Source: a virus. Taken from it: a stretch of 64,000 bases of DNA. Shown piece by piece: positions 1-64,000 of this stretch. The stretch covers positions 1-64,000 of the IMG/VR virus record IMGVR_UViG_3300047160_010363; one strand, given 5' to 3'. A program made the position numbers and the translations under genes. The notes below the pieces were generated by a model, which saw only the letters and a program-made list of their open reading frames with translations, did not search any database and was not told where the DNA came from. Each line of letters begins with the position of its first letter. Positions within the stretch are counted from its first letter, which is position 1.

Positions 1-573
1 AGCACGAGCAACAGCACGACCAGCAGCACGACCAGCACCAGGAGCGACAGCAGCACCAGCAGCATCACGAGCGACAGCAGCATCACGAGCGACAGCAGCA
101 GCACGAGCGACAGCACGAGCAGCATCAGCATCATCAGCAGCAGCACCACCAGCAGCATCAGCAGCAGCAGCAGCAGCACGACCAGCACGTCTAACTCTGG
201 TAATTATCTGTGAGTAGTCTGCGTCATCCGGCAGACGCCGCAAAAGTTCAAACTCCGGCAAAGAGGATGCTAAAGGGACGACGCATCGTGCCGTTTCGAG
301 TACTATAGTGTGCAGTCGAGTGGCTTCGGAGGCAGGATCACGATTTCCTACAACGCGCAGGATATAAGGCTTCAGGAGATGTCTAACGTCGTCTGGCATA
401 CTGTCGTTCAAGCCGATTCCATAACTGCGTATTACAGGGCATGAGCACGGTGGATTGTCGCCGATACGACCGTAGACCAACCACATGCCAGCGTCGAACA
501 GACATGCACCATTTCGTGGATGATCAGTAGCTCCTTTACGGAGAGGATACTTCCAAATGTCGGTGATATTCAT
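1..573 (-). CDS. Hypothetical phage protein with Ala-rich low-complexity tail; runs off window edge (not in ORF track)
   Basis: Hand translation from ATG at 573: MNITDIWKYPLRKG...GACLFDAG...DNPPCSCPVI...LND...; from about 190 the frame is GCT-dominated (RAAAAADAAGG...). Confidence 0.8.
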   Translation of the reverse strand, partial: MNITDIWKYPLRKGATDHPRNGACLFDAGMWLVYGRIGDNPPCSCPVIRSYGIGLNDSMPDDVRHLLKPYILRVVGNRDPASEATRLHTIVLETARCVVPLASSLPEFELLRRLPDDADYSQIITRVRRAGRAAAAAADAAGGAAADDADAARAVARAAAVARDAAVARDAAGAAVAPGAGRAAGRAVARA

Positions 574-576
574 TTT

Positions 577-765
577 TTATGACTCCTCCTCTATTGGTTC
601 GCAGTGCGAGTAGTTGGGGTCTGTCAGCACCTCCGGGCGGAATCCGGCTAGTCGGCGACGCTCGCAGCGGTCGCAGACGTAAGTGAGGAATATGTTGCGC
701 GCGTCATACGTAGCACGACGACGGAGGCCAGAGCCGCAGGGACACGCTTTGTCAAAACGATCCAT
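577..765 (-). CDS. Small Cys-rich (SEC-C/zinc-finger-like) early protein
   Basis: CPCGSG...CDRC; ACCAGAGGA leader upstream. Confidence 0.75.
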   Translation of the reverse strand: MDRFDKACPCGSGLRRRATYDARNIFLTYVCDRCERRRLAGFRPEVLTDPNYSHCEPIEEES

Positions 766-787
766 GAGGGTCTATCCTCTGGTAAGG

Positions 788-994
788 TTAATCGAACCGC
801 AGTGATCTTACGCGGTCTCGCGACGGAAGTAAACCGAAAAGTTCGGCGTCTTCGTCGTGTTGCATGCGTGCAACTCGTTGGGCGTCGACGAGATCCCAAG
901 AGTCGGGATCGGCCCAGTCAGGGTCAGGCACACGGTCCTCGGTTGTGAAGATAGGGCGATTGCGGGGAACGTAGTGCTGATGTGGTACAGGCAT
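788..994 (-). CDS. Hypothetical early protein
   Basis: AACCAGAGGAG leader at 1003-1013 favours ATG 994 (MPVPHQHY...). Confidence 0.6.
   Translation of the reverse strand: MPVPHQHYVPRNRPIFTTEDRVPDPDWADPDSWDLVDAQRVARMQHDEDAELFGLLPSRDRVRSLRFD
805..833 (-). promoter_or_regulatory. Sigma70-like early promoter P1
   Basis: TTTACT-N17-TAAGAT, same family as P2-P4. Confidence 0.7.
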
Positions 995-1011
995 GGGTGA
1001 TACTCCTCTGG

Positions 1012-1281
1012 TTAGGTCAATAAATGGCGCTTGATGCGATCGTTTACGGGCATTGAATTGCTGGCCACGGGACTGTCCCACGTGGCGCGTAAATCACCAG
1101 CACGACCTACGAACCAGTATTGCTTGTGAGCAATAGGTCTAGAGATGATAGTATCTTTATCACCACGGGTGAACACTATGTCCAGCCGAAGGCAAGTGTA
1201 CTTGCTGGAGCGCGTAGTGACTGGAGTAGCGCCTAACGCGCGTAGGGCGGCAACGAGGCGGTCGTGCTGAGTGGCGGTCAT
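1012..1281 (-). CDS. Hypothetical early protein
   Basis: AGGA SD then ATG (MTATQHDRL...); tiles between neighbours. Confidence 0.65.
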   Translation of the reverse strand: MTATQHDRLVAALRALGATPVTTRSSKYTCLRLDIVFTRGDKDTIISRPIAHKQYWFVGRAGDLRATWDSPVASNSMPVNDRIKRHLLT

Positions 1282-1289
1282 TTGCGATC

Positions 1290-1811
1290 CTATGCGGCCA
1301 GACGTTGGGCTAGACGGTCTGCCAATGGTGCTGTGCTGGTTTGCCAGGGCACGCCCAAGCGGTCGGCACACTCTGGGCCCAAGCCAGTGTCTATGCTTTC
1401 AGGCACTGTCAGCCGTCGGCCACAGCGGCCACAACGACCCTCGTGACGCACCTCCAGCAGCGGAGGCATCACGCCGGCTGCCAGCACACGCTGAACGAAG
1501 AAGCGGAACGCGGCAATGGGTTTGGCGTCGGCGGGTAGCCGAGATTTTTGGGTGAGATCGAACCGGGGACCTGCGAGCGTGATGCGCAGGGAGCCGATGT
1601 AGGTGTAATCGGCATCATTGTCCGGACCACTGAGCAGACTGACAAAATAAAGTGTCGGGTGCTCAGTTCGCTTGCCTCGGTCCTTCGCAGCGACGACCGA
1701 GTATGTGTAGCGCTGCCCGGTTACGCGGGAGGTTAGCGTGAGGACTGCGTCGCCGGCGAGTACAAAGCGAGACGCGTCAGCAGCGGTGGCGAGGGTATGA
1801 TGGTGGGTCAT
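1290..1811 (-). CDS. DUF6011-like protein (C-terminal zinc ribbon)
   Basis: CGRCGRRLTVPESIDTGLGPECA motif; ATGA overlap with upstream gene. Confidence 0.8.
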   Translation of the reverse strand: MTHHHTLATAADASRFVLAGDAVLTLTSRVTGQRYTYSVVAAKDRGKRTEHPTLYFVSLLSGPDNDADYTYIGSLRITLAGPRFDLTQKSRLPADAKPIAAFRFFVQRVLAAGVMPPLLEVRHEGRCGRCGRRLTVPESIDTGLGPECADRLGVPWQTSTAPLADRLAQRLAA

Positions 1812-2041
1812 GACTGCTCGCCCCAATAACGATTGTGCCGCTCTAGCGACAAGTCAAAGTCATCGTATTGGGGAGTCGCGTGACGGGCAAACTTATATGC
1901 GCGGGAATTTGAGAGCGCTCCGTCCATCGTGTAGAAATCGACAATAATACGCGCGCCGGTATCCTGGTCGATCTCACTGAAGACTGCAGTAACGTACTTA
2001 CTCGTGCCGCTATCGTCGCGCTTTTCAGCACTGCGGTTCAT
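1808..2041 (-). CDS. Hypothetical early protein
   Basis: AACCAGAGGAG leader at 2048-2058. Confidence 0.7.
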   Translation of the reverse strand: MNRSAEKRDDSGTSKYVTAVFSEIDQDTGARIIVDFYTMDGALSNSRAYKFARHATPQYDDFDLSLERHNRYWGEQS

Positions 2042-2068
2042 GAGATTCTCCTCTGGTTGGTATCTGTT

Positions 2069-2332
2069 TTAAAGGGTCACAAAGCGGCAACGTTGGCCAC
2101 GGCTGTTCTTGCCATCAAGGATGGTGAACCCTAGATCAGTTATATCCTCCTCGCGAAGCCGCACAAAGCGTGCCCGCTGGTCATGCAGGTTCGCGTCGTC
2201 CGAAGCCCATTTGAGGAGAAAGCTGAGAGATTGACCCTGGTGCCGTCCGCCATGATCATCGGCGTAGATTTCGTTTAAATGACTTAAAATAGCGGTCTCG
2301 GCCTTTTCGCGGGCTTTTGGGGTGAAGTACAT
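2069..2332 (-). CDS. Hypothetical early protein
   Basis: Promoter P2 and AACCAGAGGAG leader directly upstream of ATG 2332. Confidence 0.75.
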   Translation of the reverse strand: MYFTPKAREKAETAILSHLNEIYADDHGGRHQGQSLSFLLKWASDDANLHDQRARFVRLREEDITDLGFTILDGKNSRGQRCRFVTL

Positions 2333-2358
2333 TTTTGCTCCTCTGGTTGACAAGGATG

Positions 2359-2417
2359 ATCATAATCGCATCCGCGACGGAAGTAAACAAAAAAGTGATG
2401 GGTCGATGACAATTTTT
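2359..2417 (-). promoter_or_regulatory. Sigma70-like early promoter P2 with conserved upstream element
   Basis: TTTACT-N17-TATGAT; upstream AAAAATTGTCATCGACCCATCACTTTTTTG, similar in P3 and P4. Confidence 0.8.
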
Positions 2418-2853
2418 AGATCCCGAGGCGAGTCGAAACCATCTCGCGGACCGCGGGTGCGGGTGGCGCTATGCCATGGCGGTCGTCGCGGTCCGGACCC
2501 AAGAGGGTCATGCCCCATAAAGGGCGGAACTCGGCGTCGCCGATATGCGGGAGGGCACCGGTGTACGTCCCGGCCCATGCGGTCGGTCCGGAGGCGGAGA
2601 CATAAACGCCTCGGGTCGGGTCGCGCGGGTCACCACAGAACGCTATCAGGTCGCGGGTGCGGCCGTCGTGAACCGAGTCGACCGTCCACCTCCCACGGCG
2701 AGAGCGCATATATGCCTCCCACACAGCGTAGTCAGGTGATGTTCGACCTGAGGCGGAACGATGCGTTGGGGCGGAGATAACGACCGGATGGAATAGAGCA
2801 CGGATGACGCGGCGGCCCGCGTAACGTGGGGAGGGACGGCTCATGAGAGGCAC
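2416..2853 (-). CDS. Hypothetical protein
   Basis: ORF track; GGAG SD; overlaps upstream stop. Confidence 0.55.
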   Translation of the reverse strand: MPLMSRPSPRYAGRRVIRALFHPVVISAPTHRSASGRTSPDYAVWEAYMRSRRGRWTVDSVHDGRTRDLIAFCGDPRDPTRGVYVSASGPTAWAGTYTGALPHIGDAEFRPLWGMTLLGPDRDDRHGIAPPAPAVREMVSTRLGI

Positions 2854-3083
2854 TCCTTAAGACGTCCCAACAAGGAATAGATACGGTCAGCCACGACATG
2901 CATCGGCGCGTCGATTATCTCGGTCTCACGGCACGAGCTGAACCGGACCAGCACACCGTCATCGGTATCAATCAAGGCGGCATAAACCTCGGACTCTTCT
3001 GGTTGAACGATCAAGGGATGGCGGCGTATCGGACCGACACAGTTCGCTAGCTGGCGGTCTATGACGATGAAACCCTTTGACAT
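2841..3083 (-). CDS. Hypothetical protein
   Basis: GAGGAG SD; operon tiling. Confidence 0.6.
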   Translation of the reverse strand: MSKGFIVIDRQLANCVGPIRRHPLIVQPEESEVYAALIDTDDGVLVRFSSCRETEIIDAPMHVVADRIYSLLGRLKECLS

Positions 3084-3089
3084 CTAGAT

Positions 3090-3575
3090 TTACTCCTCGA
3101 GTGCCAAAGAGGGATTATAACTGAAGCGCATATCTACAGGTTCGCCTTGACGGTCGTCGTCTTGGTCGAGCGCTCTCTTGACCAGTTCCGGACTAGCCAC
3201 GACAGTGCGACTGCCACAGGATAGAATAATGGGACGCTTGGGCGCGTTTGGCCGGCAACCAATGATTTGGTAATTTTTGCCCTCTATCCGCACAGTACGT
3301 CCGAGATCGTCGTGCTTAAAACCGAATAGAGAAGCAAACTGCTTGAATGCTAGTGCAGCTGGAGTGTCTACCTGGCCGTCTGCTGCGATAACGCCGGCTT
3401 CCAGTTTAAACAAGCATGTAGTTTCAGTGAAACGCGCCGAGCCGCACGTTATCTTTATGCCGTGTTTCTCACCAACTGTAGCGAGTGCTGCATCAATCTC
3501 GGCACGAAGAGAACGGATGGAGGCTTTGTTAAAACAATCCAAACGTATGTCGGGGGTTGGGACGAGACGGTTCAT
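3090..3575 (-). CDS. Hypothetical early protein
   Basis: Promoter P3 and AACCAGAGGAGG leader give start 3575, not 3719. Confidence 0.75.
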   Translation of the reverse strand: MNRLVPTPDIRLDCFNKASIRSLRAEIDAALATVGEKHGIKITCGSARFTETTCLFKLEAGVIAADGQVDTPAALAFKQFASLFGFKHDDLGRTVRIEGKNYQIIGCRPNAPKRPIILSCGSRTVVASPELVKRALDQDDDRQGEPVDMRFSYNPSLALEE

Positions 3576-3602
3576 GATGGCCTCCTCTGGTTGACAAGGG
3601 TG

Positions 3603-3661
3603 ATCATACGCTCGGTTCTCGGAGAAGTAAACAAAAAAATGATGGGCGGATGACGATTTTT
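3603..3661 (-). promoter_or_regulatory. Sigma70-like early promoter P3
   Basis: TTTACT-N17-TATGAT plus shared upstream element. Confidence 0.8.
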
Positions 3662-3693
3662 CGCGGACGTGGTTAATCATCTGGTTAAGTGTT

Positions 3694-4005
3694 TTATGTC
3701 GGTGGGTCGTGCCCAACATGGAGCTCGCCGGTGATAGGACATCGCAGGATGTGAATAATACGTCGGCGGTCGGCTAAAGTATCACCGCGCTCATATATGT
3801 TAGCAGTTATGATCAGCCTCCCTACACAGGACTTCCATCCCAAAGATTTAAGGGCTGTATGTATGGAAGCAGTCCGCGGGTCTCTAGATTTTAAACCAAA
3901 TGCTCTACGGAGATCAATCAGATCAAATCTGCCTTGGATGTCACCAAAGGCTATAGACAGCACGTTTGTCCACTGTTTGACCATTGCTGGACTAGCATAA
4001 AACAT
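3694..4005 (-). CDS. Hypothetical protein (possible winged helix)
   Basis: ORF divergent from 4084; IHTALKSLGW pattern. Confidence 0.5.
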   Translation of the reverse strand: MFYASPAMVKQWTNVLSIAFGDIQGRFDLIDLRRAFGLKSRDPRTASIHTALKSLGWKSCVGRLIITANIYERGDTLADRRRIIHILRCPITGELHVGHDPPT

Positions 4006-4083
4006 AAAGTTTATCCCGCTCTTTTTTATTTAATGACGATTTAATTTATTATATAATGGCTGCGATGTAAAGCGGGGTAGATA
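4006..4083. promoter_or_regulatory. AT-rich divergent promoter region
   Basis: TATAAT on the + strand; TTTACA-N17-TAAATT on the - strand; between divergent genes. Confidence 0.5.
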
Positions 4084-4347
4084 ATGAGTGCTCGGCTAGT
4101 TTTCACGGATGAGATTACAGCACGTATAGGAGTCAGTTACACTGTGCTGCTAGGCTACGTCAAACGTGGCGTGCTGGCCCAGCCTAAAGTGATTTCTGGA
4201 CGACTGGCCTGGACTGAAGAGGATGTAACCCAGTTTATCGCATCTTTGCCTCGGGTGCACCCGCGTGGTCGCGGTCGCCCACGCGGTGTCAAAAATGGCC
4301 AGGGGAGGGGCAAAGGTAATGGCTACGCTATGGAGAATTTACCGTAA
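4084..4347 (+). CDS. AlpA/excisionase-like HTH DNA-binding protein with AT-hook
   Basis: EITARIGVSYTVL...PKVISGRLAW; RGRGRPRG. Confidence 0.7.
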   Translation: MSARLVFTDEITARIGVSYTVLLGYVKRGVLAQPKVISGRLAWTEEDVTQFIASLPRVHPRGRGRPRGVKNGQGRGKGNGYAMENLP

Positions 4348-4358
4348 GAGCGCGGTAA

Positions 4359-6605
4359 ATGATCACTTTAGACGACCTCGCACCGCTCTCTATTTGGGTT
4401 AGGTGGCGAGCAAACCCAGTTGGTAATAATGGGGCAACGACCAAGGTCCCTTATACTGTCACAGGATATCAGGCTGCTACAAATGATCCTACCAACTGGG
4501 CCACAAAAGACGAGGTGCTGGCAGGGATTACAGTCGGGCCCACCTCCGGTGTCGGCGTTGTTTTCGTAGAGTTGCCCTGTGGATTGCTGCTATGTGGGGT
4601 AGACCTTGACACCTGTATAGTGGGTCAGACTCTTGAGTCCTGGGCCCACGAGATAATAGAGCGCTTCGCCACATACACGGAGGTTTCTCCTTCTGGCAAA
4701 GGAGTTAAATCGCTATTCCTGGTTGACCCAGACGTTGCTGCTATATTCAAGCGCTCTAGTGGTACTACTGTCTGGCGCCAGCGAAGCTCTCCTGAAGAGC
4801 ACAAACCGGCAATAGAGCTATATCTCTCTGGCCGCTATTTCGCAGTCACTGGGTGTCAGATAGGCACAATAAGTGAAATCCGTCAAGTTGGATTAGCTGA
4901 GCTAGAATGGCTGGCTCGCGAGAGTGGTCCTCGATTCCTTGGGCGCTCGCCCACAAGAACAACTAATGGTCATTCTGACGCAGAAGACGCCAAAATAACT
5001 CTGGAAGATCTGGCAGCTGCGTTCCAGTTGATACCAAATTTGGAGGACGGCTGGGAGATCTGGGCGACCAGAGGCATGGCTATCTGGCGCATTAGTGGCG
5101 GTAGCGAAGAGGGTTACGAGATCTTTCGTGAGTGGTCAGAGAGAGCGCTCTGCTATGATGCGTCAGCGACAAGAGAGCGTTGGGTGCACTGGTCGCGGTC
5201 TCCGCCTAGCTTAGTAAGAGCGACTTCCGTGCTGCGATGGGCACGTGAGATAGAACCAGGATGGATACCTCCGAGCTGGCGCACTTCAGCAGAGTCACCA
5301 GCTTTTTCTGACGATTGGCTAGCATTGCGTTTCGTAGACGCACACGTGGTTGATGCACGGTACACAGCGCAACGCGGGAAATGGCACTATTGGGACACTC
5401 AACGGTGGGCGACTGACGAACGAGGGAAAGTGTCTAGCTGGGCGCGTATCTATTGTCGCGAGGCAGCTCGAGAAAGTAACAAGGGTCGCAGGCAGCTGAC
5501 TAGCTCGTCTACGCTCTCAAATGTGCTACGCATGGCCCAAGTAGACCAACGCATAGCGATGCTATCTGCTGCGTGGGACAGTGACCCCTGGCTGCTCGCT
5601 ACACCGAGTGGCACAGTAGACCTCAAGACTGGTAGGCTGCGCGAAGCCGAGCCTAACGACTATATCAGCCGACAAACCGCAGTGGCTCCTTCAGGTGAAG
5701 CCACTCGCTGGCTCAGGTTTTTAGCGGAAGCAACACAGGAAGACCAAGAATTACAGAAGTTCTTGCAGCGCGTGGCTGGTTATTGCCTTACGGGTCTAGT
5801 GCGTGAGGAAGCGATGTTCTTCTTCTACGGTACTGGTGGCAATGGCAAAGGCACGTTTCTGGAGTCTCTGCTCTATGCTATGGGGGAATATGGCACAACT
5901 GTGGCTATGGGCACTCTAGTGCAAGCGAAAGGCCATGAACATCCCACAGAAATAGCCAAGTTACTTGGATCAAGGTTAGCTGTGGCCCAAGAGACAGAAG
6001 AGGGAGCTCGCTGGAACATCGCTAAGATAAAAACATTGACAGGTGCTGACAGGCTAACAGCACGTTTTATGCGGCAAGATTATTTCGAGTTTGAGCCCAC
6101 TCATAAGCTCATCGCTAGCGGCAATCGCAAGCCCGCATTGGGACGTGTGGACCCGGCGATCAAAAGGCGAATGAATTTGATATTATTCACTGCTTCATTC
6201 GTTGGTCGCGAGGACACAAAACTCAAGGCAGCGTTGCGTAACGAGGCTGGTGGTATATTAGGGTGGGCTATAGAGGGATGTTTGGAGTGGCAGAGAGTGG
6301 GGTTAGCGCCTCCTAATGTAGTTACAGCAGCGACAGACGAATATCTTCACGACCAAGACGACACTCAGGTGTGGATAGAAGAGTGCTGTGTTGCGGGACG
6401 CGGATTCAAAATTTCAACGAAAGAGCTGTTCGCGTCTTGGGCTCGATGGTGCGAAAGCAATGGAGCTTATGTAGGGTCGCGTAAAGCATTTGTTGAGGTG
6501 CTTAAAGGCAAGGGATATACGATGAAACCAGGGACAGACAATATGACAATCGTGGATGGGTTAGGGATTGCGCTGGATGAGCAACTGTTTGGACCGCGGA
6601 ATTAA
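4359..6605 (+). CDS. Primase-polymerase / PriCT-2 / D5-like SF3 helicase (P4 family)
   Basis: GVDLD, TEVSPSGKG, IELY..RYF; Trp-rich PriCT-2; Walker A GTGGNGKGT; IKTLTGADRLTAR. Confidence 0.93.
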   Translation: MITLDDLAPLSIWVRWRANPVGNNGATTKVPYTVTGYQAATNDPTNWATKDEVLAGITVGPTSGVGVVFVELPCGLLLCGVDLDTCIVGQTLESWAHEIIERFATYTEVSPSGKGVKSLFLVDPDVAAIFKRSSGTTVWRQRSSPEEHKPAIELYLSGRYFAVTGCQIGTISEIRQVGLAELEWLARESGPRFLGRSPTRTTNGHSDAEDAKITLEDLAAAFQLIPNLEDGWEIWATRGMAIWRISGGSEEGYEIFREWSERALCYDASATRERWVHWSRSPPSLVRATSVLRWAREIEPGWIPPSWRTSAESPAFSDDWLALRFVDAHVVDARYTAQRGKWHYWDTQRWATDERGKVSSWARIYCREAARESNKGRRQLTSSSTLSNVLRMAQVDQRIAMLSAAWDSDPWLLATPSGTVDLKTGRLREAEPNDYISRQTAVAPSGEATRWLRFLAEATQEDQELQKFLQRVAGYCLTGLVREEAMFFFYGTGGNGKGTFLESLLYAMGEYGTTVAMGTLVQAKGHEHPTEIAKLLGSRLAVAQETEEGARWNIAKIKTLTGADRLTARFMRQDYFEFEPTHKLIASGNRKPALGRVDPAIKRRMNLILFTASFVGREDTKLKAALRNEAGGILGWAIEGCLEWQRVGLAPPNVVTAATDEYLHDQDDTQVWIEECCVAGRGFKISTKELFASWARWCESNGAYVGSRKAFVEVLKGKGYTMKPGTDNMTIVDGLGIALDEQLFGPRN

Positions 6606-6679
6606 GTTCATTAAGTTCATAAGGTTTGTCCCTCCCGCGTGTGCGTGGATATAACCTTACAAAGTTAATGAACTTAATT
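6600..6679. repeat. 15-bp perfect inverted repeat with direct repeats; candidate replication origin
   Basis: AATTAAGTTCATTAA (6600-6614) / TTAATGAACTTAATT (6665-6679); TTAAGTTCA twice. Confidence 0.65.
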
Positions 6680-6763
6680 CTGGGCCGGTTGGTGATACGT
6701 GACTAAATTCCCAGTTTGGGTTAATAACGATTGGTAAATGACTGAAAACAATGAAGCGGAGTT

Positions 6764-7312
6764 TTGATGGTGTACAATTGGCATGTCGTAATCAGCATTC
6801 CAGGGCAAGTTTTCAGGGCGTTAGAGGCATTAAATGAGATAGAATCTGTTGCTGATACGTGTTGCCCTATTCGGGCTGCTGTTTCGTTTCACAAAGGGCG
6901 ACAGTCGATTTATCGGTACCCTTATCTGGGCCCACTGGTGCTGGCCAAATGGGTAACTGATGATTCACAAGTTTGGCATAAGATCAATTCTTTGATATCT
7001 ATTTATGGCATTCTTGGCGGATGGCCACCACGAACAGTATCAGATGAAGCAGTGTCAGTGATGCTGACACGTATACAAGAGATAGAGCTGAAAGGTGACG
7101 TGGTAGAGGCACCGTGCCAACCGGGCGACATTGTACGTTTTACACATCTTTCGTTTTTACGTATAATTGCACGTTGTCTTTGGGTTGACGTAAAGGGCCA
7201 GACAGCTGGTTTGCGTTTGAGGATGTTAGGTTATGACCAGATAGTAGCTGTACCCTGGGAGGCGATTTTGTCTGGGGATAATGATACAAAGAGAGGAGCA
7301 GCAGTGTTATAA
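6764..7312 (+). CDS. NusG-like (NGN + KOW) late antiterminator
   Basis: WHVV..PG, YPYLG, GILGG.P..VSD, PGDIVRF; directly upstream of late genes. Confidence 0.7.
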   Translation: MMVYNWHVVISIPGQVFRALEALNEIESVADTCCPIRAAVSFHKGRQSIYRYPYLGPLVLAKWVTDDSQVWHKINSLISIYGILGGWPPRTVSDEAVSVMLTRIQEIELKGDVVEAPCQPGDIVRFTHLSFLRIIARCLWVDVKGQTAGLRLRMLGYDQIVAVPWEAILSGDNDTKRGAAVL

Positions 7313-7611
7313 AATATCGCTTTACAAAAGTGTAAATCTGTAATAATGAAATTTCAGCGCCTTGTGTCGCTAATCCGGACGTGCTGGAGGTTAATCCTCC
7401 TAACCCAAGTTCCGGTGGGATTGGATCGCGTTTGTTACAAAATGCGAGCAAGTTGCGAAGCATTCCGTAACGATTGGATGGATACTATTCGGAAGAGCGC
7501 GAGAGAAAGTGGCTTGATGTTGGAAAGCCAGCCCACTAGGTGGGGTAAATTATACCCATGGCGGTCTGATCAACTGCTTCGTGCACCTGGGCTTTTCCGA
7601 ATAGTATTCAG

Positions 7612-8391
7612 ATGCGTCGTCGTGCATTAACTACCAAAGACTCTTACGATCCAGTAAAGCTGAATCGGTTCGCTGAAGAGTATCTGCTTGATCTTGATCC
7701 CGCTCAGGCAGCTCTACGCGTTGGATTGCCAGAGCATCACGGTGCGCGTATACTGGCTCGTCCTGATGTTCAAACTAAGGTACGTTTAGCTCGTTTACGT
7801 CGCCAGTCTCACACTGAGATCTATGCTGATGCAGTACTTAGGCGCTGGTGGCAACTGGCCACTGCTGATGCACGTGAGATTACGTCTGTTCATCGTGTTA
7901 ATTGTCGCCATTGCCACGGCCACGACCACCGTTATCAGTTCACTGTTGATGAGCTGCGTACTGCGCGTCAGAGACATGAAATCGCGCAGAGAGAGCTTCC
8001 ACCAGGTACTGGCACTCCATTTGATGATCTTGGTGGTGACGGATTTGATGTCTGGGGTGACCCTGACCCAGAGTGTACAGAGTGCGGTGGTAAAGGATTG
8101 CCTCAAGTTTGGGTTGCTGATATGAGGCAGCTCAGTCCTGGCGCAGTACTGCTTTACGATGGTGTTGATGTTAGTCGCGACGGGACTATCCGTGTTAAGC
8201 ACCGTGACAGAAACTGGGCGGATCAAATGGTTGCCGGCCATTTGGGGATCTCGGTAAAGGGTAATTCTCGTGAGCCCACTCCGCTAGATCCAGCACAAAT
8301 GTCAGACGAGCAGCTTGAGGTCACCATTGCTGCGTTCAAGCGCGTTGGCATTATAGATGAAGAAGTGGAAGAATTGGAGCGGGTTGAGTAA
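7612..8391 (+). CDS. terS: Terminase small subunit with Zn-finger insertion
   Basis: RFAEEYLLDLDPAQAALRVG; CRHC...PECTECGG.G; precedes TerL. Confidence 0.85.
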   Translation: MRRRALTTKDSYDPVKLNRFAEEYLLDLDPAQAALRVGLPEHHGARILARPDVQTKVRLARLRRQSHTEIYADAVLRRWWQLATADAREITSVHRVNCRHCHGHDHRYQFTVDELRTARQRHEIAQRELPPGTGTPFDDLGGDGFDVWGDPDPECTECGGKGLPQVWVADMRQLSPGAVLLYDGVDVSRDGTIRVKHRDRNWADQMVAGHLGISVKGNSREPTPLDPAQMSDEQLEVTIAAFKRVGIIDEEVEELERVE

Positions 8392-8403
8392 AAGTGCGCT
8401 GTC

Positions 8404-9972
8404 ATGACTAAATTCATTGTTGATGATTTCGCAGCCATCCGTATACGCCAAGAAAGGCTCCGTGAATACGGCCGGATGCTCTTGTCAGAAAAGGCGTCTC
8501 GTTTAGCAATACCGCTGAACAACCCGTGGGCAAAGTGGGTGGCGGATCCAGTTGGGTTTGCCATGGCTTCAATCCGAGACCACGGACTTGGGTATCATCT
8601 TTGGTCAAAGCAGCGTGAGATATGCGAAGCCCTGCGCGACCACGACAGAGTAGCCGTCAAGTCGTGCCACGAGAGCGGCAAGTCGTTTACCGCTGGGTTC
8701 ATTCCGTGCTGGTGGATAGCGTCGCACCCACATGGTGAAGCGGAGGTCGTCACCTCAGCCCCCACGTTTCCACAGGTTAAGCTAATCCTGTGGAAAGAGA
8801 TCGCTAAGGCGCAGTCTCGTGGTAACTTGCCGGGTTATACGAATCAGACTGAGTGGGTGATCGATAGCCGTGTCGTGGCGTTTGGCCGCAAGCCAGACGA
8901 CCACGCACCGGCTGCCTTTCAGGGTCACCATGCACGTTGGATGCTTATCGTGTTTGACGAAGCCTGCGGCATACCGTCGTCATTGTGGACGTCAGCAGAG
9001 ACTTTGATTGCTAATGAAGGCGGCAAGATGCTAGCGATTGGCAATCCTGACGACCCAAACACCGAGTTTGGCAACGTCTGCGAGCCTGGCAGCGGCTGGC
9101 ATGTAATCACGATCAGCGCATTTGACACGCCGAACTTCAGCGGCGAGGACGTGCCGGACGATGTTCGCAGCAGATTGGTTAGTTGCTCTTGGGTTGAGGA
9201 TAAAAAGCGTCGATGGGGTGAGCATTCTCCGCTCTACCAGTCTAAGGTGTTGGGGGAGTTTCCCGACGTTTCGGAGGATAGTTTAATTAGTCCTCGATGG
9301 GTGACTGCTGCGGTGGCGCGTGAGTTTCCAGACGATACTGGCCCGAACGAGCTTGGTGTTGACGTGGCCCGCTACGGGCGCAACGAAACAGTTATTTATC
9401 ACCGTGTAGGTCGTCGTGCGCGTCTTTGGGGTGCGTTTCATCAGCGTGGCCTGATGGAGGTGACTGGCCTGGTCGTCCAGGCGGTGCGCGATACTGGTGC
9501 GAAGAAGGTTAAGGTTGATGACGCTGGTCTCGGTGGTGGTGTTACAGACCGGCTGCTGGAGCTCAAAGGCGAGTCCGGCCACGTGATGGCAGGCGTTGAG
9601 GTGGTCGGCATCAACGTTGGCTGGACCAAAGTTATGACCGATAAGAACCGGGCGCAGTTTGTAAACCTGAAGGCGCAACTGAGCTGGGAGCTACGCGAGC
9701 GTTTTCAGGATGGTCAAATCGCCCTGGAGCCCGACGACGACACTGAGGCGCAGTGCTGCGCTATCAGGTACGATGTGCGCTCCGATGGCCGCACTCACAT
9801 CGAGGATAAGGACGAGGCCGAGAAACGGTTGTCTAAGTTGACTGGAGCAACTGGGGAGAGCGGTTCGCCGGATCGTTTTGATGGACTGGTGCTTGCGTTT
9901 GGCGATATAACTGTGCCAGAGGCCACGTCGATGTGGTCGGTTTCCGATTTGTACTCTGGAGTTGCTGCTTGA
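8404..9972 (+). CDS. terL: Terminase large subunit
   Basis: Walker A SCHESGKS, Walker B IVFDEA, IGNP, nuclease GVDVAR...SPDRFD. Confidence 0.95.
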   Translation: MTKFIVDDFAAIRIRQERLREYGRMLLSEKASRLAIPLNNPWAKWVADPVGFAMASIRDHGLGYHLWSKQREICEALRDHDRVAVKSCHESGKSFTAGFIPCWWIASHPHGEAEVVTSAPTFPQVKLILWKEIAKAQSRGNLPGYTNQTEWVIDSRVVAFGRKPDDHAPAAFQGHHARWMLIVFDEACGIPSSLWTSAETLIANEGGKMLAIGNPDDPNTEFGNVCEPGSGWHVITISAFDTPNFSGEDVPDDVRSRLVSCSWVEDKKRRWGEHSPLYQSKVLGEFPDVSEDSLISPRWVTAAVAREFPDDTGPNELGVDVARYGRNETVIYHRVGRRARLWGAFHQRGLMEVTGLVVQAVRDTGAKKVKVDDAGLGGGVTDRLLELKGESGHVMAGVEVVGINVGWTKVMTDKNRAQFVNLKAQLSWELRERFQDGQIALEPDDDTEAQCCAIRYDVRSDGRTHIEDKDEAEKRLSKLTGATGESGSPDRFDGLVLAFGDITVPEATSMWSVSDLYSGVAA

Positions 9973-10171
9973 ATTTAATTGGGAGTGTACAGTGTCTATA
10001 GGTAGGGAGTCTGTTGATGATATTCCTGCTGTGATAATGGGGATAGCTGTTACTCTCGTGACGCTACCAAATGGACGTCAGATTGTGATAGCTCCTTACG
10101 ATGAGTTTGTTGAAGACTTAAAGAGCGTCATTAACAGCGTAGAGGGAAAAGTTAAGGAGATTGCCATATGA
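9962..10171 (+). CDS. Hypothetical protein
   Basis: Overlaps both neighbours. Confidence 0.5.
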   Translation: MLLEFNWECTVSIGRESVDDIPAVIMGIAVTLVTLPNGRQIVIAPYDEFVEDLKSVINSVEGKVKEIAI

Positions 10172-10473
10172 CCCTCCCCGTGAACAAGCCTGGCGTGTTA
10201 GCAGTAGGCACACCCACTTGTGTCTCCGTCACGCTTAATACGGTGCCACCGCAGGGTTTGTTTTATGGCACTGGAGTTGGCCCGTTGAGTCTGACGCTGA
10301 ACGATTCGGCCACGTTTGCCGGCGCCACTGCGGGTAACCAGATCTGGACGATGCCGCTGTCTGCAATGACGCGCCGCATGGAGGGGTTTGCAATCCCCAT
10401 CAGTAACACGTCCTCCAACGGTCTGGTGGTGAGTGCTGTCCCTCCTGGTGTTTCGTGCACGGTGACGTTCTGA
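10168..10473 (+). CDS. Small beta-rich putative virion decoration protein
   Basis: AAGGAG SD; G/T/V-rich; NGLVV..P.G...TVTF ending. Confidence 0.6.
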   Translation: MTLPVNKPGVLAVGTPTCVSVTLNTVPPQGLFYGTGVGPLSLTLNDSATFAGATAGNQIWTMPLSAMTRRMEGFAIPISNTSSNGLVVSAVPPGVSCTVTF

Positions 10474-10633
10474 TCAATCTTGAGGACTCGTGAGATGTTT
10501 CGAAATATTGAGCTGACAACCTCTGGATGTATAATGTTGGTTTTGTTGACCATGTGTTTAGTGTTTGGTCGTATAATAATTGAGTCACAGATTGATTTGA
10601 TCGCCGATATGATGTTTCCGATATAGAGTACGC

Positions 10634-11209
10634 GTGTCTATACCACTTGATCTACCAAAAATATGCGACGCAGTGTTCGCTACCTGTGTTACTGATATTC
10701 GTGGTCAGGCAGCGGTCCTCTATTGGGCACGCACTCGTTTCTTTGGTACTCCGCTGCTGCTTCTCGACTGGGCGATATCTCAACTATCGCCACAGCTTTG
10801 GACTGGTATTCAGGCTCAGCTCCAGTCGTTTGTGACCGAGTGTCGTGCTCTCAGAGGTTCGCTTGGCATTTATGTCGAAGATGAAGCCATGGCAGTTCAC
10901 GCTGAAGAGTTGGGTGTGCGTGCTGAACCAATATACGAGCATTTGACGGCGAAGGACCGCTGGACTTCATTGTGTCAGATTGCAGCTCTCGCTGCTCGTG
11001 GTGGTAAGGTTGGTGTGACATCACGGGCAATGGATACTGCGCGAGCTCATCCCAAGCGTGATGAGTTGTATACACCGGCACTGGAGTTTCGTGGAGGCTC
11101 GCGTCCGGACGTGCCCACTGTGCCAGCGTTCGTGTATGGGGTAGTGCTTGCGCTCGATCCAACGGCGGCGACACCACCTCGGCCAGCAAGGGTGAAGATC
11201 ACGGCATGA
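10634..11209 (+). CDS. Degenerate terminase C-terminal (RNase H-like) domain
   Basis: P..CDAVFA, LLDW.I.Q, RGSLGIYVED, F.YG..LAL recall the Bcep781-type TerL C-terminus; acidic catalytic motifs appear missing. Confidence 0.6.
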   Translation: MSIPLDLPKICDAVFATCVTDIRGQAAVLYWARTRFFGTPLLLLDWAISQLSPQLWTGIQAQLQSFVTECRALRGSLGIYVEDEAMAVHAEELGVRAEPIYEHLTAKDRWTSLCQIAALAARGGKVGVTSRAMDTARAHPKRDELYTPALEFRGGSRPDVPTVPAFVYGVVLALDPTAATPPRPARVKITA

Positions 11210-11376
11210 AAAAGAAAAGAGTCCGCAAGCCAAGGTCAGATCCGATGTGGCGTGGTGTGCGTGTTAAACCATACTTTCAAGATGCTCCTGTAGTAGAGAA
11301 GAGTCTTGTGGGTGTGCGAATCGACAAACCACTGTCAGTTGTCCACAAGTCGCTAACTGGCGGATCTTTTGTCTGA
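11206..11376 (+). CDS. Small basic hypothetical protein, 56 aa (not in track)
   Basis: MKKKRVRKPRSDPMWRG...; ATGA overlap upstream, overlaps portal start. Confidence 0.45.
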   Translation: MKKKRVRKPRSDPMWRGVRVKPYFQDAPVVEKSLVGVRIDKPLSVVHKSLTGGSFV

Positions 11377-12910
11377 CGTCAGCAACGTAGACCAGCAGTT
11401 TCCGAACGCATTTGTAGCGGTCTCGGCCAATGGGTTGGGCACTGCACTTCAAACATTGCTGTCTTGCGATGACATTCAGCCAGGATCAAACGCGAGCTAC
11501 CAGTTGTGCAAGACCATCTATCTGTACCATCCGCTCGGCGGTAAGATGGCTGAGGCGCCAGTGGCGCTGGCCCAGTCATCTGAACGTGAGATTGTAGTTC
11601 AAACTGGCCCAAAAGCAGTCGCCGAGGCGTTTGTCGAGGAGTGGAAGCGGCTTGAAGCCACTCGGACTATAGCCAACGTTGCGACTCAGTCGCGAGTTTA
11701 CGCTCTCGCTACAGTAGCCATGGTCATCGAGGGCAAGGAGTCGACTGAGCCCGTTGACCTCTGGGAGCTATGGAACGAAAAGCTTAGTTTCAATGTCTGG
11801 GACCCACTGAATACGTCTGGTCTGATCGTCGATCAGAATCCGAACAGTCCTACGTTTCAGAAGCATGGTGACATCATCTGCGGGGGGCAGCGCTACCACC
11901 GTAGTCGCACTCTGACGATGATGAATGAGGAGTCCATTTATATTGCATGGACTTCCTCTGCGTTTGCCTACGCCGGCCGCTCATGCTATCAGCGTGGGCT
12001 CTATCCATTGAAGTCGTTTATCAAGTCGATGGTGACTAATGACTTGATCTTGACAAAAGCTGGTGTGTTCATCGCTAAGATGAAGCCACCTGGCAGCATC
12101 ATCGATCGCGCGATGCAGTATCTTTACAACGTTAAGCGCAATATCCTCAAGCAGTCAGCGATCAGCAACGTCGTGACGATTGGCCTCGATGAGGACGTGT
12201 CGACGCTGAACATGCAGAACATCCAAGTCTACGACTTGGCGCGCAATAATGTGATCAAGGATATTGCAACTTCGGACAACATGCCAGCCAAGCTGTTGAC
12301 GCAGGAGGCGTTTGTCGAGGGATTTGGTGAGGGCACGCAGGATGCTTATGCCGTGGCGCAGTACGGTGAGCGTTTCCGCGCCAAGATGGAGCCAATATAC
12401 GAGTGGTTTGACTTGGTGTGTATGCACCGTGCGTGGAACCCGGAGTTTTACGAGACGATCCAGCGTCAGTACCCTGAAGAGTATGGTGACGTTGACTACA
12501 AGGAGGCCTTCTACCTCTGGAAGAACGGCTTTCAAGCCACTTGGCCCAGCCTGATACGCGAGCCTCCCAGCGAGGAAGTGCAAGTTGATGACGTAAAGCT
12601 CAAAGCACTGATCGCAGTCGTCCAGGTGTTTGCACCACTGCTCGATCCTGACAACATGGCGAAGCTCATCGAGTGGGCGTGTGATCAGCTAGGTGAGCGC
12701 GAGAGCTTGTTTGGTGGTGATGGGCCGTTGCTCGACTTTGAGGCGCTACGCGACCATATGGAAGAGCAGCAAGAGCAACAGCGTGCGATGGGTGAGGGAG
12801 GGCTTGAGGAGGCTGAGAACGCCGCACCGAGTAAGCCGTTCTCTGGTCGTGACTCGGTAGCTGCGAACGTGAGCCAGTTGGCGACCGTGCTGCATGCAGC
12901 GAGGCGTTGA
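11369..12910 (+). CDS. Portal protein (DUF1073-like)
   Basis: YQLCKTIYLYHPLG, DPLNT, GFGEGTQD, WPSL; position after terminase. Confidence 0.9.
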   Translation: MSDVSNVDQQFPNAFVAVSANGLGTALQTLLSCDDIQPGSNASYQLCKTIYLYHPLGGKMAEAPVALAQSSEREIVVQTGPKAVAEAFVEEWKRLEATRTIANVATQSRVYALATVAMVIEGKESTEPVDLWELWNEKLSFNVWDPLNTSGLIVDQNPNSPTFQKHGDIICGGQRYHRSRTLTMMNEESIYIAWTSSAFAYAGRSCYQRGLYPLKSFIKSMVTNDLILTKAGVFIAKMKPPGSIIDRAMQYLYNVKRNILKQSAISNVVTIGLDEDVSTLNMQNIQVYDLARNNVIKDIATSDNMPAKLLTQEAFVEGFGEGTQDAYAVAQYGERFRAKMEPIYEWFDLVCMHRAWNPEFYETIQRQYPEEYGDVDYKEAFYLWKNGFQATWPSLIREPPSEEVQVDDVKLKALIAVVQVFAPLLDPDNMAKLIEWACDQLGERESLFGGDGPLLDFEALRDHMEEQQEQQRAMGEGGLEEAENAAPSKPFSGRDSVAANVSQLATVLHAARR

Positions 12911-13205
12911 TGATGCTGCGAGCTATGTAGATGGGTACCTATGGGAATTGCTTGAGTTCTGAAGCGTTGATTCTCGCGAGGTGCCACATGACAGCCCTGT
13001 TTATCAAGCCCGCGACCACCAAGGAATTGCCTGGCGATCTGCACGCTCAGCTGGACGACGGAAATCTTTTGGTCCCGGTGCATGTTGCATATGTGTCCCC
13101 GCGCGCACCGGAGCCGCCAACGCGAACTCGTTTGAGAAATCACTGAGGGCAGATGTGGCGCGCGGCTAGCTAAACTACACAACCCACCATGGGCACCCAA
13201 GGAAC

Positions 13206-14033
13206 TTGATTTCTCGTCGCCGTCAACCTCAGTCTTTCTACCAAACTATAACTGCTGCAGTGGCCGACTTCACAGAACACGGCTTTGACAGCCAAGAGCG
13301 CCTCGACGGTTGGTTACTACAGTTGCGCAATGCTGCCCGCGCGGAGATCATCTCAGATCACGAGGCAGCGACCAAAATTCGTGAGGCGCTTGAGGCAGTA
13401 TATAAACGGATGGTCGATCGTGGTCAGATGCTGCGCCACCATCCAAGTGTTCAACGCTTTACGCTTGAGCGCGTGCGGCCTGCGCTGCGTGGTGAGCTAG
13501 ATCGTCGCATTGTGACGGCTGCAAACCTGATACGGATGAATCGTAACCAAGCTATTGAGAAGACACTACAGCGTTTTTCGGGGTGGGCTACTTCTATCCC
13601 GATCGGCGGCTCTGGCGCAGTCGATCGGGTGCCAGTAAAGAAGGAAATGCGCCAATCGTTGGCGGCGCTCTCGTTCATTGAACGTCGCGTGGCTACAGAC
13701 CAGAGCCACAAGCTAGCCGCCAACCTGAGCGAGATACTGGCTGTAGATGGTGGTGCATTGGCTGGTCGTTGGCACCGGCACTATACGCGGTACCCGCGCG
13801 AGGAGCACAAGCAGCGCGACGGACGTGTTTACGCGGTTCGTGGGAATTGGGCGCTAGCCAGAGGGCTGATGAATTCAGGACCCAATGGCTACACAGACGA
13901 GATCACCAAGCCTGGTGAGGAAGTAGATTGCCACTGCACCTACGAATGGTTTCACTCGCTGCGTGCTCTCCCGTCGGAAATGTTGACCGAGCGTGGACGC
14001 GACGAGCTTGAGAGGGTAAAGAGGGCTGCATGA
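13206..14033 (+). CDS. MuF/SPP1 gp7-like head morphogenesis protein
   Basis: W.....R.EH..RDG..Y; PGEEVDCHC; follows portal. Confidence 0.85.
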   Translation: MISRRRQPQSFYQTITAAVADFTEHGFDSQERLDGWLLQLRNAARAEIISDHEAATKIREALEAVYKRMVDRGQMLRHHPSVQRFTLERVRPALRGELDRRIVTAANLIRMNRNQAIEKTLQRFSGWATSIPIGGSGAVDRVPVKKEMRQSLAALSFIERRVATDQSHKLAANLSEILAVDGGALAGRWHRHYTRYPREEHKQRDGRVYAVRGNWALARGLMNSGPNGYTDEITKPGEEVDCHCTYEWFHSLRALPSEMLTERGRDELERVKRAA

Positions 14034-14227
14034 CTTTGGGATATGGTTATCATCCTATGATGTCATTGGAAATTCTACCAGACTGCCGCGGTCCTGCCAC
14101 TGTAGAGCGCGATCGTGCAGTTGCAGTTGCTAGGCGCGTACTGGCAACACCTTCACCGGTAGAAAGTGATGTAACACTTTTGGCCCGCCAGTTCCTTCGC
14201 GCAGTTGGATTGTCAGAGAAGAGTTGA
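14030..14227 (+). CDS. Hypothetical protein
   Basis: ATGA overlap. Confidence 0.5.
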   Translation: MTLGYGYHPMMSLEILPDCRGPATVERDRAVAVARRVLATPSPVESDVTLLARQFLRAVGLSEKS

Positions 14228-14230
14228 TAA

Positions 14231-14455
14231 ATGGCTGCGAAATCTGACTTTGGCCGCGCGGTGGCTAATGAGTTCCGCGTGTTGAAAGAGACTGTCAACA
14301 GCAAGCCGGTGAACACGTCCGAGACCGGTGCGCCCAATGGCATGGATCGCTCCGTTAAAGAGCAAGTAATTAGCGACATCGATCGCGTAATTGAGTACCA
14401 CGAGCAGCGCAAGCCATTTCCAGGCTCGATCCTCAGCTATACGTTGAATAGTTGA
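14231..14455 (+). CDS. Hypothetical protein
   Basis: Operon tiling. Confidence 0.55.
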   Translation: MAAKSDFGRAVANEFRVLKETVNSKPVNTSETGAPNGMDRSVKEQVISDIDRVIEYHEQRKPFPGSILSYTLNS

Positions 14456-14645
14456 GAGCATGCGGTCTACATTAGACGCAGATGTCGCGAAGATTATATC
14501 CAACAAAGACCACACCTTTGTTACTTTCATTGCGCCTGGCTCTGAGCCAAATTGGGAGTATTGCTCGCGTTGTGGCTCTAAGAAAGATGACCTGAAGATC
14601 AACGATGGCGCCAACTACCTCCCGTGCAAAGGGTTCGTCGGATAG

Positions 14646-14933
14646 ATGTTTTCACTCCCAGTAACCGGCCGAGCGTTGGGTTACCAGCAGATCCTTGCTG
14701 CGACGCTAGCCTCCGCGACCAATCTGACGCCGCCAGTGGGCGCGAAGATGGCCTACATAGTGTCGGAGGCATCGTCAGTGCGCTGGCGTGATGATGGCAC
14801 TGCACCCACGACCACTATTGGCATGCTGATTGCGTCTGGCGGTGATTTGGTTTACTCATCGAACTTGCAGGCCATACAGTTCATTGCAGCCACAGGGTCG
14901 CCGATACTTGATGTATCTTACTACGGGAACTGA
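14646..14933 (+). CDS. Small beta-rich putative virion protein
   Basis: VRWRDDGTAPT..GM motif; C-terminal LDVSYY. Confidence 0.7.
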   Translation: MFSLPVTGRALGYQQILAATLASATNLTPPVGAKMAYIVSEASSVRWRDDGTAPTTTIGMLIASGGDLVYSSNLQAIQFIAATGSPILDVSYYGN

Positions 14934-15027
14934 ATTGGCGCGGCAGGGAAAGCAAATCCGGCACTCCTGCTTTCCCTTTATACGTCTAATGTCTCTCCCC
15001 CCTAGGCTGATGGCGTGCCGCGCCAAT
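14934..15027. other. Intergenic branched stem-loop element
   Basis: 12-bp outer inverted repeat ATTGGCGCGGCA/TGCCGCGCCAAT enclosing 9-bp stem GGGAAAGCA/TGCTTTCCC. Confidence 0.6.
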
Positions 15028-15052
15028 ACCTCCATATGAGACTGCTACTGCG

Positions 15053-15559
15053 TTGAACATTAGTTCTGGTTTCCACCGCGACTTCCTCGGACCCATCGAG
15101 ACAATCTTGGGGTCACTGGACAAGGTTTATCCAGTCGCCAAACTTGGCGAGGTTAGACTATTTGAACGCGAGGGCGACCGATCGTTGGCCCACGCTGATG
15201 GCCGTGATTTGGTGCTTAATGCGCTGTGGTTTACGCGACCCCGTGCGGTATTTGACGAAGCTGCAAAGCTCGGTCGCGAGGCACTCCCGTTTGGAATGCC
15301 GCTTTGGCACGGAGGGATGGGCGAGCCGGAGCATGTTTTAACTCACGAGTTTTGGCATGTATTGGCCTTATCGTTGGCTGGCAGTGCAGAGTTTGCGGAG
15401 TCAGGTCACGCGGCAGTCCTGAGCAATCCAGCGATTGCGGCTTCTGGGTACGCGATGGTGGACCCAGATGAGTGGGGCGCTGAGACGTTTGCTGCGTTGC
15501 GTCTTGGCCACGCGGCGTCGTTGCAAGTAGCTGAAATGGAGGGATTTCTTGCGAGCTAG
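15053..15559 (+). CDS. Zincin-like metallopeptidase
   Basis: THEFWH (HExxH) plus SGYA....EWGAETF third-ligand motif. Confidence 0.75.
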   Translation: MNISSGFHRDFLGPIETILGSLDKVYPVAKLGEVRLFEREGDRSLAHADGRDLVLNALWFTRPRAVFDEAAKLGREALPFGMPLWHGGMGEPEHVLTHEFWHVLALSLAGSAEFAESGHAAVLSNPAIAASGYAMVDPDEWGAETFAALRLGHAASLQVAEMEGFLAS

Positions 15560-15782
15560 TAACCAGAACGCGCTGAATGCCCGTTTGAATTTTGTGTGGG
15601 TCGCTACAACATACGATCCTGATGACAAGTCTGTAGATACTGTGACCAATCGTCGCTATGTGGCGCGAGGTTCAGAAGGCGCTTGGGGCGTTTTTGACCG
15701 CTTCGAGGATCGTTATATTAGTTTCGAGGAGCTGGCTATGCTGAATTATAGCCAGCTTGGTTCGGACATAGGCTACGCTTGA
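15549..15782 (+). CDS. Hypothetical protein
   Basis: GGAGG SD, TTG start. Confidence 0.5.
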   Translation: MRASNQNALNARLNFVWVATTYDPDDKSVDTVTNRRYVARGSEGAWGVFDRFEDRYISFEELAMLNYSQLGSDIGYA

Positions 15783-15795
15783 TAGGAGGAATACA

Positions 15796-16236
15796 GTGAA
15801 GATCAAAACAATACTCGTACTACTGGCTGGACTATCGATGCCCGCCATTGCAATGGCAGACCCAATCGCCGTCAACTCGTGCGGGACGCTGTCCGGTGGG
15901 TCCTACGTATTGGAGGCTGACCTTACTGCTTCTACTCCAGGCAAGTATTGCTTGAAGGCGCTGGGGCTATCCACGATCGACCTCAACGGGTTTTCGATCA
16001 GCGGCGTCGGCAATGGCATTTCTGCCGATGTTGCCGCAACAGTAAAAAATGGTTTCTTCTCAATGATGAGCGGTGCGGTCGCCGTGAACATAACTTCGGC
16101 AGGGGGCCGCGTTACCGACATAAGCGTGGTCAAGGGTCGCGTATTGGTGGCCTGTCCTGCCGTCGTTAGCCACAGTGTCATCCCCGACCTGGAGGAAAGT
16201 GGTACTGGATGCATCGTCTACGGAGTTGCCAAGTAG
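15796..16236 (+). CDS. Signal-peptide protein, short beta-helix-like
   Basis: AGGAGG SD; MKIKTILVLLAGLSMPAIAMA; GSYVL.ADL, TIDLNGFSISG. Confidence 0.7.
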   Translation: MKIKTILVLLAGLSMPAIAMADPIAVNSCGTLSGGSYVLEADLTASTPGKYCLKALGLSTIDLNGFSISGVGNGISADVAATVKNGFFSMMSGAVAVNITSAGGRVTDISVVKGRVLVACPAVVSHSVIPDLEESGTGCIVYGVAK

Positions 16237-16247
16237 GCGACCATTAG

Positions 16248-17807
16248 TTGTCCACAGGCATCTCACCGCAGTGCTTCGCGTGCGGTCGTCTGGTTGGGGT
16301 TGTTCCTGGTCAGGGATGGGCATGCGAGGCGTTTGGTGATAAGCCAATACCAAAGGAGATACTCGTCAATGCACACGACCATCGTAAGCCGTACCGCGGC
16401 GACGGTGGTTTAATGTTTGTTGATAAGAATAAGTCTAATATAGACGCTATTTTGGCACGGATTGATGGGTGGAACGAGCAGGATCATCCGCGTAATCCAG
16501 AGGGCTCAAGTAAAGGGGGACAGTTTACATCTAGTGGCGGTAGTAGTGGAAAATTCACTCCTGAAGAACAACATTTAAGTAATTATGTTTCAAAGGAGCC
16601 GGGGAGTGAATTGCATTCTCATCAGATAAATGCTGGTTTACGGCGTGAGTCTGGTTTAACTGGTGAGCAGAAAGAGGCAGTGAAAGGTATCGATGCGATC
16701 TTTGCCAGTGCACCTCCTACTACTAAACCGATGGTTCTCTATCGCGGAATGCCAACTTCGGTTTTAGGTGATAAACCAAATACAGTTGGATGGGAAAAGG
16801 GGTATTCATCTACTTCCACTGATTTTGAAAATGCACGTGCTTACACTCAGGAAAGTAAAGTTGGTGTGGTTTATGAAATACATGTGCCAGTAGGTTCCAA
16901 GGTTATTGACACTGGGAAGTATGATTTAGCTCATGGCGGTGAAGAAGATGAGGTGTTATTGCCACGAGGTAGTCGTTTTGTAATAGATAAACGGTATAAG
17001 AAAGATGGTGTAAAAGTAGTTAGCGTTAGAATGGTTGATGGTATGCGTGGCAGAGTAGATAATGCTATTTGTCGCGCTGCAGGTGTCATGTTCGTCGCTC
17101 CAGATGGCGCGGTGCTGATGCTTCGCCGCAGCGCCAACGCCTCTGACCATTTAGGCGAGTGGGCGTTCCCTGGTGGTGGCGTTGAGGGCGACGAGACAGT
17201 TGAAGACGCTGCGCGACGTGAAGCGATCGAGGAAGTTGGCACGCATTACTATGGTGATCTGGAGCCCTGGACGCGACGTGTGCGCGATGGTGTTGACTTC
17301 ACTCTATTCAGGCAGCACGTGCCGGAGAGGTTTGACCCGGTTCTCAACGAGGAGCACGACGCGTTTCAGTGGGTTGACACGCGAGCTGATTCTGAGTTTG
17401 TAGAGAGTGAGCATCCACGCGATAAAGATGGTAAGTTTTCTGAAATTCTTGTTACAGAAGAAGGTCAGAAATTTTATCATGGCACTTCCGAGGAAAATAT
17501 GCACTCGATCCTTAAGCAGGGGATCACTCCAGAAGGCTCAGGGCGACAATCTGGACTTCCAGGAGTTCATGAGACAGGAGTTCATGCGCATGTCACTTTT
17601 GACCCAGGCACAGCTAATCGCTACGCAAATTCAGCAACAGCGATTGGTAAAGAGCCAGTAGTCTTTCAAGTTGAATTCCCTGTGGGGACTCGACTGAATG
17701 AGGATATGACTGCGACTGCCGCTTATAAATATAAAGGTGTAATCAAACCTGAGTGGATTACTAATCGTGCTATTGGCGGGATTTGGCAAAAGCGCTTTAC
17801 AAGGTGA
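16248..17807 (+). CDS. Multidomain head-linked protein: Cys/His domain + R-S-E ADP-ribosyltransferase + Nudix hydrolase + second ART-fold domain
   Basis: LYRG / YSSTST / EEDEVLLPRG; Nudix box GGVEGDETVEDAARREAIEEVG; FYHGTS....SILKQGI; two [DE]HPR...G[QK]F motifs. Confidence 0.85.
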   Translation: MSTGISPQCFACGRLVGVVPGQGWACEAFGDKPIPKEILVNAHDHRKPYRGDGGLMFVDKNKSNIDAILARIDGWNEQDHPRNPEGSSKGGQFTSSGGSSGKFTPEEQHLSNYVSKEPGSELHSHQINAGLRRESGLTGEQKEAVKGIDAIFASAPPTTKPMVLYRGMPTSVLGDKPNTVGWEKGYSSTSTDFENARAYTQESKVGVVYEIHVPVGSKVIDTGKYDLAHGGEEDEVLLPRGSRFVIDKRYKKDGVKVVSVRMVDGMRGRVDNAICRAAGVMFVAPDGAVLMLRRSANASDHLGEWAFPGGGVEGDETVEDAARREAIEEVGTHYYGDLEPWTRRVRDGVDFTLFRQHVPERFDPVLNEEHDAFQWVDTRADSEFVESEHPRDKDGKFSEILVTEEGQKFYHGTSEENMHSILKQGITPEGSGRQSGLPGVHETGVHAHVTFDPGTANRYANSATAIGKEPVVFQVEFPVGTRLNEDMTATAAYKYKGVIKPEWITNRAIGGIWQKRFTR

Positions 17808-17843
17808 CCAATGACTGTTGAGTTCAACTCATAAAGTAGTAAT

Positions 17844-19634
17844 GTGCCTCTCCCAACCCCTCTTCATCCAGGTGTTGCAGTTGCACTGCGACGCGCCGAT
17901 ATGGATGAGACGCAAATTGCCCAAGCTATCCGCGATGGTGAACTAGCGTCGCCGCAGAAGTTTGCCAATTCGTGGTACTTTGCGCTACGCATCACTGGGA
18001 CTGGTGCTGCGTACCGTCAGCAGCTCAAAGAGTACGTCTGGCGTGACTCTTCGCTCTACCTCAACGACCACTTCCTCGCGCGCTGTAATGGTCTCCCGGT
18101 CATCGTTGAGCACCCACCAGGGCTCATGCTCAACAGTGAGGAGTACGCCGACCGAAATATTGGCTCCGTCGTGCTCCCATTCATCCCAGATGGTGCATTT
18201 CTTGAAGCGAATTCAAAAGCTAAACCGGAAGAAGTATGGGGCGTCGCGAGGATACTTGACGAGCGCGCTGCGCGATACATGCGTGATCACGTTTCCAGTA
18301 CGTCACCTGCGGTTGTATTCAAAGATCCAGACGACAACGATACCGTCACTATGGAGGACGGTAAACATTTGCTCATCGAGGGGAAGCCCACGCTCCTCGA
18401 CCACTTGGCGATTTGCGAGCTTGGCACGTGGGATAAACAAGGTCCGCCCAGTGGTGTGGACGTGAGCAACGGAGAAGGTGGTATGGCTGAAGAGGACAAG
18501 AAAGAAGAGAAGATGGAAGAGGACGCTCGTGACGATGCTAATTCGAGCGACACGAAGTTGGACAAGATCTTGGCACATCTCGACAGTGCCCACAAGAAGA
18601 TGGACGCCCACGGGAAGCGCATGGATGACTTGTCCAAGCGCATGGACGCCTACGACTCCAAGAAAGACGACACCGAGGAAGAGGCGGAGCTCGAGGAGCG
18701 TCAGGCCAGCGAACTGAAGAAGCTCGCTGAGGAAGAGGAGCACGAGGCTGAGGAGGCGCGTGAGGATAAACGCGCTGACGATGCGTCTCACCACCTCCAT
18801 CGCCGCGACGATGAGAGCATGGCCGCCCACAGTAAGCGCGTCGACGCTTTTGCACGCAAGCACCGTCTCGATTCTATCATGTGCCGCGACGATGAGAGTG
18901 CTCGTGACCACTCGTGCCGTGTCGACGAGATGTCCCCTGAGGACTTCGAAGGCATGGGTGCGCCAAAGGCAGTTGAGACGTCCAATGACGATGACCGCAA
19001 GCGCGATGATCGTAGGGCTCGCGACGATGACCGCAAGCGCGATGATCGTAGGGCTCGCGACGATGATAATGAGGACGATGACGATTCCATGTCCCGTGAC
19101 GACCGCAAGCGCGATGACGATGATGACGATCGCAAACGCGCTGATTCGATCCTGAAAAGGGACATGGACACGATCAAGTCGGCAGTAGCTGCTCTTGCGC
19201 GTAAGGTTAAAGACCCGAGCGATGAGTTGCGTTCAGCGTTTGCAGATGCGCAAGCCAGGGCTGACTCTGTGTTTGCCCAGTTTGGTCAGCAGGCTCCGCC
19301 TCCATTGCAGGGTGAGCGGTTACTGCCGTATCAGATCAGGATGGCCCGCAAGCTCCAGCAACACAGCAAGATCTGGGCCAAGACTGACTTGGCTGCAGTG
19401 GCCAAGGCCGATCGCGGTGCATTCGAGAACGCATTGACGATGATTTACGCCGATGCAGTTCAAGCCGCGCGCAGCCCCACCGACTTGCCGCCGATGACAT
19501 TGCGGGAAGTGGTCAAGCGTCGGCCGGGTGGCGGGGAAGAGTCAACCTTTGTCGGCGACGCGATAGCGTGCTGGCTACCGTTTATGGCTCCTGGCCGAGC
19601 TGCCAAGCGGTTGAGTTTTCAGAAGAGGATTTAA
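17844..19634 (+). CDS. Head maturation protease / scaffold (DUF2213-like)
   Basis: RITGTG.AYR, NGLPVIVEHP, STSP, DHLAIC..G.WDK; long D/E/K/R-rich scaffold; start uncertain. Confidence 0.85.
   Translation: MPLPTPLHPGVAVALRRADMDETQIAQAIRDGELASPQKFANSWYFALRITGTGAAYRQQLKEYVWRDSSLYLNDHFLARCNGLPVIVEHPPGLMLNSEEYADRNIGSVVLPFIPDGAFLEANSKAKPEEVWGVARILDERAARYMRDHVSSTSPAVVFKDPDDNDTVTMEDGKHLLIEGKPTLLDHLAICELGTWDKQGPPSGVDVSNGEGGMAEEDKKEEKMEEDARDDANSSDTKLDKILAHLDSAHKKMDAHGKRMDDLSKRMDAYDSKKDDTEEEAELEERQASELKKLAEEEEHEAEEAREDKRADDASHHLHRRDDESMAAHSKRVDAFARKHRLDSIMCRDDESARDHSCRVDEMSPEDFEGMGAPKAVETSNDDDRKRDDRRARDDDRKRDDRRARDDDNEDDDDSMSRDDRKRDDDDDDRKRADSILKRDMDTIKSAVAALARKVKDPSDELRSAFADAQARADSVFAQFGQQAPPPLQGERLLPYQIRMARKLQQHSKIWAKTDLAAVAKADRGAFENALTMIYADAVQAARSPTDLPPMTLREVVKRRPGGGEESTFVGDAIACWLPFMAPGRAAKRLSFQKRI
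18987..19066 (+). repeat. 36-bp tandem repeat (about 2.2 copies) in scaffold
   Basis: GACGATGACCGCAAGCGCGATGATCGTAGGGCTCGC twice, encoding DDDRKRDDRRAR. Confidence 0.85.
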
Positions 19635-19637
19635 TCG

Positions 19638-20552
19638 ATGGTCGCCGTTCTTCCCTTTAACTACATCAACACCAATAACGCTTTTGGCGCATTCACCGTC
19701 CAGACTGACGGTGCGGTCCAAGGGACGTTCATGGATAACCCCTCAACCCGCTTTCAGCTGCGTGGTGGCGTTGTCGCGTATACCGAGACACTGCCGATGT
19801 GGGGTGGTGTCGGGATTTATGAGTTTATCCCGACTGACCCACCGTCGACAACCGCGCCGACTAGCCACCTTGGGGCGATCATTGGTCGTGCCACCACGTT
19901 GGCCTACTCAGTACCGTCGACCAAGGTTCTCAGCGGGTTTTCGCTGTTCAATCAGTCGTACAACGCGGCGGTCAGCACGCAGTCCGCTGTGCCGATGTCG
20001 GCGTCAGGCATGACGTTTAACTACGCCAGGTTGGGCTCAGGCATGCAGATTGTTGTGGCGTGCGACCCGTCGCTCATTAGTCTCGACGGCGGTAACGTCG
20101 ACCAGCCGGTCTCGTGGGACTTCAACAACCAGGTGCTTCAGCCCTACGACGCGAGCACCGCGACCTTCGCCATTACCTCTGCCGTGTGGGCCAGTACCAA
20201 TGGCGGTCAACTCACGATCGTCATGACTGTGCCGAGTCCGGTTGCTGGTGTTGGCGATCTGGTGAATATCTCTGGCGCCACGAACAGCGGTACTGGTGGT
20301 GCTGCGGTAATCAACACCAACTTTGCGGTCTCGGCGTTTACCGATAACCAGCACTTTGTGCTGGCTGCACCAGCGGCTGCTGGTGTGTTTGGCACCATTG
20401 GTGGTTCTCCAGTGCTCAACTACGGCACAGGTGCCCTCAATGTCCACGTTGATTCGATCCTGTCAGGCAATTCGATGGTGGTGAACTATAACCCCATCGC
20501 TAACTTTGCCAGCTGGTTGTACAGTGGAACCGTAGCGATCATCACTATTTGA
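19638..20552 (+). CDS. Head decoration/cement protein with inserted beta domain
   Basis: Between scaffold and capsid; PMWGGV.I.E, RLGSG, VSWDF. Confidence 0.75.
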   Translation: MVAVLPFNYINTNNAFGAFTVQTDGAVQGTFMDNPSTRFQLRGGVVAYTETLPMWGGVGIYEFIPTDPPSTTAPTSHLGAIIGRATTLAYSVPSTKVLSGFSLFNQSYNAAVSTQSAVPMSASGMTFNYARLGSGMQIVVACDPSLISLDGGNVDQPVSWDFNNQVLQPYDASTATFAITSAVWASTNGGQLTIVMTVPSPVAGVGDLVNISGATNSGTGGAAVINTNFAVSAFTDNQHFVLAAPAAAGVFGTIGGSPVLNYGTGALNVHVDSILSGNSMVVNYNPIANFASWLYSGTVAIITI

Positions 20553-20562
20553 GTTTTGTGGC

Positions 20563-20626
20563 TTCAGCACGGCTAGGGACTGTACTCCTGAAAACCGTCG
20601 CATCCTTAGCCGGCTGCCGTGCTGAA
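20563..20626 (+). other. Structured intergenic element (three-way junction) upstream of capsid gene
   Basis: TTCAGCACGGC/GCCGTGCTGAA 11-bp stem with two internal stems joined by GAAA. Confidence 0.6.
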
Positions 20627-20693
20627 AATTTTGTTGAAACCATCACGCGGATTTTTAGAGGATTTCCGCTATTGATTATGGAAAGGTAGCCCA

Positions 20694-21716
20694 ATGGCCA
20701 CTATTGCGCCGGCATTTTTGACGGTGAATCCGCACTACATGGAACCAGAGATGGTCGTGGCTTACAACCAGGCCAGTGGAGCGTTTGATACCCTGCCTGG
20801 GGGTGCACCGAGAGTCAGGCTGGGTGATGGGGACTTGGCAGTTTACGCCAAGCGCATTGACGTGCGCACTCGCGTAGCCGCCAGTCAGGCTGCTGCGAAT
20901 GTGCTCCCAAGCTGTACTGTGGTTAGCCAGTTGCTTGGCACTGCAACATATCTCCAGAGGGTGCGTGCGGAGTACGACCACCACGACACTGCCGCGGCTG
21001 GCAACTGGGGTTACTCGATCGTTGATGCGCACCGCTTGGCGATGCGTCAGGGGCACTTTCAGCTAATGCGCAATGCGCTGCTGTACGGGTACAACCCGGT
21101 GAATGGTGAGGGTTTTCTCAACGCTCAGGGTGCTACTGCGATCACATTGCCGGCTGACTCGCTTGGCGATACGACGATTGTTACTTATGATGCAGGGCAG
21201 TTGGCCTTTTTCTTAACGAACCAGATCGGTTTGATGAAGGCGCGCACCAACCAACTCGGCATTGGCCGTACGTTCGTCTTTCTGATGCCCCAGCGGGATG
21301 GCCAGCAAATTGAGTATGCGGACATCGTCCAGCTCGTTCAGTTTCAACGCACTGGTGCTGGCACTAACACCACAGCCGGTACGGTCAAAGACATCGCTAT
21401 GGATAACGGTGATACGGTGTTCTGGTGTTACGACGACACGCTGATCGGCAAAGGTGCTGGCGGGACAGACGCGATTCTGCTCGTTATGCCCGAGGTTGAG
21501 CGGCCGGTGGCGAATGCTATCAATACGAATGAGTTCGCGTCCCTCACGCCGTCGATGGCAGCGTGCACACTGCTCTATACCGACATGCCAGCGCCTCGTG
21601 AGATCCCAGTTCCAATTGCCGGTGGTGCCATCGACATCACTAGTGAGATCCGCACCTCGTCTGGGTGGGGCATCAGGCCAGAGGCAATCACGATTATCTC
21701 TGCACAATATCAGTAA
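20694..21716 (+). CDS. Major capsid protein (DUF2184-like, HK97 fold)
   Basis: 340 aa; RAEYDHHD, LLYG...GEGFLN, SGWGIRPEA; gene order. Confidence 0.9.
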   Translation: MATIAPAFLTVNPHYMEPEMVVAYNQASGAFDTLPGGAPRVRLGDGDLAVYAKRIDVRTRVAASQAAANVLPSCTVVSQLLGTATYLQRVRAEYDHHDTAAAGNWGYSIVDAHRLAMRQGHFQLMRNALLYGYNPVNGEGFLNAQGATAITLPADSLGDTTIVTYDAGQLAFFLTNQIGLMKARTNQLGIGRTFVFLMPQRDGQQIEYADIVQLVQFQRTGAGTNTTAGTVKDIAMDNGDTVFWCYDDTLIGKGAGGTDAILLVMPEVERPVANAINTNEFASLTPSMAACTLLYTDMPAPREIPVPIAGGAIDITSEIRTSSGWGIRPEAITIISAQYQ

Positions 21717-21726
21717 AGGAGTACAA

Positions 21727-22281
21727 GTGCCGAAACTTTACGTTGCCAACGTCACTTCCCAGGTGTGGGAGTTTGCGTACTGGTTACCAGAGGCACCGCG
21801 TCACTACACTCAAACGATCCAGATCGGCTCTCAGACGCAGGTGCCTGGCCCTGGGAGGGATCTTCAGCAGCCAGCTCTCGATTCGATCTTGGCTCAGCAC
21901 CAGCCTTACGGACTCGTCGGTGCTGACGAGGCTTTGCGAGGCAGTCATTTTTACGGCTTGGCGTATTCTATCGACAAACCAGTGCCATTTGAGAAGATGC
22001 AGCGCCTCGTGGCGAAGTACCGCGGTGTGCTGAACGACCGCGGAATTGAGGCTAGGCGCAACGCTGCGATTGCGACCAACGAGTACATTGAGCGCAACCT
22101 GTTTGAGAACCAGATGCCGGATCAGCTCAAGCAGCTGGACGTTTCTGTTGAGGAGATGTCTCGGCCCGAGCAGTTCGAGGGACCAGAGACTAGCCAAGGT
22201 TTCACGGTCGTTCGCAGTGAAGAGGATCGACCGCGTCCAACGCGCAACGTGCGTTCTTCGAGACGTAGGGTCGCAGCTTAA
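21727..22281 (+). CDS. Conserved post-capsid protein
   Basis: AAGGAG SD then GTG; KLYVAN, QHQPYG, YSIDKP. Confidence 0.75.
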   Translation: MPKLYVANVTSQVWEFAYWLPEAPRHYTQTIQIGSQTQVPGPGRDLQQPALDSILAQHQPYGLVGADEALRGSHFYGLAYSIDKPVPFEKMQRLVAKYRGVLNDRGIEARRNAAIATNEYIERNLFENQMPDQLKQLDVSVEEMSRPEQFEGPETSQGFTVVRSEEDRPRPTRNVRSSRRRVAA

Positions 22282-22287
22282 TATTTA

Positions 22288-22518
22288 ATGCGCGATATTC
22301 CAACTCGTCAGAAGCGTCGCCAACGTAGTTCCATGTTGATGGAGGAGATTTGTATCGAGTGTACTTACATTGATCACCCGGCCTCGTTGTATACATGGTT
22401 CTTTAATTGTGGAGTCATAGCAAGGGAGATGCAACTTACTGCTTCGCAAGTACATCGAAGATTATTTGCACAGACCACCGGGATTTTTCATATAATGCGT
22501 AAGTTTGGATGGGTATGA
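22288..22518 (+). CDS. Hypothetical inserted gene
   Basis: ORF track; AT-richer. Confidence 0.45.
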   Translation: MRDIPTRQKRRQRSSMLMEEICIECTYIDHPASLYTWFFNCGVIAREMQLTASQVHRRLFAQTTGIFHIMRKFGWV

Positions 22519-22560
22519 CGTTTATCGAGCTCTCCTTAAAATCCTGGAGATGGACCTTCC

Positions 22561-22767
22561 ATGGACTTTGTCAAAATAATAGAGCTACGAAGAGCTCCCC
22601 TCAAGAGAACGAAAAGATCGCTTAATCGGCTTATTTGGTGTGAGTGGCTAAACAAAACATTGACGTTAGGAGAGATGCTTAGTCTTAATAAGGAACAGGG
22701 TACGCCTGATTTGCCGACGCGTAGGGTAGTAATAAAACATATAGAAAACGAGAATGACCTTCATTGA
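22561..22767 (+). CDS. Hypothetical inserted gene
   Basis: GGAG SD; flanked by a duplicated gene start. Confidence 0.45.
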   Translation: MDFVKIIELRRAPLKRTKRSLNRLIWCEWLNKTLTLGEMLSLNKEQGTPDLPTRRVVIKHIENENDLH

Positions 22768-23593
22768 ACCCTCCTTAAACCCTGGTTTCATCCCGCCTAA
22801 CCCGCCCACAATCCAAGGTTTTTTGACCTTCATTCAGAATATCATGGGCGTGCCAGCGAGCTATCTGCCAGTGACGACGCCTTGGATCACATATGCGTTC
22901 AACCGTGCTCTGGCGATCGTTAATGCAGATCTGGGGGTTATTCCCAGTATTCAAGGCACGTGGTCGGTGTACTCTCAGGCTGTCTACAATCTTGCCGGTG
23001 CGCTGCTTATTGAGTTCGTGCCTGATGTGTCATACGGCATTGGTGCCCTCGTTTGGTCTGCAGGTTTGGTGACAATAACCACAGACACAACGAATGGTGT
23101 ACTGGTCGGAGATCCGATGGTGGTGACTGGTGTGTCGCCAAATGGTTATAATGGTCCCATCGTAGTCAACTCGGTCCTGTCCACCACACAGTTTCAGTAT
23201 CCGCTGAAGACTAATTACGGTACTGCTACTGTCCAACAGACGGTGCCCAACCCAGTCTACACAGACCGCGTGACGCAGGATGATCAGGTGCGCATCACGA
23301 CGGATGATGAAAACCGCATTATACTGCCAATCGACTATCAGCCGTTCATCATCCTCAGCGCCACAGTCACGGAAACATTCTGGGCTAATGCCAGGTCTAA
23401 TTACAAGATGACCAGCTTCACACCTGGTGTCGTGACCAGTTCTAGTGACGTAAGTACGAGCGTCGGATTGCTAAACCCGCAGTTTTTGCAGAATTTAACG
23501 CTTGGTGACCTACAGTTGCTGAAGACTCCATATGGGCAGGCGTACCTCGCATTAGCTCAAAAATATGGACCTAACATATGGGGCATCAGTTGA
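22754..23593 (+). CDS. Head-tail adaptor (DUF4054-like) with inserted beta domain
   Basis: Y..AVYNLAG; GVV.SSSD; LQLLKTPYGQAYL. Confidence 0.8.
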   Translation: MTFIEPSLNPGFIPPNPPTIQGFLTFIQNIMGVPASYLPVTTPWITYAFNRALAIVNADLGVIPSIQGTWSVYSQAVYNLAGALLIEFVPDVSYGIGALVWSAGLVTITTDTTNGVLVGDPMVVTGVSPNGYNGPIVVNSVLSTTQFQYPLKTNYGTATVQQTVPNPVYTDRVTQDDQVRITTDDENRIILPIDYQPFIILSATVTETFWANARSNYKMTSFTPGVVTSSSDVSTSVGLLNPQFLQNLTLGDLQLLKTPYGQAYLALAQKYGPNIWGIS

Positions 23594-23794
23594 GCTATCA
23601 GAATATTGGTGAGTTTATAGAATTTCTCAGAGAGAATGGTTACAGTGACATAGAGGTTATAAATGATCCTGAAGTAACATGGAACGTGAGGGTAAATGGG
23701 GGACAGTTTGTCGAGGGCGGCATAACCTTTATTCGTTACTTTGATGTTTACTCTGCGTATACCACTGTTGGTGGAGTTTACAAAAAGTTAACCG

Positions 23795-24226
23795 ATGACC
23801 AAGCTTGTTTTCGGCGTCAATGACGTGCCGTATTCAGGTCCAGGTAGCGTGACCACTGGTGACGTTGCTGAGATTCTTGAAGCCAGGTACGGTATTATGG
23901 CTTTCTTTTGGGATAATCACCAAGACGATATAGTCGGTCAACTAGAAGAGGCACTTCAGGGTAAGATCGACAATCTGCTGATGGGTGCTCCATCTTCTAA
24001 CTCGATGTTCGCTGCTGGCGACCTGTCTGGTGTCGAGCAGATGTTTCGCGCGTTTCTCGACAATCGCGAGATGGACGGCCGTGTGCCTGGTGTTCCAACG
24101 CAGGCAGCACTGGCCGGGGTAAGCCACCGGATGAAGCGCCCTTACTTGAAGTCCAATCCAGAGCGACCCAGTTTCATTGACACGGGGCAGTATCAGAGTC
24201 ACTTTGTCGCGAGCGTCGAAGAATGA
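23795..24226 (+). CDS. Neck/tail completion protein
   Basis: TTGDVAEILEARYG, GVPTQAA, RPSFIDTG. Confidence 0.75.
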   Translation: MTKLVFGVNDVPYSGPGSVTTGDVAEILEARYGIMAFFWDNHQDDIVGQLEEALQGKIDNLLMGAPSSNSMFAAGDLSGVEQMFRAFLDNREMDGRVPGVPTQAALAGVSHRMKRPYLKSNPERPSFIDTGQYQSHFVASVEE

Positions 24227-24444
24227 AGAATATTATATTTTTTACAGCGTTGATCATTCTGAGCATCATGGTAGCTGCGCCCACTATTCTTGCCCAGAAT
24301 TGCCCTTGGTGGGATTATCGCTGTAATTCCTACAGGTTTCAGCACGGGTACAAAGAATACGAATGGCGCGAACGGGAACGCCGTCGTGAGGACTGGCGTC
24401 ATCATGAGGAATGGTGCAGATATCATCCCTATGAGTGTCGTTAA
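24223..24444 (+). CDS. Small signal-peptide protein, R/E/H/W-rich
   Basis: Hydrophobic N-terminus ending ILAQ; ATGA overlap. Confidence 0.6.
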   Translation: MKNIIFFTALIILSIMVAAPTILAQNCPWWDYRCNSYRFQHGYKEYEWRERERRREDWRHHEEWCRYHPYECR

Positions 24445-24450
24445 ATCGCG

Positions 24451-24987
24451 ATGGCTGATCACCACCGAATGACTCAGTCCGGCCATGAACGTGTGATGAT
24501 GGACGGAATCCCGCGTGTAGATGTGGTGGTACCCCCGTTCGTAGTAGTGACCGGTACATTTGCACTCGGTCCGTTGACTGGAACATTTACTGTTGACGTG
24601 ACACCGCCACCTCGCGTGGCGACTAGCGTCCAGATCTGCGTTACTCGTTTTTCACCCAAAGATGGAGGCCCTTTGATGCCTGGTACTATCACGATGACCG
24701 ATGACCATGTGGCTCACACTCCCATCAAGTGGGCGGATGACGCTGGTACGGTGCCAGCTCCTGCTGACGCAATGGTGGTTTCAGCAGATCCGACCATCGC
24801 TACAGTGGCGTTCAATTCGGATATGACTGACGTCGACACCACTCCAGTAGCGGATGGTGCCACTAGCTGGACTGTCTCCAGCGCCAGTTTGAACATTACG
24901 GACACAGTGAGCGTGACTGTTGGTCCTCCTTTCGCCACCTCGGTGAATGCCGACGCTGCGGACACAACGTTCACGCCGAAGACCTGA
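24451..24987 (+). CDS. Ig-like virion protein with internal start at 24676
   Basis: SADPTIATV; internal GGAGG SD; paralog of 61732. Confidence 0.65.
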   Translation: MADHHRMTQSGHERVMMDGIPRVDVVVPPFVVVTGTFALGPLTGTFTVDVTPPPRVATSVQICVTRFSPKDGGPLMPGTITMTDDHVAHTPIKWADDAGTVPAPADAMVVSADPTIATVAFNSDMTDVDTTPVADGATSWTVSSASLNITDTVSVTVGPPFATSVNADAADTTFTPKT

Positions 24988-25043
24988 CACAAGCTAGACA
25001 AAGTCGTCTTGCGGTCGATTTACAGTGTGATTCCGAGCTGTAA

Positions 25044-26147
25044 ATGGCCACTATTTCAGAGTCGCTGCCAACGCGTCCGATACACGACGCGTTGGTGGCT
25101 GGCGTCGACACGCTGGGTCAGAACCAGCAGGTGTCGTTTGTGCCATATGTGCGTCAGGTTCTGCCAGTTGACGGGTTCGCATTTTGGATCAATGCGAACC
25201 TGCTCACCCCGGTTCAGATAGCACAGAACGGGCTGACTTCTGCTGATACAGTCGTTGTCGATGGTTCGCTTCACTACGCCTCGGTGGGTTCTCAAGTCGC
25301 CGACGAGACGATCGTGGTGCGTTCGGTGGACTTCACGGCCGAGACCGAGATCCAAGCGTTTGCCGAGATTGCGCCCAATGTGATCTATGTTGGTCAATGG
25401 ACGACTCCCATGGGTTCGTTCAATTTCACGTTCGGTGCCAGAAATAGTTTCTATCGTCAGGCAAATATCTTTCACTACGTTGGAGACGCAGTCTACCCCG
25501 CTTTTGAAGCGCAGCTGGTAGACGATCTATCATCATTTGACCAGTCACGGGTCGTAAGCAATAGCTTGCCGATCTGGCTATCGATGATGACGAATATTCC
25601 GCCATATTCGTTGGTCAACATTTCAGTGCCTGTATTTCCGGCGTTTTTGGTGCCGACGAACACTATCCCCTCTTACGTTGCGATTGAGATTTTGCCGAAC
25701 ACCACCAGAGCACTGCAGGCGATACCTTTACGCACACCGTCTTCTATGACGCACATACAGCTGGCGTCTGAGCGAGTCAAGATGATCTCTTACGGGCTGC
25801 GCAACAATGGCATCTCTGATCTGATGGACTATGTTCTCGATTACTCTGCGTCCACTGGCAATATAGGGATCATGGGTGCACCGATAATCAGGGATGAGCA
25901 CCGGCCGCAGGTCGAGCTGGCCGCGTTGGCTCAGAAGAAGGTGATTGAGTGGGAAGTCAGCTATTTTCAGTTTAGGGCGCGTGAGATAGCTCGCCAGTTG
26001 ATACTGTCTGCCGGAGTGTCGTTTCCGATCGTTGAGATCAATCGTTATCGCGTTACTCAGGATGACGCCTATCGGGTCACGGAGGATCTGACAAACCGTA
26101 AGATTGGCCCGCCTGTGTTTAATACTGATATGCCGGTGGCGATATGA
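25044..26147 (+). CDS. Head-closure / tail-terminator protein
   Basis: VLPVDGFAFW, GSLHY, VSNSLPIW, YGLRN. Confidence 0.75.
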   Translation: MATISESLPTRPIHDALVAGVDTLGQNQQVSFVPYVRQVLPVDGFAFWINANLLTPVQIAQNGLTSADTVVVDGSLHYASVGSQVADETIVVRSVDFTAETEIQAFAEIAPNVIYVGQWTTPMGSFNFTFGARNSFYRQANIFHYVGDAVYPAFEAQLVDDLSSFDQSRVVSNSLPIWLSMMTNIPPYSLVNISVPVFPAFLVPTNTIPSYVAIEILPNTTRALQAIPLRTPSSMTHIQLASERVKMISYGLRNNGISDLMDYVLDYSASTGNIGIMGAPIIRDEHRPQVELAALAQKKVIEWEVSYFQFRAREIARQLILSAGVSFPIVEINRYRVTQDDAYRVTEDLTNRKIGPPVFNTDMPVAI

Positions 26148-26395
26148 GCAGTACCTCAATGGAAGCGGGTTGGCAGCCGATTGAGACAGCGCCAATTGCA
26201 AAGTCCGATGAAGATGATATTTGGATTTGGGCTTGTCGGCGAGGTCATAAGCTGCCTATGCTAACTACCTATGATCATGAAAACGGTTGCTGGTACACAT
26301 TCAACTTGGCGCTTGAAAGAGGGATGGGTCGGCAGAATCCGAACTGGAGGTGGGAGCCGACGCACTGGATGCCTGTGCAGGAAGTTCCACAATGA
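26144..26395 (+). CDS. DUF551-like protein
   Basis: WQPIETAP...PTHWMP. Confidence 0.75.
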   Translation: MSSTSMEAGWQPIETAPIAKSDEDDIWIWACRRGHKLPMLTTYDHENGCWYTFNLALERGMGRQNPNWRWEPTHWMPVQEVPQ

Positions 26396-26437
26396 GGTGG
26401 CCAGCCGGACGATATAGAATCATGCTTAGCGACGTGA

Positions 26438-26776
26438 ATGATGGCGTTTAGGTTTTTCGGTCTGGGATTTCAGAATGTCATTGGTATTATAACGATATCG
26501 CCAACCACCTTTACGGCTGGAACTCCGAATGGAGTTATTGGCGCGATCTCTGTTCCAATGCTTACACCAACTGAAGCTTTCACCGGCACACTAGTTATTG
26601 GTGGAACTAATTCTGGTGGGTTTCAACTTTCAAGTGCCACGCTCCCTAGTAACTTGCTGCAGAGCACTGGCGGCACAGCTGCGGACACGTACACTGACTT
26701 TACTATAACCCCGACACAGGCGAACGCCATTAACTCCGGCGTTGCGCAGTCTGGATTCTCTATCACCGGTAGCTAG
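26438..26776 (+). CDS. Cadherin/Ig-like small protein
   Basis: T/G-rich; GVIGAISV, FQLSS, FTITPT. Confidence 0.55.
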   Translation: MMAFRFFGLGFQNVIGIITISPTTFTAGTPNGVIGAISVPMLTPTEAFTGTLVIGGTNSGGFQLSSATLPSNLLQSTGGTAADTYTDFTITPTQANAINSGVAQSGFSITGS

Positions 26777-26800
26777 AACACTCTGAGGAGATGATTTGAG

Positions 26801-27292
26801 ATGCCACGCTATCAGGCTATTCAATTGCAGTCCACAGTTTCGACCGCGTTTAAGAGCACCGGCGTGCTCTTTGCCAGCTCTGCGGTGCGAGCGCGACGTG
26901 TCAATATCTACGAGTACAATTTTGGTCAGTACGGTTCGCTGTCCTCTACAGACTCGCAAGTTTACTACGACGTGTCGAGATTCATCACCACGTCATTGCT
27001 TGCCGGCACGGCTGTCGCGCCTAACCTGAACGACCTTGCGGATGACGCGGCTCTCTGCATCTACCTCAATAATATAACTACTGAGTTGGCGGCGCTTTCT
27101 GCTGCCGGTGCTGGTCTTAGTCTGGTACAGGAAGCGCAGAACCAGCGCGGCACATACCGCTGGCGTGCGTTGGAGACCTATGATCTACTGACAATGCCGG
27201 CTACCAGCCTCAGTGGGCTCGACTTCCGCGTGCAGTCAATCGCGTCTGGTTACGCTGCGAGCATGGTCGGGCAGGTGTTGTTCTTGGAATGA
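26801..27292 (+). CDS. Small beta-sandwich putative filament subunit
   Basis: GAGGAG SD; strong codon bias; NQRGTYRW motif. Confidence 0.65.
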   Translation: MPRYQAIQLQSTVSTAFKSTGVLFASSAVRARRVNIYEYNFGQYGSLSSTDSQVYYDVSRFITTSLLAGTAVAPNLNDLADDAALCIYLNNITTELAALSAAGAGLSLVQEAQNQRGTYRWRALETYDLLTMPATSLSGLDFRVQSIASGYAASMVGQVLFLE

Positions 27293-27789
27293 GCTGGGAT
27301 GCGAGCGCTCCGCCCAGGAGTGTGATCCACAAGTTCATTTTTGACCGTTCAGACGACGCCAGTCAGTTCGATGCACGTCGAGGTGACTGGCGCGTCGAAA
27401 ACGGTCACCACTATAACTTCGACGCACCGCACCGGCCAAGACAGCAGCAGCCTGGTAGCCAGACTGAACTGCGCACTCCACCAAAGGGATGGGGTCGTGA
27501 CACAGTAGTGTTGAAGGATGTGTTTCAGTGCCAGCACTGGCCTTGTACTGTGCATGTCAAGCTGCCGCACGGTGTGAGGGTCGGTGATGACGGGAGTGGG
27601 TGGTGTAAGCACTGCGGCGGGCTCATATGCGCTGCGTGCATGCGACTGAGCGCGTGCCTTCCCATGGAGGAGGGTATCTACAGATTTGAGCAGATGGCAA
27701 AGATCAAGGAGCGCATGAGCGCCGAGGATCTTCGGCGTGATGTGGACTCATTAGCTAAACTCAAGGAGGTCGGGTTAATCAGTGGATAA
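27289..27789 (+). CDS. Zinc-finger protein
   Basis: CQH..C, WCKHC...ICAAC, CLP. Confidence 0.65.
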   Translation: MSWDASAPPRSVIHKFIFDRSDDASQFDARRGDWRVENGHHYNFDAPHRPRQQQPGSQTELRTPPKGWGRDTVVLKDVFQCQHWPCTVHVKLPHGVRVGDDGSGWCKHCGGLICAACMRLSACLPMEEGIYRFEQMAKIKERMSAEDLRRDVDSLAKLKEVGLISG

Positions 27790-28144
27790 TGATGAAGAGA
27801 GCTCCATAACTCCAGAGATGATCGCAGCTGGCGCAGCGGCGATCGAAGAGTACGCGGGCGGGTCTTATACTCAGTGGCGTCGTGCGGTCGTGAGAGTGTG
27901 GCAGGAGATGCACCGTGCCAGCAACGATGAACCGCACAGTGGTGGTGAGACGTTTGCGTTGGCCTATGACCGCAACATTGCAATGCAGAAGAGCATGGAA
28001 GTTGCAGCCGATAAGGGTAAACAAAAACGTGATGAAATGGCGGCCGCCGCAAAGCTCCATGGTTTTCATCAGATTACCATCGATCCTCAGCCAGCTGAGC
28101 TGGCTGAGATTGAGTGGCAAGAGTGGTTTAAGGCGAACGCGTAA
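27782..28144 (+). CDS. Hypothetical protein
   Basis: ITPEMIAAGA motif; AAGGAGG SD. Confidence 0.55.
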   Translation: MDNDEESSITPEMIAAGAAAIEEYAGGSYTQWRRAVVRVWQEMHRASNDEPHSGGETFALAYDRNIAMQKSMEVAADKGKQKRDEMAAAAKLHGFHQITIDPQPAELAEIEWQEWFKANA

Positions 28145-28359
28145 TGGTGGTTGGTGATTATCAATACCCGTTGTGGGTAAGAAAGTTTTGGCTTGACCCA
28201 ACTGCGTGCTGGCCGTGGGACCATGTGTGGAATTATCGCGCACCTTGCGTTAGGGTATGCGGTAAATGTGGTATTCCGCAACAAAGAATATTGCTGTTTA
28301 TCTGGCGACGCTTGTGGCTAAAGAATGTAGCTCATCAAATGAGGATAGACGCGTAAGCC

Positions 28360-30585
28360 ATGGGCTGCCTTCTACGCTTTAAGTTTTCAGACGAACTGGT
28401 CGAGCAATACCCCTGCTTTGTAGAGACTGGAGTTGGTGCTGGCGTGTCTCTGGGCTACGCGGCTGAGCACAAGTTCAGCAGGCTCTCGTCTATTGAGTAC
28501 GATGAGAGACTCATAAACGTCACTAGACCCATATTTGGTTCCGATTCACGAGTCCGCATAGTTCAAGGGAACAGTGGCAGCACGCTAGGCCCACACATTG
28601 AGAGTTATCCGAACGGGACTGGCTTCGTGTTCTGGTTGGACGCCCACTGGCCTGGCTCTGATTATTTTGGCGATCCATACGTCGTTAAAGACGACCAAGA
28701 AGACGTGGCGCTACCACTGATGGCTGAATTCCAAGCCATTGCAGATACCTGGGACGTACATAACGGCCAGTTTGTGATCATAGTGGATGATGTGTCTACC
28801 ATGATGATGCTGGATCAGGGGGCTTCATACCTGTTCCGGTTCTGTGGCACGCACGATACGCATATCTGGATGAAGGACGAGGGTTACGCAGTCATAACAC
28901 CCAAGGGCAGTGGATCAAAGCCGGAGCTGATAGAGCAGTACGACATATTTCAGCTCGTCTCGGCGTCAAGACGGTATATTGAGCACGGGCACTGGAGCGG
29001 CGCGCGTGGCTTCGTTGGCGCTATCATGGGTTTGACCGAGAAGATCGACGATACCGATCGTAAGGTTTTCTCAGCCAAGCGTGTGGCCCGCGGCGAAGCG
29101 TGTCGGTTTATGGCGGCCGAGGCGATGTCTCGGCACAACGTTGGCGCCGCTTCAGATCTGTTCATACAGGCGATGATCGCGGACCCTCTCTGCATCGAGT
29201 ATCGCATGGACTACATATACCATGCGCTGCTGCCGATCAACTTTACTGAGCTTGCTCTGCACGAGGCCAGGGTAGCCACCAAGATGTTTCCAGACAACCC
29301 ACGGGCTTGGTGCTCGTTGGTGGAAGTCCACCGTCGACTTGGGAACCGCGAAGAGGCTGCTGTTGCCATGTCGACAGCACAGCAGTGCCCACGCATTGGG
29401 ATGACTGACCTGCTCGCAGCGCAGTTGGCGGCCGATCTTGGAGAATTTGATGAATCTGTTCGGCTCTACAAGAAGGTCATAGACGAGCATCCTGACCGCC
29501 ACGGTGAGGCGTTGCTTGGCTGGGGCGTCGCCATTGCTCGTGACGGTCGTTTTGAAGAGAGCATTGCGTTATTTGACGAGGCCCTGGAGGTGGGCACTCC
29601 TGACGATGCGCTGTGCCGTTGGAACCGTGCTGAGAACCTATTGTCCCTTGGCCGCTATGCGGAGGGTTGGCTGGACCACGGCCGCAGGTTTGACCTAGCG
29701 ATGAAGATACCCGGTGTCGGGGCAGCCAACACTCGTTTTTCTAAGCCTCGCTGGGAAGTGGACACATCTCCATGCAGAGTATTAGTGCAGAGTGAGCAGG
29801 GCTTTGGAGACGCCATCTGCATGGCGCGTTATGTACCGATACTGCGCGATCTCGGTCATCATGTGCAGTTTGAAGTAGACCCTAAATTGGTGGATTTGTT
29901 TTTGCAGAGTCCACAGTTTGATGGTGTTAAAATTATACCACGCGCTGTAGATTACCCAGGTTCGATCGGCATCGAAGATTTTGATGTCAATATGCCATCG
30001 ATGTGCTTTCCTGCCGCTTTCGGCACCACTACAGATAATTGCCAATGGACTGACCCGTATCTTCAGGCTCAGCGAGGCACGTGGGATGACTTGAGACCTA
30101 ATCAGATGCGACAGAAGCTTAAAGTTGGTTTTTGTTGGCGTTCAGGTCGACGCGACGGCATCTGGGAAGATGAATATTATCAGCGTAAAAGCCTCGTTTG
30201 GGATGATGCAAAGCAGATCATAGAGTCGTTCGGTAACGCTATTGACTGGCACTTATTTGATTTTCCAGTAGACCGGCAGAAACCAGATCTTCCAGGGCCA
30301 AGCTTTGCAGAGACTGCTGACATTTTATCGACGTGCGATCTATTAATAGCGTGTGATACTGGCATTGCTCACCTCGGCGGCGCGATGGGTATGCCGGTGT
30401 GGGTACTACGCCATGGACCGGCTGCTTCTTGGCATTGGATGGCAGCCGAGGCCGAAGGTGGTCGATGGGTTACGAAGTCACCATGGTATCCGTCGGTTAC
30501 GATATTCAGGCAGCGAAAGGCCCACGCTTGGAGCGAAGTTATTAGTCAGGTCATTGCGGAGCTTAGGGGATATTCGCCAAAGTAA
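28360..30585 (+). CDS. Fusion: class I SAM methyltransferase-like + TPR + GT-B (GT9-like) glycosyltransferase
   Basis: FVETG.G.G, SIE, QGNS, FWLDAH; TPR helices; EQGFGD...ARY, DTGIAHLGGAMG, SPWYPSVTIFRQ. Confidence 0.88.
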   Translation: MGCLLRFKFSDELVEQYPCFVETGVGAGVSLGYAAEHKFSRLSSIEYDERLINVTRPIFGSDSRVRIVQGNSGSTLGPHIESYPNGTGFVFWLDAHWPGSDYFGDPYVVKDDQEDVALPLMAEFQAIADTWDVHNGQFVIIVDDVSTMMMLDQGASYLFRFCGTHDTHIWMKDEGYAVITPKGSGSKPELIEQYDIFQLVSASRRYIEHGHWSGARGFVGAIMGLTEKIDDTDRKVFSAKRVARGEACRFMAAEAMSRHNVGAASDLFIQAMIADPLCIEYRMDYIYHALLPINFTELALHEARVATKMFPDNPRAWCSLVEVHRRLGNREEAAVAMSTAQQCPRIGMTDLLAAQLAADLGEFDESVRLYKKVIDEHPDRHGEALLGWGVAIARDGRFEESIALFDEALEVGTPDDALCRWNRAENLLSLGRYAEGWLDHGRRFDLAMKIPGVGAANTRFSKPRWEVDTSPCRVLVQSEQGFGDAICMARYVPILRDLGHHVQFEVDPKLVDLFLQSPQFDGVKIIPRAVDYPGSIGIEDFDVNMPSMCFPAAFGTTTDNCQWTDPYLQAQRGTWDDLRPNQMRQKLKVGFCWRSGRRDGIWEDEYYQRKSLVWDDAKQIIESFGNAIDWHLFDFPVDRQKPDLPGPSFAETADILSTCDLLIACDTGIAHLGGAMGMPVWVLRHGPAASWHWMAAEAEGGRWVTKSPWYPSVTIFRQRKAHAWSEVISQVIAELRGYSPK

Positions 30586-30586
30586 C

Positions 30587-31219
30587 ATGGCTTTTACACC
30601 CTCCGCGATTGGATCGGCAAATGGTAACAATGTTGCATCACTCTCCATCGTAGTTCCCAACGCTCTTGGTATTTCAGCCGGGCACCAGCTTTGGGTTGCC
30701 TATGGCGGGAGTTCGTTACTAGGCGGCAACGGGGTGCCAACTGACCCCGCTGGGAACGTTTACAGTGCTGTTGCTGCCGAGAGTACAGGCACTGCAAACA
30801 TCATAGTATTTCAGGTGCCAAGTTCACTCGCGTTGAGCGTCAACGCGGGAATATTGTTGGTCCCACCAACGGCGGTATTTTCAGGTCGAGCGGCGGCCTT
30901 TTCTGCGACCGGCTTTTTATCCGGCATCGTTGAGGCCTCTTCTAGCGGCATTGGCACATCGACGCTGCCAGACGTTGCCCTCAATAATGTACCGGCAAAC
31001 AATTGGTGTATAGGGGTTGTCGGAGTCGCTGGCCCGTCTTCGGATGGGTTCACCCAGCCGACCGGCTGGTCCAATCTCGGCAACCTAAATACGCAAACAA
31101 CCACCAACTTCTCGATCTATGCTGGCTATCTTCAGTCTACAGGGGGCCAAGTAGTCTATGCGCCGACATTGGGCGTCAGCCGCGACTGGGTTGGGTTGCT
31201 GCTGTCGCTCCAGTCTTAG
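30587..31219 (+). CDS. S/T/G-rich beta-domain virion protein
   Basis: TDPAGNVY, PTGW, YAPTL..SRDW; similar to the N-terminus of 31238. Confidence 0.7.
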   Translation: MAFTPSAIGSANGNNVASLSIVVPNALGISAGHQLWVAYGGSSLLGGNGVPTDPAGNVYSAVAAESTGTANIIVFQVPSSLALSVNAGILLVPPTAVFSGRAAAFSATGFLSGIVEASSSGIGTSTLPDVALNNVPANNWCIGVVGVAGPSSDGFTQPTGWSNLGNLNTQTTTNFSIYAGYLQSTGGQVVYAPTLGVSRDWVGLLLSLQS

Positions 31220-31237
31220 TGGGGGAGTTAAGCCTAC

Positions 31238-34138
31238 ATGGCGTGGGCAACCCCTGTCAGTATCGGGACTAATTCAGCTGCTAGCGTTGTAGCCAGTGGT
31301 ACTTTGTCGATTACTGTAGGTGTAGGCGGTGTACCGGCAGGTTCGCTTATAGTAGTATGTGCTGGTTTAAGTGGCACTCTTAATGGGCAGCACATATTTA
31401 CTGGTACTGAGATATCTGATGGCAGCAATACTTACGGCGTAGCTGATCAGGCGAATCCGGCGGCTACGGTCGGTAATGGTATAGGGGTAATATTCTATTC
31501 CTATAATGTCACAGCGCTTGTACAAAACGCGACAATAACGCTCACTAGTCAAGACACTGGTGCGGCGCGCGTCCTAATAATGACTGCGTTGTATGTAACT
31601 GGTGGACCAGTAACTAATCCACTCAATACAGCAGCCACCACAAGCGGTGGGACGACTGGATCATCTACCACACCAAGCGCCACCATGCGTGCAGTGCCGC
31701 TTCCATCTTCCCTCGCTGTTGCGTGGTTGCAAGTTCACCCAACGGCAGGCCCAACAACATTAACACAAGACACAGGGAATGGGTGGGCGTTTCCCCCGAA
31801 TACTCCGACTGGTCAAAATTTATGCCAAGGGATAGGCGGATATAAAATCACAAGTACTCAAGATACGTATGCTCCGACTATATCAGTATCGCATGATTGG
31901 TCTGATATCATTGCAGTATTCTCTCCAGACACTACTGTCTGGCAAGAATATTCACCTCCCCTGTTTATCCAGCGTGGGAACAAAGCAGCGTTGGTAGCGG
32001 CGACCGGCCAATTCAGAGCGGAGACAATACCATCGAATCTGTTGCCACCACGCTATGGCTATGAATTAACGTCACCGTCGTTATTTTCTCAGCCCAGAAT
32101 GAAGAGGGCAGCACAGGTAGCAACTGGACAGTTTCGGTCGGAAACAGTGCCGTCGAATTTGCTGCTACCGCGCTATGGTTACGAGTTAACTTCGCCAGCT
32201 GTAATACGTGCCAAGAGGAATATAGATCCTCCAATTCCATTGATTCGCCAGAATACTGATGTCGCTACGCGATATGGTTACGACCACGTACCACCGACAT
32301 TTGTTCGTGTGGTACGCAAACCAGATTTACCAGTTCCGCTTAATCGACAGGATAGCGACGCAGTACCGCAATATGGTTATGAATTAACATCGCCAGCCAT
32401 AATTAGGGCACGTAAGCCAGATTTATCAGTTCCTTTGGTTCGCCAAGATGCTGACATGCCACCGCGGTATGGTTATGAGCAGATACCACCGACATTCACT
32501 CGGGTAGCGCGTAAGCCTGATTTACCCATCCCGTTGACTCGTCAAGATAGTGACGCGCCAACACAGTATGGTTATAAGCTTACTTCTGTACCTCTAACAC
32601 GTACCAAGAGGAACACAGACCCACCAGTTCCTCTAAATCGTCAAGACACCGACACGCGGACGCAATACGGTTATGAGCAGGTACCACCGACGTTTACTAG
32701 ATCGGTGCGCAAGCCAGACCTGCCAGTTTCACTTATTCGTCAAAACAGTGACGCATCGACGCAGTATGGTTATGAATTCACTTCACCGGCATTGGTCAGA
32801 GTGCGTAAGAATCCTGACCCTCCAGTTGTAATAACCCGATTAGATTCAGACATCACCACCAAGTACGGTTATGAGCAGATTCCACCGACGTTTGTCCGTG
32901 TGGTGCGTAAGCCAGACTTACCAGTACAACTCATCCGTATAAATAGCGATGATGCAACTCAGTTCGGTTATGATTTGGTCTTCCCTATATTTGCACGGGT
33001 TGCACGCAAACCGGATTTACCAGTTGCGCTAAATCGGCAAGACACTGACGTTCCGCCACCTCCAGTAGTTCAGTATTATGGATACGAGCTGGCATTTCCA
33101 TCGATCACCAGGGTCAGCCGTAAACCTGATCTGCCCGTTCCGCTGAGCCGTCAAGATAGTGACATACCAACGCAGTATGGCTACGAGTTAACGTCTACGC
33201 CTTTAGTGCGCGCCAAGAGGAACACAGATCCACCCATTTTACTTAGTCGTCAGGATAGTGATGCGTCTACGCAGTATGGTTATGAACAGGCGTCACCGAC
33301 GTTTGTTCGCGTGGTGCGCAAACCGGATTTACCAGTCGCTCTAAATCGGCAGGATACTGACACAGCGCCTCCTCCTGTGGTTCAGTATTATGGGTATGAA
33401 CTAACGTTTCCATTTTTTATCAGGCTCAGACGTAAGCCCGATTTGCCAGTTCCACTGAACCGTCAAGACAGTGACACGTCGACGCAGTACGGCTACGAGC
33501 TGACGTCCACACCTCTAATACGTGCCAAGAGGAACACAGATCCACCAGTTCCACTGAACCGTCAAGACAGTGACGTTGCTACACAGTACGGTTATGAGCC
33601 AACACATCAATCTTTTGTTCGGGTGCTCCGTAAACCGGATCTCTCTGTTATTCTGATAAGGCAAGACAGTGATATTGAGCCAGTTTATGGGTATGAATTT
33701 ACGACTCCGGCAATGGCGCAGTTTTGGAGAAAGGTAGATCTCCCGGTACCAACTGGTCGCTTAGATTTTGTAATACCACCGCCGCCAGTCCCTTTGCTTT
33801 ACGGATTTGATCTAGCGCAGTACGTCTTGCAGTCATCACGATGGCCGCATTATTCTGCAGCAGTGGCTGGTCTGTCTTTAGTTTCATCGCCTTTAATTAT
33901 ACCTTACCACGGGTTTGAGCTTACATCTCCACCGTTACTGTGGAGAGGTCCTAGACTTATTGACCTCACACCTACTGATTGGATCGTCATTCGCGCGATT
34001 ATCCGCGCTATTGGCATACACGCAGTGGCTGATGGTCTGTTTATATCGTCTGTTTTGCAAGATCAGATACTGATTTCGAAGATAATTAGTGATAACTTGA
34101 CTTTGGCTTCTTCTATAGAAGATGATGAAATAATCTGA
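31238..34138 (+). CDS. Repeat protein: N-terminal beta domain + about 17-19 33-aa YGYE/RKPDLP/RQD repeats
   Basis: 966-aa ORF; repeats counted in the translation. Confidence 0.9.
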   Translation: MAWATPVSIGTNSAASVVASGTLSITVGVGGVPAGSLIVVCAGLSGTLNGQHIFTGTEISDGSNTYGVADQANPAATVGNGIGVIFYSYNVTALVQNATITLTSQDTGAARVLIMTALYVTGGPVTNPLNTAATTSGGTTGSSTTPSATMRAVPLPSSLAVAWLQVHPTAGPTTLTQDTGNGWAFPPNTPTGQNLCQGIGGYKITSTQDTYAPTISVSHDWSDIIAVFSPDTTVWQEYSPPLFIQRGNKAALVAATGQFRAETIPSNLLPPRYGYELTSPSLFSQPRMKRAAQVATGQFRSETVPSNLLLPRYGYELTSPAVIRAKRNIDPPIPLIRQNTDVATRYGYDHVPPTFVRVVRKPDLPVPLNRQDSDAVPQYGYELTSPAIIRARKPDLSVPLVRQDADMPPRYGYEQIPPTFTRVARKPDLPIPLTRQDSDAPTQYGYKLTSVPLTRTKRNTDPPVPLNRQDTDTRTQYGYEQVPPTFTRSVRKPDLPVSLIRQNSDASTQYGYEFTSPALVRVRKNPDPPVVITRLDSDITTKYGYEQIPPTFVRVVRKPDLPVQLIRINSDDATQFGYDLVFPIFARVARKPDLPVALNRQDTDVPPPPVVQYYGYELAFPSITRVSRKPDLPVPLSRQDSDIPTQYGYELTSTPLVRAKRNTDPPILLSRQDSDASTQYGYEQASPTFVRVVRKPDLPVALNRQDTDTAPPPVVQYYGYELTFPFFIRLRRKPDLPVPLNRQDSDTSTQYGYELTSTPLIRAKRNTDPPVPLNRQDSDVATQYGYEPTHQSFVRVLRKPDLSVILIRQDSDIEPVYGYEFTTPAMAQFWRKVDLPVPTGRLDFVIPPPPVPLLYGFDLAQYVLQSSRWPHYSAAVAGLSLVSSPLIIPYHGFELTSPPLLWRGPRLIDLTPTDWIVIRAIIRAIGIHAVADGLFISSVLQDQILISKIISDNLTLASSIEDDEII
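32050..33930 (+). repeat. Degenerate 99-bp coding tandem repeat array
   Basis: Recurring TAYGGNTAYGAR with mostly 99-bp spacing. Confidence 0.85.
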
Positions 34139-34139
34139 A

Positions 34140-34544
34140 ATGGTCGCGACACCAGGTCCTGGTTTTGTTCCAACAATTACAAATATTGGCATTCCAGTGC
34201 CTTCTGGATCGACGCCGATATACACTGGTAAGCTAGTCGATGTGTATGGAAATCCTATAGGACCGTCTCAGCTTGATACATTGACGTTAACTATCTGTGA
34301 TACGTTGACGCAAATAGTTATAAATAATGTGCAACAAGTAAACATATTGAATGTGGATCGAGGCACTTTGAATGATTCAGGTATACTAACTATCACACTG
34401 CTTTCTACGGACACGTTGTTAACCGAAGCTCCTGGTCAACCGTCGGTTCAGCGGTCTCTTGTGATAGATTGGAAGTATAATGGCGAGGTGTCTGTGGGTC
34501 GCCATCAAGTGAACTTCAATATTGTTGCGTTGGCCGGAGCTTAA
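34140..34544 (+). CDS. BppU-like adaptor domain protein
   Basis: GST..Y...L.D..G.PI, G.L.ITL...DT, C-terminal F.IV.L. Confidence 0.6.
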   Translation: MVATPGPGFVPTITNIGIPVPSGSTPIYTGKLVDVYGNPIGPSQLDTLTLTICDTLTQIVINNVQQVNILNVDRGTLNDSGILTITLLSTDTLLTEAPGQPSVQRSLVIDWKYNGEVSVGRHQVNFNIVALAGA

Positions 34545-34548
34545 TGAC

Positions 34549-36207
34549 ATGCCGTCAATCGTTACCGTAAACGTCACACAGCAAGTAGCTCCGATTCCGG
34601 CGACGCTCCAGCGCATAGGGGCGTTTGTCAGTCAGGGTGGTACTGTGCTGGCACCTGGATCATCAGCGCTGCTCACTCAGCCCAGCGACCTTACACCGTT
34701 GCTGACTGCGAGTGGGGTGATCTCGTCGCTGGTTTGGGCTGCCCAGGCTGTCACCGTCACTACGTTGTTGCCTCACGGTTTCCCGATCGGTGACCAAATG
34801 ACGGTGATTATTCGTGGCGCCAATCCGGTGGGGTTTGATGGAACTTTTTTGGTAAATGTGACGGGAGCCAGTACGTTTGTCTACCCTCTTGGGTTCAACC
34901 CTGGCGCTGTGGTCGTTGCGGGCTTTTACGCTCCACTGAGTCAGCGCGAGCTTGTGCAAATGACCAACACGTTTTTTGCGCAAGGTGTTGATCTCTCCGT
35001 GTACGTGCTTGAACTGGGTCCAGGTGGCGCTGATATTGGCTCAGCGGCCCTAGGCGCGTACCTCACGCAGAACCCAAATACTGCCTATACGTCTGGCTCT
35101 ACTGGGTTTTTCTATCGGTATTTAGTTCCTCGCCCGTGGGATGGTGACCCAAGCTTCTTGAATCTTGTTCAACAGTACGATGACCCCACTTCCCGCACTT
35201 ATTTTCACGTAACGACGACGCTCTCCAACTATGTCAATTACACAGATTTGGAAAAGTCTGTCTTTGCCTTAATAGAGTCGCCAATTGTCGATGCGTATCC
35301 AGCCAATGCCCTAACTGCCATTACATGGTCTAATGGTGTGGTTACTGCCACGACCACAGTGGCGCATGGCGTTCTACCGGGTACGTGGTTTCAAATCCAG
35401 GGATGTGTTCCAACAGCCTATAATGGATACTGGCTGGCGTTGCCTGGTACTGTTGGCGCGACGTTGTTCTATTCGTTGGCGACCAACCCTGGGGTAGAAA
35501 CTACCCTTGGGACTCTGGTGGCCAGTTTGTACACAAATCCAGGCGTGCCTCCGACTGAGTTTACATCGGCGTGGCCGTTCTGGGCTGCTCTGCACTACAA
35601 CCCGAGCCCTACAAATCGGGTGGCTCCGTTTGCATTTAAGTTTGGGTTCGGAGTCACGCCATTTCCCACCCGTGGTTTCAGCGCCTTATTGTCGCAGCTA
35701 TTAGCGTCTGGCATCAATTATGCTGGCACTGGCGCCGAAGGCGGGAGCTCTAACGTTATCCTTCGTAATGGCACTACGGCTGATGGGCGACCACTGACAT
35801 ACTGGTATTCAGTCGATTGGGCGCAGGTTAACAGCGATTTGGAACTGTCGAATGCGGTCATCAACGGGGATAATGATTCCGTCAACCCATTGCTGTACAA
35901 CCAAGACGGCATAAACCGGCTGCAGGGCGTGGAAGTTGGTGTGATGAACAGTGCCATAACCTTTGGGTTGGCGAATGGTACTGTGGTGACCTCTGCACTC
36001 GATCAGGCCAGTTTTAACCAGGCTCTTCTTCAGGGCAAGTTTGCTGGTCAGATTGTTGTTAATGCCGTCCCGTTTGCCTCTTACGTGTCGACCAATCCGA
36101 GCGATTATCCAGCGGGGATATACGCTGGTCTTTCAGTGAACTACATCGTCCAGAATGGCTTTGTTTCGATCGTGTTTAACCTGAACGTTACAGATTTCCT
36201 CACATAA
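34549..36207 (+). CDS. Tail sheath protein with two inserted beta domains
   Basis: [31 protein letters not shown]. Confidence 0.9.
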
Positions 36208-36220
36208 GGACAAAGTTCGA

Positions 36221-36526
36221 ATGCCACAGCAACCTTTAAATATCCCGACGATCAACAACCTTATCGTGACGGATGGAACCAACACGTTCAGCTTCGTCAA
36301 GAAGATCTCTGTCGTCGGTGCGACTGTGTCGCAGTCGACTCCAGGTAATGTGACAATCACGCTTGCGGCGACTGGTGCGACTGGTCACGTCGGCGCGACT
36401 GGTGCTACTGGCGCGACTGGACCGACTGGCGGTGCCACGGGCTCAACTGGACCAACAGGACCGACAGGTGCTGGTGCCACTGGTGCGACTGGACCGACGG
36501 GACCCACTGGACCCACTGGACCATAA
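36221..36526 (+). CDS. Short Gly-X-Thr collagen-like protein
   Basis: GAT/GPT triplets in C-terminal half. Confidence 0.8.
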
Positions 36527-36538
36527 GGGAGAACCTCT

Positions 36539-36979
36539 ATGGCCGGCAATCCACTGATTGCTCAAGGCACGCTGAACCGCCTTATTGCGTCAGTTGCGTG
36601 GTCGTCGTTTCCGGTCCTCAACGTTACTGCGTCGTACTTGGCGCCAGAGGGCATTCGGCTTACGTTGACTGGTGAGTCGACCTTATTCATCCAGACAATG
36701 GCTGGAGTCGTCACGTCCCCAGAGCCATACATGATGATAGACATGGCGATGCACCTGCTAAAATCTCAGCCTCTTAGCAACAGCTACAAGTCGCAGATGG
36801 AGCTGAGCGCGTTGCTGGGTGATGGTGTCGTGAGGACGGACACGACGACTCTAGGGCAGTATCAGATTACTAACTGCGCCATCCAAGGTGTGACTGAATT
36901 GGACTTCTCTGGCCGCAGTGCGGCCTACGTCGTGAGGATACGTGGATATTATCTCACTAATAGTTCGCTTTGGGGCTAA
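36539..36979 (+). CDS. Tail tube protein
   Basis: NPLI.QGTLNR, V.SPEPY, GYY..N; follows sheath. Confidence 0.8.
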   Translation: MAGNPLIAQGTLNRLIASVAWSSFPVLNVTASYLAPEGIRLTLTGESTLFIQTMAGVVTSPEPYMMIDMAMHLLKSQPLSNSYKSQMELSALLGDGVVRTDTTTLGQYQITNCAIQGVTELDFSGRSAAYVVRIRGYYLTNSSLWG

Positions 36980-37243
36980 ATGAAGATTGACCGCCGCTTA
37001 AACCTTGTTCTAGAAATATGCCTGATAGTGTGGGGCTTGCTGATACTGGTCGCACCATCACAGGCACAGCCACAATCACCACCGCAGACTTGGTGCAATA
37101 GCGCACCACATATACTGGATATAATCGCACTAACAAATGATGGCGATGTGGGAGAAGGGCAGCCAAATGAACATGCTGCCCTAATCAAACGGATAGAAGA
37201 TCAAGACCAGAAGTGTTTTGGCACCATAAGGTCGAGCCAATGA
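36980..37243 (+). CDS. Inserted signal-peptide protein beginning with a copy of the tail-chaperone start
   Basis: MKIDRRLNLVL, hydrophobic core, SQAQ. Confidence 0.6.
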   Translation: MKIDRRLNLVLEICLIVWGLLILVAPSQAQPQSPPQTWCNSAPHILDIIALTNDGDVGEGQPNEHAALIKRIEDQDQKCFGTIRSSQ

Positions 37244-37677
37244 AAAACATTCTTATTCTTGCTGCCCTATTAATTTGCTTCGTGCAAACGTCGCAATCTA
37301 TGGCAGCATGCCCTTATGGAGACAGTTCGTCGGCGACGTGGTACTACATCTACAATGCCCCAGGAGGCTCGTGGACAAGTAGTACGCTTTACTCATGCTC
37401 GTCCTGCGCAAGTTTGATCGGCTATGGCAAGGCCATTGGAGGTCGCGCTGCATGTTCGCCGTATACTGGCGATAGCACCACTGATGGAGTGTGGGACTGC
37501 AAAGATGTGGGGCCTCACCCTCAGGCAATGTACGGGGAGGAGTGGAATAACTCAAACGGAGGCCGGGCAGCGATATTCCTCGAAGAGTGCCGAACTCTCT
37601 ATCCTCCTTCCTCATGTGTATGTGTCGACAGAACTGGATCGTTCCAATCTCTAGCCGAGCCATATCAGGGGGAATAA
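37240..37677 (+). CDS. Cys-rich signal-peptide protein
   Basis: MKNILILAALLICFVQTSQSMAA; many Cys. Confidence 0.7.
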   Translation: MKNILILAALLICFVQTSQSMAACPYGDSSSATWYYIYNAPGGSWTSSTLYSCSSCASLIGYGKAIGGRAACSPYTGDSTTDGVWDCKDVGPHPQAMYGEEWNNSNGGRAAIFLEECRTLYPPSSCVCVDRTGSFQSLAEPYQGE

Positions 37678-38252
37678 TGAAGATTGACCGTCACTTAAAC
37701 CTTGTTTTGCCAGTCGATACGGACACTGGAACTGTTTACGTACACAGTACCCCCATTAGCCGTGAGGTATTCGAGCGCTACTACTTGCCGATCAGCAAGA
37801 CGTTTGCGGCCATATACCAGGAGGGGCTCGCCGCTTTGGCAGGTCCTCGTGTTGCGGCCTTGATATTGCGTGATGTGGCCGAAGCGACACGCGGTAAGAA
37901 TGGCCAAGCCAACGCGTGGGATGGGCCGGAAGGTGTCGAAAACGGTTTGATGAACGAGGTACGACGCCTGACCAACGTTGTGATGCCCGGCGCCAGTGGT
38001 TGGGAAACCGTGCCATTCGATGATGTGCGCCGCAAGGGTATGATGAGCCCAGATGACTTGGCGGAGGTCGAAGGTGCGCTGACTTTTTTTATTGTCTGCT
38101 CTGCGATGCACAGAAAGGAGATCCTCCCGGACTTTTTGAATGGGATGGCTTCGCTCTGGGGAGCCTCGATCGTATCCTCCAACTGTACGGACTACGCACG
38201 TTCTTTGCCGATCTCGAAAGAGGGCGAGAGTTCTGGAGAAAAGGTGGCTTAG
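37677..38252 (+). CDS. Tail assembly chaperone
   Basis: MKIDRHLNLV, HSTPISREVFE, NEVRRLTNV; precedes tape measure. Confidence 0.8.
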   Translation: MKIDRHLNLVLPVDTDTGTVYVHSTPISREVFERYYLPISKTFAAIYQEGLAALAGPRVAALILRDVAEATRGKNGQANAWDGPEGVENGLMNEVRRLTNVVMPGASGWETVPFDDVRRKGMMSPDDLAEVEGALTFFIVCSAMHRKEILPDFLNGMASLWGASIVSSNCTDYARSLPISKEGESSGEKVA

Positions 38253-38416
38253 TGGGTGAGATACTCACCTGGATTGCAGAGGAAGGATTTTTGGACCTCG
38301 GTGAGTACCTCAACCGCAATGGAGTCACGTTTGAATTTCGCTCTGCGGCCGAGTTCCGCTCAAGGCATTTGACTGACGCTGTGGCAGCGGCCCTAAAGGC
38401 TTCAGCCTGGAGATAG
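38252..38416 (+). CDS. Second chaperone segment in the -1 frame (not in track)
   Basis: VGEILTWIAEEGF...SAAEFRSR; -1 frame open from about 38056. Confidence 0.6.
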   Translation: MGEILTWIAEEGFLDLGEYLNRNGVTFEFRSAAEFRSRHLTDAVAAALKASAWR

Positions 38417-38419
38417 ACA

Positions 38420-40435
38420 GTGCCAGTCAGGATTGGTCTAGAAGTTGATGTAGATGACGCTAAATTCAAGACGTTCACCGAGAGCTTTGCTAAATACAAG
38501 GAGGCTCTGGACAAGACACCAAATAGCTGGCGAAACGTTACGGAATCGATCAGGAGCGTAAACGACGGATTTAAGGGCTTTGATGTATTGCTCTTTGCTC
38601 AATCTGGGTACCTGGCGAAGATGCTGAAAGACATGAACGCGTTCGGCCGTGCGACTGGGGATACCAACCGTCACATGACCGCATTGGCGCGCACGACTCA
38701 CTCCGTGGCACAGCACTTAACGGATGCAACGCGCCACATATTGAGGTGGGGGACGATATCGACTGCGTTAGCTGGACTGGCTGGTTTTGGTGGTTTGTTT
38801 GGATTGCGTGCTCTGGGCGAGCGAGCGTCCACAGACTACCGCACAGCAACTGGCGCTGGGGTCAATGTTGGAGAGCTGCGGGCGTTACGCACCGTGTTTC
38901 CCTACATTACAGATCCAGAGGCGTTACTTCAGGCAGCAACCTCTGCGCGTTATGGTGCAGTGGGAGAAGCTGGCGCCGCGGCTTCCATACTTGGCATCCG
39001 CGGTCGCGAAACACCATTTGAAACTGTTTTGGGTATACGTGAGGCTGCCCGCAACTTTGCGCGCTCTGTTCGTGACGATAGATATTTAGAGAATGATCCG
39101 CGAGCCGAGCAGTTTCGACATCTAGGCATTGACACTGGGACGTTGCTGCGACTAAGACACCAGACCGATGAAGAGTTTCGTCAGGACACCGAGGAGGCTC
39201 GTCGTTTTGCCAAGAAAGCTGAACAAGATGACCAAACGTCAAAGGCGTGGCAGAGGCTGCTGCTCAGTCTTGGTGAAGCTGGAACCCTGATTGAAAATGC
39301 GTTTATCAAAGGATTGACACCGCTGGTTCCTCAAATTGGCAGGTTGTCTGAAGCGTTTACTAAGTTAGTCACAGCGTTGTTTGAAAAAGGAGGTTTATTT
39401 AGCGAATTTGTGGACGCTGCTGCCAGAGGTTTAAAGTGGCTGGCAGACAACATCAACACACCTGAGTTCAAGGAGGGAGTAAAATCTTTCATAACTGGAA
39501 TCGGCCGAGCTGCTGAGGCTTTTGGACCATTTGTTTCTGGTCTAGAGACCGTAGCAGCAGCACTAGGGCACTTTATCGAGTTCACAAGTAAGCATCCGGC
39601 CCTGTTTGGTGCTGTGGCTGGCGCTGTTGTTGGTTCGCGGTTCGGTCCGTGGGGTGCCGCCGCTGGAGCAGCTGCTGGTGCAGCTGCTGGCCTGGTTATG
39701 AGCCAGAGTGAACATGACACAGCGCTCGCGACAGCAGTTCGTGACTGGGAAACGCATCCACACGGTGACAAATCTTATGCCGATGTGGTAAAAGAGTTTG
39801 AGACTAATTGGACTAAAACGCACCCACCAGGTCAGTCGGTTCAAGAGCCTGGCACTGCCTTGGGAAGTAGTCGAGGCAAACCAACTGCCGAAGATGCGGA
39901 TGTTGCGCGCTCTCTTTACGGGTATGCGACTGGCCAGCTTGGGCTTGACCCGTCTCATGCTATGGCGATGATTGCTAACGCCTGGCATGAGAGTGGGTTC
40001 AAGGCAATGTCTGTCGGCAGGGCAGGTGAAAAGGGGATATTTCAGTGGAAAGATGATCGTTGGGATAAACTGGCGACTGAGTTGGGTGCCAATAAGTTTA
40101 ATTTGTACAAAGAATTTGCTTATGCGGTTAAAGAGCAGCGAGAACGTGATCCGGGTTGGTTTAACCGCAACATTGGAGACACTCCGCGTTCTGTTTCCGA
40201 ATTTGAACATGGCTTTGAGCGCCCAGCACAAGAGACTGGTCGCTTGGGGGACCTTCGCGCCGTGATGGAGATGCTTGGGATGAATAAACCCCAGCAGCAG
40301 CCCACCGCGCAGCAGTCGTCATATGGTCAACAGCAGTCGTCGCTGGCGCCCCAGCAGCAAGTCAGGATAGTGGTGGAGAACAGGACTGGAGGTTCAGCTA
40401 TTATCACAAGCAACTCCTTGGGGGCGACGGCGTAA
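38420..40435 (+). CDS. Tape measure protein with C-terminal phage tail lysozyme domain
   Basis: Helical Ala/Gly-rich; ANAWHESG, GIFQW...R, FERPA. Confidence 0.88.
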   Translation: MPVRIGLEVDVDDAKFKTFTESFAKYKEALDKTPNSWRNVTESIRSVNDGFKGFDVLLFAQSGYLAKMLKDMNAFGRATGDTNRHMTALARTTHSVAQHLTDATRHILRWGTISTALAGLAGFGGLFGLRALGERASTDYRTATGAGVNVGELRALRTVFPYITDPEALLQAATSARYGAVGEAGAAASILGIRGRETPFETVLGIREAARNFARSVRDDRYLENDPRAEQFRHLGIDTGTLLRLRHQTDEEFRQDTEEARRFAKKAEQDDQTSKAWQRLLLSLGEAGTLIENAFIKGLTPLVPQIGRLSEAFTKLVTALFEKGGLFSEFVDAAARGLKWLADNINTPEFKEGVKSFITGIGRAAEAFGPFVSGLETVAAALGHFIEFTSKHPALFGAVAGAVVGSRFGPWGAAAGAAAGAAAGLVMSQSEHDTALATAVRDWETHPHGDKSYADVVKEFETNWTKTHPPGQSVQEPGTALGSSRGKPTAEDADVARSLYGYATGQLGLDPSHAMAMIANAWHESGFKAMSVGRAGEKGIFQWKDDRWDKLATELGANKFNLYKEFAYAVKEQRERDPGWFNRNIGDTPRSVSEFEHGFERPAQETGRLGDLRAVMEMLGMNKPQQQPTAQQSSYGQQQSSLAPQQQVRIVVENRTGGSAIITSNSLGATA

Positions 40436-41269
40436 ATGCCCGGGCCACCTGGTTTGGTTGCGTTTGATCTAACGTTCAGGATTTCCCCGATAATACTGAC
40501 TGGTGGGATCGCTGGCGCTATTTTGGGTGGTGCGGTCCCCATCATCAACTATCTGCAGCCGACCATGTTCACGTCCTTGGTAGACAGTGGCACTGGTGAT
40601 CTGACTTTAGACCAGTTTTTTGCGCATTTTCAACCTTTACCTGGCGCGACGCTTGGAGAAAACGACATTGGTCGTTACCCATTCGCCAACCAGACTATAG
40701 CCGCCAACGCCATCATATTTCAGCCGCTGCGCGTGTCATTGTTAATGATATGCCCAGTCAACCCGCCTAACACTTACGCTCAGAAATATGCGGTTATGAC
40801 CGCGTTGCAAGCGACGTTGCAGCAGCATGACCTGATGGGCGGCTTATATACAGTGGCCACACCAGCGTTCACCTGGCAGAATTGCATACGGTTGCGAATA
40901 GTCGACGTCAGTCGCGGTGAGACCAATCAGCCTCAGATAACGTGGCAGTGGGATTTTGAGCAGCCTCAGATCGCGGTATCGGCTGCGCAAGGTGCATACA
41001 ACAACATGCTAGGCAAGATCGCCGCCCAAACACCGCTCGGGCCAAATCCTGCTGGTCAAATTCCAACATCAGGTTTTACTACAACTGTTGGAGGTGATTC
41101 GTCTGCTACTGCACCTGCCACTGCTGTACCGTCAATCGCTCCACTTGGCGGTAACTTGGCTCCGAGCGGTTCTCAGGTACCTATAAATCAAGATTGGTCT
41201 AGTGGACCGCCTTCTAATGCTTCATCCTCTGCCCCATTGCCCGACACACTGACTATCGCGCCTGACTAA
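40436..41269 (+). CDS. Baseplate / tail-tube initiator protein
   Basis: [32 protein letters not shown]. Confidence 0.75.
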
Positions 41270-42312
41270 TGGCCTTTCCAACCACGACCGACATAGATCA
41301 GCTCCCTGCGGCAGGCCCGCTCACTGGCAGTGAGCAAGTGCCCATGTCGCAGGCCGGAACGACGGTACGCGCACCGTCGTCAGATTTTGCTCTAGGCCAA
41401 ACTGGTGCTACTGGTCCTATAGGCATCACTGGCCCTGCAGGACCTACTGGTCCGACAGGCGCAACTGGGCATACAGGATCTACGGGTGCAACCGGTCCTT
41501 CTGGTGGTCCGTCTGGCCCAACAGGTGCTACAGGTGCAGCGGGCGCAACCGGCGCAACCGGTCCTTCTGGGATCACTGGTAGCCAGGGGCCCGTAGGCCC
41601 CACAGGCGTCACTAGCGGCATCGTGGGCCCTACCGGCCCTACGGGTGCTACTGGCCCCACAGGCGTCACTAGCGGCATCGTAGGCCCCACCGGTGCTACA
41701 GGCGCTACGGGTGTAGCGGTGGCTGGGCCTACAGGCGCTACAGGTGCTACAGGGCCCAGTGGGCCTACAGGCGCTACAGGTGCTACAGGCGCTACAGGCA
41801 CAGGCCCAACAGGCGCTACAGGTGCTACCGGTCCCACCGGTCCCACTGGTGCAACGGGATCAACAGGCGCGACTGGTCCAGCTGGGGCTACCAGTGGAAT
41901 ACTTGGCCCCACAGGTCCCACTGGTGTGGGCGCTACCGGTTCAACTGGTGCCACAGGACCGATAGGCGCTACTGGGGTTACAGGTGCTACCGGATCGGCG
42001 CTAAGTTTTGTCTCTGTCACAAACCAGGGTACCAACCAAATATTGATTTATCCACACACGTCTGGCGGCGGCATCAACACAGAGACTCCAGGCAGCCCCA
42101 TAATAGCTTATGTCAATACCACATCGTTGTTTGCGACGACTGGTGTTCTTACGGCGTCTTCGACACCCGCTACGGGGCTCACCGCTACGGGTACCAATCA
42201 GGGGTCTGCGTTAGCCTTGAGTGCTATCATGAATATAATAACCACTGCTGCGGCTGGTACCGGAGTGACTTTGCCTAGTTCGACAACGGATTACTGGGTG
42301 TCATTCCCATGA
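41269..42312 (+). CDS. Gly-X-Thr collagen-like fibre
   Basis: N-terminal [17 protein letters not shown]; long GPT/GAT array. Confidence 0.85.
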
Positions 42313-42791
42313 GACGTCGTGGTTTAGTTGTAGGCGCGTGTTTTTTGGCTGTCACTGTCGTTGGTTTCGCTTTGGCGCAGCCTTCTGGTCCATTACGGCC
42401 AGACCAGTTCATAACATTTGGTTGGATCTGGTCGGCCGGGCAGGCTGTTCAACCATTTACGATTCCTAGCTGTACGGGCAACATCACGCCAGATGGGTCT
42501 AGCGCGAACGATTACATATGCAATCTCGTTGGCAATATTACGCTGAAGAATCCAACCAGGGTGGTGGCTGGGTATACAATGAATTTTACGTTTATACAGC
42601 CCAGTTCTGGCGGTCCCTATAGTTTAACCACTGCCCACAACAGTGGGGGTGGAACGGACTATCTCTACCAAGGAAGTATAGGCCCAACACTCAGTGGAAA
42701 CCCAAACGCGATCGACTATTTGTCCTGCAGGACGTACGCAGCCAACACAATAGTCTGCGGTGGGTTGCTCGCAAATGTGGGTAATCCATGA
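42309..42791 (+). CDS. Signal-peptide protein with fibre-tip-like domain
   Basis: MRRR + hydrophobic + ALA-Q; L.GNITL.NP, PTLS...AID.LS. Confidence 0.7.
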
Positions 42792-43555
42792 TCTCTGTGC
42801 GCTTTGCACTGATTCCTGCGATTGTCGTTGGGGTTGTATGTCTTACAGTAGATCCATCTGTGGCAGGGTTTTGCACTCTTGATGGCAGCGCGCGCTCTAA
42901 TAACCCGCTGACCACGTCTATGTCTCCAGACGAGATAGTGTTGCTGGCGACCAACTACGCTCTTGGCTCTATGCCCAGCATTACTGGAGTCAGTGGATGC
43001 TCTTTGACTTGGACCAAACGAATGGCTTGGCCAGCCAATGGTGTTTTTGGTGGTACTTATTATGCAGACATCGAGGAGTGGGTTGCAAAAGCCACTTCGA
43101 CTCTGAGCTCTTGCACACCCGTCGTCAGTTGGACACCCGATGGGACAAATAACTTGTATGTGGTTTTTGGGGTTAATGGGGCAGCTTCACCTTCGGCGCC
43201 ATTTGATTCAAACTCGTCACTACCATCTGAATCGCAAGATTTGAGCGGCAATCCTGGTGTCGCTATAACCACTGGGGTGTCGACGAATAATCCAACCGAT
43301 TTTATCTTCTCGTGGTGCACTGACTGGTCGGATGCTGCTGAATGCTTCCACGATTCAGGACCTGCTGGATTTACTTTCATCAACTTTAACCTGAATGCCG
43401 CCTCGATAAATACGTGGTACAAAGGAGTGTCCAACACTCAAGTCAACACATCTGTTCCGTCAACTTCGGGCAATGTGGCTTACTGGGCTTCTGTCGCTGA
43501 TGCCATTGCCTGCGGCGGAACTGTCTCTAATGGCCTGATGCAGGGATGGCCCTGA
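42788..43555 (+). CDS. Signal-peptide, Cys-containing beta-domain protein
   Basis: Hydrophobic N-terminus; similar to C-terminus of 43546. Confidence 0.7.
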   Translation: MISVRFALIPAIVVGVVCLTVDPSVAGFCTLDGSARSNNPLTTSMSPDEIVLLATNYALGSMPSITGVSGCSLTWTKRMAWPANGVFGGTYYADIEEWVAKATSTLSSCTPVVSWTPDGTNNLYVVFGVNGAASPSAPFDSNSSLPSESQDLSGNPGVAITTGVSTNNPTDFIFSWCTDWSDAAECFHDSGPAGFTFINFNLNAASINTWYKGVSNTQVNTSVPSTSGNVAYWASVADAIACGGTVSNGLMQGWP

Positions 43556-44967
43556 CCCTTTTCCCTTTTACACCTAATGTAAACACTCCGTTTCAATTCC
43601 AACCAGTCCTAGACGGCGTTACGTACAACGCTGTTGTTTATTGGAATTTTGACGCGCAGCGTTACTACATAAATCTGGTGAGCCCCAACGGGGTCTCGGT
43701 ATTCTTTAAGCCGCTTACGGGGTCAACAAATCCGCAGACTTTGCAGCTGCAGACTCAAGAAGGGTCTATTTACGCGATACTGAGCTTGCCTGGATCTACC
43801 CCACTCTTTTTGGTGACTCAATCTGGTGAATTCATCACAACCGACAACTCTGGTTCATTTTTAACGGCGTCTACATCCCCGGCTCCAGTAGGGTTGATTG
43901 CTAATGGAACACAGATAAGCAGTACATTACTACCTCCAGGTACGTCTGTGGATTTGGTGGCTGCCACTGGTGTTGTTGTACTTTCAGCTCCAGCACTCAC
44001 CACAGGCATCGATGAGAGCGCAGTCATCAATAGCGATATAAATTTAGCAGCAGGTTACTTCACAACGTCGGCCCTGGTGTACAGAACTGCTGCAGTAAGG
44101 TTTGAAGTTTACGACATAGTGACTCCTGCTACTCTACCAGGACAATCCTCATTTACCTCAGAGGGGCAACCGATAAGCTTGGTGTCTCCATTCCCGTTGC
44201 CTCCGCCTGTACCGCCACCGCCACCGCCGACGCTGTATAGTACAGCCGTTAGCCCCAGTGGAAACACCAGTCCTCCGCTGGGTCCATTTTCCATTACGGC
44301 CAACGTAAACACGACCAGCGGCGTTGGGATCAACACATCTGGTCCATCGACGGTGGTGGCGTTTGTGACTATGCTGCAGAATGCTCTGGTGGCCCAGCCG
44401 CCAGGTCAGTTCCCACCGGCTGTTGCGGCGTTAGCCAGCACGTCTGGTTTATTCTTTACACGACGCTCAAGATTCGTGCAAAACCCGACTTACGCAGGCA
44501 CGGCACCTCCTGCTAGTGGCGCGGCTGAGATATGGTTTGCACAGGCAGCAGGCCCGCTTACAGGTGAATTGATTACGGCGTCGTTCACGGGTGGCATCAC
44601 TGCTGGTTTATTGACAGTTGCTGCTTTTTCACCCAGTGTGTGGGATGCTAACGTGTCGCTCCCAGCGGAGGCGCAGGCCACAACTACATTGTCATTGGGT
44701 AATGTCCCCAATGTCTCGACAACCAGCTCCAGCGATTTAGTGCTCACGTTTTTCTCCACCTTCCAGACTGGAATACCCGAGTTTGGAGGTGCTGGAGCAC
44801 ACATAGCCGCGCAGCAGGCCATTCAGGCTTTTGACGAGATTGATACGTCTAATGCTGTTACCTACTATGTGGCTACTGCGCCGTTGATCAATGCCGTTAT
44901 TGGGACCTCTGGTGGTCAGCACAATTATTGGATCGCGGTGGTCGACGCATTAGTGAATCCAGGCTAA
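43546..44967 (+). CDS. Baseplate protein with Pro linker and C-terminal beta domain
   Basis: FQFQPVLDG.Y...V.WN...QRYY; INLAAGYF. Confidence 0.75.
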   Translation: MALTLFPFTPNVNTPFQFQPVLDGVTYNAVVYWNFDAQRYYINLVSPNGVSVFFKPLTGSTNPQTLQLQTQEGSIYAILSLPGSTPLFLVTQSGEFITTDNSGSFLTASTSPAPVGLIANGTQISSTLLPPGTSVDLVAATGVVVLSAPALTTGIDESAVINSDINLAAGYFTTSALVYRTAAVRFEVYDIVTPATLPGQSSFTSEGQPISLVSPFPLPPPVPPPPPPTLYSTAVSPSGNTSPPLGPFSITANVNTTSGVGINTSGPSTVVAFVTMLQNALVAQPPGQFPPAVAALASTSGLFFTRRSRFVQNPTYAGTAPPASGAAEIWFAQAAGPLTGELITASFTGGITAGLLTVAAFSPSVWDANVSLPAEAQATTTLSLGNVPNVSTTSSSDLVLTFFSTFQTGIPEFGGAGAHIAAQQAIQAFDEIDTSNAVTYYVATAPLINAVIGTSGGQHNYWIAVVDALVNPG

Positions 44968-46079
44968 TGCGTTATTACGACATCACCATAGGGTCCAACC
45001 AACCAGCTGGTGGCGGCAATTTCTCTTCAAACTCGTTGCTGCACTATACGTCCCACCCCTCTGGACCCTACGCCCCTCCAACTCCAGGTGCCCTGAACGT
45101 CGAGCTAGACATCTACCAATTCAAGGGCCACATCATAGGCGCCAATTCGTTCATCCGTATATGGGGGATAAGCCCGCTGGACATAGGACCTGCTTCGCTC
45201 TTTGGAGGGCATCCCATGGTGGTGCAGGCGGGTATGGGCGTTGGACTGCCATTGGCCAATCCATCCCAGGCTGGGCTCCTTGTGACCGGCACAGCGTGGC
45301 AGGTGTTTGGTAACTGGCAAGATGTTAATCTAACATTGGACATCGTGGCCGTGTTACCGACTGGTGTGTCGCCACCGACAGTTCCTGGTTTATCACCACC
45401 AATTCAGAATGTCGTGCTTCATTGGCCTCCAAACACTCAGCTATCTGACGCCATTAAAAACGCTCTGGCGACTGCCTATCCAGGATATACTGTTGATATT
45501 AACATCAGTGGTAATTTAAAGAAATCCTCTGATGGGTCCCACTTTGCATCTAGCTGGGTCGATCTCAGCACACAAGTACACAGTGATTCGATTGGGATAA
45601 TCAATAATCCAGACTACTATGGAGTGTACATTACGCTGGAGGGCACCAAGTTTATTGTGCGCGATTCTGGCACTGGTGCAGCCTCTGGTAATGCAACTGC
45701 GGCCACAAAGCAGATATTGTTTCAAGATATGATTGGTCAGCCAACCTGGATCAAGTTCAATACAATTCAGTTTCAGACTGTGATGCGATCTGACATTGAT
45801 GTTGGGGACGTTGTGGCTCTACCACGAGCACAGTTTACGTCGACACCGGGTGGGTTTGTACAGGGCGCTTCGTCATCCTCTGCGTTCTCTGACTACCGCA
45901 ATGCATCGGCATTTGGGGGTAGCTTTAACGTAAATAACATTCACCACGTTGGCAACTTTCGCGCACCGGACGGTCGTCAGTGGTGTACTGTGTTTGAGGC
46001 TGTTCTCATCAAAGCCAACCCACCTCCAGGCGTGACCTACGCTCCGACAGACATCTCCCAGCCAGCGGGGACAGCGTGA
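44967..46079 (+). CDS. Baseplate hub protein
   Basis: MRYYDITI, GLPLANP.Q.G, GNWQ, DMIGQPTW, H.GNFR. Confidence 0.8.
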   Translation: MRYYDITIGSNQPAGGGNFSSNSLLHYTSHPSGPYAPPTPGALNVELDIYQFKGHIIGANSFIRIWGISPLDIGPASLFGGHPMVVQAGMGVGLPLANPSQAGLLVTGTAWQVFGNWQDVNLTLDIVAVLPTGVSPPTVPGLSPPIQNVVLHWPPNTQLSDAIKNALATAYPGYTVDINISGNLKKSSDGSHFASSWVDLSTQVHSDSIGIINNPDYYGVYITLEGTKFIVRDSGTGAASGNATAATKQILFQDMIGQPTWIKFNTIQFQTVMRSDIDVGDVVALPRAQFTSTPGGFVQGASSSSAFSDYRNASAFGGSFNVNNIHHVGNFRAPDGRQWCTVFEAVLIKANPPPGVTYAPTDISQPAGTA

Positions 46080-46376
46080 TTATCTTGACTTTTTCATTTT
46101 GCTTGATGGCAACAGGGCTGTGCTATCCTACGGAGGTGCCACAGGATGATTGTTGCACATCTATAAGTGACTGCGATGCACGAGGGGAAAGACTGTTGAA
46201 TTTGACGCGTGAACGTATGCGAGATTATGGTTATTTTGACGCTGGTTTCACGTGCCGCTATGAATGAGATTAGCGCGGACGCTCTGTTTGCTGCTCTTGC
46301 GTTGGCGTTATCTGCCGTATTGCTACTTAGGTCGCTTCGTGTTCCGGTGCCAGAGCGGCAGTACACTGGATGGGCG

Positions 46377-47042
46377 ATGAGTGACAACGCCATTAAGACC
46401 CCCATAGGGTGGTCCCTGAACCAGTTTGTCGACAGCAAAACCTCAACCGCGCTCTCCTTGCTGACGAAGCAGCTGCCGTGCCACGTGGTCAAGATTGTGT
46501 CGAGCGAGATCGTCACGGTAGCGTTCGACGTTAAAACAGATTACACCTTGCCACAAATGACGGTTCCGGTGGCCACGTCTGAATATGTGAGGCTGCCCAT
46601 ACAGGTGGGTGACAAGGGCTTCTGTAAGGGTGCTGATGCATATTTGGGCGGCGTGAGCGGCCTCGGGGGCGGTACCGCTGATCTCACGCGACGCGGTAAC
46701 CTGTCAGCGTTGTGCTTTCAGCCGTTAGGAAACACCAACTGGACGACGGTCGATAACGACGCGCTGACTCTCTATGGTCCCAATGGTGTGGTCATTGAGG
46801 ATACCAAGAAGGGCACCACGATCACACTATCGCCCACGGACCTCAAGATAGTATTGAACAAGTCTGGCGACGTGACGATCACGCTTCAGTCTGGTCATAA
46901 AGTTCAGATCGATGGCAACCTATCGGTGAGTGGAAACATCAATGCCACCGGAACCTTGACGGCTGGTACTTTCCACCATCAGCACTCCGGTGTGCAGACT
47001 GGCATGGGTGTGTCTGGTCCACCGACGCAGGGGACGTACTAG
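46377..47042 (+). CDS. Baseplate spike (gpV/Gp138-like)
   Basis: LPCHVV, P.QVGDKG, C-terminal HQHSGVQ metal-binding tip. Confidence 0.85.
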   Translation: MSDNAIKTPIGWSLNQFVDSKTSTALSLLTKQLPCHVVKIVSSEIVTVAFDVKTDYTLPQMTVPVATSEYVRLPIQVGDKGFCKGADAYLGGVSGLGGGTADLTRRGNLSALCFQPLGNTNWTTVDNDALTLYGPNGVVIEDTKKGTTITLSPTDLKIVLNKSGDVTITLQSGHKVQIDGNLSVSGNINATGTLTAGTFHHQHSGVQTGMGVSGPPTQGTY

Positions 47043-47566
47043 ATCATTGCGGCGACAGTGTCAGGTGCTGTGGTTTTTGTTTTTGTTTTTTGTATATTAT
47101 ACTCAATGGCGATTTGCGATATCTCTTCTTCAGATATGTTGTCTCCCACGATGTTAGATGCGCCAACCTCTTCGCCAACCCGTGCGTAAAATCCACCCAG
47201 TTGTTTGCATTCCGCACCGGTGCACTCGCGCAATGGTTTGCCGTTAGCGGTGATGAGATCGAGCAGCCGTCGAGCAATGATACTTTTGGCGGTAGATTTT
47301 AGCCTTTCAAATTCTTGCTCAGCCTCATCTAACTTGACCTGACGAATTTTAGCGCGATCGATTAGTTCGGCAGTTGTAGCTGGAAAAGCAGCGCTATATG
47401 CTGTAGAATAGAGCATTCCAAATATAAACTGGATCCCATCGTTTAGGTACATTTTGTTTTCAAGCATTTTCTCTTTGAAGATAGGATATGTGTCCATTTT
47501 ATCTTTGTTTGGATGGTCTTTGATTATAGATGTTAGAAGGTCAACGATCTGTGCTTTGGCGCTCAT
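47039..47566 (-). CDS. AT-rich inserted hypothetical protein
   Basis: GAGG SD, ATGA overlap; NGKPLRECTG.EC. Confidence 0.7.
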   Translation of the reverse strand: MSAKAQIVDLLTSIIKDHPNKDKMDTYPIFKEKMLENKMYLNDGIQFIFGMLYSTAYSAAFPATTAELIDRAKIRQVKLDEAEQEFERLKSTAKSIIARRLLDLITANGKPLRECTGAECKQLGGFYARVGEEVGASNIVGDNISEEEISQIAIEYNIQKTKTKTTAPDTVAAMI

Positions 47567-48321
47567 TGTAGTTCCTCTGGTTTGATGAGTCCGAGTTCCT
47601 TGATGGCGTCTATGATGGCCTTTTCGGTCATATTTAGGTGTGATGTCTTATTCTCACGAATGCGGTACTTAGTCTTTAGATCATGTGCTTTACGAACCTT
47701 TTTATTGTGAGAGATTGAGGCCGGTGGTTTATGTGGCACTATAGGTTTATGCAGACTTAACTGACGATTAACAAGCACCCTTTCACCGTCTTTATAACGG
47801 TACCAGTCTCCATCTTGGTTAAGACGCACATCAAAGTACCCTCTATATCCCCATTTTTCTTGTATTTTATTTATAAATTTCTTGACAAAGTCGTGGTGCT
47901 TTTCTTTGCTGGTGGATGTATATTTGATTTTCTTTAGATAGCGATTTAGGAGTACATCTCCTCGATTGCGGTTTATATGTCTGGACTCTGTCATATATGT
48001 CATGACCCCCACACTGCCACGCATAAATACAGGCCGACGAGGATCGCTGCTGGGAAAAATCGTTAGGCCAATAAACGTTGAGTCGCGTGGTGGGTGGAGA
48101 GGGTCGAATATCTCTTGGTGCCACCAACTTACCTTCTTATAGACTGACGCACGGACAATTGGTACATTTGGACGGAAGTTTCTTTTTATCCATAAGTCTA
48201 ACCCTTTATCTGATATTAGAGCTTCAATCTCGTCGTCGCTCAGGAGTGTAGATCCGTGATGAGTGGATATATTGAACTGACCACAGAGCAATTCTCTGGC
48301 CTTTTGCTCCCAATCTTTCAT
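47563..48321 (-). CDS. AT-rich inserted basic hypothetical protein
   Basis: GGAGG SD favours ATG 48321 (MKDWEQK...). Confidence 0.7.
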   Translation of the reverse strand: MKDWEQKARELLCGQFNISTHHGSTLLSDDEIEALISDKGLDLWIKRNFRPNVPIVRASVYKKVSWWHQEIFDPLHPPRDSTFIGLTIFPSSDPRRPVFMRGSVGVMTYMTESRHINRNRGDVLLNRYLKKIKYTSTSKEKHHDFVKKFINKIQEKWGYRGYFDVRLNQDGDWYRYKDGERVLVNRQLSLHKPIVPHKPPASISHNKKVRKAHDLKTKYRIRENKTSHLNMTEKAIIDAIKELGLIKPEELQ

Positions 48322-48325
48322 AAAA

Positions 48326-48440
48326 CCTCCCCTCGTCCGGCCGATCAAGCCCGGACGCGATGACAGGGGTCGTAAAACGACACCGGACGAAGGAAACTCT
48401 GCATTCGATGCCGCGTCTAGTGGGTTGATCGCCCCACAAG
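48326..48440 (-). other. GC-rich structured 5' leader
   Basis: CCTTCGTCCGG/CCGGACGAGGG stem enclosing GTCG-TTTTA-CGAC; adjoins the SD. Confidence 0.55.
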
Positions 48441-48484
48441 AATTAGAAGTTTGCACTTAACACACAGGTAAAGTAAAGCAAAAA

Positions 48485-48868
48485 ATGCGTACCTATGGTC
48501 GCGTCTCTGACGTAAATGGTAACCGCACATGGGTCGTGGTGATGACCGATGGCAACGGGTTTAACGATCTGGTGTGGATCACGACTCTTGCTCAGTGCCT
48601 GTATCTATCACCTGGGGAGAGCCCATTTTATGCGAATTATGGCATTCCAGCCGTAGCGTCGGTGCTGACTCAAGTGTTTCCGGATTTCTACGTCAACCGC
48701 ACGCAGGGACAATTCGCCAGCAAATTCGCCAGCCTCATCATCCAGCGCCAGCCGATCGTTCAGTCATCAACTCTACAGGCTCCCGTGCCCACGTACAACA
48801 TCGGTGTTGTCACGCACGCGGGAGCGCAGCTTCCGCCGATCACCATACCGACGAGCATCCCAGTTTAA
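48485..48868 (+). CDS. Baseplate wedge / sheath initiator protein
   Basis: MRTYGR, GESPFYANYGIP. Confidence 0.75.
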   Translation: MRTYGRVSDVNGNRTWVVVMTDGNGFNDLVWITTLAQCLYLSPGESPFYANYGIPAVASVLTQVFPDFYVNRTQGQFASKFASLIIQRQPIVQSSTLQAPVPTYNIGVVTHAGAQLPPITIPTSIPV

Positions 48869-49050
48869 AACCGTCGTTGTGAATTCTCTAATAGAGCCGC
48901 CAAAATATCAGTAACACTGGCGTGTTTCGGGAGGTGTATGGATCGTTTTTCGGCGATATTTCTAAGGTACTGGTTCAACCACCGGACTAGCGGAAATGGC
49001 GCTGCTATAATAAAGGCAGCCAACCACAGTTTGATGTTTTCTATAGTCAT
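48865..49050 (-). CDS. Small inserted membrane protein
   Basis: One hydrophobic segment. Confidence 0.5.
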   Translation of the reverse strand: MTIENIKLWLAAFIIAAPFPLVRWLNQYLRNIAEKRSIHLPKHASVTDILAALLENSQRRF

Positions 49051-49076
49051 GAGTCAGATTTTTCCATTTCAATGAG

Positions 49077-49223
49077 TTACTCTTTGGTTTTCCCCTTGTA
49101 TCTCGTTCGCTTCTGCCAGGCGCGCACTTTGCAGCTTGATGAGCAGTACTTCTGTTTCCAGCGTTTGCGTCGCACCACTTGTCTGCACTCTTGGCATGTG
49201 AGGTTGCCCATCTTTATGGCCAT
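49077..49223 (-). CDS. 48-aa basic zinc-finger protein (not in track)
   Basis: MAIKMGNLTCQECRQVVRRKRWKQKYCSSSCKVRAWQKR... Confidence 0.75.
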   Translation of the reverse strand: MAIKMGNLTCQECRQVVRRKRWKQKYCSSSCKVRAWQKRTRYKGKTKE

Positions 49224-49230
49224 AGAAATT

Positions 49231-49259
49231 ATTTTACCCTTTTACTGTTCTAGTGTAAA
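49231..49259 (-). promoter_or_regulatory. Sigma70-like promoter P5, likely leaderless transcript
   Basis: TTTACA-N17-TAAAAT, 7 nt before ATG 49223. Confidence 0.7.
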
Positions 49260-49326
49260 GTCTATTTATAAGTTATTCCCGCTCATCCTACGCGCTCCCA
49301 CGCGCTCCCACGAAGCGGTTTAAAGC

Positions 49327-50760
49327 GTGAGCGGCCTCCCACCTGCAGTAACGTTCACAGACGCTGGCCCGCAGCCACAATCTCCAGCTTCCATACGCCT
49401 GCAAATCGTTAATGCTGTCGCGGCTGTCGATCCGGGATTCACGGACAACCTGCCTGGGTCGCTGATCGAGGACATAGTCTCGACCGATGTTGCGGCGGTC
49501 GCCCAGTGCGACCAGGCGCGCGTTGACTTGATTAACTCGGTATCGCCGCTCGCTGCTAACCCATATGTTCTTGGTCAGCTGGGGCAAGTCTATGGCGTCC
49601 CGTTGGGAGTTGGCAGCAATACGTCGGTTAACGTGATCTTTTCGTCCAGTCCAGCCGCTCCAGGGTTCGTGATCCAACCTGGTTTTGTGGTTTCAGACGG
49701 CACCCATCAGTATACTGTCCAAGATGGCGGCGTTCTGGGCTCCAACGGCAGCTCCCCAGAGTTGTTTGCGCTCGCCGGTGTAAGCGGAACTTGGGCGGTG
49801 CCTCCCAACACCGTGACCCAGCTAGTGACCTCGGTTCCAACTGGTGTGAATCTTTCTGTCACCAATCCGCTTGGAGGGATACCGGGGCAGGCGGGTCAGA
49901 CGGTTGAATCTTACCAGTCGCAAGTCCTTCAAGCTGGACTTTCGTCGAGCCAGGGGGTTGAGCGCTACGTGCGCACGATGGTGCTTGGAGTTCAGGGGGT
50001 TCAGCAGCGTCTGGTTTCGATCCGCCAGCTCCCCGTTGGTTGGGAGGTGATAGTTGGCGGCGGCGATGTGTACGCTGTCGGCTACGCTATATTTACGGGC
50101 ATCGGAGCGGGTTTGCCACTGCTTGTCGGTTCCACGCTTTTCATCACCAACATCACACAATCCCCCAATGGGCAGGTGACCACTCAGCTCAATCATGAAT
50201 ATGTGTCTGGTCAGATCGTAACCATCAACGACGTTCAGGGCATGACTGAGGTCAACGGCCTGAACTTTACAGTCACGGTTATAGACCAGAGGAACTTTCT
50301 GCTCAATATATCCACAGCCGGGTTTGCTGCGTACACGATTGGTGGGCAGGTGACGCCTAACCTCCGCAATGTGGCCGTGCAGATACTCGATTATCCGGAC
50401 ACGTACACTGTGCCGTATGTCTTACCACCTGAGCAGGTCGTCACAGTCACTGCAACTTGGAATACGACTCTACCAGGGTTTGTTCAGGGATCAACTGTGA
50501 ATATCTTGGCGGCGCCAGCTGTCCAAGCTTACATTAATACAGTGTCGGTTGGCGCCCCCATACTCGTTTACCTTATGGAGGAGGCATTCTCAAACGCAGT
50601 GGCCTCAGTGCTTCCGCCACAGTTCTTGACGCGTTTGATATTCCAAGTCTACATCAACGGCATATATACACCAGCACTGCCCGGCACTCAGGAGGTCATT
50701 GGCGACGCGGAGAGTTACTTCTTTGCCGCTGACGGGTCGGTCAACGTAGTGCAGGGTTGA
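49327..50760 (+). CDS. Baseplate J-like protein
   Basis: NLPGSLIEDI.STD, GFVVSDGT.QY, WEVIVGGGD. Confidence 0.88.
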   Translation: MSGLPPAVTFTDAGPQPQSPASIRLQIVNAVAAVDPGFTDNLPGSLIEDIVSTDVAAVAQCDQARVDLINSVSPLAANPYVLGQLGQVYGVPLGVGSNTSVNVIFSSSPAAPGFVIQPGFVVSDGTHQYTVQDGGVLGSNGSSPELFALAGVSGTWAVPPNTVTQLVTSVPTGVNLSVTNPLGGIPGQAGQTVESYQSQVLQAGLSSSQGVERYVRTMVLGVQGVQQRLVSIRQLPVGWEVIVGGGDVYAVGYAIFTGIGAGLPLLVGSTLFITNITQSPNGQVTTQLNHEYVSGQIVTINDVQGMTEVNGLNFTVTVIDQRNFLLNISTAGFAAYTIGGQVTPNLRNVAVQILDYPDTYTVPYVLPPEQVVTVTATWNTTLPGFVQGSTVNILAAPAVQAYINTVSVGAPILVYLMEEAFSNAVASVLPPQFLTRLIFQVYINGIYTPALPGTQEVIGDAESYFFAADGSVNVVQG

Positions 50761-50766
50761 GGATCT

Positions 50767-51078
50767 TCAGGATTTGTGAATTCTTTCAGATATGATAGTA
50801 GGATATAGGTCATAGGCTTCATTTGGATAGGCATAAATCATGAAATCAATTGGTTGCCAATAAAAACCGTATTCCGATTTGGGATCTATCTGAATTCTAG
50901 CAGTCAATTTGATCCAACAATCGGTTGGATCAAATGCAATTTTCCGAGGTAATGATCCCCATAACATGATATTTTCAGTAGTTTTAATGAGCATTTTGGG
51001 GCAGATCCATGTATCTTTATCCATGTTAAAGGTGCGCACTTTACGCACTATACCGCTAATCTTGCTACGATTTAACAT
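50767..51078 (-). CDS. AT-rich inserted hypothetical protein
   Basis: GAGG SD; TAA-ATG junction with upstream small ORF. Confidence 0.55.
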   Translation of the reverse strand: MLNRSKISGIVRKVRTFNMDKDTWICPKMLIKTTENIMLWGSLPRKIAFDPTDCWIKLTARIQIDPKSEYGFYWQPIDFMIYAYPNEAYDLYPTIISERIHKS

Positions 51079-51225
51079 TTAGATTGTTTCCTCTTTTATG
51101 GGATCGTGCTCTTTGTGCCAAATTAAGCGGCTATTTATGATGCTGGCGAGCGCGGCGACTGAGTTGTCCAGTTGGCGCACTATTTCAACCAGTTCGCGCA
51201 TTATGGCGATCTCTTCAGTAGTCAT
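51079..51225 (-). CDS. 48-aa helical hypothetical protein (not in track)
   Basis: MTTEEIAIMRELVEIVRQLDNSVAAL...; stop abuts next ATG. Confidence 0.4.
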   Translation of the reverse strand: MTTEEIAIMRELVEIVRQLDNSVAALASIINSRLIWHKEHDPIKEETI

Positions 51226-51228
51226 TTA

Positions 51229-51990
51229 ATGACAACCTTTATCACAGGGTTTACACCTTCAGGTCAGCCCGTTTTTTCGATGGACTCGCCTGGCCTACCG
51301 TTAGTCATACCGAGCTATCTCTACACCTGGTACCAAGATGACGACGACCTTCAAGCGTTCGTCGCAACGTACAACAGCATGACCCAGACGTATGTAAATT
51401 GGTTTAATCAGATCGGTCTGCCTATCTACCCGGGAGTGCTTATCGTCGGTTCGTTGCTCGATTGGGTGGCTGAAGGCATCTACGGGTACACGCGACTGGC
51501 CGGTATGTCGGACGATATACTGAAGAGGACGCTCACCTGGCTGTTCTACAAAGGGGACGGTAAGTACTTCAACGTAGTGTGGTTGAAGCGGCGAGTCATG
51601 CGGTTCTTGGAAGGTATAAACGGCACAGACCAGGGTACCGCCACCACGTACCAGGTGTCTGTTTCTTTTGGTGCTGGTTATAAGGTAACCATCAACGCTT
51701 TCAAACAGGATGTCGTCGACGCGACTTATGACGGGCAGGGGTATTCCAATCAGGTATTTCCAAACGGCACGTCCCAATCTGTACCGTTTGGCTTTCCGAA
51801 CCTCTACAGCAATTGCTGCTATAATGGTAATCCTCCAGCACTGATACTCAACCCCACCGAGGTTCCAGTCAATAATGCTTGGACGATAGCTCTATTGGCA
51901 CCATTTACTAACAACATGGATCTCCAGTCCGGCATTGCGAATGGGTCCCTGGAGACGCCATTCCAGCTTCAGTTCAACGTAACGATATGA
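51229..51990 (+). CDS. Baseplate wedge (gpI-like) protein
   Basis: IPSYLY..Y.DDDDLQAFV, LLDWVA.GIYG, YKGDG. Confidence 0.8.
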   Translation: MTTFITGFTPSGQPVFSMDSPGLPLVIPSYLYTWYQDDDDLQAFVATYNSMTQTYVNWFNQIGLPIYPGVLIVGSLLDWVAEGIYGYTRLAGMSDDILKRTLTWLFYKGDGKYFNVVWLKRRVMRFLEGINGTDQGTATTYQVSVSFGAGYKVTINAFKQDVVDATYDGQGYSNQVFPNGTSQSVPFGFPNLYSNCCYNGNPPALILNPTEVPVNNAWTIALLAPFTNNMDLQSGIANGSLETPFQLQFNVTI

Positions 51991-52078
51991 ACTGCTTGAA
52001 TAGAATGCGATCAATCTCGTAATCCTCATCCTCGTATGACCATAGCATTGTGTCTTTTGCAGTCATGGAGATTTCCTC

Positions 52079-52324
52079 ATGCCACTAAACCGTTCCGATC
52101 CACCAGTAAGCGAAGCCGAGCGTCGCGCCATGCGAGCAGCTGCAAGTGGCAACTCGACACTTGGTATCCCGAAGTCGGTCGGGAAAGAGTTCTCTGAGGC
52201 CGACCCTGGCGGCAAGCTGCCAGAGCACAAGGACGATGATTGCTCATCGTACCTCGACGCTGCTAGTAGGGGCGACTCGGCTGGGATGGTGAAGCACCGT
52301 GACGCTATGCTGAAGAAGAGGTAG
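52079..52324 (+). CDS. Small conserved phage protein
   Basis: [25 protein letters not shown]; GGAG SD. Confidence 0.7.
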
Positions 52325-52688
52325 CAAGTCTCTCCAAAACTTGGCGCACTGTTGCTAGCCGCTGCTCCGGGGTGCAGTTTGCGTTCTCGTCAATCAGCGT
52401 GGTGGCCTTGCCGGTGCGCCAGTCAGGTACGGTTGTAATGACGACGTCGATGCTCTTGCCAACACGGCGCTCGACATAACCACCATAGGCATTGCGTGCC
52501 CAGCCTCCGCTCTCGACCTTATTCCAGGTCATAAACGCCTTGGTCTTGCCGGTGTGTTTGCCGCGCACATAACGTGGCAGTGCGTCTACCAGTTCCTGGC
52601 CAAATCGGCGAACGGCCATGTCGTAGCCGAAGGCGGTGTGCAGGAAAGCGGTGTGTGTGGTTATATGTGCTCTTGGGGGGCGACTCAT
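52305..52688 (-). CDS. Early-type hypothetical protein
   Basis: AACCAGAGGAG leader. Confidence 0.7.
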
Positions 52689-52709
52689 GGGTCATCTCCT
52701 CTGGTTAAC

Positions 52710-52940
52710 TCATACCGGGAAGCGCCGGCAGAAGCGCCGGGCGGCCACGAACTGCGGGTTGTCGATCAGGCCGTTGTGGAGATTGCCGAAGGCACCGAGC
52801 AGGATATTAGCGGCTTGAAAGTAGCCGTTGGCCTCCCGAATGAGGCTCTCCGCCTTTTGGACGTTTGGCTCAGAAGCAACTTGGTCGGCGAGAAGGTGAC
52901 CGTCTGCCAGGAGCTGAAGGATAGTTTGGGTTGGGGACAT
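52710..52940 (-). CDS. Early-type hypothetical protein
   Basis: Promoter P4 and AACCAGAGGAG leader. Confidence 0.7.
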   Translation of the reverse strand: MSPTQTILQLLADGHLLADQVASEPNVQKAESLIREANGYFQAANILLGAFGNLHNGLIDNPQFVAARRFCRRFPV

Positions 52941-52970
52941 TTTGAGTCATCTCCTCTGGTTAACAAAAGC

Positions 52971-53029
52971 ATTTTACCTCCTTCTATCAAAGAAGTAAAC
53001 AAAAAAGTGATGGGTCAATGAGGATTTTT
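52971..53029 (-). promoter_or_regulatory. Sigma70-like early promoter P4
   Basis: TTTACT-N17-TAAAAT plus upstream element nearly identical to P2. Confidence 0.8.
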
Positions 53030-53100
53030 GGAGAAAAATATGCGAGGTAAATCAAGTGTTTAACGCATATCCAACCAGCGCGAGCTACGCGAGCTGACGC

Positions 53101-57891
<4,791 letters not shown>

Positions 57892-57895
<4 letters not shown>

Positions 57896-59322
57896 TGCGG
57901 ATTGGCATAAGAGTGTTGCGTAAGTGTGTCGCGCTATGTGGTGTTTTATTTATTTGCGGCACTGCCATCACTACATTGGCACTCCAAGGCGGTGGGGGCA
58001 TGCTCGTTGGTGGAGCATCGTTATTACCGCATATTATCAATATACTGATGTTAGGTACGTCATTCACAATCGGTACCGCGAGCACAATCGGTACCGCGAC
58101 CGTGAATGTAAGTACAGGCACTCCAATTCCCACCTTCTCGCTTGCGACTACAGCGGGCTGCACTAACTACGCCGGGCACATAACGATCAATAGCAGTTCC
58201 GGTGTAGTCTCCTATGACGGGAATAGTGGCGTCGGTTCTGGGACGCTTTGCGTGGTGGATACCGATGCGCAAGCTAAGGTGACGAATAGCCCATTCACAC
58301 AAATGATCGGTCTAACTGGACAGTCAGTATCAACAGGTGGTGTGTGTGACAACCCCACGGTCCCCCGCCCTGCCAACGCGGTCGGGTTCACGACCCTTGC
58401 TTATTGCGTCGATTGGTCAACGCCGCAAGGTAGCACAAATAATGTCACGCAAAAAGGGGTGGCACAGTCCATAGACTGGTCAAACCGCGCGCTATGGCTT
58501 AATTGTGCAGGTGCATCAGGCAGCGCAATTCAATGGATTGCAGACACCAGTCAGACAGCAAATCTCTGTTCCGGCATCCTCGTCATGACCGATCCGTCTG
58601 TCAACAAGCCTGCTTTGCGGCTACAAATCACTCCCGCCGACGGAGCGGTAATTCCACTCATTGATACCATGCAGCAAGGATGCCCTTCGGGGAAATGCGC
58701 CGAGGTATTCCCGACTACCAATGCTTATTACGAAGTCTCTCTAGCCCGGCCATCAACCAATTTCGCTGGCACCGGAGTCGGCACCGACATCGATGTGTTC
58801 GCTGGATGGCGGAACTTTAATGAAACCGGGAATCCGGCGCTAGAGATAGACTTCATCGAGTCCTTCGGCACCCATGGTAATCAAGGATGCGTAAATTATA
58901 TTGTCGCTATTCACAACTGGGCTGACTCCCAAAATGGAAATGGAATAGCTGGAGTTAGTGGTTGGCCGAGCCCACCGTGTGTGACGGACACTAATTATCA
59001 CACGTACAGCACTTTGATCGCGTCAAACCGCAGCAATTTGCTGTCCGCGTGCTGGTATTTTGACACAACATCAGTGAAAAGCAGTTGCACCGTTGGCGTG
59101 TCCACGGTCAGTGCAGGGTCTTTTACTCAAGAGGGCAACGCGATCATAGCTGGGCCGGGGACGGGGCATTATGGGGCTGATGGCCCTGTGACAGCGACCG
59201 CCACCATCTGGGTCGCCTGGCTGCGAGTGTGGTCATGTGCTGGATGGAATTCCACTCCAAACACTCTAATCACGACAACGAATTCGTGTTCCGTCAGTTC
59301 TCCCCCATCGAGCCCGCCATGA
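57892..59322 (+). CDS. Cadherin-like + GH16/ConA-like glycoside hydrolase with hydrophobic N-terminus
   Basis: EIDFIE motif, YYE, YHTY, WYFD, WLRVW. Confidence 0.7.
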
Positions 59323-59375
59323 GAAATTATCCATTTGTCGATTAAGCTCTATGCGAGTATCATGGTGTTCTGGAT

Positions 59376-59696
59376 ATGGTTTTTCATAACGCAGTAATGG
59401 GCATGACGAGAAATGAACCATTGTCTGGTTTACGGTTCTGCAAGCTGATCCTGGTGTGGATCAGCAGTATAGTGCTCTTGGACGGTGTGATGTGGGGAGC
59501 GTATTTCCTTGGGTGGGAGAATATAACTCCGCCCGAATATGCAGATCTATTACTCCAAGACCTTTCCCACACTAGCACTCCCCTCCCCACTCAGCAGAAG
59601 TCTGTTGTAACGTGTACTTATCCAACCCTTCCGCCTCTGGCACGCGCGGCGGGATTTACGATCCTTCCTGAGTGTACCAATCAAATTCACCCCTAG
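59376..59696 (+). CDS. Single-TM hypothetical protein
   Basis: Hydrophobic segment; start uncertain. Confidence 0.45.
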   Translation: MVFHNAVMGMTRNEPLSGLRFCKLILVWISSIVLLDGVMWGAYFLGWENITPPEYADLLLQDLSHTSTPLPTQQKSVVTCTYPTLPPLARAAGFTILPECTNQIHP

Positions 59697-59697
59697 C

Positions 59698-60606
59698 ATG
59701 ACGCGGCGCTATGTTGCATGGCTGTGGTTGCTTAGCGGCGCGCCGATTGGATTGGCGCTCATCTTTCTCCCCCCCGCGGTGCGGTTGTGGATCTTCGCCC
59801 TTTTCGTCCTGCTGGATACGGGCCATTCGCTCTCGCCGATCATCCTCGCGTGGACACATCGGGAGTTCCGTAGGCAGGTAATCTACCCTCAGCCGGCCAA
59901 ATTCCTACTGCTACCGGGGCTGATCGCGGGCGTGGCCGTTTTGATCGGCATCGCCACACAAGCGGGGTGGACATCCTTCCAACCAGGGCTGGGGGCCTAC
60001 ATTCGGATCACTGGGTGGCGCAATCCGCTTCCGCTCTTGGTATGGGTCTATTCGGCGTGGAACCTATACCACTTTGGGATGCAAAATTATGGCGTGGCAT
60101 CGCTTTTGTTGCAGGTTAATCGAGCCCGATCCAGTAGCTCACATGGAAGTTATAGCGGTTCTGTTGTTGGCTTTTTGCGTTTACGCAATCGTTGCGCTTT
60201 GAAGTGGTTTTGCCTTATCGGGTTCCTCGTTATCTACTTCGTGGTGAGCGGCATTAACGTGCTTGGGTTTTGGTGGATACCGGGACTTGATCAGGATATC
60301 TGGTGGCTCGGGCCGCTGGTCCTGTCCGGCATGCTGTCGGCCAACCACTGGATCGTGGACATTGGTCTCTCTGCGCGGGTGCGAGGCTGGTGGTTCCCCA
60401 TCGTCGTGCTCGCGGCTGGGATGATCGGGTTTGTGTGGCTCGTACCGACCCCCAATGAACGGCTGATTCGGACAATACCGGCCATCGTCTGCGTGCCAAT
60501 GGCCCTCGGATTTATGCATTTCCTCTATAGCCGGTGGGTCTGGCAATTCAGCGACCCGCGAGTGCGAGCGACAATCGGCCGTGATCTTGTGGCTCGGCCA
60601 GCGTGA
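59698..60606 (+). CDS. Multi-pass membrane protein with His motifs
   Basis: Many TM segments; DTGH, HFGMQNYG, NHW, HFLY. Confidence 0.75.
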   Translation: MTRRYVAWLWLLSGAPIGLALIFLPPAVRLWIFALFVLLDTGHSLSPIILAWTHREFRRQVIYPQPAKFLLLPGLIAGVAVLIGIATQAGWTSFQPGLGAYIRITGWRNPLPLLVWVYSAWNLYHFGMQNYGVASLLLQVNRARSSSSHGSYSGSVVGFLRLRNRCALKWFCLIGFLVIYFVVSGINVLGFWWIPGLDQDIWWLGPLVLSGMLSANHWIVDIGLSARVRGWWFPIVVLAAGMIGFVWLVPTPNERLIRTIPAIVCVPMALGFMHFLYSRWVWQFSDPRVRATIGRDLVARPA

Positions 60607-60710
60607 CCACCGGGCCGAGTCCCTCGTAGGAGCGTTAATGTCTGTTCTCATAGCTCGCCACGAAGTGCGCGAGCCGCTGGTTGCAGTGGACCTAATGGAA
60701 TGGACTTTCA

Positions 60711-61019
60711 ATGCCAAGAGAAGATTTTCGCGCGTTGCCCGAGCGACCGATTGATGCACTGCGACGACATGAAACAGCCATTCGATTGCTCGAAGAGAAC
60801 GCAGAAGATCAGAATAGCGTTAATGAACAGTTGCGCAATGAGGTTTGCTTGCTCCGTGAGTCTATTTTGACTGACAGAGTTAGATGGGCAACTCTTGGAA
60901 AAGTCGGACGGTTCGTATGGAAGTCCGCTCTTTATGGCGGTGCAGCAGCAGCAGGTTGGGCGTGGAACCATTCTGACAAGATTTGGTCATTCTTCCATCA
61001 GACAGACTCAAGGTCCTAA
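60711..61019 (+). CDS. Coiled-coil protein with C-terminal TM (lysis region)
   Basis: Heptad region then hydrophobic GGAAAAGW. Confidence 0.6.
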   Translation: MPREDFRALPERPIDALRRHETAIRLLEENAEDQNSVNEQLRNEVCLLRESILTDRVRWATLGKVGRFVWKSALYGGAAAAGWAWNHSDKIWSFFHQTDSRS

Positions 61020-61379
61020 ATGCTGAGGCCGTTACGCGAAATTGAATTAGAGGTGTTCCTTGCTGCACAGGAACTTGTGTTTAGCGTTGGGTTTTTGACG
61101 CTCGGTCCAGTAGCGTTGCGAGTTGTCAGTCTTTCGCACGCGCGCCTGGTCGGTGGTTGGCTTATTGCCACTACTGGTATGACTATCATAGGATTATTAT
61201 TTTATGCTTACGACAATTCTTGTGCACATCCACTACGTTTTATTGGTGCGCTGGGTTCAGGGTTATTGTGGTTGTTTCTGTTTTGGTCGATGCCAACATT
61301 AGTGCTTTCTGTTTTGTCTGTTTTGTTTATTTTAACTAAAGTGCACATTGCAATTACCGCGTGGTCTCATCAATGGTGA
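61020..61379 (+). CDS. 4-TM membrane protein (holin-like)
   Basis: Almost entirely hydrophobic. Confidence 0.55.
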   Translation: MLRPLREIELEVFLAAQELVFSVGFLTLGPVALRVVSLSHARLVGGWLIATTGMTIIGLLFYAYDNSCAHPLRFIGALGSGLLWLFLFWSMPTLVLSVLSVLFILTKVHIAITAWSHQW

Positions 61380-61720
61380 GCTATGTCCGCGACAAATGTC
61401 TACAGTTATTCAATGGTGGGCATTTAGTCATAATGGTGGTAACCGCAATGGGGCTGCTTGGCAGCACTGTTGGAGTGTGGACATCACTAAACTCAACCAT
61501 TGTAGAAAATAGAAAGGATGCTGAAGAGTTACGGCGAAAACTGGACGCTTTTATACAATCTGAAGAAGTGTGGAAAGATCGAGAGGATCGTTACGACAGA
61601 GAGGTGCGCGATACTATGCGCAGTGATCAACAGAACATTAACGACGCGCTTCGACAGATGAATAATCGTATCAATGAGGTAGCTTTGGCCGTTCGCGGCG
61701 GGTCAAACGGTCCGAAATAG
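61373..61720 (+). CDS. N-terminal TM + coiled-coil protein (lysis region)
   Basis: TM then charged helix. Confidence 0.6.
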   Translation: MVSYVRDKCLQLFNGGHLVIMVVTAMGLLGSTVGVWTSLNSTIVENRKDAEELRRKLDAFIQSEEVWKDREDRYDREVRDTMRSDQQNINDALRQMNNRINEVALAVRGGSNGPK

Positions 61721-61731
61721 CGAGGCAACGA

Positions 61732-62385
61732 ATGACCACTACGTTCTTGAATTTCGGCCCGGAACTGGATGCGATATTTGCGGACGCGCAGAAAATTCTC
61801 GTTAACCAGGCCACTGAGGCGACGTTCGAAACTAAGGTCCTTGCAGCACTTGCGGCGCTAGCTACGGCGCTCGACCAACAATCTGCACAGATCGCAAGTG
61901 GCTTTACCATTGATGTGAATTTGCTCAATCAAATCCTTGCTTGGGCAAACTATGACGCGACACCGGCTCGTGTCCGGTTCGTCGTCATAACCCACCGTGA
62001 TATCATAACAGGAGAACCAGTAAAGATGCCCACCGCGTTGATGAATGACGTGATCTCGAACATTCCGCTGGAGTTTGACAATCTCGTAGGAGTAAAGGTT
62101 GCTGCCCCGGTGGGAGGCACCATTACCCTTACAGTTGTGGATGATGCGAGCGGGAATCCTTCAACCGCTGCAACCGTGGCTATGGGCGCGGATGGTATGT
62201 CGGTAGATGTAACACCGACGCCGTCGGACGGGACGAACCTTGACCCGGGATTCACGATCAATTTCGAGGACATGGCCAACGCTGATTTGAAGGCCAGTCT
62301 CGACTGCAACTTCGTGAGTGATTCGGAAGCAGCCAACGTGCACTTTGTCACGACTGGTATCACGACGCGACCTGTCGGGCCGTAA
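61732..62385 (+). CDS. Helical N-terminus + Ig-like domain; internal start at 62026
   Basis: GAGG SD; internal AGGAG SD; paralog of 24451. Confidence 0.65.
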   Translation: MTTTFLNFGPELDAIFADAQKILVNQATEATFETKVLAALAALATALDQQSAQIASGFTIDVNLLNQILAWANYDATPARVRFVVITHRDIITGEPVKMPTALMNDVISNIPLEFDNLVGVKVAAPVGGTITLTVVDDASGNPSTAATVAMGADGMSVDVTPTPSDGTNLDPGFTINFEDMANADLKASLDCNFVSDSEAANVHFVTTGITTRPVGP

Positions 62386-62404
62386 GATCACTAGGAGCGG
62401 GAGT

Positions 62405-62431
62405 GGGGGACTTCGGTCCCCCAAACCTTTT
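62405..62431 (+). terminator. UUCG hairpin, possible terminator or attenuator ahead of endolysin
   Basis: GGGGGAC-TTCG-GTCCCCC followed by AAACCTTTT (weak U tract). Confidence 0.55.
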
Positions 62432-62445
62432 AGCGGAGCTAACAT

Positions 62446-63045
62446 ATGATCGAGGGAATAATAGACCTCAGCCACTGGCAGAGTTCCGTTAATTTGCAAG
62501 CTTATGTGAAGTCTGGTGGTTTGGCAGTGTTTCTAAAGGCGACGCAAGGATCAACGTGGGTTGATCCGACGTTTACAGCTCGTGTTCTGGCTGCAACGCA
62601 GGCCGGACTTTTGGTCGGGGCGTACCATTTCTGTGATGCAACATCTCCTGCTGCACAAGTTACACATTTTATGGCGGTTGCAGGGAAGGTCACAAAAGTT
62701 TTAGCGATTGACGTTGAGAATAACGGCATGGGTGAAACTGTTTCTATAGCGCAGGCTGCTGAAATCGCAGTGCTGCTACAATCTGCCACTGGTCGCTTGC
62801 CTCTGGTTTACATAAGTCGTTATGGTCCCACCGGTAACGGGGCAGGATTACCAAACAGTGTGCTAATGCGATGCCCATTGTGGCTTCCAAAGTATGGAAC
62901 CGATCCCATCTGCCCACCTGGGTGGATGGACTGGACTTTTTGGCAGTATACCGACGAAGGTTCTGCTGACGGAGTGGAGTCACCCTGCGATATGAATCGC
63001 TTCAATGGCACAGTGCTCGGTCTTAACTTGTGGTGGAATGCATGA
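62446..63045 (+). CDS. GH25 muramidase endolysin
   Basis: IDLSHWQ, KATQG, GAYHF, DVE, WQYT, CDMN. Confidence 0.92.
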   Translation: MIEGIIDLSHWQSSVNLQAYVKSGGLAVFLKATQGSTWVDPTFTARVLAATQAGLLVGAYHFCDATSPAAQVTHFMAVAGKVTKVLAIDVENNGMGETVSIAQAAEIAVLLQSATGRLPLVYISRYGPTGNGAGLPNSVLMRCPLWLPKYGTDPICPPGWMDWTFWQYTDEGSADGVESPCDMNRFNGTVLGLNLWWNA

Positions 63046-63227
63046 ATAAGTGGGTTTCAGTTGGAATTTCAGCGCTCAGTGATTTCGTAATCACTGCCGG
63101 TGGCGCGTTCATGGCAATTGGAGGCAATACGTGGCCGACGTCATATCAACTTGCCATCTGTGGGGTGGCTGGGTTGTTACAGGCTGCGCGTGGAGTGCAG
63201 AAAATTCTATCGGTTCCGCCCCAATGA
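63042..63227 (+). CDS. Putative holin (2 TM)
   Basis: ATGA overlap with endolysin; two hydrophobic segments. Confidence 0.6.
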   Translation: MNKWVSVGISALSDFVITAGGAFMAIGGNTWPTSYQLAICGVAGLLQAARGVQKILSVPPQ

Positions 63228-63410
63228 AGGGTCTGGTCGTCCGTAGATAGCTTCATTTGCAGCTCTCATAGCTTCAGCAAAGGGTAAACCCTGGCCGCGC
63301 GCGTCAGCGGCCAGAATGGCTCGCAGGATCTTTTCAAGCTGATCACAGCGCTGTTCCAGATCGTGTTGCGCGTCCGGATCAATGCCACATTTAGTACAGT
63401 ATGGTCGCAT
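63207..63410 (-). CDS. Hypothetical protein (CxxC + helix)
   Basis: GAGGAG SD. Confidence 0.6.
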   Translation of the reverse strand: MRPYCTKCGIDPDAQHDLEQRCDQLEKILRAILAADARGQGLPFAEAMRAANEAIYGRPDPSLGRNR

Positions 63411-63425
63411 ATTATGACTCCTCTA

Positions 63426-63656
63426 CTAGCGCGGCCGCACAATATGCCTCCGCTCGTATTTCACGCGTACTCCCCGGAAATACTCCGGTAGGCGATTTTG
63501 CGGGATACGGAGGCCGGGAGCGAGTCTAACGATTAGGTGAGGACGGGTTTCTCCTCGAACTAGCACGTTCACAGCTCCTGGGGGCGCTCCGATATATTCC
63601 AACAAGGCCCGAGCGATTGTGCGTGCATCGTCCGAAACCATGCCCGCATTCATCAT
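63426..63656 (-). CDS. Hypothetical protein
   Basis: Operon tiling. Confidence 0.55.
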   Translation of the reverse strand: MMNAGMVSDDARTIARALLEYIGAPPGAVNVLVRGETRPHLIVRLAPGLRIPQNRLPEYFRGVRVKYERRHIVRPR

Positions 63657-63974
63657 TCAGTCTTTCTCATACCATCCCACGTGACGTCCCTCGTCACGCA
63701 TCTTCGCGTGTTTGGCGCATAGGTTGTTGGTTTTAACCGTTCGCTTACAGCGGTCACGCTTCAATTCGCGTTCAAAACCTCCACGACCTCGACCGGTGTA
63801 TCGCAACTCTGAATCGCGACGCCACACTATGGCGTTGCACTGCAGTTTAACAATCATCGTATTCCTCCTGACTTGCTGGACCGCAGTAGCACGTAGACCA
63901 GAGCTTCCGTGGGCATTATAATCCCTCTCAAGTGCGGTCAGCTCCTCCTCACTCATCTCGTTATCTTTTAGCAC
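63657..63974 (-). CDS. Hypothetical Cys/His protein; real start may be internal
   Basis: QCNA...RCKR...LCAKH; internal AGGAGG SD before MIVK. Confidence 0.5.
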   Translation of the reverse strand: MLKDNEMSEEELTALERDYNAHGSSGLRATAVQQVRRNTMIVKLQCNAIVWRRDSELRYTGRGRGGFERELKRDRCKRTVKTNNLCAKHAKMRDEGRHVGWYEKD

Positions 63975-64000
63975 TGCTGCTCGATCGGCGCGGGCAGCTA

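What the first reader, a model, noticed from the sequence alone, without database searches (positions are those of the whole stretch)
16248..17807. Head-linked ART-Nudix-ART polyprotein with R-x-D at every domain junction
Seen: four domains (Cys/His, R-S-E ART, Nudix, HGT-type ART fold) joined at ARID|GW (16458-16466), GRVD|NA (17052-17060) and TRAD|SE (17382-17390). Each ART starts with the same tag (WNEQDHPR...GGQFT; FVESEHPRDKDGKFS). The ART segments look AT-richer. R-x-D and R-D also recur through the adjacent scaffold (KRMD, KRAD, KRVD, HRLD) and the portal tail (GRDS). Established: phage ARTs such as T4 Alt are packaged and injected; some Nudix enzymes cleave ADP-ribose. Inference: the head protease cuts after Asp to release tagged effectors, i.e. 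two ADP-ribose writers plus an eraser or anti-defence hydrolase, in swappable modules.
Basis: partly seen in the sequence, partly recalled or inferred. Interest (0 to 1): 0.85.

Follow-up and report, generated by a model that had tools for sequence, protein, structure and literature searches.

The report
Tagged phage-head effector polyprotein
An uncultured phage encodes, just before its head protease, one protein that strings together two ADP-ribosylating enzymes and a Nudix hydrolase, joined by a widespread short tag and a probable protease cut site, so it is probably cargo cut up in the head and injected; this is untested.

Summary
ORF 16248-17807 (519 aa, TTG start backed by homolog N-termini) has four parts: a conserved Cys3-His module, an Alt/VIP2-type ART with R, STS and ExE motifs, a T4 NudE-like Nudix, and a small Tpt1/PARP-like ART. 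ARID, GRVD and TRAD sit exactly at the three junctions. Both ARTs begin with the [FW]xExxHPR..G.F tag. Both ART cassettes are strongly AT-shifted (GC3 0.29 and 0.33, against 0.59 for the Nudix).

The next gene is a T4 gp21-like protease fused to an acidic scaffold. In most relatives the Nudix is fused directly to that protease, and here the second ART cassette plus two stop codons split the fusion.

[RK]xD[ASG] is about 5-fold enriched in the linkers and scaffolds of 80 clade homologs. Glu versions of the motif are not enriched.

The tag is not ART-specific. It follows portals and proteases and precedes many effector types in at least 117 viral contigs. I found no Pfam model or paper that describes it.

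Cleavage after Asp is plausible but unproven. Head-packaged ART/Nudix polyvalent proteins are already published, and this scan had already noted the tag in at least 32 other genomes. I rate it a new variant of a known kind, of moderate interest.

The parts
16248..17807 (+). 519-aa polyvalent cargo protein: CysHis, tag, ART1, Nudix, tag, ART2
   Evidence: The TTG start matches homolog N-termini.
16248..16433 (+). N-terminal Cys3-His module (residues 1-62), probably zinc-binding; no named family
   Evidence: C9, C12, C26 and H45 are nearly invariant. It is also the N-terminus of 1000-1300 aa polyproteins that end in protease-scaffold, L007 and L047. There is no Pfam or Atlas match.
16455..16466 (+). 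Junction 1, A-R-I-D, immediately before tag 1
16470..16526 (+). Tag 1, W-N-E-Q-D-H-P-R-x9-G-Q-F (long-spacer variant), followed by a Gly/Ser linker
   Evidence: The same long variant (HPRGQP.N.GQF) is seen in other phages.
16614..17000 (+). ART1, R-S-E clade (Alt/VIP2/C3-type) ADP-ribosyltransferase with R166, S188-T-S190 and E233-x-E235
   Evidence: Pfam PF03496, E 7e-12, 45.5 bits against a cutoff of 23.4. Motifs. GC3 is 0.29.
17049..17060 (+). Junction 2, G-R-V-D, between ART1 and Nudix, with no tag; sharp GC step from 0.38 to 0.60
   Evidence: Relatives carry QRMD|S, AKAD|S, VKAD|A and AKKD|S in the same linker.
17073..17378 (+). Nudix hydrolase with an intact Nudix box, T4 NudE-like; the conserved core of the family
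   Evidence: Pfam PF00293, E 8e-18. 30% identity to T4 NudE, E 2e-9. It is fused to the protease in 54 of 80 IMG/VR loci.
17379..17390 (+). Junction 3, T-R-A-D, before tag 2; D381 is nearly invariant in the family
17397..17438 (+). Tag 2, F-V-E-S-E-H-P-R-D-K-D-G-K-F (canonical form)
17460..17804 (+). ART2, a minimal ART-fold domain (Tpt1/KptA and PARP-like) with H411, H448 (aromatic in relatives) and invariant D486
   Evidence: AF2 pLDDT 83. Foldseek finds KptA/Tpt1 at E 2.5e-5, then ART toxins. Weak Pfam PARP and Tpt1 hits. Homologs are fused to DUF2213 and to a portal. GC3 is 0.33.
17805..17834 (+). TGA (17805-17807) and in-frame TAA (17832-17834) separating the polyprotein from the protease gene, which lies in the same frame
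17844..18485 (+). T4 gp21-like (assemblin-fold) head maturation protease domain; begins MPLPTPLHPG, the motif that follows the Nudix in fused relatives
   Evidence: AF2 pLDDT 84. T4 gp21 is the top match at Z 10.1, rmsd 2.7 over 131 aa; herpes assemblins score Z 5-7. phrog_6216, E 1e-117..
18486..19634 (+). Acidic scaffold part of the protease-scaffold protein, rich in K-R-[MVA]-D motifs, with a conserved C-terminal region
   Evidence: R-x-D occurs 20 times against 7.4 expected; positions are listed. Clade-wide enrichment.
15053..15559 (+). Conserved 168-aa protein with an invariant HExxH (H98, E99, H102); a possible metallopeptidase and so a rival processing enzyme
   Evidence: No Pfam, PHROG or PDB match.
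11369..14033 (+). Context: portal (11369-12910) and MuF-like head morphogenesis protein (13206-14033)
   Evidence: phrog_146, E 1.6e-44, and phrog_324, E 4.6e-23
20694..21716 (+). Context: major capsid protein
   Evidence: phrog_6671, E 1e-139, and a weak PF09950 hit

Best explanation
This is a phage 'polyvalent' head-cargo protein. It is made late, together with the portal, MuF, protease-scaffold and capsid proteins.

Proposed steps:
1. It enters the procapsid core, most likely through its two [FW]xExxHPR..G.F tags. Each tag is a short peptide followed by a Gly/Ser linker. I read it as a cargo-loading or leader peptide, analogous to the T4 capsid targeting sequence.
2. The neighbouring T4 gp21-like protease cuts it at [RK]-x-D|[SAGN] sites in the three linkers. 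The same protease chops its own acidic scaffold at the many K-R-x-D sites.
3. This releases a Cys/His piece, a tagged Arg-type ART, a NudE-like Nudix and a tagged Tpt1/PARP-like ART. These are injected with the DNA to modify host targets and to hydrolyse ADP-ribose or NAD-type nucleotides.

Shown: the domain identities, the protease fold, motif conservation and enrichment, and the mosaic cassette structure.

Inferred: packaging, cleavage, the position of the cut, and the targets.
For: - Domains are identified.
- The neighbouring gene is a gp21-like protease fused to a scaffold.
- Relatives carry the same modules covalently on head proteins. Nudix-protease(-scaffold) occurs in 54 of 80 loci. 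ART1-Nudix-protease-scaffold occurs in P0011, P0012, P0013, P0031, P0034 and P0086. ART2-DUF2213 is P0122 and portal-tag-ART2 is P0123. CysHis-...-Nudix-DUF2213-scaffold polyproteins of 1000-1300 aa are L007 and L047. Such fusions must be cut for the scaffold to leave the head.
- Basic-x-Asp is conserved in otherwise variable linkers. After the Nudix, relatives have GRAD|A, GRSD|A, PRAD|A, ARAD|S and LRID|S. Between ART1 and Nudix they have QRMD|S, AKAD|S, VKAD|A and AKKD|S.
- In the linkers and scaffolds of 80 clade homologs, [RK]xD[ASG] occurs 194 times against 38 expected, and [RK][LMIVA]D[AS] 106 times against 9.3. There are 188 distinct sequence contexts. The Glu analogues and the reversed motif are not enriched.
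- The window's portal, MuF, capsid and other head-region proteins hold 2 [RK]xD against 7.1 expected.
- Stand-alone tagged cargo genes start M-A-E-[FW]-x-E-S-E-HPR, which is exactly the position after the Asp (P0031; L125, L128 and L139).
- An Asp 2-3 residues before the tag is seen in 12 of 13 tags in loci with a DUF2213-type protease, against 36 of 79 in other loci (Fisher p 0.0015).
- Precedent: T4 gp21 cuts Alt at both ends and cuts scaffold gp22 at many L/I-x-E sites, and the CTS targets cargo into the head (PMC9026906).
- Packaged ARTs and Nudix domains fused to MuF, portal and the capsid peptidase are described in PMC9503650.
Against: - There is no virion proteomics or N-terminal data for this clade.
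- Known gp21-type proteases cut after Glu, and in T4 an Asp at that position blocks processing. P1=Asp would need a changed specificity pocket.
- The Arg/Lys two residues before the Asp is not conserved in the wider DUF2213 clade (1 of 13 tags). There the Asp looks like part of the tag itself.
- The scaffold K-R-M-D units recur about every seven residues, so they could be structural repeats.
- The shuffle statistics ignore the relatedness of the homologs.
- Here the polyprotein is not fused to any head protein, because two stops precede the protease. Packaging therefore rests on the tag hypothesis alone.
Confidence: 0.5

Rival explanations
1. The modules are cut apart, but inside the tag, after its invariant Glu ([FW]-x-E|S-E-HPR). 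This is the same hydrophobic-x-Glu rule used by T4 gp21. The upstream R-x-D would then be only flanking sequence.
For: F/W at -5 and E at -3 are invariant in 96 of 96 and 61 of 62 tags, and a small residue (Ser in 64 of 96) follows. The protease model is closest to T4 gp21, which cuts after L/I-x-E.
Against: Junction 2 (GRVD|NA) has no tag and no h-x-E site. h-x-E[ASG] is not enriched in this clade's scaffolds (ratio 0.89), whereas [RK]xD[ASG] is enriched 5.1-fold. Stand-alone cargo genes start at A-E-F, upstream of that Glu. If the cut fell after the Glu, half of the conserved tag would be discarded.
Confidence: 0.15
2. There is no processing. The protein is packaged and injected, or acts, as one intact polyvalent protein. 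R-x-D is part of the tag's acidic N-terminal extension and of a structural repeat in the scaffold.
For: Some polyvalent proteins, such as N4 vRNAP, ArdC and TraC1, are delivered uncut (PMC5512222). D-A-[DE]-F without Arg is the general form of the tag. The scaffold K-R-M-D units have a heptad-like spacing.
Against: Relatives that fuse the cargo to protease-scaffold or to the portal need cleavage to free it. Junction 2 keeps basic-x-Asp without any tag. The motif is depleted in the window's head-region proteins outside the polyprotein and scaffold.
Confidence: 0.2
3. The protein is not virion cargo. It is a late-expressed cytoplasmic enzyme set, or the linkers are cut by another enzyme such as the HExxH protein at 15053-15559 or a host protease.
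For: The protein is separated from the protease by two stops. A conserved HExxH protein lies three ORFs upstream. Metallopeptidases are proposed processing enzymes of polyvalent proteins.
Against: The gene sits inside the portal-MuF-protease-capsid block. Every module has relatives fused to head proteins. The HExxH protein matches no peptidase family.
Confidence: 0.12

Closest known systems
T4 Alt and internal proteins IPI-III, with their capsid targeting sequence and gp21 processing (PMC9026906)
   Same: An ART is carried in the head and injected. A short leader peptide directs cargo into the scaffold core. An assemblin-fold protease trims the cargo and shreds the scaffold at a three-residue motif with an acidic P1. 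The protease model here is closest to gp21 (Z 10.1).
   Different: Here several effectors sit in one polypeptide. The candidate site is basic-x-Asp rather than L/I-x-Glu. The tag lies downstream of the candidate cut, so it would stay on the cargo, whereas the T4 CTS is removed. The tag sequence is unrelated to the CTS.
Phage polyvalent proteins (Iyer, Burroughs, Anand, de Souza, Aravind 2017, PMC5512222)
   Same: It is a multi-effector protein encoded among late and head genes and predicted to be injected. ART domains are the commonest modifiers in these proteins, and relatives of ART2 carry ART-PolyVal hits.
   Different: That paper proposes autoproteolysis by embedded metallopeptidase domains. 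My term searches of it found no mention of the HPR tag or of a head-protease junction site.
Virion-packaged NAD+/ADPr enzymes of phages (PMC9503650)
   Same: The paper describes T4 NudE-like Nudix domains fused to MuF, the portal and the capsid-processing serine peptidase, and Alt/VIP2 ARTs in head modules. That is the family seen here.
   Different: In this window the ancestral Nudix-peptidase fusion is split by an inserted ART cassette. Two ARTs of different clades flank the Nudix.
phiKZ and SPN3US ejection proteins cut by gp175 and gp245 (PMC10052503, PMC9026906)
   Same: Many head-internal proteins are processed at a short motif by a diverged gp21 homolog.
   Different: Those enzymes cut after Glu ([SAG]-x-E). 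The phages are giant viruses with separate cargo genes and no HPR tag has been reported in them.
MuF polymorphic toxins of temperate phages (PMC5576092)
   Same: A head-protein anchor is combined with interchangeable C-terminal toxin or effector modules.
   Different: There is no MuF fusion here; MuF is a separate gene at 13206. That paper does not mention a junction motif.

Membership tests
R-S-E clade ADP-ribosyltransferases (Pfam PF03496; Alt, VIP2, C3) | Profile match above the curated cutoff | tested here: met
   45.5 bits against a cutoff of 23.4, E 7e-12, residues 123-251
R-S-E clade ADP-ribosyltransferases (Pfam PF03496; Alt, VIP2, C3) | Catalytic Arg, S-T-S and E-x-E motifs in order | tested here: met
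   Y-R166-G, S188-T-S190 and E233-D-E235
R-S-E clade ADP-ribosyltransferases (Pfam PF03496; Alt, VIP2, C3) | NAD+-dependent ADP-ribosylation activity | not testable with these tools
   Needs an enzyme assay
Nudix hydrolases (PF00293), T4 NudE-like clade | Profile match and an intact Nudix box (G-x5-E-x7-R-E-x2-E-E-x-G) | tested here: met
   65.2 bits against a cutoff of 21.1. G310, E316, R324, E325, E328, E329 and G331 are invariant.
Nudix hydrolases (PF00293), T4 NudE-like clade | Specific relatedness to T4 NudE rather than to other Nudix subfamilies | tested here: inconclusive
   30% identity, pairwise E 2e-9, to T4 NudE. NudI, RppH and MutT models match at similar levels, all below their own cutoffs.
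H-Y-E / Tpt1-KptA-type ART fold (ART2) | ART fold | tested here: met
   AF2 pLDDT 83. Foldseek finds KptA/Tpt1 at E 2.5e-5 and probability 1.0, TM 0.51-0.54, followed by ART toxins.
H-Y-E / Tpt1-KptA-type ART fold (ART2) | Canonical triad (H-Y-E, or H-H-h of Tpt1) and, for Tpt1, the N-terminal RNA-phosphate lobe | tested here: inconclusive
   H411 is invariant, position 448 is H/Y/F, and D486 is invariant where Glu would be expected. There is no N-terminal Tpt1 lobe. Pfam PARP and Tpt1 hits are below their cutoffs.
Phage polyvalent proteins (Iyer 2017) | Two or more unrelated effector domains in one polypeptide of a phage, in a late or virion gene context | tested here: met
   Three enzymatic domains plus one Cys/His module lie between MuF and the protease.
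T4 gp21 / assemblin-fold prohead proteases (neighbouring gene 17844) | Fold match | tested here: met
   5jbl_B at Z 10.1, rmsd 2.7, 131 of 164 residues, well above the next rows
T4 gp21 / assemblin-fold prohead proteases (neighbouring gene 17844) | Conserved catalytic Ser and His at equivalent positions | tested here: inconclusive
   H90, S152-T-S154 and D186/H187 are invariant or nearly so in 29 homologs. Residue equivalence to the gp21 catalytic residues was not checked.
T4-type CTS cargo system | Leader-dependent packaging and protease-dependent trimming of the cargo | not testable with these tools
   Needs virion proteomics and genetics

The most novel reading that the evidence does not exclude
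The [FW]xExxHPR..G.F peptide would be a general, portable capsid-cargo address used across many tailed-phage lineages. It heads stand-alone cargo genes and every module of polyvalent, portal-fused and protease-fused cargo. Each lineage would pair it with the cut site of its own head protease. In this clade a gp21-like protease would have switched from P1 Glu to P1 Asp with a basic P3.
Probability: 0.3. Interest if true: 0.75.

Novelty: new variant of a known kind. Interest (0 to 1): 0.55.

Why it matters
If the tag and the basic-x-Asp site work as proposed, they give a simple sequence rule for finding what a phage injects with its DNA. They would also allow foreign proteins to be loaded into the heads of phages outside the T4 group. 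The case also shows cassette exchange caught in the act. Two AT-rich ART cassettes were dropped into a conserved Nudix-protease gene at the junction motifs, which suggests how phages reshuffle anti-host and anti-defence enzymes. A P1-Asp gp21 homolog would extend the known specificities of capsid maturation proteases. None of this changes the established picture that phages package ARTs and Nudix enzymes.

Tried and rejected
- Stop-codon readthrough into the protease is unlikely. The two ORFs share a frame, but TGA and TAA both intervene.
- No close cultured relative exists. Megablast of 11 kb against phages found nothing. tblastn found only Nudix or ART pieces below 46% identity.
- The protease-scaffold gene matches Shewanella, Pantoea, Klebsiella and Yersinia phages at 40-46% identity. 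I found no proteomics for them.
- A search for DUF2213 found no biochemical paper. 'EHPR' with 'phage' returned nothing relevant by title or abstract, and the hits were not opened.
- No Pfam family covers the tag, even in proteins with 3-9 copies.
- The Cys/His module has no Pfam hit and only sub-threshold Atlas neighbours. It was not folded because the two structure jobs went to ART2 and the protease.
- The search for related loci with the whole protein and with P0159 found nothing.
- I tried to link non-Asp tag contexts to other protease types through P0155 relatives. This gave a portal-adjacent polyvalent array but no identifiable protease, so the test is inconclusive.
- The HExxH protein at 15053 has no detectable family.
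- The portal tail 'GRDS' was rejected as part of the pattern.
Full report
**Observation**

The window carries an intact 519-aa ORF at 16248-17807 (+). Its TTG start is supported by homologs that begin MSTGIAPQC.... The database gene call of 464 aa, starting at M56, is therefore truncated.

Pfam places an ADPrib_exo_Tox domain at residues 123-251 (E 7e-12) and a NUDIX domain at 276-377 (E 8e-18), both above their curated cutoffs. ART1 has the R166, S188-T-S190 and E233-x-E235 motifs.

Residues 1-62 form a conserved module. C9, C12, C26 and H45 are nearly invariant in nine homologs. It has no named family.

The C-terminal 115 residues gave only weak PARP and Tpt1 hits. An AlphaFold model built on 21 homologs (pLDDT 83) matches KptA/Tpt1 ART lobes best (E 2.5e-5). 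Rhs ART toxins, scabin and cholera/pertussis-type ARTs follow. H411 and D486 are invariant, and position 448 is H, Y or F in relatives.

The ART cassettes are strongly AT-shifted. GC3 is 0.29 and 0.33, against 0.59 for the Nudix and 0.57-0.66 for the portal, MuF, protease and capsid genes. Sharp steps fall at GRVD|NA and TRAD|SE.

**Surroundings**

The gene sits in a head module: portal (11369), MuF-like protein (13206), this gene, then 17844-19634, a 304-aa protein, and the major capsid protein (20694).

The N-terminal 215 residues of the 17844 product fold (pLDDT 84) like T4 gp21. The match has Z 10.1 and rmsd 2.7 over 131 residues, clearly above the herpesvirus assemblins at Z 5-7. The rest of the protein is an acidic scaffold with a conserved C-terminus.

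In about 100 database homologs and in 54 of 80 IMG/VR loci, the Nudix is fused directly to this protease. The connecting motif is LHPGv..AL.RfDMDELgiAkAi.dGEL.SPQ. The window's protease begins MPLPTPLHPGVAVAL. The second ART cassette, with a TGA and an in-frame TAA, has therefore split an ancestral Nudix-protease-scaffold gene. Another note of this scan (e1-5994193) says the same.

Relatives also show these architectures:
- ChaB-like-tag-ART1-Nudix-protease-scaffold (P0011, P0012, P0013, P0031, P0034, P0086).
- tag-ART2-DUF2213 (P0122) and portal-tag-ART2 (P0123).
- CysHis-tag-...-Nudix-DUF2213-scaffold giants of 1000-1300 aa (L007, L047).
- CysHis-Nudix proteins with other cassettes in the same slots, including an NT5C nucleotidase, further unassigned or Cys-rich segments and topoisomerase IB.

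The modules are thus head-linked and interchangeable.

**The tag**

[FW]-x-E-x-x-H-P-R-x(2-9)-G-x-[FW], followed by a Gly/Ser stretch, is not specific to ARTs.
- It occurs 62 times in 33 of 173 retrieved proteins, with up to nine copies in one protein.
I expected only a few such matches by chance, from my own estimate of about 36 bits of pattern information.
- In 96 tags from 74 ORFs, F/W and E are invariant. The motif extends upstream as D-A-[DE]-F.
- It follows PF06381 portals and DUF2213 domains. It precedes TopoIB, Zeta-toxin-like, LPD3, GNAT and ART domains.
- Stand-alone cargo genes begin M-A-E-[FW]-x-E-S-E-HPR.
- No Pfam model covers it. I found no mention in the polyvalent-protein, NAD/ADPr or MuF-toxin papers.
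- This scan has noted the same tag in at least 32 other genomes. Those are unverified AI notes, not independent evidence.

**The basic-x-Asp motif**

In the polyprotein, R-x-D occurs 5 times against 2.0 expected, and three of these fall in the ~34 linker residues (p about 0.0025).

Relatives keep the motif in otherwise variable linkers. After the Nudix they have GRAD|A, GRSD|A, PRAD|A and ARAD|S. Between ART1 and Nudix they have QRMD|S, AKAD|S, VKAD|A and AKKD|S.

Across the non-domain regions of 80 protease-clade proteins:
- [RK]xD[ASG] occurs 194 times against 38 expected under shuffling.
- [RK][LMIVA]D[AS] occurs 106 times against 9.3.
- 188 sequence contexts are distinct.
- [RK]xE[ASG], h-x-E[ASG], [ASG]xE[ASG] and the reversed D-x-[RK] are not enriched.

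The window's portal, MuF, capsid and other head-region proteins together hold 2 [RK]xD against 7.1 expected (p 0.03).

An Asp 2-3 residues before the tag is found in 12 of 13 tags in loci with a DUF2213-type protease, against 36 of 79 in other loci (p 0.0015). The basic residue is not general there (1 of 13).

Caveats: the shuffles ignore the relatedness of the homologs. The scaffold K-R-M-D units recur about every seven residues and could be structural.

**Mechanism**

I read the protein as head cargo that is cut apart. It would be loaded into the procapsid core, probably through the tags, and cut at basic-x-Asp by the gp21-like protease, which would also shred its own scaffold. The pieces would then be ejected into the host.

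T4 gives the precedent. gp21 cuts after L/I-x-E, trims Alt at both ends, fragments gp22, and a 10-residue CTS loads cargo (PMC9026906).

Against this reading, Asp at P1 blocks T4 gp21. There is no proteomic evidence, and this polyprotein is not covalently tied to a head protein.

The rivals are cleavage after the tag's invariant Glu, no cleavage at all, and no packaging or processing by another enzyme such as the conserved HExxH protein at 15053-15559.

The Nudix is 30% identical to T4 NudE, which is annotated as active on FAD, ApnA, ADP-ribose and NADH. A role in ADP-ribose or NAD-type hydrolysis is reasonable but unproven. NudI, RppH and MutT models score similarly.

**Novelty**

Head-packaged ART and Nudix effectors, and polyvalent proteins, are published (PMC5512222, PMC9503650). 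Three things are new here:
- the junction grammar of a basic-x-Asp site plus the tag;
- the candidate P1-Asp specificity of a gp21 homolog;
- a clear example of AT-rich cassettes inserted at the junctions, one of which splits the Nudix-protease fusion.

I rate this a new variant of a known kind, interest 0.55.

Noticed in passing
window 15053-15559 (+): A 168-aa protein with an invariant HExxH (H98, E99, H102) is conserved in 12 metagenomic homologs. It has no Pfam, PHROG or PDB match. It lies between the MuF gene and the polyprotein and may be a small metallopeptidase.
   Followed up: partly
window 16413 (M56) versus 16248: The public gene call for this protein (P0002, 464 aa) starts at M56 and cuts off the conserved Cys3-His module. 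Homolog N-termini support the TTG at 16248.
   Followed up: yes
window 17808-17846: The protease gene starts at a GTG with no obvious Shine-Dalgarno sequence. It lies 36 nt after the polyprotein stop, in the same frame, with a second in-frame TAA between them. This suggests re-initiation or coupling after a recent cassette insertion.
   Followed up: partly
window 18590-18680 (protease-scaffold residues ~250-275): K-K-M-D-A-H-G / K-R-M-D-D-L-S / K-R-M-D-A-Y-D forms a seven-residue repeat just after the protease domain. The equivalent C-x-R-M-D-[SA] segment is conserved in homolog scaffolds (P0012, P0034, P0086 and others).
   Followed up: partly
P0004, P0006, P0007, P0015, P0036; L017 and L047 ORFs: A second small Cys-rich module recurs as another cassette in these polyproteins. 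An example is C-R-G-C-x(8-9)-C-x(11-12)-W-C. It has no family name.
   Followed up: no
L084 10001-20142 (+): An IMG/VR phage with a family A DNA polymerase and a phrog_12 portal carries an array of four polyvalent ORFs directly after the portal. The largest is 1700 aa. Its tags are preceded by K-W instead of D-A-x-F. No head protease was identified in the 25 kb read.
   Followed up: partly
window 15796-16236 (+): A 146-aa ORF with a signal-peptide-like N-terminus lies directly upstream of the polyprotein, inside the head module. It matches no family.
   Followed up: no

Follow-up and report, generated by a model that had tools for sequence, protein, structure and literature searches.

Genes between the neck and the tail sheath

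The window, by which we mean the whole stretch of 64,000 nucleotides analysed here (positions 1 to 64,000 of the IMG/VR virus record IMGVR_UViG_3300047160_010363), carries a compact set of genes between its last neck gene and its tail sheath gene (Table 1; genes are named by their start positions). On the left, the backbone gene 25044 corresponds to gp10 of the cultured Klebsiella phage Chronis, as judged by position in the gene order of that genome (MN013086), in which gp10 immediately precedes the sheath gene gp11. A backbone search of IMG/VR returned no relatives of 25044. On the right, the true start of the sheath gene is likely the ATG at 34549. Chronis passes straight from gp10 to the sheath, and positions 26144-34544 are therefore extra DNA with respect to cultured relatives; read against the Chronis gene order, this is an apparent insertion of approximately 8 kb that separates the sheath from the last neck gene. 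The probable tape-measure gene, so assigned by position and size, can be found in its usual place (38420-40435). The structural region of the same genome holds many further inserted genes.

All ORFs of the module are present on the + strand, and their stops and starts overlap or abut. Promoter-like and terminator-like sites within the module are no more numerous than in shuffled sequence, and a strong Shine-Dalgarno sequence (GAGGAG) lies 7 nt before the ATG of 26801. We read the genes as a late operon because they share one strand, have coupled starts, lack an internal promoter or terminator signal and begin with this strong ribosome-binding sequence.

Table 1. Positions of the module genes, their domains and the flanking genes in the window.
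Feature	Position	Strand	Basis
Backbone neck-region gene, 367 aa (left flank)	25044..26147	+	phrog_6359, 6.7e-75
Small single jelly-roll protein, 163 aa, first gene of the pair	26801..27292	+	AF2 model
Cys/His zinc-finger protein, 166 aa, second gene of the pair	27289..27789	+	Family HMM, 5e-13
Putative ORF, 120 aa	27782..28144	+	ORF call
Putative ORF, 70 aa, Trp/Cys-rich	28144..28356	+	ORF call
Three-part enzyme, 741 aa	28360..30585	+	TPR_16, Glyco_transf_9, N-domain profile
Class-I methyltransferase-like domain of 28360, ~residues 1-200	28360-28959	+	Four-sequence profile vs ErmC'
TPR of 28360, ~residues 290-440	29227-29679	+	TPR_16
GT9-like GT-B glycosyltransferase domain of 28360, ~residues 450-741	29707-30585	+	Glyco_transf_9, homologues with PF01075
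Beta-sandwich protein, 210 aa	30587..31219	+	ESM Atlas model, pTM 0.84
N-terminal globular domain of 31238, residues 1-232	31238..31933	+	Translation
Repeat array of 31238, residues 233-900	31934..33937	+	~18 units of 33 aa
C-terminal tail of 31238, short, hydrophobic, acidic end …EDDEII	33938..34138	+	Translation
134-aa protein, no fold assigned	34140..34544	+	Small stand-alone family
Tail sheath (right flank)	34522..36207	+	phrog_205, 4.9e-24; 43% identity to Chronis gp11

A first-pass annotation, made from the letters alone, had described the genes between neck and sheath as a strongly expressed-looking small beta protein, a Zn finger, an MTase-TPR-GT fusion, a beta-domain protein, a 33-aa repeat protein and a BppU-like adaptor. 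Its placement of the genes agrees with the phrog_6359 match on the left and the phrog_205 and Chronis-like sheath on the right, and five of the six labels stand: the first gene combines the strong Shine-Dalgarno sequence with an all-beta jelly-roll model, the family HMM matches the Cys/His core of the second, the beta-sandwich of 30587 is modelled with confidence, 31238 has about 18 units of 33 aa, and in 28360 the TPR is solid and the methyltransferase-like and GT9-like parts rest on weaker matches. The label that fell is the last. Gene 34140 has no Pfam match even at E 10, BppU_N included, and its family profile retrieved nothing from PDB, BppU structures included, except an invasin at E 0.75. 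Relatives that are 24-28% identical lie in loci L025/L026, L044, L047 and L064 beside other conserved uncharacterized genes, and 34140 probably belongs to the backbone or the neck side and is less likely to be a dedicated adaptor. We also considered whether it could be a split-off C-terminal domain of the repeat proteins P0001 and L009, and dropped the idea at an hhalign probability of approximately 0.1%. The two small ORFs within the module have no Pfam, PHROG or NCBIfam match; 27782 gave no tblastn match in related loci, and 28144 is likewise without relatives.

The jelly-roll/zinc-finger pair and the repeat protein

The AF2 model of 26801, built from a 124-sequence alignment, has a pLDDT of 91.4 and is all-beta with ten strands; an alignment of 12 close sequences gave a pLDDT of 39, and the larger one was used instead. 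The family comprises 423 clusters, is absent from PHROGs and is represented by a single copy in this genome. Its invariant polar residues in the 124-sequence alignment (R33, D51, N114-Q115-R116 and W121) suggest a specific ligand site, and no Cys is found among the invariant or near-invariant columns. The best PDB match of the model is Ena1B, a jelly-roll fibre subunit of Bacillus (Z 8.8, rmsd 2.4 Å, 96 aligned residues), and the trimeric cement protein of KHP40 (Z 7.9, rmsd 2.7 Å, 102 aligned), the jelly-roll cement of BPP-1 (Z 6.5, rmsd 3.3 Å, 109 aligned) and the GP4 capsid entry chain 8h89_J (Z 6.3) also match. Ena1B, KHP40 and BPP-1 share with 26801 a single jelly-roll of similar size and 5-12% sequence identity. 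Any jelly-roll would typically give Z values of this order, and the KHP40 and BPP-1 scores fall among many unrelated jelly-rolls at Z 6-9. As modelled, the fold is generic, and its matches to capsid cement proteins and to fibre subunits are of similar quality (Z 6.5-8.8). Ena subunits (DUF3992) are cross-linked by Cys, the PDB entry being titled as disulfide-linked pili, whereas the 26801 family has no conserved Cys.

Of the 64 viral loci that could be assessed, 63 have the zinc-finger gene immediately after the jelly-roll gene, which makes the two a near-obligate pair. The core of 27289 spans residues 72-141 and follows the family consensus T..CxHC…G…CxxC…C…C.P.E; its N-terminal 70 aa are an extension missing from relatives of approximately 90 aa. 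Upstream of the pair, the neighbouring genes differ between loci and encode head, terminase, portal or tail-fibre proteins; major head proteins rank among the most frequent of these neighbours, and tail fibres and terminases are just as frequent. The complete genome MW202566 and the L047 clade have the jelly-roll gene between head-side (terminase, portal) and tail-side genes; in this clade a 314-aa gene precedes the pair, and PHROGs, PDB and comparison with 25044 gave it no identity. In the window, the pair sits downstream of the neck genes, with the major capsid gene 5 kb away.

Searches for the jelly-roll gene gave no match in bacterial genomes (prophages) and no homologue in the Chronis genome, and the single deposited phage record found to carry it is itself metagenomic. 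All relatives are metagenomic. We considered whether the module might be connected with the head filament, so far unexplained, of Caulobacter phage phiCbK, and dropped the idea, as the phiCbK genome has no jelly-roll homologue.

The repeat array of 31238 consists of 15 canonical 33-aa units, one 32-aa unit and degenerate flanking units, with a 5-aa Pro-rich insert after three of the canonical units. G2, Y3, D18 and R25 are invariant and Y1, R12, R15, P20, D29 and S/T28 near-invariant. Units share 54% amino acid and 58% nucleotide identity with a median dN/dS of 0.16, showing purifying selection, and the array contains one higher-order duplication of 312 nt. The N-terminal domain has a Ser/Thr-rich loop at approximately residues 130-148. 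A repeat protein at L059 has an end similar to that of 31238 (…DDEDAFIILM).

Close relatives of the repeat protein were not found in IMG/VR, INPHARED or JGI metagenomes, and a search of 5.8 billion proteins returned a single homologue, P0001. A repeat skeleton, G-W/Y…P…P-D…R-x-D, is common to the window, P0001, L009, L012, L059 and L105, and variant units with an R/K..A..A-T/S-G..F motif are likewise shared among the skeleton-bearing proteins. The unit HMM from the window does not match the L009 repeat protein, and BLAST of P0001 against the latter gives E 0.04. Homology between the repeat proteins of the window and L009/L105 is thus suggested by skeleton and architecture and is statistically unsupported. 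The number of units varies, from about 8-10 in P0001 to about 18 in the window and more than 20 in L009.

The heads of these proteins also differ. Heads of the beta-sandwich (30587) type occur in the window, L039 and L105, the L014 head is Laminin_G_3 (lectin-type), and the L009 head matches Gly_rich_2 weakly, below cut-off. Gene 30587 itself, whose model has TM scores of 0.81-0.86 to unannotated modules of bacterial surface proteins, is a weakly paralogous, “head-only” counterpart of the 31238 N-terminal domain (BLASTP E 4e-4, residues 164-225). The N-terminal heads are interchangeable, which fits a distal tip. The L030 repeat protein, uniquely, is fused to a tail-terminator-like C-terminus (phrog_4204, 5e-9).

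The three-part enzyme and its known counterparts

The TPR part of 28360, N-terminal to the catalytic domain, matches TPR_16 at 5.3e-12, with TPR_2 and TPR_19 at residues 351-414; a PDB search retrieved the TPR region of human OGT at 2e-8, and OGT matches are confined to this part. Glyco_transf_9 (PF01075) is matched at 8e-4 and 19.2 bits, below the Pfam cut-off of 22, over 33 residues only, at the nucleotide-sugar binding motif. Further GT9-type matches are weak (TIGR02193, E 0.006; 3tov_A, E 0.035). Homologues along the whole C-terminal half number 303, with E values as low as 1e-129, and many of them have precomputed annotations for both PF01075 and TPR families. The N-domain alone has no Pfam or NCBIfam match, and its homologues match RrnaAD or Methyltransf_11 at sub-threshold levels only. 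Over its positions 8-75, a profile of this domain and three stand-alone viral homologues (four sequences) matches ErmC' (1yub) with E 4e-6 and enzymes of the KsgA type with E 1e-4. The matched region holds the Gly-rich motif I, the acidic residue after strand 2 and the following strand, and the ErmC' match is limited to the SAM-binding half.

The closest glycosyltransferase fusions are P0165 and P0166, and L009 encodes a full-length homologue that is 37% identical. The nearest glycosyltransferase relatives, L103-L106, adjoin the jelly-roll/zinc-finger pair in all four cases, with differing methyltransferases. Similarity to 28360 covers all three parts of the fusion in the L009/L103 contig and starts at residue 195 in L105. 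The fusions of L105 and L106 have N-terminal regions for which PDB gave no match. In L009, L037 and L045, the glycosyltransferase is accompanied by three unrelated methyltransferase types. In the window, 30587 begins 2 nt past the stop codon of 28360 and the two are translationally coupled; in L105, the glycosyltransferase gene overlaps the start of the repeat-protein gene. TPR-GT proteins are also encoded alongside capsid or fibre genes within structural modules in MW202512 and BUCT-ZZ01. The pair is present at 6 of 60 viral TPR-GT loci, leaving 54 without it.

Three systems invite comparison. In FlmG of Caulobacter crescentus, an N-terminal TPR binds flagellin and the GT-B domain glycosylates it (PMC7591256). 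FlmG and 28360 share the order of N-terminal TPR and C-terminal GT-B. By analogy, the cytoplasmic modification of a subunit before external filament assembly, with the TPR giving substrate specificity, could apply to 28360 as it does to FlmG. The likeness is one of architecture; 28360 has an extra N-terminal methyltransferase-like domain, and its GT part resembles GT9. TibA and AIDA-I are repeat-rich adhesins encoded beside their glycosyltransferase. TibC, which has a WaaC-like GT-B catalytic domain, heptosylates serines of these autotransporter adhesins (PMC4358343). TibC/AAH thus offers a case of O-glycosylation of serines in TibA/AIDA-I passenger domains by an LPS-heptosyltransferase-like (WaaC) GT-B. 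Unlike 28360, TibC is an iron-containing dodecamer with no TPR or methyltransferase domain, and its substrate is a beta-helical autotransporter rather than a phage protein. In 2023, Freeman et al. reportedly found mycobacteriophage virions to be glycosylated by phage-encoded glycosyltransferases. The mycobacteriophage enzymes are placed by structural genes and modify exposed virion proteins. None of them is known to be a TPR-GT9 fusion or to involve jelly-roll, zinc-finger or repeat partners, and what they modify is the capsid and tail-tube subunits themselves. Virion glycosylation of this kind is also the subject of a remark in PMC11256854.

A candidate virion appendage and competing readings

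The first-pass annotation had expected these genes to co-occur across phages, and this was largely borne out. Jelly-roll, zinc-finger and repeat families are linked in well over 80 uncultured phage contigs, with gene order and orientation inside structural modules kept across more than 80 contigs. Same-skeleton repeat proteins follow the pair in about 20 of 40 loci with enough downstream DNA; in the reverse direction, a repeat-protein search yielded 15 new loci, with both pair genes upstream in 11 and the zinc finger in 13. Two loci (L009/L103 and L105) repeat the arrangement of jelly-roll, zinc finger, long TPR-GT fusion and repeat protein. The module is layered: the pair forms its core, a repeat fibre is frequently added, and the glycosylation unit is optional.

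Our leading reading, which we hold tentatively, is that these are accessory modular late genes at the head-tail junction of a Chronis-like myophage, most likely building a non-essential virion appendage. We infer its virion location, binding partners, glycosylation target and sugar as follows. The core, across hundreds of uncultured phage lineages, would be the probably abundant jelly-roll protein 26801 and its zinc-finger partner 27289. Attached to it would be the long modular 31238, with its beta-sandwich head, about 18 units and short acidic tail, forming an elongated shaft or string whose units could fold into a fibre or else serve, one after another, as docking sites for the jelly-roll protein. 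The head would face outward as a binding tip and the C-terminal end would dock at the neck. Enzyme 28360 may act in the cytoplasm, where its TPR part would hold the protein substrate and its GT-B part would add a sugar, probably methylated, to one of the module proteins before assembly.

The same genes could instead belong to two unrelated neighbouring structures, a jelly-roll cement or decoration of the capsid with the zinc finger as its assembly helper and an independent neck or tail fibre made of the repeat protein, with the enzyme glycosylating whichever is exposed. The fold matches of 26801 to KHP40 (Z 7.9), BPP-1 (Z 6.5) and 8h89_J (Z 6.3) would suit this arrangement, as would the place of the jelly-roll gene after head-side and before tail-side genes in MW202566 and the L047 clade, the major head proteins among the commonest upstream neighbours of the pair, and the roughly one half of pair loci without a repeat protein. 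We nevertheless consider it somewhat unlikely: the pair is present at 11-13 of the 15 loci found through the repeat protein, far above expectation from shared module position, the pair in the window comes after the neck genes, with the major capsid gene 5 kb away, tail fibres and terminases are encoded upstream of the pair just as often, and the invariant polar residues of the 26801 family suggest a specific ligand site.

That 28360 modifies no virion protein, acting instead on phage DNA or on an acceptor in the host envelope, in the way that GT9 heptosyltransferases act on lipopolysaccharide, strikes us as distinctly unlikely; if it did, the “glycosylated” part of the earlier reading would be wrong. 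A TPR fused before GT-B is the architecture of the proven protein O-glycosyltransferase FlmG, the gene lies inside a late structural operon, coupled to 30587 and in L105 to the repeat-protein gene, and the MW202512 and BUCT-ZZ01 relatives are also among capsid or fibre genes. These points have to be set against the sole Pfam glycosyltransferase match of 28360, which is to the LPS heptosyltransferase family, the well-documented hypermodification of DNA by phage glycosyltransferases, and the 54 of 60 viral TPR-GT loci without the pair. Highly improbable, in our estimate, is a cluster of non-structural morons that happens to be carried by the late operon and serves host takeover, exclusion or counter-defence. 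Gene order and orientation in structural modules are kept across more than 80 contigs, the varied globular heads of the repeat proteins (one of them Laminin_G_3) suggest fibres or adhesins, and in L030 the repeat protein is fused to the tail-terminator-like domain (phrog_4204, 5e-9), whereas such a cluster would account for an insertion missing from cultured relatives, in a structural region with many other inserted genes, and for two ORFs without any relatives.

The first-pass annotation had proposed a ruler of repeats coated by 26801 subunits, tipped by the beta domains, anchored by the adaptor and decorated with methylated glycan. Gene co-occurrence and the appendage reading are supported, and the interchangeable heads, one of them Laminin_G_3, fit the proposed distal tip; the BppU-like adaptor and a simple coat role are not. 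A ruler coated by 26801 is compatible with our results and unproven, and 26801 is not simply the coat of this ruler, because about half of the pair loci have no repeat protein. A fuller version, improbable when all of its parts are taken jointly, is an unseen type of appendage in which each 33- to 43-aa unit of a string-like protein would dock one jelly-roll subunit or ring. In this scenario, the number of units would set the length of the jelly-roll filament, a swappable, sometimes lectin-like head would sit at one end, the zinc-finger protein would be a cap or assembly factor, and the TPR-GT9 enzyme would coat the structure with methylated sugar in some lineages, the module being widespread in uncultured phages and absent from cultured ones.

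The module, in the leading reading, probably builds a decorated virion appendage that is so far undescribed. The jelly-roll, zinc-finger and repeat families escape standard annotation, as Pfam has no model for any of the three, and PHROGs has none for the jelly-roll family or for those of the repeat proteins that were checked; the linkage of the families gives a concrete experimental handle on an accessory virion structure. If confirmed, the module would represent a second, mechanistically different form of phage virion glycosylation, by a TPR-guided GT9-like enzyme with a methyltransferase, and a fibre architecture of a new kind, whose interchangeable heads probably bind ligands, with a bearing on host range and on the sticking of phages to surfaces.

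Dispensable, elongated, repeat-built structures encoded beside neck genes are known from the T4 fibritin (wac) whiskers and the lactococcal neck-passage structures, and some accessory neck fibres bear carbohydrate-binding modules. Fibritin is a coiled coil, whereas 31238 is built of 33-mers rich in Pro, Arg and aromatic residues, for which no relation to fibritin could be detected. The analogy with tape-measure proteins drawn in the first-pass annotation holds for the length of 31238 and its variable number of repeated units; 31238 differs from them in its globular head and in a Pro-rich composition that argues against a helical rod.

Insertion between neck and sheath genes

The source IMG/VR record is 99,982 bp long with a completeness estimate of 80%, and the window covers its first 64 kb. 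Its structural backbone resembles those of ~45-kb myophages (Klebsiella phage Chronis, the Yersinia vB_YenM phages and Pantoea PdC23): the sheath is 43% identical to that of Chronis, and the PHROGs of unknown function matched by the head and neck genes are shared with these phages. Chronis has its sheath gene immediately after the 312-aa gp10, whereas in the window 8.4 kb with ten ORFs separate the neck-region gene in the gp10 position from the sheath, which places the module within an insertion at a conserved neck-to-tail junction. The module consists of a jelly-roll gene (26801, genes being named by start coordinate) and a zinc-finger gene (27289), here called the pair, with a repeat protein (31238) and an optional glycosylation unit. 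Its genes are all encoded on the + strand and tightly packed, with stop codons that overlap or abut the next start, and its promoter- and terminator-like sites showed no excess over shuffled sequence.

The annotated sheath ORF begins with the TTG at 34522 and overlaps the end of gene 34140 by 23 nt; the ATG at 34549 (ten codons in, MPSIVTV…), just past the 34140 stop, is the more likely start. Ahead of the module lie two further inserted ORFs: one of 83 aa, with a weak phrog_60 match and a GWQPIETAP-type start, and then one of 112 aa, rich in Thr and Gly. No relative of either turned up in the fetched loci.

Coordinates of features in the window and in related IMG/VR loci
Feature	Sequence	Coordinates	Strand	Match
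Neck-region gene in gp10 position	Window	25044-26147	+	phrog_6359
Two inserted ORFs ahead of module	Window	26144-26776		
33-aa units with R25-x-D27	Window	31934-33937		
Acidic/hydrophobic end of 31238	Window	34100-34138		
Sheath	Window	34522-36207	+	phrog_205
Locus of closest 26801 relative	L008	1-4205		
Zinc-finger domain in long ORF	L022	10999-15078		
Two jelly-roll genes	L037	10001-14630		
Acidic/hydrophobic end of repeat protein	L059	12780-12825		
340-aa repeat-unit protein	L105	6784-7806		

The jelly-roll/zinc-finger pair and the repeat protein

The 163-aa product of 26801, preceded by GAGGAG 7 nt 5' of the ATG, matches nothing in Pfam, PHROGs or NCBIfam. When 1.8 billion representative proteins were searched by profile, its family came to 423 clusters, nearly all of 150-165 aa, and none of 124 members matched a PHROG. 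The AF2 model from the 124-sequence alignment is a confident ten-strand jelly-roll (pLDDT 91.4). It is most similar overall to phage proteins that are uncharacterised (TM 0.6-0.72); among solved structures it matches single jelly-rolls of a generic kind, namely Ena1B (Z 8.8), plant and satellite virus capsids (about 8) and the cement proteins of phages KHP40 (7.9) and BPP-1 (6.5). The near-invariant residues of the family are polar or aromatic (R33, D51, N114, Q115, R116 and W121).

The 27289 protein has a Cys/His core (T..CxHC…CxxC…C…C.P.E) and matches the family HMM at 5e-13. This HMM matches 63 of the 68 IMG/VR loci encoding a 26801 relative, almost always within about 1 kb 3' of the jelly-roll gene, and four of the other five end at most 411 nt from that gene. 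The locus with the closest IMG/VR relative of 26801 (L008, 49% identity) is the only assessable one lacking a downstream zinc finger; a repeat-type protein instead lies 5' of its jelly-roll gene. In L022, a 1359-aa ORF starts with the zinc-finger domain and runs on through a hydrophobic segment, which is either a real fusion or the result of a missed stop codon. L037 has two jelly-roll genes, separated by a 202-aa ORF, a Methyltransf_24 gene, a TPR-glycosyltransferase (TPR-GT) gene and a 152-aa ORF, with the zinc finger after the second copy.

The repeat protein 31238 comprises a 232-aa head, about 18 units of 33 aa and a short tail ending EDDEII. The units share 54% protein and 58% DNA identity (median dN/dS 0.16), with G2, Y3, D18 and R25 invariant. 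R25-x-D27 is kept in every unit; were R-x-D a head-protease cut site, 31238 could yield 33-aa peptides, which is pure speculation. The 30587 protein, a weak paralogue of the 31238 head, is a confident beta-sandwich, similar to modules of bacterial surface proteins that carry no annotation.

In many of the 68 loci, the pair has downstream of it a long protein that repeats internally every 31-44 aa. Their units share with those of the window an in-register skeleton (G-W/Y start, Pro a few residues later, basic residues, P-D or L-P, R-x-D), and variants carrying an R/K..A..A-T/S-G..F motif are shared with the first two units of the window and with P0001, the single 31238 homologue found in a search of 5.8 billion proteins. 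Their N-terminal heads vary (Laminin_G_3 in L014, Gly-rich in L009 and L059, window-like beta-sandwich in L039 and L105), as do their C-termini (tail-terminator-like in L030, acidic like the window's in L059). Among 15 new loci found through the repeat family with at least 3 kb of upstream DNA, 11 have the jelly-roll and zinc-finger genes upstream in the same orientation, and two more have the zinc finger.

The putative glycosylation unit

The 741-aa 28360 protein has a clear TPR block, a C-terminal half with the nucleotide-sugar motif of GT9 (scoring below the Pfam cut-off), and an N-terminal domain that has stand-alone viral homologues and whose profile matches ErmC' over the SAM-binding half (4e-6). 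Among the 303 homologues of 28360, many combine TPRs with PF01075. In one of them, the 1293-aa metagenomic protein P0175, an FkbM methyltransferase is fused to TPR repeats and a GT9 domain; it corresponds to the window's fusion in its three functions but not in its methyltransferase family.

A search via the TPR-GT part gave 60 loci, only six of them with the pair; these include the four closest relatives (34-42% identity; L103, which is the L009 contig, L104, L105 and L106). L009/L103 reproduces the full order: jelly-roll, methyltransferase, zinc finger, three-part fusion, three beta-rich ORFs and a 1351-aa head-plus-repeat protein. L105 has jelly-roll, zinc finger, methyltransferase (probable, from a Gly-rich motif seen by eye), a 762-aa TPR-GT fusion and an overlapping head-plus-repeat gene (product >1594 aa). 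Between its zinc finger and glycosylation genes is a 340-aa protein with a signal-peptide-like start and 42-aa units (GPDGALWFTE…) that look propeller-blade-like by eye. In L037 and L045, a GT lies between jelly-roll and zinc finger, adjoining a Methyltransf_24 or an FkbM methyltransferase, respectively; that unrelated methyltransferases take this position argues for methylation and the GT acting in one pathway. The pair is lacking from two phages with TPR-GT relatives: MW202512, in which the relative follows the capsid gene and is accompanied by FkbM and a galT-like gene, and a Synechococcus phage, in which it lies among fibre genes.

Possible roles of the module

The module is layered, with a widespread jelly-roll/zinc-finger core, a frequent repeat protein with exchangeable heads, and a dedicated glycosylation unit in one sub-lineage. 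All its relatives are metagenomic, and the 26801 family is absent from Chronis and Caulobacter phage phiCbK and was found in no cultured phage among deposited records, so we infer where in the virion the proteins lie, what they bind, which sugar is added and how length is controlled. Several features would fit an appendage of the virion that is non-essential and has the head as its distal binding end: a late-operon position where head and tail join, N-terminal heads that are interchangeable (one of them lectin-type), repeat units that are charged, aromatic and under selection, and a single fusion to a terminator-like domain.

The first-pass annotation proposed that 31238 is a ruler coated by 26801 subunits and anchored by 34140 as a BppU-like adaptor. 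The adaptor assignment was not borne out, 34140 having neither a BppU match nor any other. The expected neighbourhood co-occurrence largely held: the pair is near-constant and its linkage with the repeat protein reciprocal, but about half of the loci have the pair without a repeat protein. A coated ruler is possible from the sequences, favoured by this reciprocal linkage, the strong ribosome-binding site of 26801 and its conserved polar patch, and weakened by the loci without a repeat protein. A capsid cement role for the 26801 family accounts about equally well for the jelly-roll, which suits it by fold and, in some phages, by gene position.

For glycosylation, the architecture of 28360 is that of FlmG, in which the TPR repeats bind the filament subunit that will receive the sugar (PMC7591256), and its catalytic half is similar to the fold with which TibC heptosylates the adhesins TibA and AIDA-I (PMC4358343). 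By analogy, these likenesses favour an enzyme that would O-glycosylate a module protein in the cytoplasm, and the candidate acceptors nearest its gene would be 31238 or the head paralogue 30587. The repeat proteins of the window (…EDDEII) and L059 (…DDEDAFIILM), otherwise dissimilar, both close with acidic and then hydrophobic residues; such ends recall the C-terminal acidic peptides bound by TPR clamps and could signal docking to the TPR enzyme or to the neck.
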